In this document: in pieces, positions 1-64,000 of the stretch
Layout of the letters: every line of letters begins with the position of its first letter
How positions within the stretch are numbered: position 1 is the stretch's first letter
Assembly (NCBI GenBank): GCA_963825525.1
Contig: CAWGTN010000002.1
Location: forward strand, 1,568,001 to 1,632,000
Direction of reading: 5' to 3'
DNA: 64,000 nt
Source: an uncultured Chloroflexia bacterium
Lineage (GTDB): Bacteria; Chloroflexota; Limnocylindria; QHBO01
Made by a program: the position numbers and the translations under genes
The notes under the pieces: generated by a model
Databases searched by the model: none
Told to the model about the DNA's origin: nothing
The model's input: the letters and a program-made list of their open reading frames with translations, nothing else

Positions 1-592
1 CCCCGACGGATGGATCCAGCGTGCGCATCCCCGAGAGGCGCGTCGCCAGGCGCAGCAGGGCAAGGTCCAGCGTCGTGTCCACGTCGAACCGCGCCCATGC
101 CGTGGCACCGAGATCACGCCAGCCGAAGCCGGCCTCGTTCAGTCGCCGGGGCGCCGCATTGTCGGTCTCGCACCCCGCGAGGGCGTCGAGCGCCCGCTCG
201 AGATCTCCGGCAACCGTGAATGCATCGGCGCTGAATCGATTGTTGGCGACCACCTCACCCGGGATGGGCGACAGGAGCTGATCAAGGTCCGCATCGGGGA
301 GCAGGGCGAGGGCGCCACCGCCGGCGTAGCCGATGGCATCCAGCGGTCCGTCCACGTTGGCCAGGGCGGCGCGAGCTGCCGCGACGTACCAGCGCCCCCA
401 GTGAAAGCCGGACGCATCCTCAGTGTGGACCGCCGGCAAGGGAGCAACCGCCGCACCCTGCGCGCCAAGCCGTCGCGAGAGCTCCGTTGCCAGCAGCCGC
501 CGGCCGTCGGTCGCGATGGCTGTGTGGCTTCCGAAGCGTTGATCATCCGCCGGCGTCGTGACGAGCACGAGTGGCGCGGGCCGCTCAGCCAT
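1..592 (-). CDS. Hypothetical protein, runs off the window edge; possibly CofC/nucleotidyltransferase-like
   Basis: Not in the ORF track. Read by hand from ATG 592 after a GGAGG-like SD: MAERPAPLVLVTTPADD...FHWGRWY...VANNRFSADAF...ARFDVDTTLDLALL. Open to position 1. DVDT..DL resembles CofC-type C-terminal motifs. Confidence 0.6.
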   Translation of the reverse strand, partial: MAERPAPLVLVTTPADDQRFGSHTAIATDGRRLLATELSRRLGAQGAAVAPLPAVHTEDASGFHWGRWYVAAARAALANVDGPLDAIGYAGGGALALLPDADLDQLLSPIPGEVVANNRFSADAFTVAGDLERALDALAGCETDNAAPRRLNEAGFGWRDLGATAWARFDVDTTLDLALLRLATRLSGMRTLDPSVG

Positions 593-630
593 TTGAGGGA
601 GGTCCCTCCCTTCCACCTCAACATATATCG

Positions 631-663
631 CACCGGGGGGCTTGCGGCAAGCCCCCGCCGGTG
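631..663 (+). promoter_or_regulatory. Rifamycin-associated element (RAE)-like palindrome
   Basis: GGGGCTTGC-G-GCAAGCCCC at 637-655 is a perfect 9-1-9 inverted repeat, flanked by caccgg/ccggtg. It matches 18/19 positions of the RAE consensus as I recall it (GGGGCTTGCGGCAAGGCCC) and lies ~120 bp upstream of a Rox-like gene. Confidence 0.85.
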
Positions 664-714
664 TCGCATCATCGTGGGCCGAGTCCAGAGATCGACCGCG
701 ATGGGAGTCACGAG

Positions 715-780
715 ATGCGAATGGTGTTGTCGAAGCGTGTGGCGCGTGAAGAGCTCGTACCGATCGGAGCCCAGCGGTGA
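715..780 (+). CDS. Putative 21-aa leader peptide (MRMVLSKRVAREELVPIGAQR)
   Basis: GGAG at 704-707 lies 7 nt before ATG 715. The stop overlaps the monooxygenase start as GTGA (777-780). Confidence 0.3.
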   Translation: MRMVLSKRVAREELVPIGAQR

Positions 781-2312
781 TCGAGCATGCGGTGCTGATC
801 GCCGGAGGCGGTCCGACGGGACTGATGCTGGCCGGTGAGCTGGCCCTGGCGGGCGTGGACGTGGCCATCTACGAGCGGCGCGCCAACCAGGACCTTGCCG
901 GGTCTCGCGCGGGCGGCCTTCATTCGCGAACCATCGAGATCCTCGATCAGCGTGGCATCGCCGACAGGTTCCTGTCGGAGGGACAGAAGGCCCAGGTTGC
1001 CGGATTCGGCGGCGTGCCCCTGGACATCAGCGACTTCCCGACGCGGCATGCCTACGGACTCGGGCTGTGGCAGAACCACATCGAGCGCATCCTCGCCGGC
1101 TGGGTCCACGAGCTGGGGGTGCCGATCCACTATGGCACCGACATCACCGGCCTTGCACAGGATGCCGTCGGCGTCGACGTTGCGCTGTCCGACGGCAGAA
1201 CACAGCGCGCGCAGTACCTCGTCGGATGCGACGGAGGACGGAGCCTGGTCCGCAAGGCGGCCGGCATCGACTTTCCCGGGTGGGACGCGTCGACCAGCAG
1301 CCTGATCGCCCAGGTCGAGATGGCCGACGAGCCGGAGCTGGGCATGCGCCGTGACGCGAGTGGAACCCATGCCCTGGGGAAGGTCGAGTACGAGATCATC
1401 GACGGCAAGGTTGTCTACCAGAAGGGGGGACGGGTGGGGGTCGTGCTGGCCGAGGAGACGGTCGGCGCGGCGGCGGAACCCACCTTCGACGACGTTCGCG
1501 CCAGGCTCGTCGCCGTCTACGGGACGGACTACGGGATCCACAGTCCGACCTGGATCTCCAGGTTCACCGACGCGACCCGGCAGGCCGCGGCCTACCGCAC
1601 GGGTCGGGTGCTCCTGGCGGGCGACGCGGCGCACGTCCACTCCCCGGTCGGTGGACAGGGCCTCAACACCGGCGTGCAGGATGCGGTGAACCTGGGGTGG
1701 AAGTTGGCGCAGGTCGTCCGACGGACCGCGCCGGAGGCCCTGCTCGACACCTACCATGCCGAGCGTCACCCGGTCGCTGCCCGCGTGCTGCGCACGACGA
1801 TGGCGCAGACCGCGCTGACGCGGGTCGACGATCGCACCGATGCGTTGCGAGACAGCGTGGCCGAGCTGCTGAGCATGGACGAGCCGCGGACCCGATTCGC
1901 GGCAATGATGTCCGGGCTCGACATCCACTACGACCTCGGGGACGGGCACCCGCTGCTCGGACGCCGCATGCCGGACCTCGATCTGCTCACCGACCGAGGC
2001 CCGATGCGAGCCTTCTCACTCCTGCACGATGCGCGGCCACTCCTGCTCGACCTGGGCGGGGCGGGTCCCTTCGACATCGGCCCCTGGGCGGACCGGGTTC
2101 GGCTGATCGAGGCGAGGCACGACGGCGCGTGGGAGCTGCCGGCGATCGGTTCGGTCCCGGCTCCCGCTGCGGTGGTCATCCGGCCCGACGGATACGTTGC
2201 GTGGGTTGGGCAGGGTTCGGGTCAGGTGGGGCTGGATGACGCGCTGACCACCTGGTTCGGGCCGCCGAATAGACCGCCGGCCGGGTCAGTCATCGCCGAG
2301 CAGGCGATGTAG
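777..2312 (+). CDS. FAD-dependent monooxygenase (group A), rifamycin monooxygenase Rox-like
   Basis: Motifs IAGGGPTGLMLAGEL, YLVGCDGGRS and LAGDAAHVHSPVGGQGLNTGVQDAVNLGWKLA, plus C-terminal IRPDGYVAW. Upstream RAE-like element. Confidence 0.9.
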   Translation: MIEHAVLIAGGGPTGLMLAGELALAGVDVAIYERRANQDLAGSRAGGLHSRTIEILDQRGIADRFLSEGQKAQVAGFGGVPLDISDFPTRHAYGLGLWQNHIERILAGWVHELGVPIHYGTDITGLAQDAVGVDVALSDGRTQRAQYLVGCDGGRSLVRKAAGIDFPGWDASTSSLIAQVEMADEPELGMRRDASGTHALGKVEYEIIDGKVVYQKGGRVGVVLAEETVGAAAEPTFDDVRARLVAVYGTDYGIHSPTWISRFTDATRQAAAYRTGRVLLAGDAAHVHSPVGGQGLNTGVQDAVNLGWKLAQVVRRTAPEALLDTYHAERHPVAARVLRTTMAQTALTRVDDRTDALRDSVAELLSMDEPRTRFAAMMSGLDIHYDLGDGHPLLGRRMPDLDLLTDRGPMRAFSLLHDARPLLLDLGGAGPFDIGPWADRVRLIEARHDGAWELPAIGSVPAPAAVVIRPDGYVAWVGQGSGQVGLDDALTTWFGPPNRPPAGSVIAEQAM

Positions 2313-2861
2313 CTGCTCAAGGTGCATCAGGTCGTGGACGCCAACGAACAGCAGCCACTCGCCGCAGCGCAGATGACCGACCAGCGGGTGGTCGAGCGGG
2401 CATGGCTCCATCTCGTGCCCTGCAATGGCCTCCGCAGAGGACGCCATCGAGCGTCGCGACTTGTTCAGGTAGATCAGCAGCAGCTCTCTCGATGCATCCG
2501 CGCGGCCGGGGATCCCCGGTCGGACGACGGGCTCCTCGGCCGGCCATTCGCGACGGGCGGCGAGGGCGGCCGCGTGAGCCATCCATCGGCGTGCCGAGGT
2601 CGTGTGTGCGAATGCTTCGGCGACATTCCAATCGCCCTCGCCGCCCGGCGCCCGCAGCTGATCGTCGCTGGTCGCCGCGAGCGCAGCACCCAGCGCCTCG
2701 GCGATCGCCTCCTGCTGCGCAAGGATGCGCCCGGCGTCACCAACGGCCACCCGTGCCCGCAGCTCCCTGCGCAGCGGTCGAAGCTGATCGGCGACACGCC
2801 AGCATGCGACCACGTCCGATGCGCTGGCTTCGAGCGTCGCGACCCAGGTCGGCGTCGTCAT
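2286..2861 (-). CDS. DinB superfamily protein
   Basis: WNVAEAFAH and C-terminal HDLMHLEQ give the metal-binding His triad. Confidence 0.75.
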   Translation of the reverse strand: MTTPTWVATLEASASDVVACWRVADQLRPLRRELRARVAVGDAGRILAQQEAIAEALGAALAATSDDQLRAPGGEGDWNVAEAFAHTTSARRWMAHAAALAARREWPAEEPVVRPGIPGRADASRELLLIYLNKSRRSMASSAEAIAGHEMEPCPLDHPLVGHLRCGEWLLFVGVHDLMHLEQLHRLLGDD

Positions 2862-2897
2862 CGTGCGGCCGTCAATCCGTGGAGCGCCGCGGACCGG

Positions 2898-3227
2898 TTA
2901 CAGGCGCTCGAATCGCTCCACGGGCTGCACGAAGACCGTTGCGCCGCCCACCTCGACCTCGACCGGGTAGGGCATGTAGAACTCGCCCGGCTCCATGATG
3001 GGCGGCATGGGGTTCACGAACTGCTTTCGACTGTGGCAGTTCGCGCTGATGATCCCCAGCACGTCCTCGACCTGGTCATCCTCGACCCCCAGCACGATGG
3101 TGGCGTTGCCCTGCTTGAGGAAGCCACCGGACGAGTTGAACCGCGTTGCGCGGAACTCCTTTTCCAGGAGCGCGTCGACCAGCGTCGCGGCATCCTCGCT
3201 GTGCACGATGGCGGTGACGAGCTTCAT
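2898..3227 (-). CDS. darA: Cyclic-di-AMP receptor (PII-like DarA/PstA/YaaQ)
   Basis: MKLVTAIVH..D, SSGGFLKQGNAT and VEVGGATVFV. Downstream of tmk as in Bacillus. Confidence 0.9.
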   Translation of the reverse strand: MKLVTAIVHSEDAATLVDALLEKEFRATRFNSSGGFLKQGNATIVLGVEDDQVEDVLGIISANCHSRKQFVNPMPPIMEPGEFYMPYPVEVEVGGATVFVQPVERFERL

Positions 3228-3364
3228 CGGTGGTCGGCTCCTTCGTTCGGCGCGAGCCCGCGGGCGGGGGCTGATGGGCGTTGCCGATTATGGCGCAGGG
3301 GAGCACCCGAGGGCCACCCGTCGGCGACCCGAGTCCCATCTGCCGCCGCATGCATCGAGCGCGC

Positions 3365-4015
3365 TCAGCTGAGGAATCTCCGCGCGACGACGCGCGTGAT
3401 CGCCGCGTCCGCCTCCTCGACCGAGACGGAGCCATCGATGACCTCGTAGCGGTCCGGCTCCTCCGCCGCCAGGCGCAGGTAGGCGCCGCGCACCTTCTCG
3501 AAGAAGCTCACCTCCTCCGTGTCCTCGAAGCGGTTCCACTCGGAGCGTCGTCGCGTGCGTTCCAGCCCGATGTCGACCGGCACGTCGATCAGCAGGGTGA
3601 GGTCCGGCCACAGGCCGCCGGTCGCGAAGTCCTGCAGGCCGCGCATGGCCGACATGTCGTTGCCGTAGCCGGCGCCCTGGTAGGCGAGTGACGAGTCCGC
3701 GTAGCGCGCGCAGACCACCCAGTCGCCGCGCTCCAGCGCCGGGCGGATGACCCGCTCGACGTGCTGTGCGCGGCCGGCGGCGTAGAGCAATGCGTCGGCA
3801 CGGGGTTCGAGGTCGTCGCTCATGCCGCGCATGTGCAGCACGATCCGACGGACCTCCTCGCCCAGCGGCGTACCGCCCGGCTCGTGGGTCAGGACGGCGC
3901 GAATGCGATGGCCAGCCAGCCACGACACGAGGTGCCGGGCAGCGGTCGACTTCCCGCTCCCTTCAGGGCCCTCGAGGGTGATGAACCTGCCCCGGCCAGC
4001 CGATGCGTCGCTCAC
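3365..4015 (-). CDS. tmk: Thymidylate kinase
   Basis: FITLEGPEGSGKST P-loop, HEPGGT, RYADSSLAYQG, PDLT. Confidence 0.95.
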   Translation of the reverse strand: MSDASAGRGRFITLEGPEGSGKSTAARHLVSWLAGHRIRAVLTHEPGGTPLGEEVRRIVLHMRGMSDDLEPRADALLYAAGRAQHVERVIRPALERGDWVVCARYADSSLAYQGAGYGNDMSAMRGLQDFATGGLWPDLTLLIDVPVDIGLERTRRRSEWNRFEDTEEVSFFEKVRGAYLRLAAEEPDRYEVIDGSVSVEEADAAITRVVARRFLS

Positions 4016-4037
4016 GCGTGGAGACGAGCCGCAGCCG

Positions 4038-5867
4038 TCATCGCCAGCTCTGCCCCTCTTCGGGGATCAGCTCCACCCGGCGATTTGGCTCCGAACCCCG
4101 GGATCGGGACATCAGGGCGTTCTTCTCCGCCAACTGGTGCTGGAGGCGCCGGACGTAGGCGTTCTGCGGCGCCAGCTCCACCGGTCGACCGGACGCCTGG
4201 ACCAGCCCGATGGCCTCCGACGTCTCGCGCATGGCCGCTTCCTGCGGATCGGCCTCGAGGTCGAACAGGCTGGCCAGCATGTTCTCCATCTGCTGGGTCG
4301 TGTTCGTCTTGAGCACATAGATCGGAACGCCATGCGACTCGGCGTCGCGCAGTGCCGCCGGCTTGCGCCGGTAGTAGTTGCGGAGGGTGACGACCGCATC
4401 GGCGTCATCGAGCTCGCGAGCGACCGTCACCGGGACGCCGAGGTCCCGCACCGCCTGTTCCAGTCGCTTGCGGCTCACGCCGAATGCGAAGACGCTCATC
4501 GGCCGATGCGACCGTGTCCGGTCATTCGCCGGGCGTTGCGCTCCGATCGTCCGATCCACAGGGGCCGTCGCGTCCATCTCGTTCAGCGCCTGTTCGAGCT
4601 GCTGACGCGGATCGGGACCGGCGGGTGTGATCCCGGCGATTCGCTCACCGGGCAGCGATCGACCGGCGCGAGCGGCGTCGCCCGCACCGGGAAGCGGTCG
4701 AAGCCCGCCGCGCTCGTACCGGTTGCCGGCGGATCCGCCCCGGCCGCCGCGCCCGAAGGCCCCGAAGCCGCCCGTGGGCTCCAGCGGGGCGAAGGCGGGG
4801 TTGCCGGCGGCCGTCTCGGTGATTCGGTAGTCGTACTTCGTCATTGCCTTGAGCTCGCCCGCCTCATCGCGGTAGCGCGATTCCGGCGGAACCATGTGGC
4901 CGCGCAGGATGGCGTCCACGGTCTCGGCCACGTTGCGATGCACGATCACGTTGTCGCGCTCCACGATCTCCACCAGGACATCGAACGTGGGTGGCGCCTT
5001 GCGCTCGAGCACGGTCTTCTGCGTCCCGCGCCGGCGAGCCTCCTCGTCGCCGAGGGTGACCGGCTGGATCCCGCCGACGAGATCCGACAGGGTCGGGTTG
5101 AGCATGAGGTTGTCGAGGGTGTTGCCATGGGCCGTTCCCACCAGCTGCACGCCGCGCTCCGCGATGGTCCGTGCCGCGCCGGCCTCGAGCTCCGTCCCGA
5201 TCTCGTCGATGACGATCACCTCGGGCATGTGGTTCTCGACGGCCTCGATCATCACCGAGTGCTGCTCGGTCGGCGTGCGGACCTGCATGCGGCGTGCATC
5301 GCCGATGCCGGGGTGCGGGATGTCGCCATCGCCGGCGATCTCGTTGCTGGTATCCACCACGATGACGCGCTTGCCCAGGTCATCGGCCAGCACTCGCGCC
5401 ACCTCGCGCAGCATCGTCGTCTTGCCGACGCCGGGCCGTCCCAGGATGAGCAGCGACTGCCCGGCCTCGGTGATGTCCCGGATGATGTCGATGGTCCCGA
5501 ACACGGCCCGCCCGATGCGACAGGTCAGGCCGACGACCTTCCCCGCCCGGTTGCGGATGGCGCTGATGCGGTGCAGCGTCCGCTCGATCCCCGCCCGGTT
5601 GTCGTCCCCGAAGACGCCGATGTGATCGATGACGTGGGCGATGTCGACCTCGGTGATCTCTCGATCCAGGAGATCCTGCTCGCCCGTCGTGAAGCGGGCC
5701 TGCGGCCGGCGACCGAGGTCCATGACCACCTCGAGCAGGTCGGTGCGGTTCGCCAGGCCGCGCAGTCGATCGCAGATCTCCGGCGGCAGCGCCTCCATCA
5801 GGGCATCGAGGTCGTCGGTCGTCTCACGCCTCTCCACGTCTCGCCTCGCCTTCCGTTCGCTCGTCAT
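4038..5867 (-). CDS. SpoIIIAA/Ycf45-like AAA ATPase with C-terminal R3H domain
   Basis: [32 protein letters not shown]; R3H motif NAYVRRLQH...[10 protein letters not shown]. Confidence 0.9.
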
Positions 5868-6910
5868 CGAATCGCCGGAACCATCGCCGGCTGGCGGACC
5901 TGTGCACGGACCTCGCGGACCAACAGGGTGACCCGGCCGATCGCCTCGAAGCCGGCATCCTCTGCAGCGCGCGTGCCCGCTGACTCATATGTTCGCACCG
6001 GAGCGAGGATTCCTGCAGCCGTCGCCTCGCTGCCGATACGCGATATCACCGACCGCAGGAACGCCGCGCCGTCGGCGCCGTCCCGGACGAGGAACCGCAG
6101 ATAGTGGGGCCCGGAGCGACACGCCCCGTGCTGGGCGAAGCCCGCCACCCGTTGCTCGGCCGGCAACAGCCACGCCTCCACGTCGCTGAAATGCAGGATG
6201 GGATTGAGCGACGAGCGCGGGACGATGGCCTCGTGGCCGGCCGACTCCCAGTCGGACGCCCCGTACCCCTCGATCCGGGCGATGGCCGGCGGCGTGGCGT
6301 GCGTCCACAGATCGAAGAGGTGCCAGGCGTCGGGGGCTCCGGCGTGCTGGAGCTCCTGGGCGTCGGAGGCGCGGTCGCGACCGTCGCGTGTCACCAGCCC
6401 CCTGAGCCACGACCGGGGACCGTGGGCCGGCTCGGGCGGACGCCACCAGATCTCCTCCTGGGCGTACGCCATGAAGCTCGACTGCCCGAACAGCTCGAGA
6501 TTCTCGCGCACATCGGCGCATGCGGCGTGCAGGCGTCCGATGCCATGTCCCGCCCCCGCCTCGACGACCGCCTGGAGAAGGTCATACCGAATCTCGGCCG
6601 CCATCGGCCCGTCATCGGCGTTCAGCTCGGTGATGACCCAATCGTCGCGGTGCGGTTCCTCGATCGCTCGGCAGCTGCCCACCAGCTCCCCGTCCGTCTC
6701 GGCCACGAGGTGAACAGATGGTGCGCGCAGCGGCAGCCACGATGGCATGAGGGTCGACAGGCTGATCCGCGGCGATTCCGCCGACGGGGCCGGAACCCCC
6801 AGGGTCCGACGATGCGAGTCCTCGGCCGCGTGGACGCGGCGCGATAGATCGGTGAGCGCCTGCCGGTCAGTGATGCGTGCGGGGCGGATCGTCCGCTCGA
6901 CCTGGATCAC
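5864..6910 (-). CDS. Hypothetical protein, tandem GNAT-like fold
   Basis: 348 aa with 4-nt overlaps to both neighbours; IRPA..D start and [15 protein letters not shown]-like strand. Confidence 0.6.
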
Positions 6911-7518
6911 GCCGGCCGCTCCGCGCCCCTCTCGACCATCTGGACCAGGAGCCGATGGATCCTTCGGTCGTCCGTGAGCTCGGGATGGAAGGCAGTCGCG
7001 ATGACGCGCCCCTGGCGCACGGCAACGGGCGTGCCATCGGGGTCACGTGCCAGGATCTCGGCGGCGGTGCCGACGCCGGTCACGAACGGCGCGCGGATGA
7101 AGACACCGTGGAGCGGATCCGGTCCCAGCAGCGGGATATCAAGGTCCGCCTCGAACGAGTCGAGCTGCCGCCCGTACCCGTTGCGGCGAACCTCCAGATC
7201 GATCAGCGGGAAGACCGGCTCGTCGCCGTCGGCGATTCGCTCCGCCAGCAGGATCATGCCGGCACACGTGCCGAGTAGCGGAGCACCCGATCGGGCGAGC
7301 GAGGCGATGGGCTCGCGCAGGCCGTACTCGTCGATGAGCTTGCGCATGGTGGTTGACTCACCACCGGGCAGGATCAGCGCATCAAGGTCGACGAGGTCCC
7401 GAGGCAGGCGCACCTCGACGGGATCGGCGCCGACGGCGCGAATGGCCTCGACGTGTGGCCTCACGGCGCCCTGGACGGCGAGCACGCCGATGCGCGGTCG
7501 CCGAGCCTGGTGGGTCAT
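6907..7518 (-). CDS. pdxT: PLP synthase glutaminase subunit
   Basis: GVLAVQG, LPGGESTT, GTCAGMI, VFIRAP, FHPEL. Confidence 0.97.
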   Translation of the reverse strand: MTHQARRPRIGVLAVQGAVRPHVEAIRAVGADPVEVRLPRDLVDLDALILPGGESTTMRKLIDEYGLREPIASLARSGAPLLGTCAGMILLAERIADGDEPVFPLIDLEVRRNGYGRQLDSFEADLDIPLLGPDPLHGVFIRAPFVTGVGTAAEILARDPDGTPVAVRQGRVIATAFHPELTDDRRIHRLLVQMVERGAERPA

Positions 7519-7527
7519 CGTCCGTGG

Positions 7528-8418
7528 CTACCAGCCGCGAACGGCCAGCCGCTCCTCGGGCGGGATGGCACCCGATGCGGTGCCGCGCATCGGCTCACCC
7601 AATCCGGCGCTGACCTCGGCCAGGATCTCGGGATTGTCGTACTGGGTCGCGGCCTTGACGATGGCCCGCGCATAGCGCTCCGGGTTCTCGCTCTTGAAGA
7701 TGCCGGATCCGACGAAGACCGCCTGGGCGCCGAGCTGACGCATGAGGCTCGCATCGGCCGGCGTCGCGACGCCCCCGGCGCTGAAGTTCGGCACCGGAAG
7801 CTCGCCCAGCTCGGCGGTCTGCTTGACCACGTCGTACGGCGCGCGCAACTCCTTGGCCGCGGCGAACAGCTCGTCGGGACGCATGGACTGCAGCTGGCGA
7901 ATGCCCTTCTGCACCGCGCGCATGTGACGGACGGCCTCCACGATGTCGCCGGTGCCGGCCTCGCCCTTGGTTCGGATCATGGCCGCCCCTTCGCCGATGC
8001 GACGCAGCGCCTCGCCCAGGTCCCGGCAGCCGCACACGAACGGAACCGCGAAGGCGTGCTTGTCGATGTGATGTTCCTCGTCAGCCGGCGTGAGCACCTC
8101 GGACTCGTCGATGTAGTCGACCTCGAGCGCCTGGAGGATCTGGGCCTCGGCGAAGTGGCCGATCCGGCACTTGGCCATCACGGGAATGCTGACCGCCTGC
8201 TTGATCTCCTCGATCAGCTTCGGATCGCTCATGCGGGCCACCCCGCCATCACGACGGATGTCGGACGGCACGCGCTCGAGCGCCATGACCGCCACGGCAC
8301 CGGCCTCCTGCGCCACGCGAGCCTGATCGGCGGTGACGACGTCCATGATCACGCCGCCGGCGAGCATCCTTGCCAGGCCGACCTTCGTGGTCCACGTGCT
8401 TCGTTCGATGGTGGTCAT
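7528..8418 (-). CDS. pdxS: PLP synthase lyase subunit
   Basis: [45 protein letters not shown]. Start ATG 8418 after AGGA. Confidence 0.97.
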
Positions 8419-8585
8419 GTGCTCATTCCTGTGCGACGCGCCGACCGGCACTTCGCGCCGCTCGGGTCGACCATCATTCTACTCACGAGTGGCGTTGGCG
8501 CCCACGTGGGCATCCCTCTCATGGATTCGGTGGTGGCGTGCGGCGGGATGGTTGGTATCATCGGCCGCAGGAAGGCGCTCGCACG

Positions 8586-9125
8586 ATGATCAATGCACCC
8601 GTACTGGTCCTGAACCAGAACTACGAGCCACTCAACGTCTGCGACATCAGGCGCGCATTCCGCCTGCTCGGGGCGGAGAAGGCGGAGCTGCTGGCCCGGA
8701 ATCACCAGGTGATTCACACGCCGACCATCGCCATCCCGGCGCCGTCCGTGATCCGCCTCCAGTACCACGTGAAGCGGCCGCAGCCACGGGTCAAGCTCAG
8801 CCGACGCGAGGTGTTCAGTCGCGACCGGCACACCTGCCAGTACTGCGGCGCCACGCGTCGCGACCTGACCATCGACCACGTGATGCCCAAGCATCGCGGC
8901 GGCCGGCACGAGTGGGACAACCTGGTGGCCGCCTGCCGGGCCTGCAACCACCGCAAGGGCGGCAAGACGGTGGCGGAGGCGCGGATGCAGCTCATGCGGG
9001 AGCCGCGTGCCCCGCGGGCCGACCTGCGCTACCTGTTCGGGACCTACCTGTCGGACGAGCGCAACGACGCCTGGCGTTCCTTCCTGTTCCTGGAGCCGAT
9101 TCGCACGTCCCCGGCCACGCGCTGA
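8586..9125 (+). CDS. HNH endonuclease (McrA/HNH_5 type)
   Basis: VLVLNQNYEPL, RDRHTCQYCG, TIDHVMPKHRGG, WDNLVAACRACNHRKG. Confidence 0.92.
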   Translation: MINAPVLVLNQNYEPLNVCDIRRAFRLLGAEKAELLARNHQVIHTPTIAIPAPSVIRLQYHVKRPQPRVKLSRREVFSRDRHTCQYCGATRRDLTIDHVMPKHRGGRHEWDNLVAACRACNHRKGGKTVAEARMQLMREPRAPRADLRYLFGTYLSDERNDAWRSFLFLEPIRTSPATR

Positions 9126-9156
9126 GACGTCGGTCGTGCCTGCTTCACGGGAGCCG

Positions 9157-10539
9157 ATGTTCCCGAACCTCCCCTTGCCCGTGGTCGACGTCCTGCGCCG
9201 GCTCTCCGGGGCGGGGCACTCCGCAGCCATCGTGGGTGGGGCGGTGCGCGATCGGCTGCTCGGCGTCGCGTCCGACGACGGCGATTGGGACGTTGCGACC
9301 TCGGCGGTCCCCGAGGCGGTTGTCGCGCTGCTGGCGGGAGCCACCTGGGACAACCGGTTCGGCACCGTCACCCTCGTCGGCCGGCCGTCGGTCGAGATCA
9401 CGTCGTTCCGGACCGAGGCCGGCTACCGCGACGCGCGACGCCCCGACGAGGTCCGCTTCGGCGCCAGCCTCGAGGAGGACCTGGCTCGCCGCGACCTGAC
9501 CGTCAACGCCATCGCCTGGGTTCCCGACGACCTGGAGTCCGGTGACGGCCACCTGGTCGACCCCTTCGGCGGGCAGTCAGACCTCGACGCGAGGCTCCTG
9601 CGGGCGGTGGGCGATCCCGAGGCCCGGTTCGCGGAGGACGCCCTCCGGCTCATCCGCACTGCCCGACTGGCCGGCCAGCTCGGCTTCGCCATCGAGGAGC
9701 GGACTGCCGCTGCCATCCGCCGGCTGGCTCCCACCGCGACGACCGTCTCGGGTGAGCGGGTCCGCGACGAGCTCCAGCGCATGCTGGACGAAACCGAGCC
9801 GTCGATCGCGCTGCGCCAGCTCGAGCGCCTGGGCCTGCTGGCGGTGATCCTGCCCGAGCTGGCTGCCCTGCGCGGCATCCCGCAGAACAAGGCGCTGCCG
9901 GGCGATGCGCTCGACCATTCGCTGCGCGCGGTCGACGCCGCGCCGCCGGGAGATCGCGCGCTGCGGTGGGCGGCCCTGCTCCACGATATCGGCAAAGCGG
10001 TGACCCTGGCGGACGGGCACTTCATCGATCACGACCGGGTCGGCGCCGAGCTGGCGGCGGCCGTCCTCGATCGGTTGCGACTGCCGCGCGCGGTGGCATC
10101 GACCGTGGTGCGCGCCATTCGGCACCACATGTACGCCTACGAGCCGGAGTGGTCGGATGCGGCCGTCCGACGCTTCATCCGGCGGGTCGGCGACGCGGAC
10201 CTGCCGCTCCTCTTCGACCTGCGTCGCGCCGATGACCTCGCCTCCGCGGCCGTAGGGCCGGGTTCGAAGCTCCAGGTCGAGCTCATGCGCCGCGTGGCGG
10301 CCGAGCTGGAGCGCGCGCCTGACCTGCTGCGGCATCGGCGGCTCGCAATCGACGGCGACGATGTGCAACGGGTGCTGGAGACCGGCCCCGGACCGACGAT
10401 CGGCGCCGTCATGGATCGGCTCGTCGAGGCTGTGATGGAGGATCCCACGCTCAACACGCGGGAGGCGTTGATCGACCTGGCGCGCCGTGTCGGGGCGGGA
10501 GCGGTGCCGGAGGGCACCGGACCGGAGGGGACGGGCTGA
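9157..10539 (+). CDS. cca: CCA tRNA nucleotidyltransferase with HD domain
   Basis: VGGAVRD, DWD, EDLARRDLTVNA, EDALRLIR, LLHDIGK. Confidence 0.88.
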   Translation: MFPNLPLPVVDVLRRLSGAGHSAAIVGGAVRDRLLGVASDDGDWDVATSAVPEAVVALLAGATWDNRFGTVTLVGRPSVEITSFRTEAGYRDARRPDEVRFGASLEEDLARRDLTVNAIAWVPDDLESGDGHLVDPFGGQSDLDARLLRAVGDPEARFAEDALRLIRTARLAGQLGFAIEERTAAAIRRLAPTATTVSGERVRDELQRMLDETEPSIALRQLERLGLLAVILPELAALRGIPQNKALPGDALDHSLRAVDAAPPGDRALRWAALLHDIGKAVTLADGHFIDHDRVGAELAAAVLDRLRLPRAVASTVVRAIRHHMYAYEPEWSDAAVRRFIRRVGDADLPLLFDLRRADDLASAAVGPGSKLQVELMRRVAAELERAPDLLRHRRLAIDGDDVQRVLETGPGPTIGAVMDRLVEAVMEDPTLNTREALIDLARRVGAGAVPEGTGPEGTG

Positions 10540-10636
10540 CACCTGAATGGACGCTGCTACAATCCGGCGTCCGGGCCCAATGTCCGGATCGTGCCTCATC
10601 CAACGCTGCTCACCCGAGCGGAGGGACCGTGCATCG

Positions 10637-11332
10637 ATGAACGCCACCGTGCGTCGTGCTGTCCGGCTCGAGCACCGGCTCACGCAACCGAATGCGTCGC
10701 TCGCGGATCTCGATGCCGCGGTGACGCTGGCCGTCGAGCATGACCTGGCAGCGTTGACCGTCAGCCCATGGCTGATCAAGGTGGCGAAGCGCCGGCTCGG
10801 TCGCTCTCGCGTGACGCTCGGCACCGTCGTCGGCTACCCGCACGGGGGCCAGATCCTGAGCGTGAAGGCCTTCGAGGCCTCGAAGGCCCTGGAGCAGGGC
10901 GCCACGCAGATCGACTTCGTCATGAATGGTGGCGCCCTCGCCTCCGGCGACGACGAGATGGTCTTCAACGACATGCTGGCCGTCATCGACATGGCGCACT
11001 CGGCCCTCGCCTCGGTGGGCGTCATCATCGAGGCTCAGCCCATGAGCGAGGAGCATCTGCGACGCGCGTGCCGGCTTGCGGAACGCGCCGGTGCGGACCA
11101 TGTCGTCACCAGCCCGGGCAGCGCGACGGCGCGCGGCACCGTGGCCAGGACGCGACTCCTTCGCGACAGCGTCGGCCCTCGCATCGGCGTCAAGGCCAGC
11201 GGCCGATTCCGCAACGTTGACCAGGTGCACGCGGCCGCCGCGGCGGGCGCGACTCGGGTCTCGGCGAACCTGACCGCGGCCCTGGCGCGGGTCCTCGCGG
11301 ATGCCGGCCGGCCGCTGGGCGCCGCCTCATGA
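10637..11332 (+). CDS. DeoC (deoxyribose-phosphate aldolase)-like protein, probably non-catalytic
   Basis: TVVGYPHG, GATQIDFV and GVKASG are present, but the canonical FVKTSTG reads HVVTSPG (Schiff-base Lys absent). Confidence 0.8.
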   Translation: MNATVRRAVRLEHRLTQPNASLADLDAAVTLAVEHDLAALTVSPWLIKVAKRRLGRSRVTLGTVVGYPHGGQILSVKAFEASKALEQGATQIDFVMNGGALASGDDEMVFNDMLAVIDMAHSALASVGVIIEAQPMSEEHLRRACRLAERAGADHVVTSPGSATARGTVARTRLLRDSVGPRIGVKASGRFRNVDQVHAAAAAGATRVSANLTAALARVLADAGRPLGAAS

Positions 11333-11351
11333 GAGACCGGAGGAGCGTGGA

Positions 11352-12398
11352 GTGAAGCTGCTGGTGGTCGGAGGTGCCGGATATGTGGGCTCGACCAGCG
11401 TCGAACGCTTCCTCGAGGCCGGCCATGACGTGGTCGTGTACGACAACCTGTCCAGCGGCCATCGGTCGGCGGTGCCCGACGGCGCACGGCTGGAGGTGGG
11501 GGACATCATCGACGACCGGCGTCTCGAGGCCCTGCTGCGCGACGGGGTCGATGCCGTGCTCCACTGCGCGGCACGGTCACTGGTCGGCGAGTCGATGGTC
11601 GATCCCGGCATCTACTACCGCACCAACGTCGGCGGCGGGGTGGCGCTCCTCGACGCCATGAACCGCGCCGGCGTCACGCGCCTGGTGTTCAGCTCCACCG
11701 CGGCGGTGTACGGCGAACCAAGGCGGGTGCCGATCGCCGAGGCGGATCGGACCCAGCCCATCAATCCGTACGGCGAGACCAAGGTCGCGTTCGAGGGCGC
11801 CATGCGCTGGTTCTGCGCCGCCCACGATTTCCGCGCCATCAGCCTGCGCTACTTCAACGTCGCCGGCGCCACCGAGCGCAACGGCGAGGACCATGAGCCC
11901 GAGACGCATCTCATGCCGCTCGTCCTCCGGGTGGCGGCCGGGGAGGCGACTCACGTCCAGATCCACGGCCAGGACTACCCGACGCCGGATGGCACCTGCA
12001 TCCGCGACTTCCTCCACGTGCGCGACATCGCAAACGCGCACCTCCTGGCACTCGAGGCGACGGGCGAGGGCGAGCCATCCTTCGAGGTCTACAACCTCGG
12101 TTCGGCCGCCGGCTTCAGTGTGCGAGAGGTGGTCGAGGCGGCCCGGCGCGTCACCGGACGAGCCATCCCGGCGCGGCCCGTGAAGCGGCGCACCGGCGAT
12201 CCGCCCGTGCTCGTGGCATCGTCGCGACGGGCGCGTCGTGAGCTCGGTTGGCAGCCGTCGCACTCGACCCTGGAACAGATGCTGGCCGATGCCTGGGCAT
12301 GGCGCGAGGCGAATCCCGGTGGGTACGGAGGGGAACCGGCAACGCGTGCATCCGAGGACGGAGCCGAGCCCGAGCGCGTGGTCGCGTCGGCCGGATGA
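11352..12398 (+). CDS. galE: UDP-glucose 4-epimerase
   Basis: GGAGYVGS, FSSTAAVYG, YGETK, LRYFNVAGA, DGTCIRD. GTG start after GGAG. Confidence 0.93.
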   Translation: MKLLVVGGAGYVGSTSVERFLEAGHDVVVYDNLSSGHRSAVPDGARLEVGDIIDDRRLEALLRDGVDAVLHCAARSLVGESMVDPGIYYRTNVGGGVALLDAMNRAGVTRLVFSSTAAVYGEPRRVPIAEADRTQPINPYGETKVAFEGAMRWFCAAHDFRAISLRYFNVAGATERNGEDHEPETHLMPLVLRVAAGEATHVQIHGQDYPTPDGTCIRDFLHVRDIANAHLLALEATGEGEPSFEVYNLGSAAGFSVREVVEAARRVTGRAIPARPVKRRTGDPPVLVASSRRARRELGWQPSHSTLEQMLADAWAWREANPGGYGGEPATRASEDGAEPERVVASAG

Positions 12399-12418
12399 GG
12401 CACCGGCTCGGCTGACGC

Positions 12419-12841
12419 CTAGGCCGTGGCGCAGCTGGCGCAGGTCCCGTAGAAGTCCATCCGCGCATCGTCGATCGTGAAGCCCAGGTCCGCCGCGACG
12501 CGTGCCGCCACGGGAGCGACGTACCCCTCGTCGATCTCCTCCACGCGGCCGCATCGGTCGCATGAGAGGTGGTGATGATGCTGTGGCCGGCAGGCGACAT
12601 AGGCGGACACGTGGCCGTCCAGCTCCAGCCGCCTGGCGACGCCGGCTGCCACCAGGGCCTCAACCGTCCGGAACACGGTCGCGCGGCCGATGCTGGGGCT
12701 GTCACGCCGAACGCGCTCGAAGAGCTCCTGCGCCGAGACCTGGCGTCCGAAGGCGGCGAGCGCATCGGATACGTCGAGCCGCTGTGGTGTGACACGCTCA
12801 CCGGCGGCGCGAAGCCGATCCGCGGTCGTTCGGGCGCTCAG
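12419..12841 (-). CDS. Fur/Zur family transcriptional regulator
   Basis: Extended by hand: (L/M)SARTTADRLRAAGERVTPQR...SIGRATVFRT...HHHHLSCDRCG...GTCASC. The only nearby start-like codon is a CTG overlapping the upstream stop (CTGA). Confidence 0.88.
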   Translation of the reverse strand: MSARTTADRLRAAGERVTPQRLDVSDALAAFGRQVSAQELFERVRRDSPSIGRATVFRTVEALVAAGVARRLELDGHVSAYVACRPQHHHHLSCDRCGRVEEIDEGYVAPVAARVAADLGFTIDDARMDFYGTCASCATA

Positions 12842-13590
12842 TGTGCGCCGACCACGCCGGCGAAGACGCTGAAGGCGTAGATGGCCGCGACGCCCGTGAA
12901 CGTCGCCACCACGACCCAGCGCGAACGGTCGGTGCGATGCGCCTCGGGCAGGAGCTCGGCAGCGCCGATATAGAGGAAGAAGCCGGCGAACACCGCCAGC
13001 ATCCCTCCGAGCACCTCATCGGGAATCGGAAGCAGCAGTCCGACGATGACGCCGACCACGGGAGCCACCGCCACCAGCGAGACCCAGCGGTAGATCTCAC
13101 TCCTCGGGGTGCGACTGGCCAGCAGCAGGCTCACGATCCCGATGCCATCGCTGAATCGGTGCATGATCACCACCGCGGCGATCACGAGGCCGAGCCCACC
13201 GCCGATCGCCAGCCCGGCGGCAAGGGCCACGCCGTCGAGGAAGCTATGGAAGCTCATGCCCAGGCTGCCGATGAACCCGATGTGCCGATGCGTCTCATCG
13301 CCGTGGTCGAGCTCGGTGGCCGTCTCGTGGCCCACGTGGAGCGCGGTGAGCTTCTCGATGGCATAGAAGGCCAGGAAGCCGACAGCCGTGAACAGCATCG
13401 CGAGATCGAGCGAGCCACCCAGGTGCTCCACCGACTCGGGGATGAGGTCGAAGTAGGCGGCGCCGATGCGGATCCCCGCGCCCACGGCGATGATCAGCCC
13501 GACGTGATGGATGGCGCGCAGGGCGACGATGCCGCCGAGCAACGCCGAGATGAATGCGCTCGCCGAAACGAGCAGAGCGGTCAGTGCCAT
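12838..13590 (-). CDS. ZIP (ZupT/GufA) family metal transporter
   Basis: DLIPES, His-rich loop HVGHE...HRH, HSFLDG, HRFSDG, ELLPEAH; multiple TM helices. Confidence 0.9.
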   Translation of the reverse strand: MALTALLVSASAFISALLGGIVALRAIHHVGLIIAVGAGIRIGAAYFDLIPESVEHLGGSLDLAMLFTAVGFLAFYAIEKLTALHVGHETATELDHGDETHRHIGFIGSLGMSFHSFLDGVALAAGLAIGGGLGLVIAAVVIMHRFSDGIGIVSLLLASRTPRSEIYRWVSLVAVAPVVGVIVGLLLPIPDEVLGGMLAVFAGFFLYIGAAELLPEAHRTDRSRWVVVATFTGVAAIYAFSVFAGVVGAH

Positions 13591-13591
13591 A

Positions 13592-13629
13592 CGATACTGA
13601 GTATCAGATAGGCCGCCTGACGATGTCAA
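13592..13629 (-). promoter_or_regulatory. Sigma70 promoter with overlapping Fur-type 7-1-7 operator for the ZIP-fur operon
   Basis: Minus strand reads TTGACA (13629-13624), 18 nt, GATACT. The palindrome TGATACT-C-AGTATCG (13606-13592) resembles the Fur box TGATAATnATTATCA and ends 1 nt before the ATG. Confidence 0.75.
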
Positions 13630-13856
13630 GCGCGCCGTGCCTCGATCTGGCCGATCCCGTGGTACGATCCCGCTCGCGGCGTGACCGCCGGCTCGAATCG
13701 CGGGCCGCCCCGTGCGCCGCGCGCCGGAGCGCGCCAGCCCGCCCGGCATCCCGTCGCTGACCAGTCATCTCGCGGAGCTCCGCTTGCCCGATACCGACCC
13801 TCCCCGCGCGCGGACACGCCGCCGCCCGACTCGCCACCTCCGACGCCTCAGACTCG

Positions 13857-15056
13857 GTGGCCATCGAGGTCGCAGGCGACTCCTCGGACGCCTCAGATTT
13901 CGAGCAGGCGATCATGGCCGCCTCGCGCTCGTACCGGTTCGGCGAGATCGAGGTTCCGGCGACCATCGCCCGCGCCATCGAGAAGATGGGGTTCGTCTCG
14001 CCGACCGAGGTGCAGGCACGTTCGATTCCGCCGCTTCGGCGCGGCGAGGATCTCATCGGCCAGGCCCAGACCGGAACCGGCAAGACCGCGGCCTTCGGCA
14101 TCCCGATCGTCGAGAAGATCGACCCTTCGAGCGGCCACGTCCAGGCACTGGTCCTGACGCCGACCCGCGAGCTGTGCGTCCAGGTCACCGAGGAGATCGC
14201 GCGCATCGGCGGCTTCAGGAACATTCGAACCGTGGCGATCTACGGCGGCTCGTCGATGGACCGCCAGATCGAGGGCCTGAAGCGCGGCGCCCAGGTCGTG
14301 GTGGGGACGCCGGGACGGGTGCTGGATCTGATCCGGCGTGGAGAGCTGCGACTCGACCGGGTCCACACCGTGATCCTCGACGAGGCCGATCGGATGCTCG
14401 ACATGGGATTCATCGTCGACGTCGAGACGATCCTGGCCCGAAGCCCTCGACAGCGGCAGACCGCGTTGTTCAGCGCCACCATGCCGTACGCCATCCTTCG
14501 CATCTGCGACCGCTTCATGAAGAAGGATCCGGCGCACGTCACGGTTCGACCCGACCTCCGGACAGTCGAGACCGTGCGCCAGGTCGTGTACTTCGTGGCG
14601 GAGCAGGACAAGGTTTCGGCACTGCTGGAGCTGACCGATCAGTTCGGGTTCGATCGGCTGCTCGTCTTCCGGCACACCCAGATCGGCGTCGATCGCCTGG
14701 CCGCCACGCTCCAGCGACGCGGGAAGAACGTCGCCGGGCTGCACGGCGGCCTCTCGCAGCGAGAGCGAGACCGCACCCTGGCCGCCTTCCGCGACGGGAA
14801 GATCCAGTTCCTGATCGCCACCAACGTCGCGAGTCGCGGGCTCGACATCACGGATCTGCCGTACGTCGTCTCGTACGACATCCCCGAGGACGCCGACACC
14901 TACGTCCACCGCATCGGCCGCACCGGTCGGGCGGGGAAGGAGGGGACCGCCATCACCTTCGTGGGCGAGTGGGACCTCGATGCGTGGGAGGCCATACGCT
15001 CGGAGGTCGGGGCAGCGGTCGAAGAAGGCAAGCTCGACCTGTACGACCGGGGCTGA
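13857..15056 (+). CDS. DEAD-box RNA helicase
   Basis: Q motif PTEVQ, AQTGTGKT, PTREL, DEADRM, SAT, HRIGRTGRAG. Start uncertain. Confidence 0.95.
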   Translation: MAIEVAGDSSDASDFEQAIMAASRSYRFGEIEVPATIARAIEKMGFVSPTEVQARSIPPLRRGEDLIGQAQTGTGKTAAFGIPIVEKIDPSSGHVQALVLTPTRELCVQVTEEIARIGGFRNIRTVAIYGGSSMDRQIEGLKRGAQVVVGTPGRVLDLIRRGELRLDRVHTVILDEADRMLDMGFIVDVETILARSPRQRQTALFSATMPYAILRICDRFMKKDPAHVTVRPDLRTVETVRQVVYFVAEQDKVSALLELTDQFGFDRLLVFRHTQIGVDRLAATLQRRGKNVAGLHGGLSQRERDRTLAAFRDGKIQFLIATNVASRGLDITDLPYVVSYDIPEDADTYVHRIGRTGRAGKEGTAITFVGEWDLDAWEAIRSEVGAAVEEGKLDLYDRG

Positions 15057-15062
15057 CCCGGG

Positions 15063-15083
15063 GATCCCATGAACCATGGGATC
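15063..15083. other. Perfect 9-3-9 inverted repeat (terminator or operator)
   Basis: GATCCCATG-AAC-CATGGGATC between the helicase stop and the -10 (TACGCT 15094) of the next gene. No U-tract. Confidence 0.5.
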
Positions 15084-15103
15084 GGACAGGGGCTACGCTA
15101 GGC

Positions 15104-15793
15104 ATGATGAATGAGCCGATCCTGCCGCAGCTGCCGGTCGAGGCGAACGCCGAGGTGCTGAGCGTCGAGTGGCTGTTCGAGCCGTTGTGGCCGGGAACGC
15201 GCCTGCTCGCTCACGCATCGAACGGGACGGTGAGCCTGACCGATGAGCACGGCGAGGTGGCAGGCACGGATGACGGGCTGGCCGATGCCCCGGCCGTGCT
15301 CGGCAGCGCGATCCTGGCCGACGGCGCCGTCGTCGACGGCGTGTGGACGGCGCAGCCGTTCGTCGGTGATGGGAGCCCGGCCCGCGCATGGGCCGAGACG
15401 CTCGAGGCGGAAGGCCTCGCCAGCGAGATCCCCGACCCGCTCGAGACGGAGCGGCGCCGAGCGTTCGTGGCCGTCGACCTCGTCGAGCTTGACGGCGAGG
15501 CGCTCCACGAGATCCCGTTCCAGGAGCGCCGCCGGCTGCTCGAGTCCGTGATCGACGAGGGCGTGCGCGTGCGGCTGAGCCCGGTGGTCAAGCAGCCTCT
15601 CGCCGGCTGGATGGTGGGATGGCGGGCCAACGGATTCACCCACTACCTCGCCAAGCACATGAACTCGCGCTATCACCCCGGCGAGCGGACCGAGGACTGG
15701 CTCAAGCTCTCGCTTCGAGCCGAGGCGCCGCGCAGCTTCATGGGCAGGATGATGGGAGGGCGCGGCGACCGGGTCCGCCGCGTTCGAGACTAG
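15104..15793 (+). CDS. Degenerate ATP-dependent DNA ligase adenylation domain (pseudo-ligase 1)
   Basis: WLFEPLWPGTR (motif I without Lys), VVDGV, VDLVELDG..L...P..ERRRLLE, AKHMNSRYHPGERTEDWLKL. No OB domain. Leaderless start. Confidence 0.8.
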   Translation: MMNEPILPQLPVEANAEVLSVEWLFEPLWPGTRLLAHASNGTVSLTDEHGEVAGTDDGLADAPAVLGSAILADGAVVDGVWTAQPFVGDGSPARAWAETLEAEGLASEIPDPLETERRRAFVAVDLVELDGEALHEIPFQERRRLLESVIDEGVRVRLSPVVKQPLAGWMVGWRANGFTHYLAKHMNSRYHPGERTEDWLKLSLRAEAPRSFMGRMMGGRGDRVRRVRD

Positions 15794-15880
15794 GGCACCG
15801 GTCCGGTCCAGGGGCGCCTGCGTGCTACCATCGGGTCCCCCGAGCGATCGCCGCGCGACGCACACCGAGGAGGCGCCGTC

Positions 15881-17197
15881 CTGACATCCAACTCCGCCGC
15901 CGTGCCCGCATCAGCACTCGAGGCCGAGGGTCTCGCGGAGGTTCGCCGCATCGGCTCGGCCGACCTCATGGTCGGAATTCCGTCCTTCGGCAACGCCGAG
16001 ACCATCGGCTACGTGGTGCGAGCCACCACCGCCGGCATGGTCCAGTACTTCCCCGAGATGAAGCCCGTGCTCGTCAACAGCGACGGCGGATCGCCCGACG
16101 ATACGCCCCGGGTCGCGGTGAGCACCGAGAGCCCGGACTACCTCGAGAAGGTGATCCTGGTCAGCCCCAAGCACAAGCTCCAGCGCATCAGCTTCACGTA
16201 CCAGGGCACCAGCGGGAAGGGGACCGCGGTCCGGGCGCTGTTCGAGGTCGCGCGGGAGCTCAAGGTCAAGGCCATGGTCATGGTCGACTCGGATCTGCGC
16301 TCGATCGTGCCCGAATGGGTCGAGCTGCTGGCCGGCCCGATCCTGAAGGGCGGCTACGACTTCGTGGCGCCGATGTACTCGCGCTACAAGTACGACGGCA
16401 CCATCACCAACAACATCAGCTATCCGCTCACCCGAACCCTGTACGGGACGCGCATCCGGCAGCCGATCGGCGGCGACTTCGGGGTCTCGGGCGACCTCGT
16501 GAGCCGCTACCTCGAGCTCGACACCTTCGACGAGCTCACCGCGCGCTTCGGAATCGACATCTGGATGACGCATTCGGCGATCAACGAGGGATTCGCCGTC
16601 TGCCAGGCGCGGCTGGGCGCCAAGATCCACGATGCCAAGGACCCTGCCAGCGACCTTGGGCCGATGTTCCGCCAGGTGGTCGGCACGCTCTTCCGCCTGG
16701 CGGGGCATTACGAGGACCGATGGCTCCGCGTGCGCGGATCCCATCCGATCCCCGAGTACGGGTTCGAGCGCGTGGTTGCTCCCGAGGAGATCAGCGTGAA
16801 CCACGCCAAGCTCATCGACAACTTCGACCAGGCACGGCTCACGCAGAGAGACGTCTGGGCCGAGATGCTCAGCGAGGAGCAGCTCGAGCGGGTCATGGCG
16901 CTGGAGCTTCCGCCCGACACCTCGGACTTCCACTTCCCCCCCGAGCTCTGGATCCGCTGCCTGTTCGACGCGCTGGTTGCCTTCCACCGACCCGGGATTG
17001 ACCGCGAGAAGCTGCTCGCGGCGTTGACGCCGCTCTACTTCGGCCGGACGGCGGGATTCATCAGCAGCACGCTCGACATGACGACCGACCAGGCGGAACG
17101 CGTCATCGACGACCAGGCCCGCCAGTTCGAAGAGCTCAAGCCGTACCTGGTGACGCGCTGGCGGGAGATGCGGTCGGCGTCGAGCACGGCGAGCTGA
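15881..17197 (+). CDS. GT2-like glucosylglycerate/mannosylglycerate synthase (Ggs-like)
   Basis: VGIPSFGNAETI, NSDGGSPDDT, GKGTAV, VDSDLRS, YSRYKYDGTITN, RQPIGGDF, FGIDIWMT, KIHDAKDP. GAGGAGG lies 7 nt before CTG 15881; alternative start GTG 15902. Confidence 0.82.
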   Translation: MTSNSAAVPASALEAEGLAEVRRIGSADLMVGIPSFGNAETIGYVVRATTAGMVQYFPEMKPVLVNSDGGSPDDTPRVAVSTESPDYLEKVILVSPKHKLQRISFTYQGTSGKGTAVRALFEVARELKVKAMVMVDSDLRSIVPEWVELLAGPILKGGYDFVAPMYSRYKYDGTITNNISYPLTRTLYGTRIRQPIGGDFGVSGDLVSRYLELDTFDELTARFGIDIWMTHSAINEGFAVCQARLGAKIHDAKDPASDLGPMFRQVVGTLFRLAGHYEDRWLRVRGSHPIPEYGFERVVAPEEISVNHAKLIDNFDQARLTQRDVWAEMLSEEQLERVMALELPPDTSDFHFPPELWIRCLFDALVAFHRPGIDREKLLAALTPLYFGRTAGFISSTLDMTTDQAERVIDDQARQFEELKPYLVTRWREMRSASSTAS

Positions 17198-19176
17198 TGG
17201 CCGCCGCGCGGCGCAAGACGCCCTATCGCATCCTCCTGCCGCTCGCAAATCCGCGCACGGCACGCGACCTCGTCCGCATCGGGGCGGGAGTGGCCAACGG
17301 CCGGCCCACCGAGATCACGGTGCTCGGGATCGTCGAGGTGCCGGAGGGAGTCTCCCTCAGCGAGGGCGCGACCCAGGCCCGGACCTCGCGGCGGCTGCTG
17401 CAGCGGGTGCTGGACGTCGGCGACGAGGAGGGCGTGGAGCTTCGGACCATGGTGCGCATCGGCCGCCATGCGGCTGATGGCGTGATCGAGGCGGTCGGGG
17501 AGGAGTCGAGCGATCTCGTCATCTTCGGCTGGGGCGGCCCACCGACCCACGCGCAGGTCGCACGGGCCGACGCCGAGGCGACGGAGCTGGCGCTTGCCGG
17601 ACGTCGGGCCGACCCTCGGCCGGTCTTCTCACCGACAATCGATGCCGTGGTGCGCGAGTCGCCGTGTGACATCGCGGTCGTCAAACAGCGCGGCCTGGAC
17701 AAGGTCGAGTCGATCCTGGTGCCGGTCCGCGGCGGTCCCCACGCCGAGCTGGCCATGCGCATCAGCCGTGACCTTGCGAAGCGCTTCAGCGCCAAGGTGG
17801 TGGTGTTGCACGTCGTGCCGAAGGGCATCGGCGATCGGGCAATCGAGCGTGAGCAGATCGCCGTCGATGCCTTCGTCAGGGAGCACGCCGGCACCCGTCG
17901 CGCCAGCGGCCTGATTCGCGAGGCTGCCTCGGTGCGCCAGGCCATCATCAAGGAAGCCGCGAACCATCAGCTGGTGGTGATGGGCGCATCGGCGCACCCG
18001 TCCAACGCCAGCCCGGATGGCCGATACCTGTTCGGGACGCTCGCCGAATCGGTCGCCAGCAAGGCGAAGCCGACGGTCATCGTGGTGAAGACGAAGCAGT
18101 CCGTCGGCCTGGCCACGTTCGAGGAGCTGCGCGCCAGCGAGGGAACGCTCGCTCACGCCGACGCATTCGTCGAGCGCAGCCGATCCCTTCCGACCGTGGT
18201 CGACAAGTGGTTCGCGGAGAACTCCTTCCACGCGCATGAATTCGCCGATATCCGCAAGCTCCTCGCACTGAAGGAGCGCCTTGACCTCACGATCAGCGTT
18301 GGTTTGCCCACCCTGAACGAGGAGAAGACGGTCGGGACCGTCATCAAGCGCGTCAAGGCGGCGCTGATGGAACGCGTTCCGCTGATCGACCAGCTGGTGG
18401 TGATCGACTCCGCCAGCGACGATCGCACCGTCGAGATCGCCACCGAGCTGGGCGTCCCCGTGCACCAGCATTCGAAGATCCTGCCCGAGACCGGGACGCA
18501 CCACGGCAAGGGAGAGGCGCTCTGGAAGAGCCTCCACGTCCTCGATGGCGACATCGTCGCGTGGATCGACACCGACATCAGCAACATCCAGCCGCGCTTC
18601 GTCTATGGACTGCTGGGGCCGTTGCTGGCCGAGCCGAAGATCCAGTACGTCAAGGGGTTCTACCAGCGGCCGATCAAACAGGGCGACAAGCTCCAGGCCG
18701 AGGGCGGCGGTCGTGTCACCGAGCTCATGGCCCGCCCGCTCATCAACCTGTTCTTCCCCGAGCTGTCCGGCATGATCCAGCCGCTCTCCGGCGAGTACGC
18801 CGGCCGACGCGAGCTGCTCGAGCAGCTTCCGTTCTTCACCGGCTATGCGGTCGAGATCGGGCTCCTCATCGACATCCTCGACCATGCCGGCCTGGCGGCC
18901 GTGGGGCAGGTGGATCTCGAGCGGCGCATCCACCGCAACCAGCCGCTGCCCAACCTGTCGCAGATGGCCTACGTCATCCTGCAGGGCGCGATCCGCAAGC
19001 TCGAGGAGCGACACCGGATCGAGCTGCTGACCGAGGTCGGGCGCGGAATGAAGCTGATCAACACCGGCAAGGACCAGTTCAACCTCGAGGTCCGCGAGAT
19101 CGGTGACGAGGTCCGACCGCCGATCATCTCCGTCCCCGCCTACGTGGAGCGTCGCAAGGAGCTGAAGGCGAAGTGA
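17197..19176 (+). CDS. gpgS: Tandem universal stress protein domains fused to glucosyl-3-phosphoglycerate synthase
   Basis: USP1 RILLPLAN...SDLVIFGW...ESPCDIAVVK; USP2 SILVPVRGGPHA...LVVMGAS...FGTLAESV; GpgS PTLNEE, GKGEALWKS, DTD, VKGFYQRP, GGRVTEL, QPLSGEYAG, GYAVEIG, HRNQ. Confidence 0.9.
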   Translation: MAAARRKTPYRILLPLANPRTARDLVRIGAGVANGRPTEITVLGIVEVPEGVSLSEGATQARTSRRLLQRVLDVGDEEGVELRTMVRIGRHAADGVIEAVGEESSDLVIFGWGGPPTHAQVARADAEATELALAGRRADPRPVFSPTIDAVVRESPCDIAVVKQRGLDKVESILVPVRGGPHAELAMRISRDLAKRFSAKVVVLHVVPKGIGDRAIEREQIAVDAFVREHAGTRRASGLIREAASVRQAIIKEAANHQLVVMGASAHPSNASPDGRYLFGTLAESVASKAKPTVIVVKTKQSVGLATFEELRASEGTLAHADAFVERSRSLPTVVDKWFAENSFHAHEFADIRKLLALKERLDLTISVGLPTLNEEKTVGTVIKRVKAALMERVPLIDQLVVIDSASDDRTVEIATELGVPVHQHSKILPETGTHHGKGEALWKSLHVLDGDIVAWIDTDISNIQPRFVYGLLGPLLAEPKIQYVKGFYQRPIKQGDKLQAEGGGRVTELMARPLINLFFPELSGMIQPLSGEYAGRRELLEQLPFFTGYAVEIGLLIDILDHAGLAAVGQVDLERRIHRNQPLPNLSQMAYVILQGAIRKLEERHRIELLTEVGRGMKLINTGKDQFNLEVREIGDEVRPPIISVPAYVERRKELKAK

Positions 19177-20345
19177 GCCTCACCGTCCTCATCGCTCCGG
19201 ATTCGTTTGGGGGCGCCCTCGACTCGGTCGCCGTCACATCGGCGATCGCCGATGGCTGGGCACGAGTGCGCCCCGGCGACGAGATCCTTCGGCGGCCAAT
19301 GGCCGATGGTGGCGAGGGAACCCTGGCGGCCATAGCCGAAGCGCTGGGTGACGGCGCCGAGCGTCGGCAGGTCGAGACCACGGACCCGCTCGGCAGGCCC
19401 ATCACCGCGGACTGGCTGCTCCTCGATGATGGTCGGGGCGCCTTCGTCGAGATGGCGGCGGCCTCGGGCCTCGCGCGGCTGGCCCCGGAGGAGCGAACAC
19501 CGGCCAACGCCCTGCTGGCGTCGAGCCGTGGAACCGGCGACGTCCTGCGTGCGGCGCTCGACGCGGGGGCGCGCCAGATCACCATCGGCCTCGGCGGCTC
19601 TGCCACGACGGACGGTGGAAGTGGCCTGCTGCGCGCACTCGGTGCACGTGTACTCGACCGCAGGGGCAACGAGCTGCCCGAGGGCGGCGGCGCATTGGCG
19701 GGCCTGGACCGTGTGGAGATCGATGGCCTCGACCCGCGCCTCGCGGAGGCAACCCTGGTCGTGGCCAGCGACGTGACGAATCCCCTGTGCGGCCCGCGCG
19801 GCGCCGCGGCGACCTATGGCCCGCAGAAGGGCGCCGATGCGGATGCCGTCGCCGAGCTCGACGCGGCCCTCGCGGAATGGGGCCGTGGCATCGAGTCCGT
19901 GACCGGGAAGCTGGTGGCGGACCTGCCGGGCGCTGGTGCGGCGGGGGGAGCGACCGCCGGCCTCATCGGCTTCGCGCACGCCCGCGTTCGCCGCGGCGTG
20001 GAGGTCGTGGCGGAGCTCGTCGGGCTGGCGGAGGCCCTCGAGGCGGCCGATCTCGTGATCACCGGTGAGGGCAGGGCTGACGAGCAGACGCTCCAGGGCA
20101 AGACCGCCATGGGCGTGGCGACGCTTGCCCGTCCTCGCTCCACGCCCGTCGTCCTGCTGTGCGGCGGTCTCGGTCCGAACGCGGAGGTGCTTGACGCAGC
20201 GACCACCCTGGCGGTCGTGCAACCGGTCATCGACCGGCCGATGGACCTGGCGGAGGCGATGGCCGACACCGAGCGTCTCCTCCGGGCGGGTGCCGCTCGG
20301 CTGGCTCGGTCGGTGGGCATCGGCCTCGACCTGGCCGGTCGGTAG
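19173..20345 (+). CDS. Glycerate kinase (GlxK/GarK family)
   Basis: IAPDSF, PMADGGEGT, EMAAASGL, GLGGSATTDGG, DVTNPLCG, YGPQKGA, TGEGRAD. Confidence 0.93.
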   Translation: MSLTVLIAPDSFGGALDSVAVTSAIADGWARVRPGDEILRRPMADGGEGTLAAIAEALGDGAERRQVETTDPLGRPITADWLLLDDGRGAFVEMAAASGLARLAPEERTPANALLASSRGTGDVLRAALDAGARQITIGLGGSATTDGGSGLLRALGARVLDRRGNELPEGGGALAGLDRVEIDGLDPRLAEATLVVASDVTNPLCGPRGAAATYGPQKGADADAVAELDAALAEWGRGIESVTGKLVADLPGAGAAGGATAGLIGFAHARVRRGVEVVAELVGLAEALEAADLVITGEGRADEQTLQGKTAMGVATLARPRSTPVVLLCGGLGPNAEVLDAATTLAVVQPVIDRPMDLAEAMADTERLLRAGAARLARSVGIGLDLAGR

Positions 20346-20360
20346 GCGGCGGCTCCGCTC

Positions 20361-21182
20361 ATGCCCCGCGGCCCCAGCCCGCAGAAGCGCGCCGCCGATC
20401 GGCGCAAGCGCAGGAAGATCGCCGACGTCGTGCTCGAGCGGCTGGGCGAGCGCTACGAGCAGCCGACCTGGACGGGCCCGCGCGTCGACACCGTCAGCGA
20501 GCTCATCCTCACGATCCTGTCCCAGAACACCGCCGACACGAACTCGTTCCGGGCGTTCACCGCCCTTCGTGATCGCTACGCGTCATGGGACGAGGTCCTT
20601 GCCGCCCCAACCGACGAGCTGGAGGACGTCATCCGGCCCGGCGGGCTGGCACCGACGAAGTCACGACGCATCCAGCACGTCCTGGCCGAGGTGCACGAGG
20701 AGACCGGCGGGACCTGGGACCTTGGATTTCTGGGCGAGTGGCCGCTGCTCGAGGCACGCGACTGGCTGACCTCGCTGCCGGGGATCGGGCGCAAGACGGC
20801 CGCAATCATCCTGCTGTTCAACTTCGGGCGCCCGCAGCTGCCGGTCGACACCCACGTCCACCGCGTGGCGACGCGGCTCGGGATGCTGCCACCGCGCACG
20901 CCGCTCGTCCGCGCGCATGACCTGCTGGAGGAGGTGCTCGAACCAGAGGAGATGTATCCCTTCCACGTCGAGCTCATCCGCCACGGCCGCGACACCTGCC
21001 GCGCCCCTCGGCCGATCTGTGGGCTGTGTCCCCTGACCGATATCTGCCCGTACTACGCCGATGCGATCCGCGGTCGGGTCCCGATGGCGCCTGTCCCGAA
21101 GGACCGCATCGATCCGGATGCGCCGCCTCGATTCCACGACGAGCTCATTCACGGTTGGATGCCACCCGAACGGCCCAGGTGA
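20361..21182 (+). CDS. Endonuclease III family HhH-GPD DNA glycosylase with 4Fe-4S cluster
   Basis: ILSQNT, LPGIGRKTA, PVDTHV, CRAPRPICGLCPLTDIC. Confidence 0.92.
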   Translation: MPRGPSPQKRAADRRKRRKIADVVLERLGERYEQPTWTGPRVDTVSELILTILSQNTADTNSFRAFTALRDRYASWDEVLAAPTDELEDVIRPGGLAPTKSRRIQHVLAEVHEETGGTWDLGFLGEWPLLEARDWLTSLPGIGRKTAAIILLFNFGRPQLPVDTHVHRVATRLGMLPPRTPLVRAHDLLEEVLEPEEMYPFHVELIRHGRDTCRAPRPICGLCPLTDICPYYADAIRGRVPMAPVPKDRIDPDAPPRFHDELIHGWMPPERPR

Positions 21183-21192
21183 GGCCGCCGAT

Positions 21193-21218
21193 GGAACCGG
21201 GGGGCGCGCGGCGGGGTA
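21193..21218 (+). promoter_or_regulatory. Putative ECF sigma autoregulatory promoter
   Basis: GGAACC-N14-GGGGTA 9 nt before the sigma start; the same motif recurs at 22557-22582. Confidence 0.65.
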
Positions 21219-21227
21219 CGTGACCCA

Positions 21228-21818
21228 GTGACGAGCCGACCGCCCACGCCTCCGTCCGACTCGGAGCTGGTGATCCGTGCCCGGGAAGGTGATGAAGTGG
21301 CGTTCGGGGAGCTCGTCCGTCGCCACTCGACCGTCGCGTTCAGAGCGGCCTACCTGGTCCTGCGCGATAAGGACCAGGCCGCTGACGCCGCGCAGGAGGC
21401 CTTCATCAACGTGCACCGGGCGCTCCACCGTTTCCGCCCCGATGAGCCATTCGTGCCGTGGTTGCTGACGATCGTCGGCAACCGCGCCCGCAACCATCGG
21501 CGCGCGCAGTGGCGCCGGGCCGCCGTCTGGCGCCGTGCCGCGGCAGCCGTCGATGCCTCGGACCGGACCGCTCGGAGCGTTCCATCGCCGGAGGCCGACG
21601 TTGTTGCGGCTGAGCGGCGCTCGGTGGTGCTCGCCGCGGTCAACGATCTGCCGCCCGGGGACCGCATCGTCCTGTCGTGCCGATACTTCTCGCAGCTCGG
21701 GGAAGCGGAAACCGCGGCCCTGCTCGGGGTTCCCCCCGGGACCGTGAAGTCGCGCCTGTCCCGGGCGCGGGAGCGTCTGCGCTCCGCACTTGAGGCGAGG
21801 GGCGTGACCGATGCCTGA
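21228..21818 (+). CDS. ECF RNA polymerase sigma factor
   Basis: DSELVIRAREGD..AFGELVRRH, AADAAQEAF, WLLTIVGN, GTVKSRLSRAR. Confidence 0.93.
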   Translation: MTSRPPTPPSDSELVIRAREGDEVAFGELVRRHSTVAFRAAYLVLRDKDQAADAAQEAFINVHRALHRFRPDEPFVPWLLTIVGNRARNHRRAQWRRAAVWRRAAAAVDASDRTARSVPSPEADVVAAERRSVVLAAVNDLPPGDRIVLSCRYFSQLGEAETAALLGVPPGTVKSRLSRARERLRSALEARGVTDA

Positions 21819-22554
21819 GCGCCGGACCCTCGATGACGCGACGCTCGATCGGCTGCTGTTCGACGCGGCCGAGGCCGTCGCCTGGCCCTCGACTCCGGTG
21901 CTGGATGTCCGGCCCACTTCGCGTCGTCCCCGTGCGATGTGGAGGGCCGTGGCCGCGGCGCTCGTGACGCTGCTGGTTGCCGCCGGCGCGGTTGCCGCCG
22001 CCGGTGCCCTCGGGATCGGTCCGCTGCGGATCTTCTTCGACGACAGCCTCCCGCCGGTCAACGTCCCGGACACGCCCCTCGGAACGCGGCTCGCCCTCGG
22101 CGTGCCGTCCTCGATCGGAGACCCGTCGACGAGGGTCGCCGTGCTCGTCCCGGAGCAGCTCGGGCCCCCCGACGAGGTCTACCGCACCGATGACGGATGG
22201 CGCGCGTCACTGGTCTGGGCGCCGCGCGAGGGACTGCCCGCCTCGGGCTCATCTCGGATCGGACTGCTCGCGATGTTCGTTGCCGGCAATCTCGACCCGG
22301 GCCTCGTCGACAAGATCGTGATCGAGAGCCGCGTGACGATCGAGAACGTGACGGTCCGCGGGCAACCCGGTTTTTGGATCTCCGGCGAGCCGCATGTCCT
22401 CAAGTACCTGGCCGGCGGAACGACCGGCGCCGAGCGGACTCGCCTGGTGGGGAACGCGCTGGTGTGGGAGGAGGACGGCATGGTCATCCGTCTCGAAACC
22501 GGTCTCGGTCGCGACGAGACGGTTGGCCTGGCCGAAACGATGGGTCCTCCCTGA
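21811..22554 (+). CDS. Putative single-TM anti-sigma factor
   Basis: Overlaps the sigma gene; short N-terminus, one TM segment (AVAAALVTLLVAAGAV), extracytoplasmic domain with VTVRGQPGFW and LVWEEDG. Confidence 0.72.
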   Translation: MPERRTLDDATLDRLLFDAAEAVAWPSTPVLDVRPTSRRPRAMWRAVAAALVTLLVAAGAVAAAGALGIGPLRIFFDDSLPPVNVPDTPLGTRLALGVPSSIGDPSTRVAVLVPEQLGPPDEVYRTDDGWRASLVWAPREGLPASGSSRIGLLAMFVAGNLDPGLVDKIVIESRVTIENVTVRGQPGFWISGEPHVLKYLAGGTTGAERTRLVGNALVWEEDGMVIRLETGLGRDETVGLAETMGPP

Positions 22555-22556
22555 TG

Positions 22557-22582
22557 GGAACCCATGCGGTCCCAGCGGGGTA
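22557..22582 (+). promoter_or_regulatory. Putative ECF target promoter
   Basis: GGAACC-N14-GGGGTA upstream of AAGGAG and ATG 22618. Confidence 0.65.
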
Positions 22583-22617
22583 GTCGCTACATCCGCACGT
22601 TCCAAGGAGTCCTGACC

Positions 22618-23140
22618 ATGCGCTCGATTGCTCCGCTCCCGCTCGCTCTCATCGCGCTCCTCCTCGCCGTCCCGGTCGCACTGGCCGGCAACTGGGCCGC
22701 GGTGTCGGTCGACTCATCGTCCACCGACGGGTGGGAGGTCGGGGCCCCGCACGGGCTCATCATGGGCCTGCTCCAGCACGGCGAGACGCCGGTCAATCAC
22801 GGGACGGTCGAGGTGACGCTCACGAACGAGCCACCGGGGAATCGATCACCGGCGCCGCCCGGCGCGTCGGTAACGGGCTCTGGAGCGCGACGATCGAGCT
22901 CCCGTCCCATGGCGACTGGGCGCTGGACGTCAGCCACTCGACGCTGGCAACCGAGCTCGACCGGCCGGTGACCATCGGCGTCGCGCCCGCACGTTCGACC
23001 GGCCGCGCACCCTCGCCGGCGCTGCTGACGCCGACGCCCCTCATCCGGTCGCCGCCGCCGCGCTGGTGGCGCTGGCCGGCACGGCCGGTCTCGTCCTGGC
23101 GAGGAGCCGTCCACGAGCCCGGCGGGTCCGCGTGCGCTGA
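22618..23140 (+). pseudogene. Secreted, C-terminally anchored Ig-like (FixH/YtkA-like) protein with two frameshifts (likely sequencing errors)
   Basis: Signal peptide MRSIAPLPLALIALLLAVPVALA; continues in the -1 frame near 22828 (ATGESITGAARRVGNGLWSATIELPSHGDW); shifts again near 23000-23045 to a TM plus basic tail VAAAALVALAGTAGLVLARSRPRARRVRVR*. Confidence 0.6.
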
Positions 23141-23207
23141 TCTGCGCCACGATACGGGTGGATGCCACCCGAGGGGTGATCGGCTAGAATCGGCCATCGT
23201 GCAGCGC

Positions 23208-23282
23208 GCCGAAGTAGCTCAGGGGTAGAGCATCGGTTTCGTAAACCGACGGTCGTGGGTTCGAATCCCACCTTCGGCTCCA
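23208..23282 (+). tRNA. tRNA-Thr(CGT)
   Basis: GCCGAAG/CTTCGGC acceptor stem, TCGGT-TTCGTAA-ACCGA anticodon arm, GGTTCGAATCC T-loop, encoded CCA; TAGAAT -10 at 23185. Confidence 0.97.
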
Positions 23283-23303
23283 TCACTCGTGATGGGAGGA
23301 CAG

Positions 23304-24005
23304 GTGCCCGATCAGCATGATCAGCGCGACCGCCCCCTCGATTCCGGGCTTCCGAGACATGCACATGATGCTGAACGCGACGAGACCGGTGGGGGTCGCG
23401 ACTGGCAGGAACACACCCTGGATTTCTCCTTCGGCTCGACGAAGCCGATCCCGGCTGAGCAACTGCCCCCGGACCTCGTGGCGCGACTTCGCTCGGGCCA
23501 GCCACCGTCAGCGAAGGACATGGCACTGCTGCGCTCGGCGGCGGGTGGTGAGGCGGCCATGGCAAGCATGCTGATGGGGGCCATGGCGGCCGCCGGGGTT
23601 GTTCGACGCGAGGACATAGAACCGGGCGAGATGCACCCTGACGATGTTCCGATCCCGGCTGAGATGGCCGGCGACCCCGACGTCATGGTCGTGCCGATGG
23701 GCGGCCAGAAGTTCACGTGGAAATGGAATGGGGAGTCAGGGTCCCCCCGAGAGGCCGGGGCCCAGCCCGCGACCTACTACGAGGCCATGACCGGACGGCC
23801 CGACCCGATGCGCGGGTTCATCGTCACTGTGCGGCGCACGCTGGACATCATCACCTGGGTCATCGCGATCGGGCTCCCGGTGGGGCTCGTCGTCGCGGCC
23901 ATCGCTACGGGCCAGTCATCCGAGACGATCTTCTTCGCCGGGTTCTTCGGAGTCCTCGTGGGGCTGATGCTCAAGAAGTCCGCTCCCAGGACGCCGTTCG
24001 GCTGA
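23304..24005 (+). CDS. Hypothetical protein with two C-terminal TM helices
   Basis: GGAGGA SD before GTG 23304; hydrophobic C-terminus. Confidence 0.65.
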   Translation: MPDQHDQRDRPLDSGLPRHAHDAERDETGGGRDWQEHTLDFSFGSTKPIPAEQLPPDLVARLRSGQPPSAKDMALLRSAAGGEAAMASMLMGAMAAAGVVRREDIEPGEMHPDDVPIPAEMAGDPDVMVVPMGGQKFTWKWNGESGSPREAGAQPATYYEAMTGRPDPMRGFIVTVRRTLDIITWVIAIGLPVGLVVAAIATGQSSETIFFAGFFGVLVGLMLKKSAPRTPFG

Positions 24006-24008
24006 GGC

Positions 24009-25050
24009 CTATCCCAAGAGGTCGGGCGTGACCTCCGCCAGGGTCGGGCAGCCGGCCAGCGCCATGGCCAGGCGAAGCTCGTCTCGAAGGATCTCGAGCA
24101 CGCGCTGGACACCGTTCGCGCCATCGGCGGCCAGCCCCCAGATCGCCGGTCGACCGACGGCCACCAGATCCGCGCCCAGCGCCAGGCCCTTGAGCACGTC
24201 GATTCCTCGTCGCACGCCGCCGTCGACCACCAGCAGTGCCCGATCCCCGACGGCAGCGGCGATCTCCGGCAAGCGCATCGGCGCCGGCAATGGCCGTGTC
24301 GAGCTGGCGGCCCCCGTGGTTGCTGACCCAGATGCCATCGCAGCCGGCGTCCACCGCCCGAACCGCGTCATCGGCTCGCAGCACGCCCTTGGCCAGCAGG
24401 GGGATCGGGCAGACCGAACGGAGCCAGTCGAGGTCGTCCCAGGTCATCGTCGGCATGATCACCAGGCCGCTGACCGGATCGAACTCCTGGTCCGGCGGCA
24501 GGTGCGCCCCGAGGCTCACCGAGAACCCGCTGCGCTTGTCCCGTTCCCGATTGCCGGGAAGCGGCAGGTCCACGGTGACCGCGATCGCACCGTAGCCGGC
24601 GGCGACCGCCCGTTCGACCAGCGCACGCGCCGCGTCCCGTTCGGCCGGCGGATAGAGCTGGAACCAGCGTGGCGCGCCGGGAGCACCTGCCGCCACGTCC
24701 TCCATCGTCCGGGACGCGATGGTCGAGAGCGTCATGAGCGCGCCGGCCGCCGCCGCACCGCGGGCAGTGGCGACCTCGGCCTCGGGATGGGCGAGGTCGT
24801 GGGATGCGGTCGGGGACACGATGATCGGGTGGGGCAGGGCCGTGCCGAAGGCCGTCGTCGAGAGATCAAGGTTCTCGACATTCACGAGGACCCTCGGTCT
24901 CAACCGCAAACGGTCCCACGCCGCGCGGCTGTCGGCGATCGAGCGCTCGTCGCCCGCGCCGCCGGCGTAGTAGCCCCATGCCCCGGGCTCGACCGCGGCC
25001 TCCGCCAGCGGCTCGAACTCGGCGACGGTGATCGGCAGCTGTTTCGTCAT
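24009..25050 (-). CDS. FMN-dependent alpha-hydroxy acid oxidase/dehydrogenase, split by a frameshift near 24271
   Basis: [45 protein letters not shown]. The C-terminal part ([21 protein letters not shown]) is in another frame; removing one base restores [10 protein letters not shown]. Confidence 0.88.
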
Positions 25051-25093
25051 GACGGCCCGATGATGCCACTCGTCAGTCGGCACAATGGCGGGC

Positions 25094-26026
25094 ATGCAGC
25101 GAACCGCCACCATCGTCATCGGCTTCGTGGTCCTGGTCGTCCTCGGTGTCATCGCCTTCGTCATGTTCGCTGGCGGCCGCGACGCGACGCCTTCCCCTTC
25201 GCCATCGGCGTCGGCCTCATCGGTACCGAGCGCCTCGGCCGAGCCGTCGTTCAATGCCGAACTGCTCGACCGCCGCTGGACCGTCCTCTACGTCGGGACC
25301 GATCTCAACGAGCGCCGCGAGGGAGAGGGCGGCGAGCCGAACACCGACGCATTGATGCTCGTCAGCCTGTCCGCCGATGGGTCGCGGCTGACGCTCGTCT
25401 CGCTGCCGCGCGACACGGTGGATGTTCCGCTCGCCGATGGCGGGACGTGGGACGGAAAGGTGAACAGCATCTACCTTCGCGACGGGATGGAGACGCTGGT
25501 GGGAGCCATGGAGGCGACCTTCGGCGTACCGATCGATGGCCACGTCCTGCTGGACATGGACGACTTCTCTCGGCTGGTGGACGCGGTCGGGTCGATCGAG
25601 GTCTCGCCGCCCGGCCCGGTCGTCGATCCGATCGTCAACCTGGATCTGGCGGCCGGCGACCAGGAGCTGGATGGTCCGCAGACCCTCGGATACGTCCGCA
25701 CGCGGGTCGACCAGGACTACGGCCGGATGGGGCGCCAGCAGGAGGTGCTCGTGTCGCTGGTCTCGAAGTTCCTGGACCCGGCCACCGACGTCGACCTGCG
25801 CGCCGTCCTGGATTCACTCGACTCGCTCGAGACGGATCTGCCGCTCGATGACCTGCCGACGCTCCTCGAGCTCGCTCGTCGAGCCTCGACCGCCGAGGTG
25901 GAGACGCTCGTCATCCAACCTCCGCTCATCACCTTCGCCGGAGATCGAAATGACGGGCGCGGGTACGTGCTCGAAGCCGATTTCGATGCCATCCGCGACG
26001 AGGTGGGGAACCTCATCGGCGACTGA
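25094..26026 (+). CDS. LytR-CpsA-Psr (LCP) family protein
   Basis: N-terminal TM, NTDALML, SLPRD, KVN, YVRTR, DYGRMGRQQ. Confidence 0.92.
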   Translation: MQRTATIVIGFVVLVVLGVIAFVMFAGGRDATPSPSPSASASSVPSASAEPSFNAELLDRRWTVLYVGTDLNERREGEGGEPNTDALMLVSLSADGSRLTLVSLPRDTVDVPLADGGTWDGKVNSIYLRDGMETLVGAMEATFGVPIDGHVLLDMDDFSRLVDAVGSIEVSPPGPVVDPIVNLDLAAGDQELDGPQTLGYVRTRVDQDYGRMGRQQEVLVSLVSKFLDPATDVDLRAVLDSLDSLETDLPLDDLPTLLELARRASTAEVETLVIQPPLITFAGDRNDGRGYVLEADFDAIRDEVGNLIGD

Positions 26027-26029
26027 GGG

Positions 26030-26896
26030 TCAGGCGCAGCCGATGGCGTCGGCCGCGCGCGGCCAGCGTTCGACCCGATCCGTCGTGACCACGTAGGCCG
26101 CACGATTGGCCGGGGTGAACCACAGCTCGTCGCCGGCAGCGGTTCGATATCCGGTATACGTCGCGTCCTCCGGCAGGTCGACGTCATTGGCGTATGTGTC
26201 AAGGAGTCCCCGGTCCGCGACGACCCCGGATGGATCGCGGACGTACTGCGCGTCGAGGGTGCCGTCCGCGCGTTCGATGTGGAGGAATCGAGCGGTCTGG
26301 TGCTGGCAATGCGCCCAGCCGACGATGTCGGTGAGGATTTCGCCACTGGCCTCGTGGGTCCAGACGGTCGTCGTCGGCCCGAGATCGACCCCTCCGCCCC
26401 ACTCCGCGAGCCGGCAGGCCCGCACCTCCTCGATCAGGAAGCCGGTGGCGCGTCCCGGGAGGTCCTGCGGCGAGAACACGAGCACGACCTTGACGCGGTT
26501 CTCGTTCTCGTAGACGTAAAAATGCCGATCGCCGATGGCACCGAGCTCTCGATAGCCAGCCTTGGGAGCCGTGAGCGGGAACTCGCTGGACAGCCACGAC
26601 CGGAGGGCCACGTCAGGATCGTCGGCGGGCATTCCACCGAAGGCGCCGTCCTCCGAGCGACCACCCATCGTCGAGGGCTGGCCATCGCAGTCCAGCATCC
26701 CCAATGCGCCTTCGGCAAGCGGCTGGGACTCGGCCGGGGTCGGCGCATCGCTCGCCGACGGAGAGGGGACACATGCGGCCAACAGCACTGCGGCCACCAC
26801 CGCCAGCGTCGCAAGGGTCGCGAGGCCGGTGAGGCGATGCACGGAACCCTGACGTCGGGTGGCGGCACGGTGTTGCGGCCGTTGCACGGTCATCAC
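26030..26896 (-). CDS. Hypothetical lipoprotein
   Basis: Hydrophobic segment ending in lipobox LLAAC; Cys-containing extracellular domain. Start uncertain. Confidence 0.65.
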   Translation of the reverse strand: MMTVQRPQHRAATRRQGSVHRLTGLATLATLAVVAAVLLAACVPSPSASDAPTPAESQPLAEGALGMLDCDGQPSTMGGRSEDGAFGGMPADDPDVALRSWLSSEFPLTAPKAGYRELGAIGDRHFYVYENENRVKVVLVFSPQDLPGRATGFLIEEVRACRLAEWGGGVDLGPTTTVWTHEASGEILTDIVGWAHCQHQTARFLHIERADGTLDAQYVRDPSGVVADRGLLDTYANDVDLPEDATYTGYRTAAGDELWFTPANRAAYVVTTDRVERWPRAADAIGCA

Positions 26897-26937
26897 CGCT
26901 CCACGGGGGGACAGCAGTCGCTCGGGAGTCGCTGCTT

Positions 26938-27212
26938 GACAACCGCTCGCGTGATTCGCATTAGCGGGAGCGGACGCGCTCCGATGGCACCAACAGTCGA
27001 GTTTTCACGCTCGTGGACGGGGCGCGGGCCGCGGTTTTGCCGGCTAATGCGAACCAAGCGTGCAGTTGTCCAATCGACGCTCGGCAACCTGACAACCGCG
27101 CGTGTGATTTGCATTAGGGCGGCTGTTGGCGGGGACGACCCGGCCGCCACGCACGAATAGGCGAGCCGGATGACGGCTCGACCGGCTAACGCGAACCAGG
27201 CGCGCACATGTC
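26938..27212. repeat. Four ~31-bp repeats in alternating orientation (REPIN/BIME-like)
   Basis: 26938-26968(+) GACAACCGCTCGCGTGATTCGCATTAGCGGG; 27040-27070(-) GACAACTGCACGCTTGGTTCGCATTAGCCGG; 27091-27121(+) GACAACCGCGCGTGTGATTTGCATTAGGGCG; 27182-27212(-) GACATGTGCGCGCCTGGTTCGCGTTAGCCGG. Confidence 0.85.
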
Positions 27213-27291
27213 GAGTGGGTCCATTGGATCCATTGGCGCCCTCGAGCGCCACGGACCGGTGGACAACGTGGGCAAGCTCGACCGACCCAGG

Positions 27292-28017
27292 TCAGGACTC
27301 GGAGCTGTCTCCAGAGCCCTGGTCGGTATCGGCGCTGTCGCCGCCGGCACCTTCGCCGCCGGCACCCTCGCCCTCGGCGGCACCCTCGGCACCACCCTCG
27401 CCCTCGGCACCCTCGCCCTCGGCGCCCTCGGCGACGACCGGCTCTGGCTCCTCCTCAACTCGCGGCGGGACCACGGTCGAGACCAGGGTGTCGGCGTCGG
27501 TGAGGACGTGGACCAGGTCACGATTGAGGTTGAGGTCGCGCACGTGGATCGCGACGTCCAGGCTCTTGAGCACGGAGACGTCCACCGTGATCTCATGCGG
27601 AATGTCGGTCGGCAGGGCCTTGACGTGGATGCTCGAGACGTTGTGCAGGAGGGTGCCACCCGTCTCCTCGACGGCCGGTGCCACGCCCACGAACACGAGT
27701 GGTACATCGACTTCCATCTCGACCTTGAGGTTCACGAGGTAGTAGTCGACGTGGAGGGCCTGGCCGCTCAGCGGGTGACGCTGGACGCTCTTGATGAATC
27801 CGCTGGTGCTGCGGCTGGATCCGGGAAGGCGAAACTTGACGACCGATGTCTTTCCCGCCGCGCGGTACAGGACCTCGAAGGTCTTCGCGTCCACCTGGAC
27901 GTTGGTCGAATCCTCGCCCTTGCCGTAGACGACGCCCGGAACGAGGCCGCCGCGACGCAGGCGCTTGTTCGCCTTACCCTGCGCTTCACGCGCGTCGAGG
28001 GTGAGCTCCAGGTCCAT
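27292..28017 (-). CDS. rplY: 50S ribosomal protein L25/general stress protein Ctc
   Basis: RLRRGGLVPGVVYG, VQRHP...HVDY, VDVPLVFVG, PTDIPHEITVDVS; acidic Gly/Glu tail. Confidence 0.95.
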   Translation of the reverse strand: MDLELTLDAREAQGKANKRLRRGGLVPGVVYGKGEDSTNVQVDAKTFEVLYRAAGKTSVVKFRLPGSSRSTSGFIKSVQRHPLSGQALHVDYYLVNLKVEMEVDVPLVFVGVAPAVEETGGTLLHNVSSIHVKALPTDIPHEITVDVSVLKSLDVAIHVRDLNLNRDLVHVLTDADTLVSTVVPPRVEEEPEPVVAEGAEGEGAEGEGGAEGAAEGEGAGGEGAGGDSADTDQGSGDSSES

Positions 28018-28223
28018 CGGTCGTGGTGATCCTCTCTGTTGGTCGGGCGCCTCAGACGTCCCGATCGGGGCGGCGGGCAGCGCCGAACGTTGAAATGCGC
28101 TCTTGCGTGCGAGGCGGAATGGTACCGCGACCGCCGCCCGTGGGCAAGCCGGCGTCCCTGCACGTTGCTGGTTCTTTATCGGGCCATCACCGGCCCGTCC
28201 GCCATCGTTCCTATACTGCCGCC

Positions 28224-28922
28224 ATGCCCGGCACCATCATGATCGTCGAGGATGAACCAGCCGTCGCGCGCGGCGTGCAGGTCGCGTTGGAGCGCGAAGG
28301 CTATGCCGTCAGCGTCCAGCCCACGGGCGAGGATGCCCTGACCGCCTTCGCCGATGTCTCCCCCGACCTCGTCGTGTTGGACGTTCGCCTGCCCGGCATC
28401 GACGGTTTCGAGGTCCTCCGTCAGCTTCGACGCGAGACGCGCGCGCCCGTCTTGTTCCTGACCGCACGATCGGACGAGGTGGACAAGGTCGTCGGCCTCG
28501 AGATGGGCGCCGATGACTACCTCGTCAAGCCATTCAGTGTCCGCGAGCTGGTCAGCCGCATCAAGGCGCTGCTGCGCCGAGCCTACGGCGAGCTCGCCGA
28601 TACCGAAACCGGTCGGACGATGCGGCGCAAGAACCTCGTCATCGACCTGGAGCGCAGGCGCGTCACGCGGGATGGCGAGCGCATCGGCCTCACCACCACG
28701 GAGTTCGACCTCCTTCGTCACCTGGCGACCCGCCCGGGACGGGTGTACACGCGCGGACAGCTGCTGGAGCTCGTTCGGGATTACGACGACGCCCTGGAGC
28801 AGGACGAGCGGACCATCAACGTCCACATCAGCCACATCCGCGAGAAGATCGAGCCCGATCCCAGCCTTCCCCGCTACATCCGCACGGTGAGGGGCGTTGG
28901 CTACGCATTCGCCGAGGACTGA
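28224..28922 (+). CDS. OmpR/PhoB family response regulator
   Basis: IVEDE, VVLDVRLPG, LTAR, GADDYLVKPF, RTINVHI, TVRGVGY. Leaderless (TATACT 6 nt upstream). Confidence 0.96.
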   Translation: MPGTIMIVEDEPAVARGVQVALEREGYAVSVQPTGEDALTAFADVSPDLVVLDVRLPGIDGFEVLRQLRRETRAPVLFLTARSDEVDKVVGLEMGADDYLVKPFSVRELVSRIKALLRRAYGELADTETGRTMRRKNLVIDLERRRVTRDGERIGLTTTEFDLLRHLATRPGRVYTRGQLLELVRDYDDALEQDERTINVHISHIREKIEPDPSLPRYIRTVRGVGYAFAED

Positions 28923-30468
28923 GCCCGAGCTTCCCGAGTCGCCCAGCCGGCTGCACCTGCCCAGCGGATGGACCGCCTTCTTTCAGCGCCTGAACACGCG
29001 GCTCGTCCTGGCAATCGCCTCGGTCGCCCTGGTCGGGCTGATCGTCTCGGCCCTGGCGATCAACCAGATTCTGCCGGGGTACTTCGCGGAACAGACGAAC
29101 GAGCGCCTCGGGGCGGCCGCGGTCTCGAGCGGGCTCCTCATGATCCAGACGGCGGCCGACGAGATCGCCAACAACCGGGAGGGGGTGGTGACGACGCCCG
29201 AGCTGCGCGCGCGATTCGTCGTGCAAAATTCGATCGTCTTCGCCACGCGATACATGCTGCCCGCGACGTATGCCGTCTACGACGAGTCGGGTGCGCGCGT
29301 TGCCCAGACCGGCCCCGAGGACACGGCACAGCTGGAATCGCAGGGCCTGCGCGTCGATCCGGCCACGCCCGTGAGGGCCGAGGTACCCATCGAGCTGCCG
29401 AACGGCGACAGCGTGAAATACGTCATCGAGGTCTCACGGCCGTACACGTCGCGTGCCGCCACCCTCGACCGGATCCGCTCGGCCATCGTGGGTGCCGGCG
29501 TGCTGGCCCTCGTGGCGGCGGCCGTCTTCGGTGTGGTCGCCGCCCGCCGGGTCACCGCGCCCATTCAACGCCTGCGGAGAGTTGCCAGCCGATTCGGCCA
29601 GGGAGATCTCGACGAGCGAGCGACGACGTCGGGCGTGCTGGAGGTCGACGAGCTGTCGGCCCAGTTCAACATCATGGCCGACCGACTGGCCGGAACGTTG
29701 CGAATGCTGGAGGCCGACCGCGACCGACTCCGCGAATTCGTCGCGGACGTCAGTCATGAGCTTCGAACCCCGATCGCCGCGCTGCGCATGTACAACGAGC
29801 TCCAGCGCGACGGAAAGGTCGACGAGCCGACCCGGAGCGAGTTCCTCGAGCGATCGACCGAGCAGATCGGGCGGCTGGAGTGGCTCAGCACCAACCTCCT
29901 CGACCTGTCGCGCATCGACGCGGGGATCTTCCCGCTGGATATGCGTGACGGCGACCTGCGGGACCCCGTTCAGGCGGTCGTGCAGGCGCTGAGCGAGGTG
30001 GCGGTCGCTCGCCAGATCGGCCTCACCAGCTCGGTGCCCGCCGAGCCGGTCGAGCTGCGGTTCGACCGGGAGCGGATTGTCCAGCTCATGACGAACCTCG
30101 TCGGCAACTCCCTGAAGTTCACCCACGCGGGCGGCGGCGCCTCGGTCTCGCTCCTCTCCGACCCGGAAGGCGATGTGGCCACGATCGAGGTCCGCGACAC
30201 CGGCCCGGGGATCCCGCCGGATGAGCTGCCGCGCGTCTTCGAGCGGTTCTACCGCGGGACGAACACCGGAGATGCTCGGGCGTCGGGTAGCGGCCTGGGC
30301 CTTGCCATCGTGCGCTCGATCGTGGATATGCACGGGGGTGACATCGACGTGGCAAGCGTTGCGGGAGAGGGTACGGTCTTCCGTATCACACTCCCGCGCG
30401 TGCTGGACAACGTCAACGAAACTTCACGCGGCGTGGTTCCTGCACGCAATGGACCCGAATTACCGTGA
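28897..30468 (+). CDS. HAMP-domain sensor histidine kinase
   Basis: Two TM segments, HAMP, SHELRTP, NLVGNSLKF, DTGPGI, FERFYRG, GSGLGLAI. Confidence 0.95.
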   Translation: MATHSPRTEPELPESPSRLHLPSGWTAFFQRLNTRLVLAIASVALVGLIVSALAINQILPGYFAEQTNERLGAAAVSSGLLMIQTAADEIANNREGVVTTPELRARFVVQNSIVFATRYMLPATYAVYDESGARVAQTGPEDTAQLESQGLRVDPATPVRAEVPIELPNGDSVKYVIEVSRPYTSRAATLDRIRSAIVGAGVLALVAAAVFGVVAARRVTAPIQRLRRVASRFGQGDLDERATTSGVLEVDELSAQFNIMADRLAGTLRMLEADRDRLREFVADVSHELRTPIAALRMYNELQRDGKVDEPTRSEFLERSTEQIGRLEWLSTNLLDLSRIDAGIFPLDMRDGDLRDPVQAVVQALSEVAVARQIGLTSSVPAEPVELRFDRERIVQLMTNLVGNSLKFTHAGGGASVSLLSDPEGDVATIEVRDTGPGIPPDELPRVFERFYRGTNTGDARASGSGLGLAIVRSIVDMHGGDIDVASVAGEGTVFRITLPRVLDNVNETSRGVVPARNGPELP

Positions 30469-30514
30469 GGTTGCCCGCCCGGCGAGGCAACCCCCAGCAG
30501 GAAGACACGAACGC

Positions 30515-31795
30515 ATGACGAACGAAGATCCGACCACACAACACGATCCTGACCAGACCCAGCCCGTCGAGGTCCAGAGCTACGGGCCGCCGTCTGCACG
30601 CGATCCGTGGCGCAGCGAGCACGGTCCGACCACGAATTGGTCCAGCCGCCAGCCTCGAGCCGCGACCGCACCGGCCCGAAGCGGGCTCGCCACACTGCCC
30701 GTCGTCGCCATCGCGATCGTGGCCGGCATCGTCTCCGGGGGCCTTTCGGCGCTCGCCGTGTCGAACATGGCGCAGGAGCCGGTCTCAGCGGTGACGGACG
30801 CGACCCCGACCCCGGATGCCGACAGTGTCAGTGATGTGAGGCTCGACGAGTCGAGTGCCGTCATCGACGCCGTGAACCAGGTGGCGCCGGCGGTGGTCAC
30901 GATCCAGGCATCGGGGGGCGGCCTCCTGGGCAACGCCAGCGGAACGGGCTCCGGGTTCATCTTCGATGCGGACGGCTGGATCCTCACCAACCGCCACGTA
31001 GTCCAGGATGCCAACGAGCTGACCGTGGTGCTGAGTGACGGCCGCGAGTTCCCGGGCGAGACGTACGGCGTGGACACGCTGACCGATCTGGCGATCGTGA
31101 AGATCGACGCGACGGATCTGCCGGTCGCCGCCATTGGCAGCTCGGCGCACCTGGAGCCAGGACAGGTGGCCATCGCCATCGGCAATCCGTTCGGCTACGA
31201 CAACACGGTCACGACCGGCGTCGTCTCCGGCCTCGGACGGCAGATCACGGCCGCCGATGCGACCCAGACGAGCGCCGAGACGCTGAACAACCTCATTCAG
31301 ACCGACGCGGCCATCAACCCCGGAAACTCCGGAGGGCCGCTGGTCAACAGCGCGGGCCAGGTCATCGGCGTGAATACGGCGGTGAACCAGAATGCGCAGG
31401 GCGTTGGCTTCGCGATCCCAATCGATGTGGCCAAACCCATCCTGGAGCAGGCGCTGGCCGGACAAGAGCTGATGCGCCCGTGGATCGGCGTCTACTACGT
31501 GCCGGTCACCCCGGCGCTCGCCGCGGAACAGGATCTCTCGGTTGACCACGGTGCACTCATCGGGTCGGCGTCCGGCAGCGGCCAGGCGATCTTCCCGGGG
31601 AGCCCGGCGGAAGACGCCGGACTGCGTGCCGGCGACATCATCGTGGCGGTGGACGGGACCCAGGTCGGCAGCGACGCGGACCTGTCGACGCTGATCCTGC
31701 CGCATGCCCCCGGCGACACGATCACCCTGCGCGTCCTGCGGGACAACTCGGTGACCGAGATCGACGTCACGCTCGGGGAGCTCCCGGCGGGCTGA
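30515..31795 (+). CDS. HtrA/DegP-like serine protease with PDZ domain
   Basis: TM anchor, GSGFI, LTNRHVV, DLAIVKI, QTDAAINPGNSGGPL, C-terminal PDZ. Confidence 0.95.
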   Translation: MTNEDPTTQHDPDQTQPVEVQSYGPPSARDPWRSEHGPTTNWSSRQPRAATAPARSGLATLPVVAIAIVAGIVSGGLSALAVSNMAQEPVSAVTDATPTPDADSVSDVRLDESSAVIDAVNQVAPAVVTIQASGGGLLGNASGTGSGFIFDADGWILTNRHVVQDANELTVVLSDGREFPGETYGVDTLTDLAIVKIDATDLPVAAIGSSAHLEPGQVAIAIGNPFGYDNTVTTGVVSGLGRQITAADATQTSAETLNNLIQTDAAINPGNSGGPLVNSAGQVIGVNTAVNQNAQGVGFAIPIDVAKPILEQALAGQELMRPWIGVYYVPVTPALAAEQDLSVDHGALIGSASGSGQAIFPGSPAEDAGLRAGDIIVAVDGTQVGSDADLSTLILPHAPGDTITLRVLRDNSVTEIDVTLGELPAG

Positions 31796-31820
31796 GAGGG
31801 GGCCGCCAGGCTCGAGAAGG

Positions 31821-32204
31821 CTAGGGGAGGCGGCGCCGCAGAAGCGCCGCCTCCACCGTATCGAACGGTCCGCCGATCGGAGCCTGCGGCTTGCGGACCC
31901 GGACCTCCACGGCGTCGACCACGGTGGCGTCCGTGGCTGCCAGCACCGCTCGCGCGATGGCGCTGGCCAAGGCCTCGATAAGTGCGAAGGACGGTCCTTC
32001 GACGATGCCGCGCACCAGGTCGTACATGGCCCCGTAGTCGGTCGTCGCAGCCACGTCGTCCCGGACGGCACCGGGTTCGAGGTCCGCGTGCAGGACGAGA
32101 TCGACCTCGAACGGCTGGGCGGTCGTCCGCTCCCAGTCCAGGACACCGTGCCGCGCCTCGAAGCGCATGCCGATGAGGCTGAGGCGATCGTCGAAGGTCG
32201 TCAT
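31821..32204 (-). CDS. folB: Dihydroneopterin aldolase
   Basis: ARHGVLDWER...QPFEVDL, TTDYG, LIEALA, VRKPQAPI; ATGA overlap with folP. Confidence 0.92.
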   Translation of the reverse strand: MTTFDDRLSLIGMRFEARHGVLDWERTTAQPFEVDLVLHADLEPGAVRDDVAATTDYGAMYDLVRGIVEGPSFALIEALASAIARAVLAATDATVVDAVEVRVRKPQAPIGGPFDTVEAALLRRRLP

Positions 32205-33052
32205 CGGCGAATGATCGCGTCCGCGACCCGTCGCGTGCGGGCAATCTCGGCGACATCGTGGACCCGGACCACGTCCGCGCCGGCCGCGATGGCCAGCGCA
32301 GCGCTGGCCGCGCTCCCCTCCAACCGGTCGTCCGGCCCGGCACCGCCGAGCAGCTCCCCCAGGAAGCGTTTGCGGCTGGTGCCGATCAGCAGCGGCAGTC
32401 CGCCCAGGCGATCCTTCAGCTCCGCGAGCCGATGGAGGATCTCGAGGTTCTCCGGTGTGCCCTTTCCGAAGCCGATCCCCGGGTCCACCAGCAATCGCCG
32501 GCGATCGACGCCGCGTGCCTCGGCATTGGCGACCGCCTCGGTCAGCCATGCGACAACCGACTCGAAGACCCCGTCGGGGTAGTCCGTTCCCTCGTGGTTG
32601 TGCATGAGCACGAGGTGCGCCCCGGTCGCCGCCGCCGCGTCCGCCGTCCCCGGATCACGGAGCGCCGCCCAGACGTCGTTCACGATGGTCGCACCGGCAC
32701 GGAGCGCCGCCGCGGCGACTGAACCTTTGCTCGTATCGATGCTCAGGTGGGCTCGATCGCCGACGGCCGCACTGAGTGCGCTGATCACGGGCACGGCCAG
32801 TGCGGCCTCGGTTTCGGCTTCGATCTCCGGGTGGTCACCGTAGGCGTCCCGCGGACGGGTGGATTCCGCTCCGACATCCAGGATCTCGGCACCCGCGTCC
32901 ACCATCGCTCGCCCCTGTGCGACCGCCGTTGCGACGATCTGCTCGAGATCCTGCCCGGCAACGGCGAGCCCATCGCCCGAGAACGAGTCGGGGGTGACGT
33001 TGATGATCCCCATGACATATGTCTTCGATCCCCAGGCCAGCGCCGGTCGCAT
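32201..33052 (-). CDS. folP: Dihydropteroate synthase
   Basis: MGIINVTPDSFSGDG, DVGAESTRP, SIDT, DPGIGFGK, GTSRKRF, VRVHDV. Confidence 0.96.
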   Translation of the reverse strand: MRPALAWGSKTYVMGIINVTPDSFSGDGLAVAGQDLEQIVATAVAQGRAMVDAGAEILDVGAESTRPRDAYGDHPEIEAETEAALAVPVISALSAAVGDRAHLSIDTSKGSVAAAALRAGATIVNDVWAALRDPGTADAAAATGAHLVLMHNHEGTDYPDGVFESVVAWLTEAVANAEARGVDRRRLLVDPGIGFGKGTPENLEILHRLAELKDRLGGLPLLIGTSRKRFLGELLGGAGPDDRLEGSAASAALAIAAGADVVRVHDVAEIARTRRVADAIIRR

Positions 33053-34374
33053 CAGCTCTCCTCCGCCTCTCCGGTGATCATGCCGCGGACGGCGCCGACG
33101 AGGTACAGCGAGCCCGCCACCACCAGCGGGTCGCCATCGGCCTGGCGGACGGCCTCCTCGCGGTCGGCCACGATGGTTTCGCCAGAGCCGCCGATGCGCC
33201 GCCATGCTCGTGCCAGCTCACGTGGGTCGCGGCCACCCGCGTCGTCCGCGGTCGTGAACACGAAGCGCGGTTCGATGGGTGCCAGGGCGCGCAGGATGGC
33301 TGACACGCGCTTGCCGCGCATCGCCCCGAACACGATGGTCGGGCGCCTGAGCCCCAGGTCCGCCAGCGCGCGGGCAAGCGCCCGCCCACCGTCCGGGTTG
33401 TGGGCGCCATCGAGCAGCACTCGGCCGCGGCCCAGTCGACGGCCGTTGACCACCTCGAGCCTGCCGGGCCAGCGCGCCGCCGCCAGGCCATCCCGGATCG
33501 CCTTATCCGTGATCGTGAGCCGGTGCTTCTCGACGACTGCATCGAGCAGGGCGAGCACCACCGCGGCGTTCTCGGCCTGGTGGGCGCCGATCAGCCCGAG
33601 TCGCAGGTCGCGGATGGCACCGCGGGGCGTGGACGCGTCGACGACCGTGCCATCCCAATCGATGCTCCGCACCGTTGCGCGATACGGCCCGCCGCGTCGG
33701 GCCCGTCGCAGCGGGACGTTGAGCGACGCGCAGCGCTCGAGAATCGGCCGAGCCCCGCGACCGACGGCACCGGTGACCGCCAGGTTGCCGCGCTTGATGA
33801 TGGCGGCCTTCTCGCGGCCGATGGCGGCCAGCGTCGATCCAAGGTGGGCTTCGTGGTCGCGCTGCACGTTGGTGATCGCGGCAACTCCGAGATCCAGGAC
33901 GTTGGTGGCATCCAGCCGGCCGCCCATGCCGACCTCGACGAGCACCAGGTCAACCCGCTGCCGCGCCAGCTCGGTGATGGCCGCGGCGGTGAGGGCCTCG
34001 AACTCGGTGGGGGCGCCGATATCGGCGGCGACGCGGTCGATGGCCGGAAGGACGCGGTCGACTGCCGCCGCAAAGTCCGACGGGGAGATCGGCGTGCCGT
34101 CCACCGCGATGCGCTCGCGATAGGTCACCAGGTGCGGCTTCGGCATGGTTCCGATCCGAAGGCCGGACTCGCCCAGGACGCTCCGCGCCATGGCAACGAC
34201 CGACCCCTTGCCATTCGTCCCGCCGACAAGCACTCCACGCAGCACTCGATCGGGTCGACCGAGCTCAGCCATGAGTCGCTCGATGCGTTCGAGACCCAGG
34301 CTGATGCCGAACCGACCACGCTCGGTCAGCGCGGACACGGCCTCGCGGTAGGTGAGGTCCGGAACGCCGCTCAC
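33052..34374 (-). CDS. folC: Dihydrofolate/folylpolyglutamate synthase
   Basis: GTNGKGS, PHL..YRER, TEFE, EVGMGGRLDATN, WPGRLE, LDGAHN, GSLYLVG. Confidence 0.96.
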   Translation of the reverse strand: MSGVPDLTYREAVSALTERGRFGISLGLERIERLMAELGRPDRVLRGVLVGGTNGKGSVVAMARSVLGESGLRIGTMPKPHLVTYRERIAVDGTPISPSDFAAAVDRVLPAIDRVAADIGAPTEFEALTAAAITELARQRVDLVLVEVGMGGRLDATNVLDLGVAAITNVQRDHEAHLGSTLAAIGREKAAIIKRGNLAVTGAVGRGARPILERCASLNVPLRRARRGGPYRATVRSIDWDGTVVDASTPRGAIRDLRLGLIGAHQAENAAVVLALLDAVVEKHRLTITDKAIRDGLAAARWPGRLEVVNGRRLGRGRVLLDGAHNPDGGRALARALADLGLRRPTIVFGAMRGKRVSAILRALAPIEPRFVFTTADDAGGRDPRELARAWRRIGGSGETIVADREEAVRQADGDPLVVAGSLYLVGAVRGMITGEAEES

Positions 34375-34381
34375 GGGACGA

Positions 34382-34939
34382 TCAGTCGGCCGCGTCCTCG
34401 AAGAAGACGCAGTCGTTGAACTGGCCGGTGAGACACAGGTCGTTGACGTAGCCGGAGTCCAGGTGGACGCCCCCGCGCAGCTCGCAGCGGCTGACCGTCC
34501 CCTCCTGCTTGGCGAGCGTGCGCATGAGCTGCGGGGCCTGGATCGGAACCCGGCCCTTCTGGCCCTGGGTCAGGTAGAAGTGCGGGCAATGGTGCCGGCG
34601 CGGCTTCGAGTAGCCGAGCGGCATGCCGCGGCGCCCGACATGGACGGCCAGTGGCTCGGCCGTCCCGGCGAAACGCTTCTCGGCAATGACGCATCGGCCC
34701 GGCTCGCACTCCTTGTCCTCGTGGCAGCACGCGCGTGCGGGACCGATGCCCTCGACAGCCCACAGCTCCCAGCACGGACGTCGAAGGATGAACGCCGGGC
34801 ATCGGTATCGGATGGTGAGGTCGCAGTTCTCGACCTCCCAGCACATGGTGCGTCGGTCGTCGCCACGTCGGTCGGGGGCGAAGGGGTCGTTCGCCTCGCG
34901 CCGGTCGCCGCCGGCGCGGCGTTCGGTCTTGATGATCAT
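34382..34939 (-). CDS. Cys-rich hypothetical protein (two-CW-domain-like, 12 Cys)
   Basis: CWEVENC...CPAF...CWEL; N-terminal ERRxxxDRR/DRRxxDRR; own promoter (TACACT) and GAGGAGG SD. Confidence 0.7.
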   Translation of the reverse strand: MIIKTERRAGGDRREANDPFAPDRRGDDRRTMCWEVENCDLTIRYRCPAFILRRPCWELWAVEGIGPARACCHEDKECEPGRCVIAEKRFAGTAEPLAVHVGRRGMPLGYSKPRRHHCPHFYLTQGQKGRVPIQAPQLMRTLAKQEGTVSRCELRGGVHLDSGYVNDLCLTGQFNDCVFFEDAAD

Positions 34940-35004
34940 GGGTGCTCGGGCAGCCTCCTCGGCGCGAGTGTAGCGGCTGCCCGAGTGCTCGTGGGCGGAA
35001 CGCC

Positions 35005-35337
35005 TCAGGCCAGGAATTGGCTGAGTCGCTCCTCCATGACCTCCTGGGGCATGTAGCCGACCAGGCGGGCCGCCTCGCGACCGTTCTGGAACACGATGAG
35101 GGTGGGAATGCTGAAGATGCTGTAGCGCATCGCAAGCTGCTGGTTCTCATCGGTGTTGACCTTGGCGATCGACATCTTCTCGCCGTGCTTGTCGCCCATG
35201 CTCTCGACCACCGGTGAGACGAGGCGGCAGGGGCCGCACCAGGGGGCCCAGAAGTCGACGAGGACGGGCTTGTCTGCGTTGAGTACCTCCGACTCAAAGG
35301 TCGATTCGTCGACCGAGATCGGGGCGGTGGTTGCCAT
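35005..35337 (-). CDS. trxA: Thioredoxin
   Basis: VLVDFWAPWCGPCR, SIPTL. Confidence 0.96.
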   Translation of the reverse strand: MATTAPISVDESTFESEVLNADKPVLVDFWAPWCGPCRLVSPVVESMGDKHGEKMSIAKVNTDENQQLAMRYSIFSIPTLIVFQNGREAARLVGYMPQEVMEERLSQFLA

Positions 35338-35424
35338 CTTGAACGAGGTGCCTCCCAAGCGTGGAAACGGGATCGCGGTCATCGTAGCACCGGCCTCGCA
35401 TCCTTGGGCATCGGCCGGGGACCG

Positions 35425-37068
35425 CTATGGGGTTGGCGTCGGTGTCGGAACCGGGGTGGGCGGCAGGGTGGGCACCGGCGTGGGTTCCGGCGTGGGTTCG
35501 GGCGTCGGCTCGGGCGTGGGAGACGGCGTGGGCGATGGAGTTGGTCCGCTGCTCACTACGAGATTGACCTGGGTGCCGGCGGGCACGGTGGTCCCGGCCG
35601 TCGGGTTGCTGCTGAGCACCGAGCCCTCCGGCTCCTGGCTCGGCTCGAAGTCGATCTCACCGACCGTCAATCCGAACTCCCTCAGCGTCGCCTCGGCCTG
35701 CGACTGCGTCTGGCCGCGAAGGCTCGGGACGCGGGCATCCTCCTCGCCGCTTGAGACGACCACGACAAGGGTGGAACCCTCGCTGATCGGCGCCCCGGTG
35801 GCCGGCTCGCAGCGGATCACGGTTCCGTTCGGGATGTCGGACGACGACTCGGACTGCTCCTCGACGACGAGGTCCAGGTCGCGGAGCTGCGTGCGCAACG
35901 TCGTCACTCTCACGCCCTCGCACTCGGGCACGGTCAGCACCGCCGCTGAGGGCGTGGGCGAGCTCGATGGGTCGCCGGATGCACCGAGCAGCTGCGCGGC
36001 AAGGAAGCCGATGGCACCCAGCAGGATCACGGCAAGGACGGCGAGCAGCCAGATCCACCATGGCTGGCCATCGTCCTCGTCTCGATCGTAGGGATCGACG
36101 CGGCGAGGCGGTTGGGCCACGGCGACGCGATCCGCCGGCCGCGTCACGCGCGGCGGGACGTACACGGTCGGCTCGCCTGCGGCGGGCGTCCCGGCCGGCG
36201 CGGCCATGACCCCGGGAAGTGGCGCGCCGGCGGCGTCGGGATCCCGGCGCCAGACACGCAGCGCTTCGGCGAATGCGCCGGCATCGGGGAAGCGGTCAGC
36301 CTGTTCGCGAGCCAGGCCGCGCATCAGGATCGCCTCCAGGCCGGGGGCCACGGGCCGTCCGATGGCGGTCGGTGTCGGCGGATCCTCGTTGAGGCGCTTG
36401 AGGGCCACCGCGGCCGCCGAATCACCCTCGAACGGGCGTCGGCCGGACAGCATCTCGTACAGCACGATGGCCAGGGCGTACACGTCCGAGGCACCGGTGA
36501 CCTCGTCACCGCGCGCCTGCTCGGGGCTGAAGTAGTGGACCGATCCCAGGGTCGTGCCGGTGACCGTCATCGAGGCCTCGGCCACGGCCCGGGCGATGCC
36601 AAAGTCGGTGACCTTCACGTCACCGGAGTCGGTGATGATGATGTTCCCGGGCTTCACGTCGCGATGGACGATCCCCTTGCGATGCGCGACCTCCAGGGCG
36701 CTGGCGACGCCGATCGCGATGCGCACGCTGTCGTCGACCGAGAGGGTGGCGCGTTCGCGCAGAACCGCCGCCAGGTCGCTGCCCTCGACGAGCTCCATGA
36801 CGATGTACTGGTCGCCATCGGCCCCGTCCGTGCCGTAGTCGTAGACGCCGACGATGTTCGGGTGCGAGAGGCCGCCTGCCGAGCGAGCTTCCTGCTTGAA
36901 TCGAGCCGCGAAGCCGGGGTCGGAGCTGAACTGGGGCCGGAGGAGCTTGACGGCGACCTCGCGATCGAGCTGCTCGTCGACGGCGCGCCAGATCGTGGCC
37001 ATGCCGCCCTCGCCCAGCGGGGCAATGAGCCGGTAGCGATCGCTGATGAGCCTGCCGATCATCTCCAC
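35425..37068 (-). CDS. PknB/Stk1 family Ser/Thr kinase with TM and two PASTA domains
   Basis: LGEGGMA, VAVK, HRDVKPGN, DFGIA, YFSPEQ, TM, two PASTA repeats, Pro/Thr tail. Confidence 0.95.
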   Translation of the reverse strand: MEMIGRLISDRYRLIAPLGEGGMATIWRAVDEQLDREVAVKLLRPQFSSDPGFAARFKQEARSAGGLSHPNIVGVYDYGTDGADGDQYIVMELVEGSDLAAVLRERATLSVDDSVRIAIGVASALEVAHRKGIVHRDVKPGNIIITDSGDVKVTDFGIARAVAEASMTVTGTTLGSVHYFSPEQARGDEVTGASDVYALAIVLYEMLSGRRPFEGDSAAAVALKRLNEDPPTPTAIGRPVAPGLEAILMRGLAREQADRFPDAGAFAEALRVWRRDPDAAGAPLPGVMAAPAGTPAAGEPTVYVPPRVTRPADRVAVAQPPRRVDPYDRDEDDGQPWWIWLLAVLAVILLGAIGFLAAQLLGASGDPSSSPTPSAAVLTVPECEGVRVTTLRTQLRDLDLVVEEQSESSSDIPNGTVIRCEPATGAPISEGSTLVVVVSSGEEDARVPSLRGQTQSQAEATLREFGLTVGEIDFEPSQEPEGSVLSSNPTAGTTVPAGTQVNLVVSSGPTPSPTPSPTPEPTPEPTPEPTPVPTLPPTPVPTPTPTP

Positions 37069-37075
37069 GTCGGCG

Positions 37076-37948
37076 TCAGTCTCGCAGGTCGAGGCCGCGA
37101 ATGTAGGAGCGGAACTCGTCCGCGTCGTCAGACTCGAGGCCCACCGCCACGTTCGCCTTCAGCCAGCCCAGCCGCGTGCCCGCGTCGTGGCGCGTGCCCT
37201 CGAACTGGTAGCCGAAGACCGGCTGCTCGTGGATGAGGCCGCGGATGGCGTCGGTCAGCTGGATCTCGCCACCCGCACCGCGCGTCGTCTGCTCCAGCAC
37301 GTCGAAGATCTTGGGGGTCAGGACGTAGCGGCCCAGCACCGCCAGGTCGGACGGCGCGTCGTCGACCGCCGGCTTCTCGATGAGGTCTCGGATCTCGACC
37401 AGCCGGCCCTCCTCGTGGAGCGGCTCGAGGATGCCGTAGCGGCTCACGTCCTCGCGTGGGACCCGCTGCACCGCCACGACGCTTCCGCGGTGGGCCATGT
37501 GCGCGTCGATGAGCTGCTTGGTGACGGGCTCGCCGGTCGGGTTGAGCATGACGTCATCCGACAGGAGCACCGCGAACGGCTCCTCGCCGACGAGGTCCTT
37601 GGCCATGAGGACGGCGTGCCCCAGGCCGAGCTGCTCACGCTGGTGCACGAACGCAACGGTGCCGAACTCGCTGATGCGCCGAATCGTGCGCAGCATCTCG
37701 ATGTCGCCGCGCTCCTCCAGCCAGCGTTCGAGGGAGGGGCTCGAGTCGAAGTGGTCCTCGATGGCGCTGCGCCCGGTGGCGATCACGATGATGATCTGCT
37801 CGATCCCGGATGCCACTGCCTCCTCGACCGCGTACTGGATGATCGGCCGATCGACGAGCGGCATGATCTCCTTCGGAATCGACTTGGTCGCCGGAAGGAA
37901 TCGGGTCCCGAAGCCCGCGGCGGGCAGGACGGCTTTTCGGACGCGCAC
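37076..37948 (-). CDS. galU: UTP-glucose-1-phosphate uridylyltransferase
   Basis: RKAVLPAAGFGTRFLPATKSIPKE, LGLGHAV, EKP, GEIQLTDA. Confidence 0.96.
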   Translation of the reverse strand: MRVRKAVLPAAGFGTRFLPATKSIPKEIMPLVDRPIIQYAVEEAVASGIEQIIIVIATGRSAIEDHFDSSPSLERWLEERGDIEMLRTIRRISEFGTVAFVHQREQLGLGHAVLMAKDLVGEEPFAVLLSDDVMLNPTGEPVTKQLIDAHMAHRGSVVAVQRVPREDVSRYGILEPLHEEGRLVEIRDLIEKPAVDDAPSDLAVLGRYVLTPKIFDVLEQTTRGAGGEIQLTDAIRGLIHEQPVFGYQFEGTRHDAGTRLGWLKANVAVGLESDDADEFRSYIRGLDLRD

Positions 37949-38120
37949 GATGATCTGGGGTACTCCTGGCTGCGGCTCACTGATGGCCGGCGCTGCAGCG
38001 TCGGGATCGTCACGAAGGACGCGCGCGGCGGCGGGATCGGTCTCGTGTAGGGGACGCCAGTATAGCAATCGGCGTTGCACGGACCCGATGGTGGCCGGGA
38101 ACGGTACAATCGCGCCGCCC

Positions 38121-38567
38121 ATGATCAAGTCGCTCGTTCGAACGTTCCGCGGGCCCAGCCGCGACCCGCGCATGACCTATGTCAGCCGGCCCATGCCCCG
38201 CGACCTGACCGACGAGGATGCGGTCGCCGCGCTCGAGATCGCGCTCGGCGTAGACCCGAACCCGGCGTACCTGGTCGAGACGCTGCCCGCCGCCTTGAAG
38301 CAGGTGACCGGACGCGACCTCCAGGTGCTCGACCGATCCGTCCGGGACGTTACCGGCGCCTTCAGCAAGATCCAGGTCATGATCCGCGACGGCGACGTGG
38401 GCAGCTGGCCGGGGTATGCCGCGATGTCCTATCCACTGCTGGATGCGTCCACAAAGGCGGAGGAGACCCGCGCCGCCATCGTCGCGGCCGATGCGCCCGG
38501 CGAGGAGGGCGCGGATCCGGCCGGGCCGAAGGTCGGCTGGGAGCCGCCGCCTCCGGTGCGCCGCTGA
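38121..38567 (+). CDS. Hypothetical protein (148 aa)
   Basis: TACAAT -10 at 38105; GC3-rich codons; TGATG coupling to the next gene. Confidence 0.65.
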   Translation: MIKSLVRTFRGPSRDPRMTYVSRPMPRDLTDEDAVAALEIALGVDPNPAYLVETLPAALKQVTGRDLQVLDRSVRDVTGAFSKIQVMIRDGDVGSWPGYAAMSYPLLDASTKAEETRAAIVAADAPGEEGADPAGPKVGWEPPPPVRR

Positions 38568-38746
38568 TGGGGCGCCAGAACGTCCCGCGCGACCAGTGGC
38601 TCGAGCTGGGCCACGAATGCCCACGCTGCGGCGAGAGGATCAACGAGGAGGACGTCCATGCCTGGCGCCCGATGCCCGAGGATCCGAAGCTGCTCCTGCT
38701 CTACTGCCCGAACTGTGGCGACCGCGTCGAGATCAACCACATCTGA
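38567..38746 (+). CDS. Small zinc-ribbon protein (59 aa)
   Basis: ECPRCG...YCPNCG; start overlaps the upstream stop. Confidence 0.72.
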   Translation: MGRQNVPRDQWLELGHECPRCGERINEEDVHAWRPMPEDPKLLLLYCPNCGDRVEINHI

Positions 38747-38761
38747 GGTCCGCAGCAGAGC

Positions 38762-39205
38762 GTGATGGAGACGACGTTCGACACGGTCATCCGCGGGGAC
38801 GGCAACAACGCCGGCATTGAAGTCCCGCCCGAGAACCTGGCGCAACTGGGAAGCAGCAAGCGGCCCCCTGTCGTGGTCACCGTCGGGACCTACAGCTATC
38901 GGAGCACGGCCGGCGTAGTGGATGGCCGAACCATGATCTCGCTGCCCAAAGCTCATCGCGACGCGTCCGGTCTGAAGGCCGGTGACGAGGTGACCGTCAC
39001 GCTCACGCTCGACGCCGGGGCCCGCCCAGTGGACGTCCCTCCTGAACTGGCCGCCGCGCTTGAGGACGCGGGGCTCACCGCGAAGTTCGAGGGCCTCGCC
39101 TACTCAAAGCGCAAGGAGTACGCACGATTGGTAGGCGAAGCGAAGGCTGAGGCAACGCGTGCGCGGCGCGTCGATAAGGTTCTCACCCAGGTGGCTCAAG
39201 GCTAG
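38762..39205 (+). CDS. DUF1905 + YdeI/OmpD-associated (OmdA) family protein
   Basis: IEVP...KRPPVVVTV..YSYRST, GLKAGDEV, VPPELAAAL, YSKRKEY...AKAEATRARR. Confidence 0.85.
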   Translation: MMETTFDTVIRGDGNNAGIEVPPENLAQLGSSKRPPVVVTVGTYSYRSTAGVVDGRTMISLPKAHRDASGLKAGDEVTVTLTLDAGARPVDVPPELAAALEDAGLTAKFEGLAYSKRKEYARLVGEAKAEATRARRVDKVLTQVAQG

Positions 39206-39340
39206 GTGCCGGTAGTGGCCCGCGGCACACGGTGAGCGCACGAGACGGCGCCGGCGCGCGGAGGCACCTGGGTGCCGAATCCACCCACCCCTGACCGGTG
39301 AGGTGCGCGCGAGGGCCGGGAGTACCCGGCGGGGGAGGGT

Positions 39341-39417
39341 TGGTGCCCCCAAGGGGATTCGAACCCCTGATCTCCACCTTGAAAGGGTGGCGTCCTAGGC
39401 CTCTAGACGATGGGGGC
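39341..39417 (-). tRNA. tRNA-Glu(TTC)
   Basis: Reverse complement GCCCCCATCGTCTAGAGGCCTAGGACGCCACCCTTTCAAGGTGGAGATCAGGGGTTCGAATCCCCTTGGGGGCACCA. Confidence 0.97.
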
Positions 39418-39475
39418 ATCGGTCGGACCGGGGGCCAATCGTAGCAGCGAGACGGCCGCCGATGCTCGCCGCGGG

Positions 39476-39787
39476 TCAGCCCAGGAAGAAGAGCAGCACC
39501 AGGATCAGCAGGCCGGCGATGGCCACGGCGGCCACGAGCGCCATGAGCCCGCCGCCGATGGCGATGATCACTGCCTGGCCATGCTGGTGGCGCCGCGAGG
39601 CGCGGCTGGCCCAGATCCACCCCTGGCTGAACAGGAACAGCCCGATGAGCGCGCCGAGAACGGCAGCCGCCAGCAGCGCCAGGACCGACAGGTCCGAGTC
39701 GCGGCCCAGCAGGGCGAGGGCGGAGAGGGCGCCGGCGATGATCAGGCCCACGATTCCGATCACGGCGTTGCGCAGCAGAGGGTGCAT
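39476..39787 (-). CDS. Small membrane protein (about 3 TM)
   Basis: Very hydrophobic 103 aa; TAGAAT 9 nt upstream. Confidence 0.7.
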   Translation of the reverse strand: MHPLLRNAVIGIVGLIIAGALSALALLGRDSDLSVLALLAAAVLGALIGLFLFSQGWIWASRASRRHQHGQAVIIAIGGGLMALVAAVAIAGLLILVLLFFLG

Positions 39788-39880
39788 CGGCGCGCAATTC
39801 TAGCCGGTCACATTGGGTACGTAACTTGCTTAGCCAGTGAGCAAGAGACCGACCACCGACACCAGCGAAGGAGGCGCCAG

Positions 39881-40147
39881 ATGGCCGACGGCCGTGGCAC
39901 CGACCAGAACGGCACCACCGACGAAGGAAACATGAGCGTCCGGGAGGCCGGACGGAAGGGCGGCAAGACGACCCGCGCCCGGTATGGCGCCGAGTTCTTC
40001 CAGGAGATCGGCTCGAAGGGCGGCAAGGCCGTCAGCGAGCGTTACTCGAACGAGCACTTCCGCGAGATCGGGCGCAAGGGCGGCCGGAGAGTGGCGGAGC
40101 TCATCGCTCGCGCGAAGCGCATGGAGCCGGATCAGCCCGCGGAGTAA
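39881..40147 (+). CDS. KGG-repeat general stress protein (GsiB/Em-like)
   Basis: MSVREAGRKGG, FFQEIGSKGG, FREIGRKGG; AAGGAGG SD. Confidence 0.9.
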   Translation: MADGRGTDQNGTTDEGNMSVREAGRKGGKTTRARYGAEFFQEIGSKGGKAVSERYSNEHFREIGRKGGRRVAELIARAKRMEPDQPAE

Positions 40148-40737
40148 CGCTGCTCCTTCCAGGGATCGGCCTCGTTGTGGTAGCCGTTGCGCTCCCAGAA
40201 CCCGAGATGGTCCTCGGCACTGAACTCGACCCCGCGCAGCCACTTCGCGCTCTTCCAGAAGTAGGGACCCGGCACGATGGCGCGCATCGGGTAGCCGTGC
40301 TCGGGGCTGATCGGTTGTCCGTCGTAGTTCCATGCCAGCAGACAGCCGGGCTGCATCGCCGTGGCGATCGGCACATTCGAGGTGAAGCCGCCCTCGGCGT
40401 GGAAGATCACGAAACGCGCCTGGACGGTCGGGCCGGCCACCTCCGCGATATGCGTGAACGGGACGCCCTCCCAGCGCGTATCGAGCTTCGACCAGCGGGT
40501 GACGCAGTGGATGTCATGCGTCTCCTCGGCGGTCGGGAGGGCCCGGAACTCCGCCCAGCCGAGCGTGAACGGATGCTCGACCTCGCCCCACACCCGGAAG
40601 TCCCAGCCGGACAGGTCGGCGAAGTCCGGGACGCGACCGAAGTGCAGCACGGGGAACTTGTCGGTCAGGACCTGACCGGGCGGGACCCGTTCGGCGAGCT
40701 CGGGCGGAATGTTGCGCCTCTGCCAGGGGAAGGCCAT
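40132..40737 (-). CDS. Sulfite oxidase-like molybdopterin oxidoreductase (YuiH-like)
   Basis: PPGQ..T.KFPVLH, DIHCVTRWS, EHGYPMR, YFWKSAKW, GFWERNGYH. Confidence 0.92.
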   Translation of the reverse strand: MAFPWQRRNIPPELAERVPPGQVLTDKFPVLHFGRVPDFADLSGWDFRVWGEVEHPFTLGWAEFRALPTAEETHDIHCVTRWSKLDTRWEGVPFTHIAEVAGPTVQARFVIFHAEGGFTSNVPIATAMQPGCLLAWNYDGQPISPEHGYPMRAIVPGPYFWKSAKWLRGVEFSAEDHLGFWERNGYHNEADPWKEQRYSAG

Positions 40738-40782
40738 TGGCGAAGCCTGCGCGGTCCGCGCGCCGCGGTCAAGGCCGAGAGA

Positions 40783-41214
40783 TCAGCCCTCGTCGCCGAT
40801 CCGCTCACGCCGCCGTTGTCGATGCCGCTCGTCGAGCCGCTCCCGGCGCTGTGCTTCCCACATGTCCCAGGCGCCGATCACGACGGCCAGCAGCAGCCCG
40901 CCCACCCACAGCATCGTGGCGACTCCGGGTGCGTATGCCTCCGTCGGGATCGTGCCGTCCTCGGGGAATGGAGGAACCACCGGGGTTCCCAGGAGCCCGT
41001 AGCCGAGCTGGGCGGTCAGGCCGATGGCGACCATCAGCACGCCGATCTCTATCCAGCGGTGGTGGATGATCAGGCTGATGGCGGCCACCACGATGACGAC
41101 GCCCGCGAAGGCGACGCCAAGGTCCACGGCCGCCAGCCACAGGATCCCGAGTGCGATGCCGGACCCGGCGATGGCGAGTGATACGCGGTCGAACTGTCCG
41201 ATGAATGCGCGCAT
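40783..41214 (-). CDS. Hypothetical membrane protein
   Basis: Four hydrophobic segments; GGGAGG SD before ATG 41214. Confidence 0.65.
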   Translation of the reverse strand: MRAFIGQFDRVSLAIAGSGIALGILWLAAVDLGVAFAGVVIVVAAISLIIHHRWIEIGVLMVAIGLTAQLGYGLLGTPVVPPFPEDGTIPTEAYAPGVATMLWVGGLLLAVVIGAWDMWEAQRRERLDERHRQRRRERIGDEG

Positions 41215-41274
41215 GGCGTCCCTCCCTGCAATCACTCTACGACCTCCGCACGCCGACGCCTAGACTCCACTGCC

Positions 41275-43014
41275 GTGACCAATGCATCGAGCCCGTTCGC
41301 CGATCTGGCCGCCACGGCCGCCGCCGTCGGCGCAACGCGCAGCAAGAACGCGAAGCGCGATCTCCTCGCCGCGTACCTCCGCGATCTTGGTCCCGATGAC
41401 CTCGCGGCCGCCTCTGCCTTCTTCAGCGGACGGCCGCTGACTGACCCGACCGCGAAGCTCGGCATGGGCTGGGTCCAGCAGGGTGCGGCGCTCACGCGCG
41501 CCACCGGCGCCGATGACGAAAAGATCCGCGCGGCCTACCTCCGTCACTCGGACTTCGGCGATGCGGCCGGCGAGTTGCTGGCCAACGCGTCGCCGGCGGA
41601 TCCGCCGCTGACCGTGCAGGACGTGGCATCGACCTTCGCGGAGATCGCGTCCGCGTCGAATGGCGAGGCTCGGATCGCGCTGCTTGCCGACCTGTTTCAC
41701 CGTGCGGGACCCGATGGCGCCCGCTTCATCGGACGAATCTCCTCTCGCGAGACCCGCATCGGCCTGCGTGAGGGCCTGCTCGAGGAGGCCGTGGCTGCGG
41801 CGTTTGACGCGGAGCTCGCCGCCGTTCGCCGCGCGCACATGCTCACCGGCGACATCGGCGAGGCGGCGCTGTTGGCCCGCGATGGTCGCCTGGCTGACGC
41901 GGCGCTGCACATCGGCCGCCCGATCCGCTTCATGCTCGCTTCACCGCTTGCCGATGCCGACGAGGTGATGCGCCGGGTCGGCGGCGAGGCATGGATCGAG
42001 GACAAGTACGACGGCATCCGGGCGCAGCTCCACCTGCACGCCGGCGGACGGCTTCAGCTCTTCAGCCGTGACCTCAACGACGTGACGCGGTCGTTCCCCG
42101 AGATTGCCGACGTGGCCGGGGCACTGGCGTCGGCCGCGCCGCTGGTCATCGACGGCGAGCTGGTCCCGTGGCGGGAGGGATCGGTGCTCGATTTCGCATC
42201 GCTCCAGACGCGCCTGGGCCGGGTTCGCCCCTCGGCCGCGCTCCTTGCCGAGGTCCCGGTGGTGCTGGTGGCGTTCGACCTCCTCCATCACGCCGGTCGC
42301 GACATGCTCGAGGTCCCGCTCCGGGAGCGTCGCGCGGCGCTCGAGTCGCTGTCCCTGCCCGACCTCACGTCCGAGCGCATCCTGCTCGCCCACCTCGCGA
42401 CCGCCGCATCGGCCGTTGAGGTGGACCGTCACTTCGACGACGCGCGTGAGCGTCGGAACGAGGGGCTGATGATCAAGGATCCCGACTCGACGTATCAGCC
42501 GGGACGTCGGGGTCTCGGGTGGCTCAAGCTGAAGAAGGCGCTCGCCACGCTCGACTGCGTGGTGGTGGGTGTCGAGTGGGGCCACGGCAAGCGCAAGGAC
42601 GTCCTGTCCGACTACACGTTCGCGGTGCGCGACGGGGATGCCCCCGACGCCGCGCTGCTGACCATCGGCAAGGCGTACACGGGCCTGACCGATGCCGAGA
42701 TCGCCGAGATGACGCGACACTTTGCGTCGATCACGCTTCGCGACCATGGGCGCTACCGCACGGTAGTTCCGGAAGTCGTGGTGGAGATCGCGTTCGACCG
42801 GATCATGCGGTCGACTCGCCACCGGTCCGGCTTCGCCATGCGGTTCCCGCGCATCGTCCGCATCCGCGACGACAAGACGGCCGCCGAAATCGACACCCTC
42901 GCCACCGTCGAGGCTCTGTTCGGCGACCAGGCAACCGGACGGATTCTGCTGGCCACCGGTGCATCCGGCGAGACGGAGCGCATCACGGCCACGGGAGAAG
43001 CCGGCGACCTATGA
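41275..43014 (+). CDS. ATP-dependent DNA ligase (LigB-type, intact)
   Basis: N-terminal DBD, motif I EDKYDGIR, IDGE, FDLL, EGLMIK, WLKLK, OB domain, MRFPR..RIRDDK. Confidence 0.95.
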   Translation: MTNASSPFADLAATAAAVGATRSKNAKRDLLAAYLRDLGPDDLAAASAFFSGRPLTDPTAKLGMGWVQQGAALTRATGADDEKIRAAYLRHSDFGDAAGELLANASPADPPLTVQDVASTFAEIASASNGEARIALLADLFHRAGPDGARFIGRISSRETRIGLREGLLEEAVAAAFDAELAAVRRAHMLTGDIGEAALLARDGRLADAALHIGRPIRFMLASPLADADEVMRRVGGEAWIEDKYDGIRAQLHLHAGGRLQLFSRDLNDVTRSFPEIADVAGALASAAPLVIDGELVPWREGSVLDFASLQTRLGRVRPSAALLAEVPVVLVAFDLLHHAGRDMLEVPLRERRAALESLSLPDLTSERILLAHLATAASAVEVDRHFDDARERRNEGLMIKDPDSTYQPGRRGLGWLKLKKALATLDCVVVGVEWGHGKRKDVLSDYTFAVRDGDAPDAALLTIGKAYTGLTDAEIAEMTRHFASITLRDHGRYRTVVPEVVVEIAFDRIMRSTRHRSGFAMRFPRIVRIRDDKTAAEIDTLATVEALFGDQATGRILLATGASGETERITATGEAGDL

Positions 43015-43021
43015 TTCGCCG

Positions 43022-43801
43022 ATGAGCGAGCTTCCCGAGCATGTCCGTCGCAACCGCGAGGCATGGGATGAGATGGCTGCGGGCTTCGTGGCCAACGGCG
43101 AGCGCAGCTGGGCGACCGACGAGTTCACCTGGGGCGTGTGGGGCGTCCCGGAGTCGGAGCTCCGGGCACTTCCGGCGGACGTCGAGGGCAAGGATGTGAT
43201 CGAGCTCGGCTGCGGGACCGCCTACGTCTCGGCGTGGCTCGCCCGACGAGGGGCTCGGCCGGTCGGGATCGACAACAGCCCCAAGCAGCTCGAGACGGCG
43301 CGCCGCCTCCAGGCCGAGCACGGGTTGGACTTCCCGCTGCTGCTCGGCAGCGCCGAGGAGGTCCCGTACCCGGACGAGAGCTTCGACATCGCCATCAGCG
43401 AATACGGCGCCTCGATCTGGGCCGATCCGGACCGCTGGATTCCGGAGGCAGCTCGGCTGCTGCGACCCGGTGGGGAGCTGGTGTTCCTGGTGAACGGCGT
43501 CTTCTTCATCCTCACGGTGCCGGATACGAATGACGAGGGCCCGGCCACCGAACGACTGCTGCGCCCCTACTTCGGGATGCGTCGGTTCGAATGGCCCGAC
43601 GACCCCGGGGTGGAGTTCCATCTCGGCTACGGCGACATGATCCGCGTGCTGCGCTCGAGCGGCTTCGAGGTCCTCGACCTCATCGAGGTCCGTGCGCCGG
43701 AGGGTGGCACCACCAACGACCATCTCCAGGATCCGGCCTGGGCACGTCGATGGCCGTCGGAGGAGATCTGGAAGGCTCGCAAGCTCGGCCGGGTCGGGTA
43801 G
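43022..43801 (+). CDS. Class I SAM-dependent methyltransferase
   Basis: VIELGCGTA, GIDNS, PYPDESFD, ARLLRPGG. Confidence 0.92.
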   Translation: MSELPEHVRRNREAWDEMAAGFVANGERSWATDEFTWGVWGVPESELRALPADVEGKDVIELGCGTAYVSAWLARRGARPVGIDNSPKQLETARRLQAEHGLDFPLLLGSAEEVPYPDESFDIAISEYGASIWADPDRWIPEAARLLRPGGELVFLVNGVFFILTVPDTNDEGPATERLLRPYFGMRRFEWPDDPGVEFHLGYGDMIRVLRSSGFEVLDLIEVRAPEGGTTNDHLQDPAWARRWPSEEIWKARKLGRVG

Positions 43802-43810
43802 GATCGGCCC

Positions 43811-44407
43811 ATGGACTCGTTCGGCGGCTTCAGCGCGGCAACGGAGAAGAAGGTCGACCTGCTGACCGACTCGTATCGGATCTCGGGGGTGATCCTCACC
43901 CGGTTCACGCGGGTGACCGACATCCTCAACCAGGTGACCGGCAGCCACCTCACCGTCGGGCAGGCGACGATCAGCGAGCATGCCGACCCGAGCGCGACAC
44001 AGTCGGCCCCCACGGTCAACGTCGAGCTGTCGTCGATCCTCGTGCTCGTCGCGCCGGAGCTCGTGGGCTCGGCGAGCTCGGAGATGCGCGTGCCGAAGCG
44101 ACCCGTTCGTGCCCAGCTGGCCATCCCCCCGCTGCGGTGCACGGGGACGATCCACGTGGCCCAGGGCAGCCGGCCGCTCGACGGCCTTCTCAACCTGACC
44201 GATCGGTTCATCGCCATGACCGACGTGCAGGTTGAGTCGGGGCCGTATCCGCAGCTCGCGCGAAGCGCGGACGTCGTTGCCGTCGCCCGCGCGCGGGCGC
44301 AGCTGCTCCTGGTGGTCGATGACGAACGGCCCGATGAGCTCCTTGCGGACGTGCTCGACCAGCAGACCGCCCAGACATGGCTGCGCACGGACGACGGCGA
44401 CCGCTGA
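43811..44407 (+). CDS. Hypothetical protein with internal duplication (DUF6812-like)
   Basis: Two similar halves: RISGVI..RVTDILN..HLTV and RCTGTIHV..RPLDGLLN..FIAMTD. Confidence 0.6.
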   Translation: MDSFGGFSAATEKKVDLLTDSYRISGVILTRFTRVTDILNQVTGSHLTVGQATISEHADPSATQSAPTVNVELSSILVLVAPELVGSASSEMRVPKRPVRAQLAIPPLRCTGTIHVAQGSRPLDGLLNLTDRFIAMTDVQVESGPYPQLARSADVVAVARARAQLLLVVDDERPDELLADVLDQQTAQTWLRTDDGDR

Positions 44408-44416
44408 CAGCCCGCG

Positions 44417-45172
44417 TCAGGAAGAGTGTCGTACCTCACGGCCACGTGACAGCTCGATCCTGGTGGTCTCCGCCGCATCCAGCACGGCCGAAATGAGGGC
44501 CCGACCCGCGACCGGATCGAGGCGGCGGGCACGGCCGATCGCGTTGGCCCACCACGGTGCGTTGTCGGCGGTGACGATCTCGTCCTCCGGTTCCTCCAGG
44601 ACGATCTTGGAACCGCGCAGCGGGAAGACGGCGACGCCGCGGACCGGCACGTTCGCGATTCCGACCTGGCTCGCCCAGCGCGCCACCCCCTCGGCGAGAC
44701 CGCCCGCGTCGTGGCTGGGATTGGTCCGGCAGCGGATCCAACCCCGGTTGCCTCCCGCGTCGAACTCCCAGCGGCGTCCGCGGACGCGGTAGTTGCCATC
44801 CCAGTCCCGCACGGTGAGTGCGCGGACGCCGGCCGGCCCGATGAGCAGGCCGTCGAGGCGCGCGGCGTCCCGGATGGGCAGTCGGGGGCCGATGACCAGG
44901 GTGTACGTGTCATCGAAGGCCGGCGCGAGCAGGCGTTCGACCAGCGCTCCGGCGGACCGGGACCGGCCGGGCAGGACCAGCCTGGCGAGCCACACGGCTC
45001 CCACGCCAAGGCCGACGGCGGCCACCATTCCCATTGGGCCGATGAGGCCGGGCGTCCCCCTGCCCGCAACGAGCGCAATGATCGTGGCGAGCACACCGGT
45101 CAGGGTCATGGCCACGGCCACGAGGAGCGCGCGGGCACGGTGTGGTGAGGGCGCTGGCCGGATCACGCGCAT
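44417..45172 (-). CDS. Membrane-anchored NERD (nuclease-related domain) protein, degenerate
   Basis: Two N-terminal TMs; LDGLLIGPAGV, WDG.Y and NP match NERD; the expected ExK reads TVR. Confidence 0.75.
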   Translation of the reverse strand: MRVIRPAPSPHRARALLVAVAMTLTGVLATIIALVAGRGTPGLIGPMGMVAAVGLGVGAVWLARLVLPGRSRSAGALVERLLAPAFDDTYTLVIGPRLPIRDAARLDGLLIGPAGVRALTVRDWDGNYRVRGRRWEFDAGGNRGWIRCRTNPSHDAGGLAEGVARWASQVGIANVPVRGVAVFPLRGSKIVLEEPEDEIVTADNAPWWANAIGRARRLDPVAGRALISAVLDAAETTRIELSRGREVRHSS

Positions 45173-45204
45173 GCTTCCATCCCACTCTCGTCTAGGCTGG
45201 TGAC

Positions 45205-45678
45205 ATGTCGATCACCATTCATGCGTCGGTTGATGCTGACGCGAACCGCGTCGAGGCCCGAATCTCGGAGACGGCCATGGTCACCATGGATTCGGATACT
45301 CGCGATGCGCCCGCGGGCGGCCCGAAGGGGGTGCTGCTCACCGCGCTGGCGGGCTGCACAGGCCTGGACGTGGTGAGCATTCTCCTCAAGAAGCGCCAGC
45401 GCATCGGGACGTACGAGATCTCGGTGCGCGGCGAGGTCGCCGCCGAGCATCCGCGGGTCTTCACGACCATCGAGGTCGAACACCAGGTCGTGGGTGAGGT
45501 GGCTCCCGAGGCGCTGCGCCGCTCGATCGAGCTGTCCGCCACGCGCTACTGCCCGGTCAACGCCATGCTCTCGGCCTCCGCGACGGTCGAGCACCATTAT
45601 CGGTTGACCGATGCCGCCGGCGCGGAGCACGCGGCGCTGGTCGCGGTCACCGGACCAGACGGCTCGCGGGTCCTGTAG
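45205..45678 (+). CDS. OsmC family protein
   Basis: GPKGVLLTALAGCTGLDV and SATRYCPV (two conserved Cys). Confidence 0.9.
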   Translation: MSITIHASVDADANRVEARISETAMVTMDSDTRDAPAGGPKGVLLTALAGCTGLDVVSILLKKRQRIGTYEISVRGEVAAEHPRVFTTIEVEHQVVGEVAPEALRRSIELSATRYCPVNAMLSASATVEHHYRLTDAAGAEHAALVAVTGPDGSRVL

Positions 45679-45695
45679 GCCGGCTCCAGGGCGGG

Positions 45696-46088
45696 TCACG
45701 ACGCGCTGCGAAGCTCCCGGCCGCGCTCCAGCGCTTCCTCGACGGCGAGGCGGAAGGTGTCGAGATCGAAGGGCTTCGGCACGACCGGTCCCAGGGGTCC
45801 CAGCTCGGCCAGCCGTTCGCGGCTGGCTGCCGACACGATGATGGCCGGAATGCCGGGCCAGGCGCTGCGCAACAGCTCGGTGATGTCGCCTCCATCCCCG
45901 TCGGGGAGCATGACGTCGACCACGAGCAGGTGAGGAAGTGCCACGTCCATGAGGTCACCAAGCTCGACGATTCGCGTGCAGGTCACAACGCCGAAGCCCA
46001 TCTCCCGCAGGAGATCGGCCTCGAGCGCGGCGATGTCGGGATCGTCCTCGAGGACGTAGGCGCGCTGGGCACCGGTGAGTTCGTTCAT
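45696..46088 (-). CDS. Single-domain response regulator (receiver only)
   Basis: VLEDD, VVDVMLPDGDG, IIVSA, PKPFDL. Confidence 0.88.
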   Translation of the reverse strand: MNELTGAQRAYVLEDDPDIAALEADLLREMGFGVVTCTRIVELGDLMDVALPHLLVVDVMLPDGDGGDITELLRSAWPGIPAIIVSAASRERLAELGPLGPVVPKPFDLDTFRLAVEEALERGRELRSAS

Positions 46089-46116
46089 TGCGCACAGTCT
46101 TATGGAGGTCATCGGC

Positions 46117-46156
46117 AAGGTCCAGTGGACCTTCCGGTTGGTACCCATGGGGTACC
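46117..46156. promoter_or_regulatory. Two adjacent perfect palindromes in the divergent receiver/ku promoter region
   Basis: AAGGTCCA-G-TGGACCTT (46117-46133) and GGTACCC-ATG-GGGTACC (46140-46156). Confidence 0.55.
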
Positions 46157-46248
46157 GGCCAATTTGCAGGCTCGGTGTACCATCACGGCCCGCGTTCGGG
46201 CACGCAGGGCACGGCGGGCCGCAGCGCAGCACAGGAGCACGAGACGGT

Positions 46249-47175
46249 ATGGCGCGATCCATGTGGCGGGGGGCGATCCAGTTCGGACTGGTGACGATCC
46301 CGGTCAAGCTCTACCTGGCCACCGAGCAGGGAAGCATCGGCTTCAACCTGCTTCATGCCAGCTGCCTCAATCGCATCCAGATGAAGGTGTACTGCCCGTA
46401 TCACGACGAGGTCATTCCACGTTCGGAGACCGTTCGTGGCTACGAGTGGAGCAAGGGCAAGTACGTGGTCGTGACCGAGGAGGACATCGACTCGGTGCCG
46501 CTCAAGACGATGCGGGCCATCGAGATCGAGATGTTCATCAACAGTTCCCGGGACGCCGCAGGCACCCAGTTCGTCAAGCAGGCGTACTACCTGGAGCCCG
46601 AGCAGATCGGCGCCAAGGCGTTCTACCTGCTGAAGTCGGTGCTTGCCGAGCAGAACAAGAGCGCAATCTGCAAGATCGTGCTCAAGGACCGCGAGCAGCT
46701 GGCCGCGCTGAACCCGTTCAGCAATTCCATGCTCCTGACCACCCTCCACTGGCCGGACGAGGTCCGGGCCATGGACGAGCTCAACCTCCCCGAGGATGAG
46801 ATCGAGATCAAGGCCAGCGAGAAGAAGATGGCCGAGCAGCTGGTGGCCAGCATGACCGGCGACTTCAGCGCCGATGACTACCAGGACGACTACCGCCAGG
46901 CGCTGATGGCCGTGATCGAGCGCAAGGTCGCCGGCGAGAAGCCCGAGCCTGCTCAGCGCACGGAGCCGACGAACATCACCGACCTCATGGCGGCTCTCGA
47001 GGCATCAGTTGCGGCCGCTCGCCACGACCGCACGACCGAGGCCGAGCCCAAGGCGGCGGCAGCCAAGCCCCGTCCCAAGGTGGCGGCCAAGGGCAAGGCA
47101 AAGGCGAAGGTCGCAGCGAAGGTTGCCGCCGCGGAGGAAGAGGCACCGCGGCAGCGACGGCGCAAGACAGCCTGA
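46249..47175 (+). CDS. ku: NHEJ DNA end-binding protein Ku
   Basis: RSMWRGAIQFGLVTIPVKLY, RGYE, YYLEP, LHWPDEVR, DDYRQAL, DLMAALEAS; basic Lys/Ala tail. Confidence 0.96.
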   Translation: MARSMWRGAIQFGLVTIPVKLYLATEQGSIGFNLLHASCLNRIQMKVYCPYHDEVIPRSETVRGYEWSKGKYVVVTEEDIDSVPLKTMRAIEIEMFINSSRDAAGTQFVKQAYYLEPEQIGAKAFYLLKSVLAEQNKSAICKIVLKDREQLAALNPFSNSMLLTTLHWPDEVRAMDELNLPEDEIEIKASEKKMAEQLVASMTGDFSADDYQDDYRQALMAVIERKVAGEKPEPAQRTEPTNITDLMAALEASVAAARHDRTTEAEPKAAAAKPRPKVAAKGKAKAKVAAKVAAAEEEAPRQRRRKTA

Positions 47176-47186
47176 CGCGGCGGGAC

Positions 47187-47885
47187 GTGCCCGGAGACCA
47201 GCTGGACCTCTCGATTGCGGCGGCCGCCGCCGACCGCCTGCCTCCGCGCGTGTCCCCCATGCAACCCACGGCCGGCGCCGGGCCGTTCGATGACCCCGAC
47301 TACCTGTTCGAGGCGTGGTGGCCGGGGATCCGTGCACAGGCCTGGGTGGAGGATGGAACGCTCGTGCGGCTCCGAGCCGAGGGCCTGGCCGATGCCCTGA
47401 CCACGTTCGCGGAGCTCACCGAGGAGCTGCCCGAGCGACTCCTGGACGATGGCGTGATCCTCGATGGCTGGCTGCTCGCCCTCGACGACGGGGGGTGGCT
47501 CGACACCGACCTTCTCCGCCGCCGGTTGTCCGGCGATCGGGCCGCCGGCCGCCCGGCTTTCGTTGCCTCCGATCTGCTCTGGTGCGGTGGTGTCGACTGG
47601 CAGCGTCGGGCGTTCTCGTCGCGCCGTGCAAGATTGGAGGGCGTTCTACAGGACGGCGACCGGTGCGTGGTGTCGCATGCCCTCCGCGGGGAGGGAACGC
47701 TACTGGCCGAGGCCCTGGCCCGGTTCGGCCTCGGCGCCATCAGCGCGCGCCGCCTCGATGCGCGCTACCGCACCGGTTCGGCCGGCGATGCGTGGCTCCG
47801 GCTGCCCCTGGCTCCGGAGCCGGTCACCGAGCGGCCGCGGCTGGCACTCATCCAGCGGCTCCCTTTCCCGGACGACGCTCCCTAG
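47187..47885 (+). CDS. Degenerate LigD-type ligase adenylation domain (pseudo-ligase 2)
   Basis: PMQP...PFDDPDYLFEAWWPGIR (no catalytic Lys), ILDGW, SDLL, GLGAISARR.DARYRTG...WLRL. No OB, PE or POL domain. 11 nt after ku. Confidence 0.82.
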   Translation: MPGDQLDLSIAAAAADRLPPRVSPMQPTAGAGPFDDPDYLFEAWWPGIRAQAWVEDGTLVRLRAEGLADALTTFAELTEELPERLLDDGVILDGWLLALDDGGWLDTDLLRRRLSGDRAAGRPAFVASDLLWCGGVDWQRRAFSSRRARLEGVLQDGDRCVVSHALRGEGTLLAEALARFGLGAISARRLDARYRTGSAGDAWLRLPLAPEPVTERPRLALIQRLPFPDDAP

Positions 47886-50104
47886 GGAAGCACCCGTTCG
47901 AGGGTCCACGGGAATGGCGGGCGCGTGGCGAGCCGGAACGCCGCCGGCACGTACCCGTCCAGCGGATAGGCCCGGAAGCTCCCGATCTCGAGGACGGTGG
48001 ACGGCACCCCGACCTCGAGGTCGCGGCTGGGGAATGCGCGGCCGCGGACCGCGCTGGCAACGCGGATGGCATCCTCGGTCGGCTCACCCCACGCCGAGCG
48101 CAGGACGACGTTGATGTCGTGGGTGCGGACGTCCTCGGACCGCGCCTGGAGTGCCGTTGCGAGCCATTGATCGGCTTCCGCACGCTCGTCGAGCATGGCG
48201 TGGGCCAATGCGCGCACCGCCGGATCCTCGAACTCGGTGGGCTGGAACGGCTCGCCGCTGGCGTGGCGCGCCAGGAGCAGGTTCAGCTGCCAGGTCGCCT
48301 CCGCGATCTCCGGGATCGTCCCGTCACCGATCGTCACCGTCCGGGGCCAGTCGACCACGAACGACGTGGTGGGTTGGGTCAGCAGCGAGAGGCGGTACGC
48401 GGAGTCGGCTGCATCGGCCTGGCCAAGTCGGTCGAGGAGCAGTGCCGCGTTGAGGAGATCCGGGGCGAGGTAGCGGGCGGTGGCCGCGGCACGATGCCCC
48501 GCCTCGATGGCGCAGGTCGTCTCCTCGCGCTGCTCGCACAGGAGCCCGCGATTGATCCAGGCCGTGGAGTCACCGGGGTTGAGGACGGTCGCCTGCTCGG
48601 CAGCCTCAGCTGCCAGATCCGTCTGCCGATTCGCCGCCGCGGCGACGCTCAGGGCACGCGGCCCCGCAGGATGCCACGGGTCGATCTCCACGGCCCGAGC
48701 CAGCCAGGCGCTGGATGCGCTCCAGTCGCTGGACCCGGCGGCGTCAGTGCCCGCCCGATAGGCGATCGCACCGGCATCGGCGACGACCATGGCCCAGCCG
48801 AGGACGAGGCTCATGCCGGCGCCTCCGGCGATCAGCACGCCCCGGCGCGCCATCGTCCGGAACCTCAGCGGTCGCCATGCCACCGCCCCGGCATCGGTCA
48901 GCGCCACGGCCACCAGGAGTATCACGAGCAGGTCGAATCCCGGAAGGAATGTCAGATCCTCGAACAGCCCGCCGATCCCCAGGCCGATGAGGACCACCGC
49001 CGCCGCTCGGCCGGCCGTCGTGCGGCTGCGCCACGGACCGGCGACCGCCACCAGCGTCCCCACCACGACCAGTGCCGCGACCAGCCCCACGATCCCCGCG
49101 TCGCCCAGCACGCCGAGGAGCAGGTTGTGCGAGTGTGGCTGCCGGACCGGGAAGCTGAAGTCCGCCGCCGCGGCCTGTCGCGCGTAGGGCATGAATCCGG
49201 GCCCGATCCCGAAGACGGGGTCGCTGCCCCACGCGACGAGGGTGTCGCGCCACAGGGCGCCGCGATATAGCAGCGAGGTCACCGCCGTGACCCGGGGCAG
49301 GACGAAGACCAGGCCGATGCCGATGACGGCCAGGGCGGCCGCCGATGCAGCCAGGCCCGTGCCCGTCACCCGCCGCGGCCAATGGAGTCGACCGCGGCGC
49401 GACCAGGCCCATGGCACTCCGGCGATCACCGAGGCAACGGCGATGGCGAGCCAGGCGGACCGTGATCCGGACAGGACGACGAGCGGAGCGCCCACCGCCA
49501 CCAGGCCGATTCGGACCGTCCGTCGCAGGCCGTCGTGCTCGATGAGTCCGGCGAGTGCCCACGCCGGGATGAGGACGAACGGAGGCACCGCCACCGACCC
49601 GAAGGGCGTCCCCTCGGCGGGCAGCCGCAGTGGCGGGAGCCCCGGAGCCCCGACCAGCACCCACTCGATGCGACGGGCCACCAGGACGCCGAGGGTCGGA
49701 ATCGAGAGCGCGAGGATCGGCACGCTGGTGACGAGCCCAACCCACGTCGGGCGGTGCCGGATCGCGATGAGGGCAACCGGAAGCATGGCGGCGAACGCGG
49801 TGATGGTGGCCATCGCACGAAGGCTCATGCCAAGATTGAGCGCGCCAAGGGTGGCGAGCGCGAACGCCGCCAGCAGGCCGAGGAGCGGCAACTCGAGCGG
49901 GGTTCGCGGCATGACGTGGCCGCGCACGGCGAGCACCAGGACGCCACCCACCGCACCGATCGCCAGCAGGTGGAGCAGCAGCTGCAGGCGCGCGTCCCAC
50001 AGCGCGCCATCCCAGCCGACGTACGAGAATACGGCGATCGCCGCGGCAAGGGCCAGCCAGGCGCCGGGTCCGGCGCTGGGTCGGGTTGCGGACGGGTGGC
50101 TCAT
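47882..50104 (-). CDS. O-antigen ligase (Wzy_C/WaaL) family membrane protein with TPR-like C-terminus
   Basis: Many TMs, LSGSRSAWLA, R..LW, FGIGPG, HSHN...GDAGIVGL; helical repeats (AVEIDP, ATVLNP). Confidence 0.85.
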   Translation of the reverse strand: MSHPSATRPSAGPGAWLALAAAIAVFSYVGWDGALWDARLQLLLHLLAIGAVGGVLVLAVRGHVMPRTPLELPLLGLLAAFALATLGALNLGMSLRAMATITAFAAMLPVALIAIRHRPTWVGLVTSVPILALSIPTLGVLVARRIEWVLVGAPGLPPLRLPAEGTPFGSVAVPPFVLIPAWALAGLIEHDGLRRTVRIGLVAVGAPLVVLSGSRSAWLAIAVASVIAGVPWAWSRRGRLHWPRRVTGTGLAASAAALAVIGIGLVFVLPRVTAVTSLLYRGALWRDTLVAWGSDPVFGIGPGFMPYARQAAAADFSFPVRQPHSHNLLLGVLGDAGIVGLVAALVVVGTLVAVAGPWRSRTTAGRAAAVVLIGLGIGGLFEDLTFLPGFDLLVILLVAVALTDAGAVAWRPLRFRTMARRGVLIAGGAGMSLVLGWAMVVADAGAIAYRAGTDAAGSSDWSASSAWLARAVEIDPWHPAGPRALSVAAAANRQTDLAAEAAEQATVLNPGDSTAWINRGLLCEQREETTCAIEAGHRAAATARYLAPDLLNAALLLDRLGQADAADSAYRLSLLTQPTTSFVVDWPRTVTIGDGTIPEIAEATWQLNLLLARHASGEPFQPTEFEDPAVRALAHAMLDERAEADQWLATALQARSEDVRTHDINVVLRSAWGEPTEDAIRVASAVRGRAFPSRDLEVGVPSTVLEIGSFRAYPLDGYVPAAFRLATRPPFPWTLERVLP

Positions 50105-50751
50105 GAGTCCCGATCCGCCTGTGCCAGTCGCTCCAGCGCGTGCTCCAGCTTCGATCGCGGCTCGGGGCGCAGCCCCTCCACGTCCGCCAGCTCGGCGGCC
50201 AGCTCGTCGAGGATCGACTCGCCCCCGGTCACGCCGTCATCAAGCTCCACCTCGACGACGAACAGCTCGCCGAGATCGGCGCCGCCGGCCGACATGCGGA
50301 CGCGATCGAGGGTGAGCAGTCCGATGCCTTCACCGCCACGCAGGGCCGCGGATCGCTCGGTCCGCGCCTGGTCGAATCGCAGGACTTCATGAAGCACCTC
50401 ACCGGCGCGCAATTCGTTCAGCAGTTCAAGGGCCTCGCTGTCCGGCCACCGCGCGGGATCGATGACATCGGTGGCCGGCCCCTCCACCTCGGGCCGTCGA
50501 TGGTGCCAGCCGGCGGTCTCACCATCGGGCGGTCCCTTGAGGGAGATCCGGGTGGTTCCCTCACGCGACCGCAGCCTGCAGGCCCAGCGCGCCTTCGCCA
50601 GGTGTCCGGCATCGGTGTCGAGGTAGCGGTCCACCTCGCGCGTCATCCGAGCGGGACCCAGCATTGCCGACCCGAGTGCGGTCCGCGTCGCGAGCACGTG
50701 AAGGGGATGGTCGTCGTCGGCGCGAAACCGAGCCTCGACCTCAGTTCTCAT
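50101..50751 (-). CDS. CYTH domain protein (triphosphate tunnel metalloenzyme)
   Basis: EVEARF, DRYLDT...L....WACRLR, SLKG, R.EVE, LDRV, VEVEL, SKLE. Confidence 0.85.
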   Translation of the reverse strand: MRTEVEARFRADDDHPLHVLATRTALGSAMLGPARMTREVDRYLDTDAGHLAKARWACRLRSREGTTRISLKGPPDGETAGWHHRRPEVEGPATDVIDPARWPDSEALELLNELRAGEVLHEVLRFDQARTERSAALRGGEGIGLLTLDRVRMSAGGADLGELFVVEVELDDGVTGGESILDELAAELADVEGLRPEPRSKLEHALERLAQADRDS

Positions 50752-51772
50752 AGCGGGCGGCGGCGCCTCGGACGGCCTGCGCCACCGCTTCTCGAAGTGC
50801 GGTTGGCTCGAGCACCTCGACGCCGTCCCCCCACGACATGATCCAGGGACGGATCTCGACGGTGCCCGCGACCGTGACGGTCAGCTCCACTCCGCCGTCC
50901 GCAAGCTCAACCAGCTCCTGTGATCGATGCCAGACCGCCTCGCGGACGCGGTGGGCCACATCGGCGGAGAAGCGGAGGCGCACCCGCTCCGTCGGCGTCG
51001 AGTCGGACGACCAGATGCCCCACGAGTTCGCCAGCCACGCGTCCGGATCGAAGTCGTCCGGGATCTCGTAGCGGTCCTGGGTGACGGTCGCCGAGCGGAT
51101 GCGCTCGACCTTGTACGTGCGCATCGCGGCGGCCGGCTCGTCCCACCCGATGAGATACACGCTGCGCAGAGCGGCATCCGGCTCCAGGAAGAAGGGGTGC
51201 ACGCGCGTTCGCTTCTCGGTCCCCGTGCCCGGATCGTAGACGAGCTCCACGACCCGGCCCTCCGCCCAACCGCGGGCGACGGCGGCGAAGCTGCGCGTGA
51301 ACGGCTCGTTCGACTCGTGCTCGCCGACCGCCAGCATCGTCGCCGCAACGTGGCGCGCGATCGGCTGAGGCAGCAGGTCGGCCAGCTTGGTGAAGGCACT
51401 GACCACGGCGGCGTCGTACTGATCGCTCCAGCGCGCGATGAGGCGCGCGGCCAGGAACAGGACGATCGCCTCGGGGACCGTGAGCCGCAGCGGCGGCAGA
51501 AAGAACTTGCGATCGATGCCATACCGGCCGCGTCCAGCCTGGAATACCGGGACGCCGAGCTCCTCGTCGAGCGCGTTGATGTCGCGGTACACGGTGCGGG
51601 TCGTCATGCCGGTGAGGCGGGCGATCTCGCTCACGGCCACGCCCGTCTCGCCGCTGCCCTTGCTGTACAGGATCGATGCGACGCTCAGCAGGCGTGCCAG
51701 CCGGTCCCGCTTTCGCCCGACGCGGTCATCGGCACCGTCCTCCCAGCCGTCCCAGGCGTCCGACTCGGTCAT
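50741..51772 (-). CDS. HTH-WYL-WCX transcriptional regulator (YafY/PafC/DriD-like)
   Basis: RTVYRDINAL wHTH, R.VHP, VYLIGW, RTYKVERI, WHRSQ, WIMSWG...EVLEP..LR. Confidence 0.93.
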   Translation of the reverse strand: MTESDAWDGWEDGADDRVGRKRDRLARLLSVASILYSKGSGETGVAVSEIARLTGMTTRTVYRDINALDEELGVPVFQAGRGRYGIDRKFFLPPLRLTVPEAIVLFLAARLIARWSDQYDAAVVSAFTKLADLLPQPIARHVAATMLAVGEHESNEPFTRSFAAVARGWAEGRVVELVYDPGTGTEKRTRVHPFFLEPDAALRSVYLIGWDEPAAAMRTYKVERIRSATVTQDRYEIPDDFDPDAWLANSWGIWSSDSTPTERVRLRFSADVAHRVREAVWHRSQELVELADGGVELTVTVAGTVEIRPWIMSWGDGVEVLEPTALREAVAQAVRGAAARYEN

Positions 51773-52617
51773 GGCGTGTCACCGATGGCCGCGGGACGAG
51801 CGGGGTCGGACGACCAGTCACTCCAGGATCCCTCGTACAGCAACCCTCCGGTGATGCCGGCCAGCTCGAGCGCCAGCAGATCATGCGTTGCCGAGAGGCC
51901 AGAGCCGCAGTACGCGACCGTCGGCTGATCGCCGGCACCCAGCGCGCGGTAGCGCTCTCGCAGCGCGTCGGGGGACAGGAACCTGCCGTCCGGGCCGAGG
52001 TTGTCCGCCCACGGCGCACTCGTGGCGCCGGGAACATGGCCGGCCCTCGGGTCGATCGGTTCCGTATCACCCCGGTAGCGCTCGGGAGCGCGCGCGTCCA
52101 TCAGCACGGCCCGACCGTCGAGCATGGTGGCAACCTCCGTGGCGTCCACCGTGTCCTTCGCCGCTGCACGAGGCGTCCAGCTGGCCGGAGGGTATGCCGC
52201 CTCTTCCGTCGACAGGGGCAGCCCCGCACCGGTCCAGGCCTGGATGCCCCCGTCGAGCACCGCGCAGTCTCCGTCATGGCCGAAGTGTCGGTAGAGCCAC
52301 CACAGCCGGGCGGCGATGCTGCCGCCGGCATCGTCGTAGGCAACGACCGGGGACCCGTCGCCGATCCCGGAGCGGCCGAGGACCCCCGCCAACTTTGCGG
52401 GGCTCGGGATCGGGTGCCGTCCAGGCCCATCGCCTGGCGAGCTCAGCTCCCGGTCAGCATCCAGGAACACGGCATCGGGCACGTGCCCGTCCGTGTACCG
52501 GTCGCGGCCGGTTGGAGGACTGAGCGACCAGCGGACATCGGCGATCCGAAGATCGGCGTCGGTGAGGTGGTCCGCCAGCCAGTCGACACTGACGAGCGGG
52601 CCGGGCAGGCTCAGCAC
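51769..52617 (-). CDS. Rhodanese-type sulfurtransferase (SseA-like)
   Basis: LVSVDWL, GHVPDA, GRHP, VLDGG, DARAPERYRG, GHVPGA, YCGSG, LYEGSWSDW. Confidence 0.93.
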   Translation of the reverse strand: MLSLPGPLVSVDWLADHLTDADLRIADVRWSLSPPTGRDRYTDGHVPDAVFLDADRELSSPGDGPGRHPIPSPAKLAGVLGRSGIGDGSPVVAYDDAGGSIAARLWWLYRHFGHDGDCAVLDGGIQAWTGAGLPLSTEEAAYPPASWTPRAAAKDTVDATEVATMLDGRAVLMDARAPERYRGDTEPIDPRAGHVPGATSAPWADNLGPDGRFLSPDALRERYRALGAGDQPTVAYCGSGLSATHDLLALELAGITGGLLYEGSWSDWSSDPARPAAIGDTP

Positions 52618-52646
52618 GCCGTCATGGTACCCGCGGGCCTCGAAAC

Positions 52647-53723
52647 CTACGTCAGGAAGAAGAAGGCGATGGCCAGGATCAGGTAGACGCTGATGAGCTG
52701 GAGACCCTCGACCCAGTTCGACTTGCCATCCAGCGCGATGTAGCCGGCGATGAACACGCCGAGCCCGACGGCGGCGACCTCCAGCGGGGTGAAGACCAGG
52801 GTCAGCGGGTTGCCGACGATGAGCCCGAAGAAGACGAGCACCGGGGCCGCGAACAGCGCGATCTGGGTGGCCGAGCCGATCGAGGTGATGAGACTGAAGT
52901 CCATCTTGTTCTTGTATGCCAGCGTCACGCCGACCACGTGCTCGGCGAGATTGCCGATGACCGGGATGACGATGATGCCGATGAAGAACTCGCTGACGCC
53001 GAGCGACTCGACGGCAGTGTCGAGGGTGTGGACCAGCACTTCGGAGGCGAAGGTCAGCGCCGCAGCCGAGCCCAGGAGCACGCCGAGCGCGACCTTCCAG
53101 CTCCACTCGGCCACCTCCTCCTCACCCTGGTTGGACGTTGGCGACTCGGGTGAGCGGAGGAAGAACCAGGTCTGGGCCGCGTAGGTCACGATCAGCAGGA
53201 TCGCCACCCCGATCGTCAGCGCCTCGATCCGGAAGAACTCCGGGTCGCCCGGCCCGGTGCCCTCGCCGCCGCCGATGAGAAACGCGAACATGGCGGGAAC
53301 GATCAGCCCGATGGTCGCCAGGATGAGCGATGCCGCATTCATGCCGGTCGCCTGCGCGTCGTAGGTCTGGATTCCGTTCTTGATGCCGCCGATCAGGAGG
53401 GACGCACCGAGAACGAGAAGGAGGTTGCCGACGATCGAGCCGGTGATCGACGCATGCACGATCTCGATCTTGCCGTCCATGATCAGGAACGCGGCGATGA
53501 TGATCTCGCCGACGTTGCCGACCGTCGCGTTCATGATGCCGCCGATGCGCGGGCCGGCCGCGATCCCGAGCTGCTCCGTGGCGTGGCCCAGCGTGTAGGC
53601 GAGCCCCAGGATCGTCAGCGCACTGACCGAGAATGTCAGCGTGTCATCGGCCCCGAGCAGTCGCAGTGCCAGGGTGGCGATCGTGCCGCCGATCGACAGG
53701 GTGTAGGCGATCTTGCCGAACAC
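52647..53723 (-). CDS. Calcium/proton exchanger (CAX/ChaA family)
   Basis: Alpha repeats NATVGNVGE and GNLAEH, GSIVGNLLLVLG, GSATQIALF, SNWVEG. Confidence 0.93.
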   Translation of the reverse strand: MFGKIAYTLSIGGTIATLALRLLGADDTLTFSVSALTILGLAYTLGHATEQLGIAAGPRIGGIMNATVGNVGEIIIAAFLIMDGKIEIVHASITGSIVGNLLLVLGASLLIGGIKNGIQTYDAQATGMNAASLILATIGLIVPAMFAFLIGGGEGTGPGDPEFFRIEALTIGVAILLIVTYAAQTWFFLRSPESPTSNQGEEEVAEWSWKVALGVLLGSAAALTFASEVLVHTLDTAVESLGVSEFFIGIIVIPVIGNLAEHVVGVTLAYKNKMDFSLITSIGSATQIALFAAPVLVFFGLIVGNPLTLVFTPLEVAAVGLGVFIAGYIALDGKSNWVEGLQLISVYLILAIAFFFLT

Positions 53724-53737
53724 GTGCGTTCTCTCCG

Positions 53738-55024
53738 TTATCCGCGCATTTCCTGGAGGGCCCGGTCGACCGTGGCCATGACTCGCTGTCGATCGCTCTC
53801 GACGACGACTTCGGCCGCTGACTCCCGAATGAGATCGATCTGCTGGCGGAGCGCAGCATGGCGCTTCGCCGGGACTGCCGTCGCGATCGTCTGCAGGGTT
53901 GATGCCAGCGCAATCAGGACGTCGGGGCTGGCCGCTCCGTACTGGCACAGCTGATCGAACGCGAGCCGCACCAGGTCGTCCCAGTCGTCATGAGGCACCA
54001 CCAGCCGCACGGTTCCATCGTCGTCCGCGAAGACGCGTCGCGGATGGTGGCGCCGCCCGGATGCGACCAGGATCTGGCCCAGGCGCACGATGCAGTCGGT
54101 GGCAGATGTGGGGTCGTTGATCCCGGGCGAGATCGCCTTGAGTCCCACGTCGACGAGCTGCCGAATGCCGAACGCCGCGTCCTGCTCGATCGAGCGCTGT
54201 GCCCCGAGGGACACCTGGCGCAGCAGGCGGTCGCGCAGCGCGCCCTCTGCAGCGCTGGCGGGCCAGACCGCGAAGAGTGGAGCATCCTCCTGCACCCACG
54301 AACCGAGCATCACCTCGACCCGGATAACGATCAGATGCTCCGTGGCGACCTCGTGCAGCTGCCCGAAGTCCATCAGCTGGAGATAGCCGCTGCCGTTGGC
54401 CGTCACCTTGCCCGGCTCATCCTCGGGAAGTCCGGCGGGGCCGGCGTTCTCATCGACCTCCGTCCATTCCGAGCGGACCTGCTCCGTGGTCTCGTCGGCG
54501 ATCTTGCCCACGATCGAGGAGAGCTGGATCCGGCTCGCGATGTGATGGATGAAGTACACGAACATGCCGAGTGCCACCAGTGAGAATGCGATGCCCACGC
54601 TCACCGCCACCGACGGCACAAAGGCGGCGATGCCGTCCTGCTCCGAACGGATGGAGCGCAGGACCAGGATCGAGTAGGTGAACGCGCCGATGAACGCGCC
54701 GAGCACGACCTGGCTGCTGCGATCGCTCATGAAGTTGCGGAGGACGCGCGGCGAGAGCTGCGACGAGGCGAGCTGCAGGGCCACGATCGTGATCGAGAAC
54801 GTCACCCCGGCCACCGTGATCATCGATCCGGCGATCGACGAGAGGAGCCCGCGCGCACCCTCCGCCCCGCCGCCGAACACGAGGGGGAAGCTCGCCGCGA
54901 ACTCCGGGGTGCGGCGGTCGATCGTGATCATTCCGAAGGCGAGGATGGCGCTTGCGATCACCCACAGGGACGGGATGAACCACAGGCTGTCGCGGACGGT
55001 CGTCCAGTACTTGCGGAGCGGCAT
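53738..55024 (-). CDS. DUF2254 family membrane protein
   Basis: SLWFIP, TFSITIVALQLASSQLSPR, FIHH, SGYLQ, QDAAFGIRQLVD...KAISPGINDPTSA. Confidence 0.88.
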   Translation of the reverse strand: MPLRKYWTTVRDSLWFIPSLWVIASAILAFGMITIDRRTPEFAASFPLVFGGGAEGARGLLSSIAGSMITVAGVTFSITIVALQLASSQLSPRVLRNFMSDRSSQVVLGAFIGAFTYSILVLRSIRSEQDGIAAFVPSVAVSVGIAFSLVALGMFVYFIHHIASRIQLSSIVGKIADETTEQVRSEWTEVDENAGPAGLPEDEPGKVTANGSGYLQLMDFGQLHEVATEHLIVIRVEVMLGSWVQEDAPLFAVWPASAAEGALRDRLLRQVSLGAQRSIEQDAAFGIRQLVDVGLKAISPGINDPTSATDCIVRLGQILVASGRRHHPRRVFADDDGTVRLVVPHDDWDDLVRLAFDQLCQYGAASPDVLIALASTLQTIATAVPAKRHAALRQQIDLIRESAAEVVVESDRQRVMATVDRALQEMRG

Positions 55025-55077
55025 GCGTCACCATACGCACAAACCCGACCAGCCGCGTGTCCGTCGAGGCGCTTGCC

Positions 55078-55827
55078 TCAGCCGCCCGATGCACCCGGAC
55101 TGGAACTGGGTGCGTCCGAGCCAGACGACGCCGGCCCGCTAGGGGCCGGGGAGGGCGTCGGTGCGGGCTCGCCGGGCAGCTCCTGGATCAGGGCTCGGTT
55201 GACCGCGTCATCGACGCCGATCAGGAGGAAGACGATGTCGCCGCTTGACCACGTATAGATGTGGGTGCCCGCCGCAGTCGCATTGTCCTCGGGGCGGACC
55301 CACACCAGGTTTCCCGCAACCTCGCCCGGCTCCCATGGCTCCGGATCGAGGCCGGCGATCCCGACATAGCGGCCGGCCGTGGCAAGGTACGGTTCGAGCT
55401 CGTCGGTCGCGACCGGGTCGCCGTTGACCCGCATCGCGTAGAGCGTCAGGCGCGGCTGCTCGATGTAGGCCAGGGCGAGGGACGCGAAGCGGTTTCCGAG
55501 GTCGCCGTAGGCGAGCCCGATATCCCCCGGAGTGAGCGCGAACTCGTCGAACGGGGCGACCACCACCGGGAGGCCGGCCACCTCGGTCGGGATCAGTGCT
55601 GCGAGCGCAGCGTCAGGCTCATTCGTGAATCGTGGCGTCGGTGCCGGCGTGGGCGTCGGGCTGGGGGTGGGCTGCGGTGATGCCGAAATGGATGCGGTTG
55701 CCGGGAGCTGCGTCGCGCTGGCCGGCGGGATCGTCTCCGCCGTCGAGCATGCCGACACCAGGGCGGTTGCGAGCAGGCTGGCCACCGCCCCGCGCAGGCG
55801 CAGCGAAGCGAGGCGGGAGGACGTCAT
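55078..55827 (-). CDS. Hypothetical lipoprotein
   Basis: Lipobox LVSAC followed by a Pro/Thr/Ser linker; TATCAT upstream. Confidence 0.7.
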   Translation of the reverse strand: MTSSRLASLRLRGAVASLLATALVSACSTAETIPPASATQLPATASISASPQPTPSPTPTPAPTPRFTNEPDAALAALIPTEVAGLPVVVAPFDEFALTPGDIGLAYGDLGNRFASLALAYIEQPRLTLYAMRVNGDPVATDELEPYLATAGRYVGIAGLDPEPWEPGEVAGNLVWVRPEDNATAAGTHIYTWSSGDIVFLLIGVDDAVNRALIQELPGEPAPTPSPAPSGPASSGSDAPSSSPGASGG

Positions 55828-55859
55828 CGGGCCGGCATGATACCCGACGGCCGCCCGGC

Positions 55860-58800
55860 TCAGGCCGCTCCGCGCGCCTCGGCCTTGCGATCGACGGCTC
55901 GGCGACGCCGGCCGGCGTCCGGATGCTCATCGACCGTCGCTGCCAGGGCATTCAGCACGTCTGTGCGGAATGTGGCGGGATGACGGCGGAGCGCGGCCAT
56001 CGCGTCCGAGCGTCCCAGGCCGCCGGCCACCGAGAGCTCGTCGTAGACATTCGCGATCGCCACGACATGCAGTGAGGCCGGGCCGCGCGCACGCCCAGCT
56101 CGGCGGGTACGTCGAGCGCCATCGGCGATCAGCCCACGACATCCCGCCACGAGCTTGGCCGTGCCGTGCAGCGACGTTATGGCCGACAGCTCGGCGAGCG
56201 AGCGATCGTCGAGCGCGTGGAGGCGTCCGGCGAGCTCGGTCGCGTGCTGTTCTTCGACCGAGAGTCCGACCTGGGCCGCGATGCGTGCGGCAAGCCGCCC
56301 GACCCGGTCCGCGTGACCGTCGTCGGCGGGAGTCGTCACGCCGGACAGCGCCCGCGTCACGGCCAGGACCGCGTCACGGACCGCGTCGGGTTCCTCGTGG
56401 TAGGCGCCGGACAGCTGCGTGGCCCGCTCCATCAGGTGCTCGACGGCGAGTGGGTCCTCGCCGTCACGCAGGGCCGCACTGGCGAGGTCTTCCAGGGTTC
56501 CGCGCAGATCGACGACGTCACGTGGCAGCTGATCGCTTCGAACCACCCGGTCCTCGCCGGCACGCTTGCCGAAGTAGAGCGCCACGTCGGCGGCCTCGAT
56601 GAGACTTGCGCGATCCGTCGCGCTGTCCGGCATGCCGGCAACACCGATCGTGATGGTCACCGGGTTGGGTCCGTCGGCCGTGAGGGCGTCCACGGACGCG
56701 CGAATCCGCTCGGCCACTCGCTCGGCCTCCGAGACGGTGGCACCGGGCAGGATGAGAGCGAACTCGTCGCCGCCATAGCGAAAGACCCGGTCCTCGCTGC
56801 GCGCCGCCCCATAGATCGAGGTTGCGACCTCGTACAGCAGCGCGTCGCCGGCCGGGTGCCCGTGGCGGTCGTTGTAGGACTTGAAGGCGTCGAGGTCCAT
56901 CATGAGCACGGCGAGTCGTGCATCGGTCTCCGACGTCGGGCCGCCGGACACGAGCTCATCGATGAGACGCCCAAGCTCCAGCTGGAATGCCCCGTGGTTG
57001 CCGAGGCCGGTCAGCGCATCGGTCTCGGCTCGCTGGCTGATCGCCTGGTGACGGTCCGCGTTGCGCAGGGCGATCGAGGCCTGCGCGGAGAACAGCTGGA
57101 TCACCTCGAAGTCGCTCTCGGTGAAGTGCACCTCCGAGGAGCCGATGCGGGAGATGTTGAGGGCGCCCAGCACCTCGCCGTCCACGATGAGCGGTACGAC
57201 CACCACGGCCTCCGGTTCGTCCGGAGTGCCGGGGATCTGGAGGGCTCGCGGGTCGCTCAGCGCGTCGTTGGCCAGGATCGGCTGAGCGTGCTCGACCGCC
57301 CAGCCCATGAGGCCCCTGCCGAACGGGATCATGTAGCGGCTGACCTGCTCGGCATGGAGCTCGCGTGCCAGGACGGGGACCATGGCGCCCTGAGCGTTGT
57401 CGGTGCGGTAGATGGAGAGGTTGTCGTAGGCGACCACCTCCCGGAGAGCGTCGGCGATCGTCTCGAGCACGTCTGCCTGCTCGAGGCTGCCGAGCAGGCG
57501 AGCGTTGGTTTCGAGCAGGTGGCGCTGCGACTCTGACCGGCGCGCGAGCTCCATGGACTGCGTCACCAGCTTTCCATAGGTTGTCGCGTTTGCCATCGCC
57601 TGGGCCGCGTAGCCGGCGAAGATGCTCATCGTCTGCAGGTCGCCGGTCGTGAAGCGGTTGTACCCCAGCTGGCTCAGGACGATGACGCCGATGGTTCGAC
57701 CCTCGTACAGCATCGGGACCACGAGCATCGATTCCGGAACGTCCTCCGTACCGTCGATCGTCTTGCCGCGCTCGTCGTCCATGGCGTCGTTGATGAGCAG
57801 GGGCTCCCCGTGCTCCGCCACCCAGCCGGTGAACCCCTCGCCGATCTCCACCTTGAGCAGCTCCACGGCGTTCTCGGGATCCCCTTCGAGCATCTCGCGG
57901 GTGAACGCGATGGGATCGCACATGCTTCGATCCCAGTCGACCTGGTAGATCCGGATGTCGTGGTAGTCGGCCAGGGTGCTGGCCTCCGCGACGATCGCCT
58001 CGCCGATGGCCCGGACGTCGGTCAGGCGGTTGAGTCGTGCCGAGAGGTCCTGGATCGAGCGCATGCGAGCGGCCTGGTCGGCAACCGACCGATACAGCCG
58101 CGCGTTCTGGAGTGCCACCGCCGCCTGGTCCGCAAACGCCTGGAGCAGCGCGACCTCGTCCTCGGGCCACGGGCGATCGGCGCGGTGATAGAGGCCGATG
58201 ATGCCCACGGCGCGATCGCTGGCGACCAGCGGGACGAGGCATGCGGTTCGGATGCCCTCGGCCGCGTAGACCTCGCCCATCACACCAACAGCGGGATCGC
58301 TGTCCGCGTTTCGCACCCAGTTGGACTTGCGCTCGCGGATGGCTCGCGTCCCGACGGTATTCGCGTCGGTCGACAACGTCCTCACCTTGGCCAGGAACGC
58401 CTCGCTGAGGTTGTGGTGCGCGGCAACCTGGTACGGGTGCTCGGTGTCGTCCACGATCCAGAGTCCGGCCTTATCCGCCTCGAACAGCGTCCGGGTGAGC
58501 TCGACCACGCCTCCGAGCAGCGCGGCGAGGTCGAGGGTCCCGGTGAGCTCCTTGGTGACGGACCGGAGCGCGCGGGCTCGACGAACCTCGCGCCGCGCGT
58601 GGACGATGAGCCGAGAGCTTGCCAGCGAGGTTCCGGCCATGGTCGCGAGTGCCCTCGAGAAGGCATCGGACATCCGCTCGCTCGACGTCCGGTCGATCAC
58701 GAGCACGCCGACCATGCCCTTCCTCGTGCGCAGGCCGATGACGCGGTCATGGACGGAGTCGCCGGCGTCGTCGTCAGCCCAGGTGGACGGGGGCGGGTCG

Positions 58801-59204
58801 GTGAATCCGGCGTGCGCCACCAGCTCGTTCACGTTCTCGGTGCGGAGGTACACCGCGGCGCGATTCACCTGGATCTCGGTGCGCAGCGCCTCGACCAGGG
58901 CTCGCGCCACCGACCCGGGGGCCGGTGATGCGGCGAGTCCGCTGGCGACCCGTTCGATGACGGCAAGCTCGGGATCGCGCGCGGGTCGATCGATCCCCCG
59001 TGACTCGGGCTCGATCGCGGGCGCGTCCTCGACCAGGAGGCGCTCCACGTCATCGTGTCGGAAGCGCCGATCCCCTCGCGAGTTGATGCGGTACGCCGTC
59101 AGGCGCCCGGCATCAGTCCAGGCGCGAACCGTGTTGGGGTGCACGCCGAGCAGGGATGCCGCCTGGGCCACGCTGAGCAATGCGTGCCGTCCGTCTGCCG
59201 CCAT
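55860..59204 (-). CDS. Excisionase/BldC-like HTH + 4 GAF + GGDEF diguanylate cyclase + degenerate HD-GYP
   Basis: LLSVAQAASLLGVHPNTVRAWTDAG...GDRRF; four GAF-like repeats; DALTGLGN, DLDAFKSYND..GH, RSED..RYGGDEF; C-terminal HADRV...LHAL without HD or GYP. Confidence 0.9.
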   Translation of the reverse strand: MAADGRHALLSVAQAASLLGVHPNTVRAWTDAGRLTAYRINSRGDRRFRHDDVERLLVEDAPAIEPESRGIDRPARDPELAVIERVASGLAASPAPGSVARALVEALRTEIQVNRAAVYLRTENVNELVAHAGFTDPPPSTWADDDAGDSVHDRVIGLRTRKGMVGVLVIDRTSSERMSDAFSRALATMAGTSLASSRLIVHARREVRRARALRSVTKELTGTLDLAALLGGVVELTRTLFEADKAGLWIVDDTEHPYQVAAHHNLSEAFLAKVRTLSTDANTVGTRAIRERKSNWVRNADSDPAVGVMGEVYAAEGIRTACLVPLVASDRAVGIIGLYHRADRPWPEDEVALLQAFADQAAVALQNARLYRSVADQAARMRSIQDLSARLNRLTDVRAIGEAIVAEASTLADYHDIRIYQVDWDRSMCDPIAFTREMLEGDPENAVELLKVEIGEGFTGWVAEHGEPLLINDAMDDERGKTIDGTEDVPESMLVVPMLYEGRTIGVIVLSQLGYNRFTTGDLQTMSIFAGYAAQAMANATTYGKLVTQSMELARRSESQRHLLETNARLLGSLEQADVLETIADALREVVAYDNLSIYRTDNAQGAMVPVLARELHAEQVSRYMIPFGRGLMGWAVEHAQPILANDALSDPRALQIPGTPDEPEAVVVVPLIVDGEVLGALNISRIGSSEVHFTESDFEVIQLFSAQASIALRNADRHQAISQRAETDALTGLGNHGAFQLELGRLIDELVSGGPTSETDARLAVLMMDLDAFKSYNDRHGHPAGDALLYEVATSIYGAARSEDRVFRYGGDEFALILPGATVSEAERVAERIRASVDALTADGPNPVTITIGVAGMPDSATDRASLIEAADVALYFGKRAGEDRVVRSDQLPRDVVDLRGTLEDLASAALRDGEDPLAVEHLMERATQLSGAYHEEPDAVRDAVLAVTRALSGVTTPADDGHADRVGRLAARIAAQVGLSVEEQHATELAGRLHALDDRSLAELSAITSLHGTAKLVAGCRGLIADGARRTRRAGRARGPASLHVVAIANVYDELSVAGGLGRSDAMAALRRHPATFRTDVLNALAATVDEHPDAGRRRRAVDRKAEARGAA

Positions 59205-59347
59205 TCGCGCTCCCGATTTCGGTGACGCTGCCCATCTCCATTGGTCCGAATGGAGCTTTCGGTAGGTCCCGTGCATCGGATGCTAGAAACGGGAGGTGCG
59301 TCCTGCGATCCACCGTTCGTACCAACCGAGGCCGTACCGATTGATGG

Positions 59348-60097
59348 TCAGCCGGCCAACATTGCGCTCAGGAATGCCCCGATGCCCCCGATCGCCAACA
59401 GGGCGATGGACAGGCCGAGGCCGATGATCGAGGCCGATACGAGTCGGCGACGCGGTCCCCCGAGCAGGCGCATGGCGGCGTCGAGCTCGAGGTTCGTCAC
59501 GAGGTAGCCGCCATCGGGCGGGACGAGGTCCGGTCGACCGCGGTCGTCTCGCTCGACCCGCGCCAGCACCAGGAGGCGGTCGGTGACGTTGAGGGACCGG
59601 GTGATGGCGCGGGCCTCGGTCAGGTTGCCGTGCCGCTCGGCGATGCGAGCCGCCGCGGTCGCGTGCGGCTCCTCGAGGGCATCAGGCGAACCGCGCCACA
59701 CCTGCGGAATGACGATCAGCGGCTCGGCGGCGCTCGCCGGATCCAACGGGAGCGACCCGTCGTGGTCCCACAGCTCGAACGATCGAGTCTCGCGCAGCCG
59801 CTCGACGCTGCGCCACGATCCGCCGGCAAGGACTTCCACATCCCGATGAAAGGCGACCAGGCGCTCGCCACCGCCCATCTCGAGCGGTTCGCTGCACCGG
59901 ATGCGGCCGGCCACCCGAACCGGCCGATCGTGCACCTGGCCGTCGCCGAACAGCTGTCCGACCTTCACGCCGGCCGGCCCGGCCAACCTCCGCGCCAGGC
60001 CGCCCTGGGCGCCGGTCCCGCGCAGCAGGAGGATCGAGATCACGGCGAGCACGACGCCGGACGCGACCATGGCCGCAAATGCGGCGCCCAGGGGCAT
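59348..60097 (-). CDS. Membrane protein with GIDE-like central domain
   Basis: N- and C-terminal TMs; VRVAGRIRCSEPL...W...FELWDHDG.L.LDP pattern. Confidence 0.55.
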   Translation of the reverse strand: MPLGAAFAAMVASGVVLAVISILLLRGTGAQGGLARRLAGPAGVKVGQLFGDGQVHDRPVRVAGRIRCSEPLEMGGGERLVAFHRDVEVLAGGSWRSVERLRETRSFELWDHDGSLPLDPASAAEPLIVIPQVWRGSPDALEEPHATAAARIAERHGNLTEARAITRSLNVTDRLLVLARVERDDRGRPDLVPPDGGYLVTNLELDAAMRLLGGPRRRLVSASIIGLGLSIALLAIGGIGAFLSAMLAG

Positions 60098-60100
60098 TCG

Positions 60101-60580
60101 TCAGTGATCCGCCGCTTCGGCCAGGTCCGCGACGCGACCCCCCGAGACGCGGACCAGGTCATCGGGGAGGATCGGGAAGACGGCATCCGGAAGGCCGGCG
60201 GCAGCCCACGCCAGGTCGTGCCCGAGCAGGTCCTCGTCGACCAGCACGGTCACGGGTCGCTCGTGACCAAAGGGGGGCACGCCGCCGATCGCGTAGCCGG
60301 TCGCCTCACGCGCCTCATCGCCGCTCGCGCGCCGCGCGGAGGAGCCGTCACCCGCGGATGCCAGCTTCGCCATGTCGACCCGATTGGCACCGGACACCAG
60401 CGCGATGATCGGTTGATCGTCGAGCATGAAGACGAGCGACTTGACGATCTGCCCGACCGAGCAGCCGACGGCACGCGCCGCATCCTCCGCCGTGCGGGTT
60501 CCCTCCGGATAGCGCTGTACGTCGATGGCAAGGCCCGCATTGGCGGCCGCGCTCACCACGCGGCTGATGTTTGGGTGCAT
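60101..60580 (-). CDS. YbaK/EbsC aminoacyl-tRNA deacylase family
   Basis: TRTAEDAA..VGC..GQIVKSLVF, TGYAIGGVPPFGH, WAAAG. Confidence 0.92.
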   Translation of the reverse strand: MHPNISRVVSAAANAGLAIDVQRYPEGTRTAEDAARAVGCSVGQIVKSLVFMLDDQPIIALVSGANRVDMAKLASAGDGSSARRASGDEAREATGYAIGGVPPFGHERPVTVLVDEDLLGHDLAWAAAGLPDAVFPILPDDLVRVSGGRVADLAEAADH

Positions 60581-60621
60581 CGACCGATGATAGGGCGCGT
60601 GCTAGGCTGACTGACAGTCAA

Positions 60622-60720
60622 GAGACGACAGGGGAGCGCAACAGCGCTGAGAGTGTGAACGCAACGGGCGTTCGCAGACCCTCGAACCTGATCCGGGTCA
60701 TGCCGGCGAAGGAAGTCGAT
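60622..60720 (+). ncRNA. TPP riboswitch
   Basis: AGGGGAGC...GCTGAGAG...ACCCTCGAACCTGATCCGGGTCATGCCGGCGAAGGAA, upstream of thiamine salvage genes. Confidence 0.95.
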
Positions 60721-60781
60721 GCCGCGCGACGCGTGCGCCTCCCGGTCGTTTCCGAACACGAGGACGACGAGGCGTGGTGCG

Positions 60782-61453
60782 GTGAGCGATGCGGGACACG
60801 TGGTGGTGGTGGCCTCCGGCGATGTCGATGAGGCCGATCTTGCATGGCTCGACGGCGCCCGGCTGGTGATCGCGGCCGATGGTGGTGCCGAGACACTCCA
60901 TCGGCATGGACGCCGGCCGGATGTGCTGGTGGGCGACCTGGATTCGACGAGCCCGGACCTCGTATCACGGCTGCGATCAGCCGGGACACGGATCGAGGCG
61001 CATCCCGTCGACAAGGAGGCGTCCGACACGGAGCTCGCGATCGCGGCGGCGTTCCGCGACCAGCCGGCGGAGACGTCGGTCCGCGTGCTGGGAGCCGTTG
61101 GCGGGCCTCGTCTCGACCACGAGCTGGCGAACATGCTCCTGCTGGCGGACCGTGCCTACGCGGGTCGCGACCTCCAGATCGTGCATCGCGGCACGACGGT
61201 CCGGGCCGTCCACGCGGGGACCGAGGCCACGCTGGATGGTCCGCCGGGATCGCTCGTCACGCTGCTGCCCGTGGTCGGTGACGCGACCGGCGTCGAGACT
61301 CGCGGGCTGCGCTGGGAGCTCCACGACGCCGTGCTCGCCACCGGCAGATCGCGCGGCCTGTCCAACCAGGTCATTCGCGCGCCGGCCTCGGTCGGCGTTG
61401 CCGGCGGCACGCTATTGATCATCGAGACACCAGACGAGGAGCACCCGAGATGA
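60782..61453 (+). CDS. thiN: Thiamine pyrophosphokinase
   Basis: IAADGG, GDLDS, DKEASDTELA, GAVGGPRLDHELAN, GLRWEL, GLSN. Confidence 0.92.
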   Translation: MSDAGHVVVVASGDVDEADLAWLDGARLVIAADGGAETLHRHGRRPDVLVGDLDSTSPDLVSRLRSAGTRIEAHPVDKEASDTELAIAAAFRDQPAETSVRVLGAVGGPRLDHELANMLLLADRAYAGRDLQIVHRGTTVRAVHAGTEATLDGPPGSLVTLLPVVGDATGVETRGLRWELHDAVLATGRSRGLSNQVIRAPASVGVAGGTLLIIETPDEEHPR

Positions 61454-62034
61454 CAACCAGGCATGGAGAAGAGACCGGCTGGCGGATCGTGGACATCGTG
61501 GTGGCAGCCGTGGTCGCCGTCACCTTCGGCGTTGTGTTCCAGGCATGGAACGTCCTGTGGGAGACGACGACGTTCGTCGCGCCTCCCATCCGAGGGCTGG
61601 TGTATGGGGTCTGGATGATTCCCGCCGTGCTCGTCCCGCTCATCGTGCGGAGGCCAGGGGCCGCGCTCCTCGGCGAGACGGTGGCCGCCATCGCATCGAT
61701 GCTGTTCGGAGCGCAATGGGGACTGCTGACCGTGGTCTACGGCCTGGCGCAGGGGGCCGCAGCCGAGCTCGTCTTCGCCTTCGGCCTGTACCGGGTGTGG
61801 TCGCTGCCCGTTGCGCTCGGCGCGGGGGCTGCCGCCGGGCTCGCGGGCGCGCTTCTGGACCTCGCCTTCTTCTATGCCGACTGGTCGGGAGATTGGCAGC
61901 TGCTGTACGTGGGGCTCGTCACGGCGAGCGCCGCGGTCGTGGCCGGCCTCGGTTCGTGGGTGCTGGTGCGCGGCCTCGTGGCGACCGGCGTCCTCAGCGA
62001 GTTCGAGGTCGGGCGAGAGCAGGGCGAGATCTGA
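61450..62034 (+). CDS. ykoE: ECF transporter S component (YkoE, thiamine/HMP)
   Basis: WRIVDIVV, GVW, IVRRPGAA, GLAQG..AELVF. Confidence 0.88.
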   Translation: MTTRHGEETGWRIVDIVVAAVVAVTFGVVFQAWNVLWETTTFVAPPIRGLVYGVWMIPAVLVPLIVRRPGAALLGETVAAIASMLFGAQWGLLTVVYGLAQGAAAELVFAFGLYRVWSLPVALGAGAAAGLAGALLDLAFFYADWSGDWQLLYVGLVTASAAVVAGLGSWVLVRGLVATGVLSEFEVGREQGEI

Positions 62035-62057
62035 CGCCGGCCGCCCACAATGCGCCG

Positions 62058-63521
62058 ATGACGGCGGAGCGCCGGCCGGCGCGAATCGAGGCCCGGGGAT
62101 GGGGCATGCGGCACGCCGGGCGTCGGGGCTGGGCGATCCGTGGCCTCGACCTGACCGTCGAGGCTGGCGAGCGCGTCCTTCTGCTCGGTGCGTCGGGAGC
62201 CGGCAAGTCGACCCTGTTGCGGGCGATTGCCGGCCTGGTGGACCCGCGCGGAGGGAGCGAGTCCGAGGGACATCTGGTCGTCGATGGGCAGGATCCGCGG
62301 ACCGCCCGGGACCGGAGCGGGCTCCTGTTCCAGGATCCGGAATCGCAGATCGTCCTGGGGCGCGCCGGTGATGACGTGGCGTTCGGACTCGAGAATCGGT
62401 GCGTTGCGGCCGAGCTCATCTGGCCACGCGTCGCGGCGGCGCTCGAGGCCGTCGACTTCCCGTATGGGCTCGACCGTGCGACCCACGCTCTCTCCGGCGG
62501 GGAGCAGCAACGCCTTGCGCTGGCGGGCACGCTGGCGCTCCAGCCCGGGCTGCTGCTCCTCGACGAGCCGACCGCCAGCATCGATCCGGCCGGCGCGGCG
62601 GACATGCGCAGCCTGCTCGCCGCCGTGCTGGACCGGACCGGCGCCACGCTCGTACTGGTCGAGCACCGCGTCGACGAGGTGCTGGACCTGGTCGACCGGG
62701 TGGTGGTGATCGAGGCCGGCGAAGGTGTGATTGCGGACGGCCGCCCGCGCGAGGTCTTCCGGGAGCAGGGATCGGCGTTGGCGGAAGCCGGCGTCTGGGT
62801 TCCCGACCGACCCCCGGCAGGACCGCCCCGGCGCGACCGACCGGGCGCCGAGACCCTCGTCATGGCCGAGCGAGCGACCTATCGCTACCGCGGCGCCACG
62901 GTCGACGCCCTCCCGCCGTCGGACGTTGCGCTTCGATCATCCGAGGCAGTGGCCATCACCGGTCGCAACGGCAGCGGCAAGTCGACGCTCGCCCTGCTGC
63001 TCGCCGGGCTCGCTCCAGCGCGCAGCGGCCGGGTGATCTCGGGCGAGGCGCTTGCGCCCGGCCGTGGCCACGAGGCGATCGCTCGATGGCGCTCTCGCGA
63101 GCTGGTGAAGAGCATCGGGACGGTCTTCCAGCACCCCGAGCACCAGTTCCTCACCGGGTCGGTGCGGGACGAGCTGCTCCTCGGACCGCGTCGCGCCGGC
63201 CTCGGATCCGCCGCGGCGAAGCGACGGGTGGATGAGCTGCTGGAACGCCTCGGGCTGACGCACCTGGCGGCAGCCAACCCGTTCACGCTCTCGGGCGGTG
63301 AGCAACGCCGGCTGTCGGTCGCCACCGCCCTGGCCACCGCTCCTCGCCTGCTGATCCTGGACGAACCGACCTTTGGGCAGGACCGACGAACATGGGGGGA
63401 GCTGCTCCACCTCCTGGCCGGCCTGCGTGACACCGGACGCGGAATCGCATTCGTCACCCACGATCAGCCGTTCATCCACGCCCTGGCCGACCGGACGCTG
63501 CGGCTCGGAGACACGTCGTGA
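62058..63521 (+). CDS. ykoD: ECF transporter tandem ATPase (YkoD-like)
   Basis: Two NBDs: GASGAGKST/LSGGEQQR/LDEPT and GRNGSGKST/LSGGEQRR/LDEPTFGQD. Confidence 0.9.
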   Translation: MTAERRPARIEARGWGMRHAGRRGWAIRGLDLTVEAGERVLLLGASGAGKSTLLRAIAGLVDPRGGSESEGHLVVDGQDPRTARDRSGLLFQDPESQIVLGRAGDDVAFGLENRCVAAELIWPRVAAALEAVDFPYGLDRATHALSGGEQQRLALAGTLALQPGLLLLDEPTASIDPAGAADMRSLLAAVLDRTGATLVLVEHRVDEVLDLVDRVVVIEAGEGVIADGRPREVFREQGSALAEAGVWVPDRPPAGPPRRDRPGAETLVMAERATYRYRGATVDALPPSDVALRSSEAVAITGRNGSGKSTLALLLAGLAPARSGRVISGEALAPGRGHEAIARWRSRELVKSIGTVFQHPEHQFLTGSVRDELLLGPRRAGLGSAAAKRRVDELLERLGLTHLAAANPFTLSGGEQRRLSVATALATAPRLLILDEPTFGQDRRTWGELLHLLAGLRDTGRGIAFVTHDQPFIHALADRTLRLGDTS

Positions 63522-64000
63522 GGCCGATCCTGTGGACGGTCAACCCGGTCGCCAAGCTGGCCGCCGCCACCCTGCTGCTCGCGGCGCTGTTCGTGTCGCT
63601 GGACGGCGTGACCGCCGGCATCGTGCTCCTCGGGTTGCTGGCCATCCTGCCGATCTCGGGCCTGGCTCCGTCGTCCCTTGCCCGGCGCTTCTGGCTGGTC
63701 GGCATCGCCGCGCTGTCGATCGGCATCTTCAACGTCCTGTTCGCGGGGGAGCAGGTCGGCCCGGTGGTGCTGGAGATCGGACCGCTGCGGATCGGTGCCG
63801 CGACGCTGGCGAATGGCGCCGGGCTCGCACTACGGCTGCTCGCCATCGCGCTGGCCGGCGCCCTGGCGACGCTCACCAGCGAGCCGATCGACGTGGCCGA
63901 CGCCCTGATCCAGCAGGTTCGGGTCTCACCGCGTTTCGCGATCGGCGTCCTGGCCGCGCTGCGCCTGTTGCCGCTCCTCGATCGGGAGTGGCAGGTCATC
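63518..64000 (+). CDS. ykoC: ECF transporter T component (YkoC/CbiQ), truncated at the window edge
   Basis: GTGA overlap; VNPVAKL, multiple TMs, DALIQQ.R, ALRLLPLL..EW. Not in the ORF track because no stop falls in the window. Confidence 0.85.
   Translation, partial: MRPILWTVNPVAKLAAATLLLAALFVSLDGVTAGIVLLGLLAILPISGLAPSSLARRFWLVGIAALSIGIFNVLFAGEQVGPVVLEIGPLRIGAATLANGAGLALRLLAIALAGALATLTSEPIDVADALIQQVRVSPRFAIGVLAALRLLPLLDREWQVI

Follow-up and report, generated by a model that had tools for sequence, protein, structure and literature searches.

A catalytically dead LigD-type ligase domain encoded beside ku in Chloroflexota, probably an accessory component of Ku/LigD end joining

Results

Gene content of the locus

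The window (the whole 64-kb stretch of DNA that was analysed) carries a ku gene that is followed by a gene for a 232-aa protein, hereafter the pseudo-ligase (PL). The features of the locus are listed below, with the corresponding letters of Mycobacterium tuberculosis (Mtb) LigD given for the motifs.

46249..47175, + strand: ku (308 aa; PF02735 133.9 bits, TIGR02772 264 bits)
47176..47186, + strand: ku-PL spacer of 11 nt, between the TGA stop of ku and the GTG start of PL at 47187
47187..47885, + strand: PL (232 aa), a LigD-type nucleotidyltransferase (NTase) domain only, with two disordered tails (from profile matches and the AF2 model)
47199..47216, + strand: N-terminal peptide QLDLSI of PL (residues 5-10), with conserved positions in an alignment of 26 family members
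47307..47333, + strand: dead motif I FEAWWPGIR (residues 41-49), with W44 in place of the adenylated Lys and P46 in place of the Asp
47460..47474, + strand: dead motif III LDGWL, Glu replaced by Trp (Mtb LDGE, PL LDGW)
47559..47582, + strand: remnant of motif IIIa FVASDLLW (Mtb FDLLY, PL SDLLW), D129 invariant
47727..47753, + strand: dead motif IV GLGAISARR, EG..K lost (Mtb EGVIAK, PL GAISAR)
47793..47807, + strand: dead motif V WLRLP, both Lys lost (Mtb W-V-K, PL W-L-R, then L-P)
47832..47867, + strand: C-terminal peptide RPRLALIQRLPF of PL (residues 216-227), conserved in 26 family members
47882-50104, opposing PL: convergent Wzy_C/TPR gene (740 aa), overlapping the PL stop by 4 nt
41275-43014: intact three-domain ATP-dependent ligase (PF04675 + PF01068 + PF04679)
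15104-15793: PL2, which represents another family of dead ligases in this window

An alignment of 19 orthologues divides the ku product into a core, a minimal C-terminus that is conserved (DLMAALEASV) and a basic extension that ends in RRRKTA. PL begins with MPGDQLDLSI and ends with ...LIQRLPFPDDAP; the intact frame, the GDQLDL start region and the C-terminal end described in the original prediction hold in both coordinates and anatomy. Scans of positions 45600-48200 returned 0 promoter-like sites and, inside the PL ORF, two overlapping terminator-like sites relative to 0.5 expected; both scans were judged uninformative. PADLOC matched no defence-system model to PL, Ku, PL2, the NERD-like protein or the DUF6812 protein.

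Fold of PL and loss of the catalytic motifs

The ORF downstream of ku had been proposed to keep the scaffold of the LigD adenylation domain, and profile searches agree: PF01068 matches PL with 26.6 bits (cut-off 26.2) and the NCBIfam LigD model NF007210 with an E-value of 1.3e-22, over model positions 471-657 of 781. The AF2 model of PL, built from an alignment that contained active ligases, has a pLDDT of 90.1 and a pTM of 0.82, with low confidence at residues 1-20 and 208-232. The best Foldseek matches of this model are ATP-dependent DNA ligases (E 1.7e-13, TMq 0.70-0.72), and Mtb LigD is matched at a TMq of 0.66-0.69 and 26-27% identity.

Motifs were compared on a phmmer alignment of PL to the LIG module of Mtb LigD (1vs0/6nhx, E 1e-9). 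Motif I reads E-G-K-W-D-G-Y-R in Mtb LigD and E-A-W-W-P-G-I-R in PL. All the residues that had been called lost (the Lys and Asp of motif I, the Glu of motif III, the EG..K of motif IV and the lysines of motif V) are indeed replaced. The same is true of the claim that PL has no OB, POL or PE domain: its ORF stops 25 residues past motif V, and an OB domain would not fit in, since the convergent gene overlaps this stop. Proteins of the family have lengths of 225-249 aa. None of the 232 residues of PL is a lysine, 16 of its 20 close homologues are equally devoid of lysine, and no Lys column is conserved. PL shares with the LIG module of LigD and with Lig-only NHEJ ligases (Mtb LigD LIG 1VS0/6NHX, LigC-type) the NTase fold, the best HMM matches, the position downstream of ku and the N-terminal lead-in PMxP..PFDDPDxLFE, but it differs from them in lacking the catalytic residues of motifs I, III, IV and V, the OB domain, motif VI and any lysine. 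Because it possesses neither the nucleophile nor the acidic and basic residues that contact the nucleotide, PL is predicted to be unable to form ligase-AMP by the known mechanism. Judged from its sequence, PL is a genuine pseudo-ligase that has lost catalysis and retained the fold.

Conservation, selection and phylogeny

Conservation of the lysine loss and of the WPG signature had been put forward as a test. In an alignment of homologues, F41, E42, W44, W45, P46, G47 and R49 are invariant in 20/20 close homologues, and W44 and P46 are at least 90% conserved across 26 family members, down to 35% identity. Estimates of dN/dS for PL were below 1, the limit named in the original prediction (0.08, 0.11 and 0.17 in the three closest pairs), compared to 0.09-0.12 for ku. 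Values of 0.26-0.65 obtained from distant pairs were set aside, since their dS of 0.55-1.3 (NG86, 69% GC genome) looks saturated.

In the ligase-domain tree, whose backbone is unresolved, the family with the WWPG signature forms one clade (SH-aLRT 99, 23 rows), and the LIG domains of the resident LigD proteins form a separate one (SH-aLRT 99, 10 rows). This indicates that the WWPG family is old and not a recent broken copy. The near-identical N-terminal lead-ins of PL and of the resident LigD LIG domain also raised the possibility of a recent duplication, but the tree places PL outside the LigD LIG clade.

These data bear on the possibility that PL is a decaying pseudogene or a sequencing artefact. 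Its Pfam score, which barely passes the threshold, speaks for this possibility. Against it, at least 120 homologues from several data sources (73-100% identity) have an intact ORF of equal length, the residues at the replaced positions do not vary, dN/dS is about 0.1 and the family is a single old clade. We regard this explanation as refuted: the pattern of substitutions indicates that PL is under purifying selection and is not decaying.

LigD-like domains without the motif I lysine have arisen several times, with at least 7 label changes forced by well-supported branches. Among the PL query and its 150 nearest representatives at 50% identity, this lysine is absent in 58 (many of which are fragments of PL's own family), present in 73 and gapped in 20. 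Finally, predicted pI values in the PL family extend from 4.6 to 10.5, a spread that does not allow a shared electrostatic mode, such as DNA binding, to be deduced for PL.

Linkage of PL to ku

Conservation of the linkage of PL to ku had also been put forward as a test, and synteny supports it: ku is the adjacent upstream gene, on the same strand, in 22/22 genomes with a WWPG-type gene, a count that includes the genomes G402, G407 and G412. This linkage spans two families and is kept where all other neighbours differ. Besides the window's own, the ku-PL spacers are 6-11 nt long in 15 loci of the same family with a placed start and 46-214 nt long in three loci of the other family. PL does occupy the usual position of ligD, as had been stated, since three relatives (L030, L034 and L037) carry a full-length ligD right after ku; in two other genomes (G088 and G253) the gene order is ku-PL-ligD. 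In two near-complete relatives, G046 (97%) and G160 (95% complete), no Ku other than the PL-linked one was found. One family member, G229, possesses ku without PL, which makes PL dispensable there.

Alternatively, PL might have nothing to do with Ku and instead, for example, sense nucleic acids or nucleotides or serve another pathway, in which case its adjacency to ku would be historical. A related K-less subclade in the genus g13 (L035, P0231) is consistent with this possibility: it presents both terminal peptides yet is not found beside ku, which is on another contig, and its neighbours are PPK2 upstream and ABC transporter genes downstream. In addition, in 7/8 loci of the PL2 family, that of the window included, the linked gene is a DEAD-box helicase rather than ku, and K-less LigD-like domains have several origins. 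Such a role is nevertheless improbable given the linkage in all 22 genomes of two families whose other neighbours are all different, the insertion of PL between ku and ligD in G088 and G253, and a parallel arrangement of ku, dead ligase and ligD in another family.

That parallel was found in all five genomes of another Chloroflexota family (G041, G053, G110, G264 and G352), where ku is followed by a dead ligase with a K-to-R change and then by a LigD-type gene; this third gene is defined here as K-intact and LigD-type, leaving aside PE and POL domains. Motif I of the dead ligase reads FEVRWDGLR, the lysine being lost in all five genomes, and its representative P0169 has also lost the Glu of motif III and the Lys of motif V. 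These proteins resemble PL in their position directly after ku, in their Lys-less motif I and in tails of the type ...LPQLP[FL]. They differ in keeping a C-terminal half of OB-domain length (frames of 376-451 aa), in having RWDG rather than WWPG in motif I, and in belonging to another branch of the tree, in its unresolved backbone.

LigD and other ligases in the same genomes

The original prediction envisaged a candidate non-canonical NHEJ adaptor system. That such a system could be LigD-less was contradicted by the search for ligD POL and PE domains elsewhere: the genome of the window encodes an intact PE-LIG-POL LigD, in an open frame of 988 aa with the motif I FEIKWDGYR, and a second Ku. 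LigD PE domains, in frames of 880-1180 aa located elsewhere in the genome, were identified in 18 of 21 family genomes, including 11/11 high-quality ones. Since an intact three-domain LigD is encoded elsewhere in the genome, PL accompanies LigD and does not replace it. The suggested bridge to the intact ligase at 41275-43014 found no backing either, as nothing ties PL to this ligase but synteny within one family.

Terminal peptides and a possible link to the beta-clamp

Both tails of PL present a conserved short peptide. Among the 26 members, L8 of the N-terminal peptide is invariant and L6 is at least 90% conserved, for a family consensus of QLxLx[ILVF]. The C-terminal consensus is RPxLAL[IL]xRLP[LF], in which P217 and L225 are invariant and L219 and R224 are at least 90% conserved. 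Tails like this one, ...QLTRFPF and ...LPQLPF, end other ku-linked Lig-only proteins, active and inactive, and PL thus has a C-terminal tail of hydrophobic residues and proline in common with both. MAFFT aligned the C-terminal tail of PL to motif VI and the final OB strands of active ligases; we rejected this placement as an alignment artefact because, in active ku-linked Lig-only proteins, the OB domain is complete and is followed by a separate ...QLTRFPF tail.

The xLDL peptide at the N-terminus is common to PL and LigD linkers. It aligns with a conserved [EGQ]IDL[STA] motif in the PE-LIG linker of Limnocylindria LigD proteins (linker and motif I were compared for L030, L034, L037 and L041), and the linker of the genome's own LigD, MPGPVGEIDLS..., can be set beside the N-terminus of PL, MPGDQLDLS.... 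The positional homology of the two motifs indicates that the peptide was inherited with the LigD module and predates PL.

Proteins that bind the beta-clamp share the consensus QL[SD]LF or QLxLxL. The QLxL motif of PL had been read as clamp-like, and the motif is conserved (QL in 21/26 members, QLxLx[ILVF] in 18/26); what did not hold is its status as a newly acquired clamp handle, given its homology to the LigD linker, which weakens the clamp idea. PL would, if this idea were correct, be an adaptor whose QLxLx[ILVF] peptide sits in the pocket of the beta-clamp and tethers Ku or end-joining enzymes to DnaN. Several observations are consistent with such an adaptor. The N-terminal peptide lies in a low-confidence and presumably disordered tail, 18/26 members fit the hexapeptide consensus QLxLxL (QLSLPL and QLPLPV are among the variants), and the genome has a dnaN gene. 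Conservation of Q-L is also much stronger in PL than in LigD linkers, which read E/G/Q-I, and a shift in specificity would be consistent with this. However, the motif was already present in LigD, where it does not match the clamp consensus, and Q-L is absent in 5/26 members, including both genomes with the order ku-PL-ligD (EPLPLEF). The bare pattern is also not rare: of the 14,058 frames of at least 100 aa in this genome, 36 have QLxLx[LIVF] or QL[SD]LF no more than 12 aa from a possible start, and the same clamp-type pattern has 2 matches at C-termini, the matches being mostly spurious high-GC frames. This genome-wide scan defined no lineage-specific clamp motif. The literature offered no meaningful link of LigD to a clamp-binding motif; among the matches listed, papers with both terms were unrelated. 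We therefore consider a clamp adaptor quite unlikely.

An adaptor of this kind would resemble ImuB, a catalytically dead Y-family polymerase that acts as a clamp-binding scaffold in mycobacterial mutagenesis. In both cases an enzyme fold is kept for interactions, a candidate clamp-type peptide is located on a flexible end and an active relative co-occurs. The folds and pathways are unrelated, however, and the candidate clamp motif of PL derives from a LigD linker peptide.

Predicted docking on Ku

A complex of two Ku chains with PL was predicted with a score of 0.43 (runs of 0.42, 0.43 and 0.46) versus 0.00 for the best of 3 controls, a score that is more often wrong than right unless the pairing was already likely. 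Of the solved complexes, 58 of 80 reach the mark, as do 2 of the 110 mismatched pairs, and passes at or below 0.60 comprise only 7 of the 80 solved complexes together with both mismatches. The partner pLDDT is 76, the runs share at least 50% of their contacts and no interface was given. This prediction hints that PL may dock directly on Ku.

In M. tuberculosis, part of the interface for the Ku C-terminus is on the NTase part of the LIG module of LigD (D522, K579 and L580), and contacts of Ku with LIG stimulate ligation and attenuate the polymerase (PMC13717202). The PL residues A148 and R149, which correspond to Mtb K579 and L580 in the phmmer alignment, are variable in the family.

Discussion

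Since every catalytic residue has been lost, PL is probably a non-enzymatic helper in bacterial DNA break repair. Our preferred reading, to which we give a probability of roughly 0.6, is that PL is a non-catalytic paralogue of the LigD ligase module that serves as an accessory subunit of Ku/LigD end joining, most likely at the ligase-docking position on the Ku dimer. PL and ku would share one transcript, probably with translational coupling of the two genes. PL appears to keep docking features, namely the NTase surface that is touched by the C-terminal arm of Ku in active LigD and, as further candidates, the two short peptides on flexible tails that are common to active and inactive ku-linked Lig-only proteins. 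At a DNA end, PL would most likely fill the ligase-docking position on the Ku dimer, where it would gate the access of LigD and thereby shift end processing relative to sealing, or hold a further partner. PL may thus have an effect on LigD. Overall, the adaptor interpretation of the original prediction is partly supported: a conserved, selected and ku-linked pseudo-ligase stands, and a LigD-less system, a newly acquired clamp handle and a link to the ligase at 41275-43014 find no support.

An accessory subunit might also act negatively. As a sub-case of the preferred reading, PL could be a competitive decoy that binds where the LIG module of LigD would bind, at the Ku arm or at the nick, and inhibits or delays sealing, for instance to favour end processing or to restrain NHEJ during growth. 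The retention of docking features and not of chemistry speaks for a decoy, and the balance of ligation and polymerase activity set by Ku-LIG contacts of the Mtb type (PMC13717202) could be shifted by a non-catalytic mimic of LIG. On the other hand, tight operonic coupling to ku and 1:1 conservation across the family are equally expected of a positive structural subunit, and we hold the decoy to be possible but somewhat unlikely.

The accessory subunit that we favour would have functional counterparts in eukaryotes, where XLF, PAXX and APLF are non-catalytic NHEJ scaffolds with short terminal Ku-binding motifs. Like these proteins, PL would be a non-enzymatic NHEJ factor that docks on Ku through peptides in disordered tails, but no relationship in sequence or fold connects them to PL. 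Bacterial Ku is a homodimer, and we know of no established Ku-binding peptide motif in bacteria. A more specific extension is that this class joins ends with a three-component machine, made up of Ku, LigD and a ligase-like subunit that is non-catalytic and dedicated to the task, and that one or more other Chloroflexota families do so in parallel. The two similar terminal peptides of the dead subunit (QLxLxΦ and LxRLPΦ) would grip two equivalent sites on a ring-shaped dimer, which could be both protomers of Ku, two Ku rings across the break (synapsis) or the beta-clamp. This extension is tentative and, taken as a whole, unlikely.

In the papers considered here, bacterial NHEJ is described as a two-protein system of Ku and LigD, and we found none that reports a ku-linked ligase paralogue without the lysine; such proteins might appear in supplementary files. 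The words 'lysine' and 'inactive' occur 0 times in the searched text of two surveys of NHEJ distribution, and HMM-based surveys of LIG domains would count PL-like proteins as ligases. The two terminal peptides offer small handles toward a first bacterial Ku-binding or clamp-binding motif in NHEJ. If our preferred reading is true, some bacteria have evolved a non-enzymatic scaffold or regulator of NHEJ, as eukaryotes did; this is strengthened by the second lineage, in which a different dead ligase came independently to lie between ku and ligD. If the three-component reading were also true, Chloroflexota would possess a bacterial NHEJ scaffold functionally analogous to eukaryotic XLF or PAXX.

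The ku-PL locus

GC content ranges from 68 to 72% over the entire window. The ku gene is directly followed by the pseudo-ligase ORF (PL) in the following setting:

41275-43014: three-domain ATP-dependent ligase (syntenic block 41275-45172)
43022-43801: SAM methyltransferase (same block)
43811-44407: DUF6812 protein (same block)
44417-45172: membrane-anchored protein with a weak NERD match, 18.6 bits, under the cut-off (same block)
46249-47175, +: ku (PF02735, 133.9 bits; TIGR02772, 264 bits)
47187-47885, +: PL, 232 codons, GTG start, 11 nt past the ku TGA stop
Convergent to PL: Wzy_C/TPR membrane-protein gene, 740 aa, its stop overlapping the PL ORF by 4 nt

This overlap leaves no more coding room downstream of PL on the plus strand.

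A ligase domain without catalytic residues

PL matched the Pfam ATP-dependent ligase adenylation domain with 26.6 bits (threshold 26.2), and NCBIfam LigD models matched it solely through their ligase segment (NF007210, E = 1.3e-22, positions 471-657 of 781). Aligned to the solved ligase domain of M. tuberculosis LigD (E of about 1e-9), all residues of nucleotidyl-transfer chemistry were found to be replaced, and PL contains no lysine at all.

Table. Ligase motifs in active LigD and in PL
Motif I: active LigD K-W-D-G; PL W-W-P-G
Motif III: active LigD DGE; PL DGW
Motif IV: active LigD EGVIAK; PL GAISAR
Motif V: active LigD W-V-K; PL W-L-R-L-P

According to a LigD review, the ligase-AMP intermediate is formed by the catalytic lysine, and mutation of K481 blocks its formation. 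Because these motifs are replaced and no lysine is left, the original observation of a dead ligase domain was right in every detail. PL appears to be a pseudoenzyme that arose from the ligase module of LigD. Since the defining catalytic features were checked and found to be missing, PL is predicted not to function as a member of the ligase enzyme family.

The AlphaFold2 model of residues 21-207, built on an alignment of 58 rows that included active ligases, reached a pLDDT of 90.1 and a pTM of 0.82; confidence was low at residues 1-20 and 208-232. The top Foldseek matches of this model were ATP-dependent DNA ligases (TMq 0.70-0.72), with M. tuberculosis LigD at 0.66-0.69.

A conserved family linked to ku

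A word-indexed protein search with PL scored 8000 candidates, of which 1220 matched with E up to 0.001. The top 120 were all 205-250 aa long with 73-100% identity and, where an organism was named, came from Candidatus Limnocylindria or Chloroflexota; the Atlas likewise pointed to Chloroflexota. F41, E42, W44, W45, P46, G47 and R49 were invariant across 20 close homologues. W44 and P46 remained at least 90% conserved among 26 members down to 35% identity, the sole exceptions being two side-branch proteins with S/R-W-G-G. Ratios of dN/dS for the three closest pairs (NG86; dS is saturated in more distant pairs) were 0.08, 0.11 and 0.17, similar to those of ku (0.09-0.12). In a quick-search tree of 83 nucleotidyltransferase (NTase) domains (184 columns, LG+G4, backbone unresolved), the 23 WWPG proteins formed a single clade (SH-aLRT 99) outside the Limnocylindria LigD ligase-domain clade (SH-aLRT 99, 10 rows).

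The WWPG-type gene was immediately preceded by ku on the same strand in 22/22 genomes (19 loci fetched first plus three further genera, G402, G407 and G412), with a spacer of 6-11 nt in the window's family and, in three genomes of a second family, of 46-214 nt. The expected conservation of the lysine loss, purifying selection and ku linkage were thus all borne out, and the WWPG proteins are a family, not a lesion.

The WWPG type was present in 16 of the 17 genomes of the window's family (the window's own counted) and in 3/23 of the second family; it was not seen in further families among the matches listed for a 401-genome Chloroflexota sample (any match in 162 genomes; outside the listing, 167 weaker matches). 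About 8 kb of flank is also syntenic in the window's family, including the 41275-43014 ligase, the methyltransferase, the DUF6812 protein, the weak NERD match, OsmC and a response regulator; the second family keeps only ku-PL from this neighbourhood. Most of the family genomes examined carry block 41275-45172 beside ku-PL (8/8 with enough flank have the ligase, other genes are sometimes missing), and the second family lacks it. This within-family synteny was all that we found for the proposed tie between PL and the 41275-43014 ligase. In the second family, G088 and G253 present the order ku-PL-ligD with a full-length ligD, and in other genomes of that family ligD directly follows ku (L030, L034 and L037). 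The single family genome without PL, G229, has a short ku (L060 4048-4842, 264 aa) from which the basic extension ending RRRKTA at the C-terminus is missing, and the place of PL is taken by a convergent gene (435 aa); possibly, one deletion took the 3' end of ku together with PL.

Two terminal peptides

The strongest conservation outside the PL core lies in its low-confidence ends. Across the 26 members, the N-terminus presents QL in 21 and QLxLx[ILVF] in 18, with L8 invariant, as anticipated for the QLxL motif; the C-terminus reads RPxLAL[IL]xRLP[LF] with invariant P217 and L225. In G208 and G368, an active Lig-only ligase right behind ku (KWDG intact, OB present) starts with ...DQLSIEL and ends with ...QLTRFPF, and similar hydrophobic-Pro tails end other representatives, both Lys-bearing and Lys-less. 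The N-terminal peptide aligns with a conserved [EGQ]IDL[STA] in the linker between the phosphoesterase (PE) and ligase (LIG) domains of LigD proteins of the class (MPGPVGEIDLS... in the host's own LigD, MPGDQLDLS... in PL). Both peptides predate the catalytic loss.

The N-terminal peptide had originally been read as a putative beta-clamp-binding motif, and it does resemble the hexapeptide clamp-binding consensus. We consider this unlikely: the peptide is a homologue of the one in the LigD linker, Q-L is absent from both ku-PL-ligD genomes, and the bare clamp pattern is common in the host genome (36 of 14,058 frames).

Other NHEJ genes of the host and its family

The host genome (2.58 Mb, 92% complete) encodes the following on its contigs C2 and C3:

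C2:371512-373974: intact PE-LIG-POL LigD, 988-aa open frame, FEIKWDGYR
C2:399202-399750 (outside the window; locus L010): second Ku, inside a 620-aa stop-to-stop frame
Near C2:936-941 kb: ligase and Prim-Pol pair
C3: third Prim-Pol

The polymerase (POL) and PE domains sought elsewhere are thus present in this LigD. All 21 family genomes, unpublished G403 and G409 included, contained Ku, and 18 contained the LigD PE domain (11/11 high-quality genomes). LigD has not been replaced by PL. The second-Ku type (169-191 bits against the Pfam model) was present in 8/21 family genomes. G046 and G160 yielded no Ku besides the PL-linked one, which makes this the main NHEJ Ku, not a spare copy.

Other dead ligases

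Among PL and its 150 nearest 50%-identity representatives, the motif I lysine was present in 73, absent in 58 (many of them WWPG-family fragments) and gapped in 20. On the tree, the Lys-absent label changed at least seven times over well-supported branches, an automatic label that misfiled the window's LigB, a Lys carrier. In another Chloroflexota family, all five genomes examined (G041, G110, G264, G053 and G352; loci L064-L068) present ku, a Lig-like gene and then a LigD-type gene with intact lysine. The Lig-like gene has a 376-451-aa frame, motif I FEVRWDGLR, in which R replaces K, and the tail ...LPQLP[FL]; in its representative P0169, the Glu of motif III and the lysines of motif V are gone as well. 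These proteins are a dead ligase of independent origin at the operon position that PL occupies.

Many metagenomic LigD-like proteins of 300-370 aa, a length that leaves room for an OB domain, also lack the motif I lysine, with W, L, D, N, A, S or V instead (among them P0158, P0162, P0186, P0194, P0204, P0207, P0230 and P0252). Some share the terminal peptides of PL: P0162 starts with MPQLSLF, and P0230 starts with ..DQLTLQL and ends with ..LALLQRLPLPED. A Lys-less, NTase-only side branch (L056 9764-10489 in G237; L057-L059) has motif I FEPSWGGRR, keeps DGE and FDLL and carries the same N- and C-terminal peptides as PL. It is not adjacent to ku, which is located on another contig; ABC transporter genes lie downstream of it and, upstream, a gene that we take by eye to be PPK2-like.

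The window holds a second dead ligase-like gene, PL2:

13857-15056: DEAD-box helicase gene
15104-15793, +: PL2, 229 aa, PF01068 29.9 bits, starting 47 nt past the helicase stop
15902-17197: 431-aa ORF

PL2 shares 27% identity with PL (E = 7e-12), and its motif I reads E-P-L-W-P-G-T-R. Among eight loci of the window's family, with that of the window counted, the helicase is alongside in 7/8 and the downstream ORF present in 7/8, and the lysine position is L, A, Y or C. Matches to PL2 occur class-wide (35-86% identity, 220-270-aa frames), 57 of 61 genomes having some match, in some only at LigD level.

Proposed role of PL

Main-text literature searches, with look-ups in the LigD review and in two NHEJ distribution surveys, turned up no account of a ku-linked ligase paralogue that lacks the Lys. 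Under selection, PL has retained its folded NTase domain together with two flexible peptides that Ku-associated ligases also carry; the chemistry and the OB clamp were discarded. For M. tuberculosis, a published study describes the NTase part of LigD LIG (D522, K579, L580) as one of two interfaces of the Ku C-terminal arm, a contact that it shows to tune ligation versus polymerisation (PMC13717202). Conservation is lacking at the PL positions that align with K579 and L580, which speaks neither for nor against docking on Ku.

Complex prediction with two Ku chains and PL (own alignments) gave 0.43 (runs 0.42, 0.43 and 0.46), whereas the best of three controls scored 0.00. Of the reference cases, 58/80 solved complexes and 2/110 mismatched pairs reached the mark, passes at 0.60 or less comprising just 7 of the 80 solved complexes and both mismatches. 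Partner pLDDT was 76, at least 50% of contacts agreed between runs, and no interface was reported. This prediction weakly suggests that PL binds Ku. On the simplest reading, PL would be a non-catalytic subunit that docks on Ku and there would either gate LigD access or hold a partner. PL is a candidate third NHEJ component.
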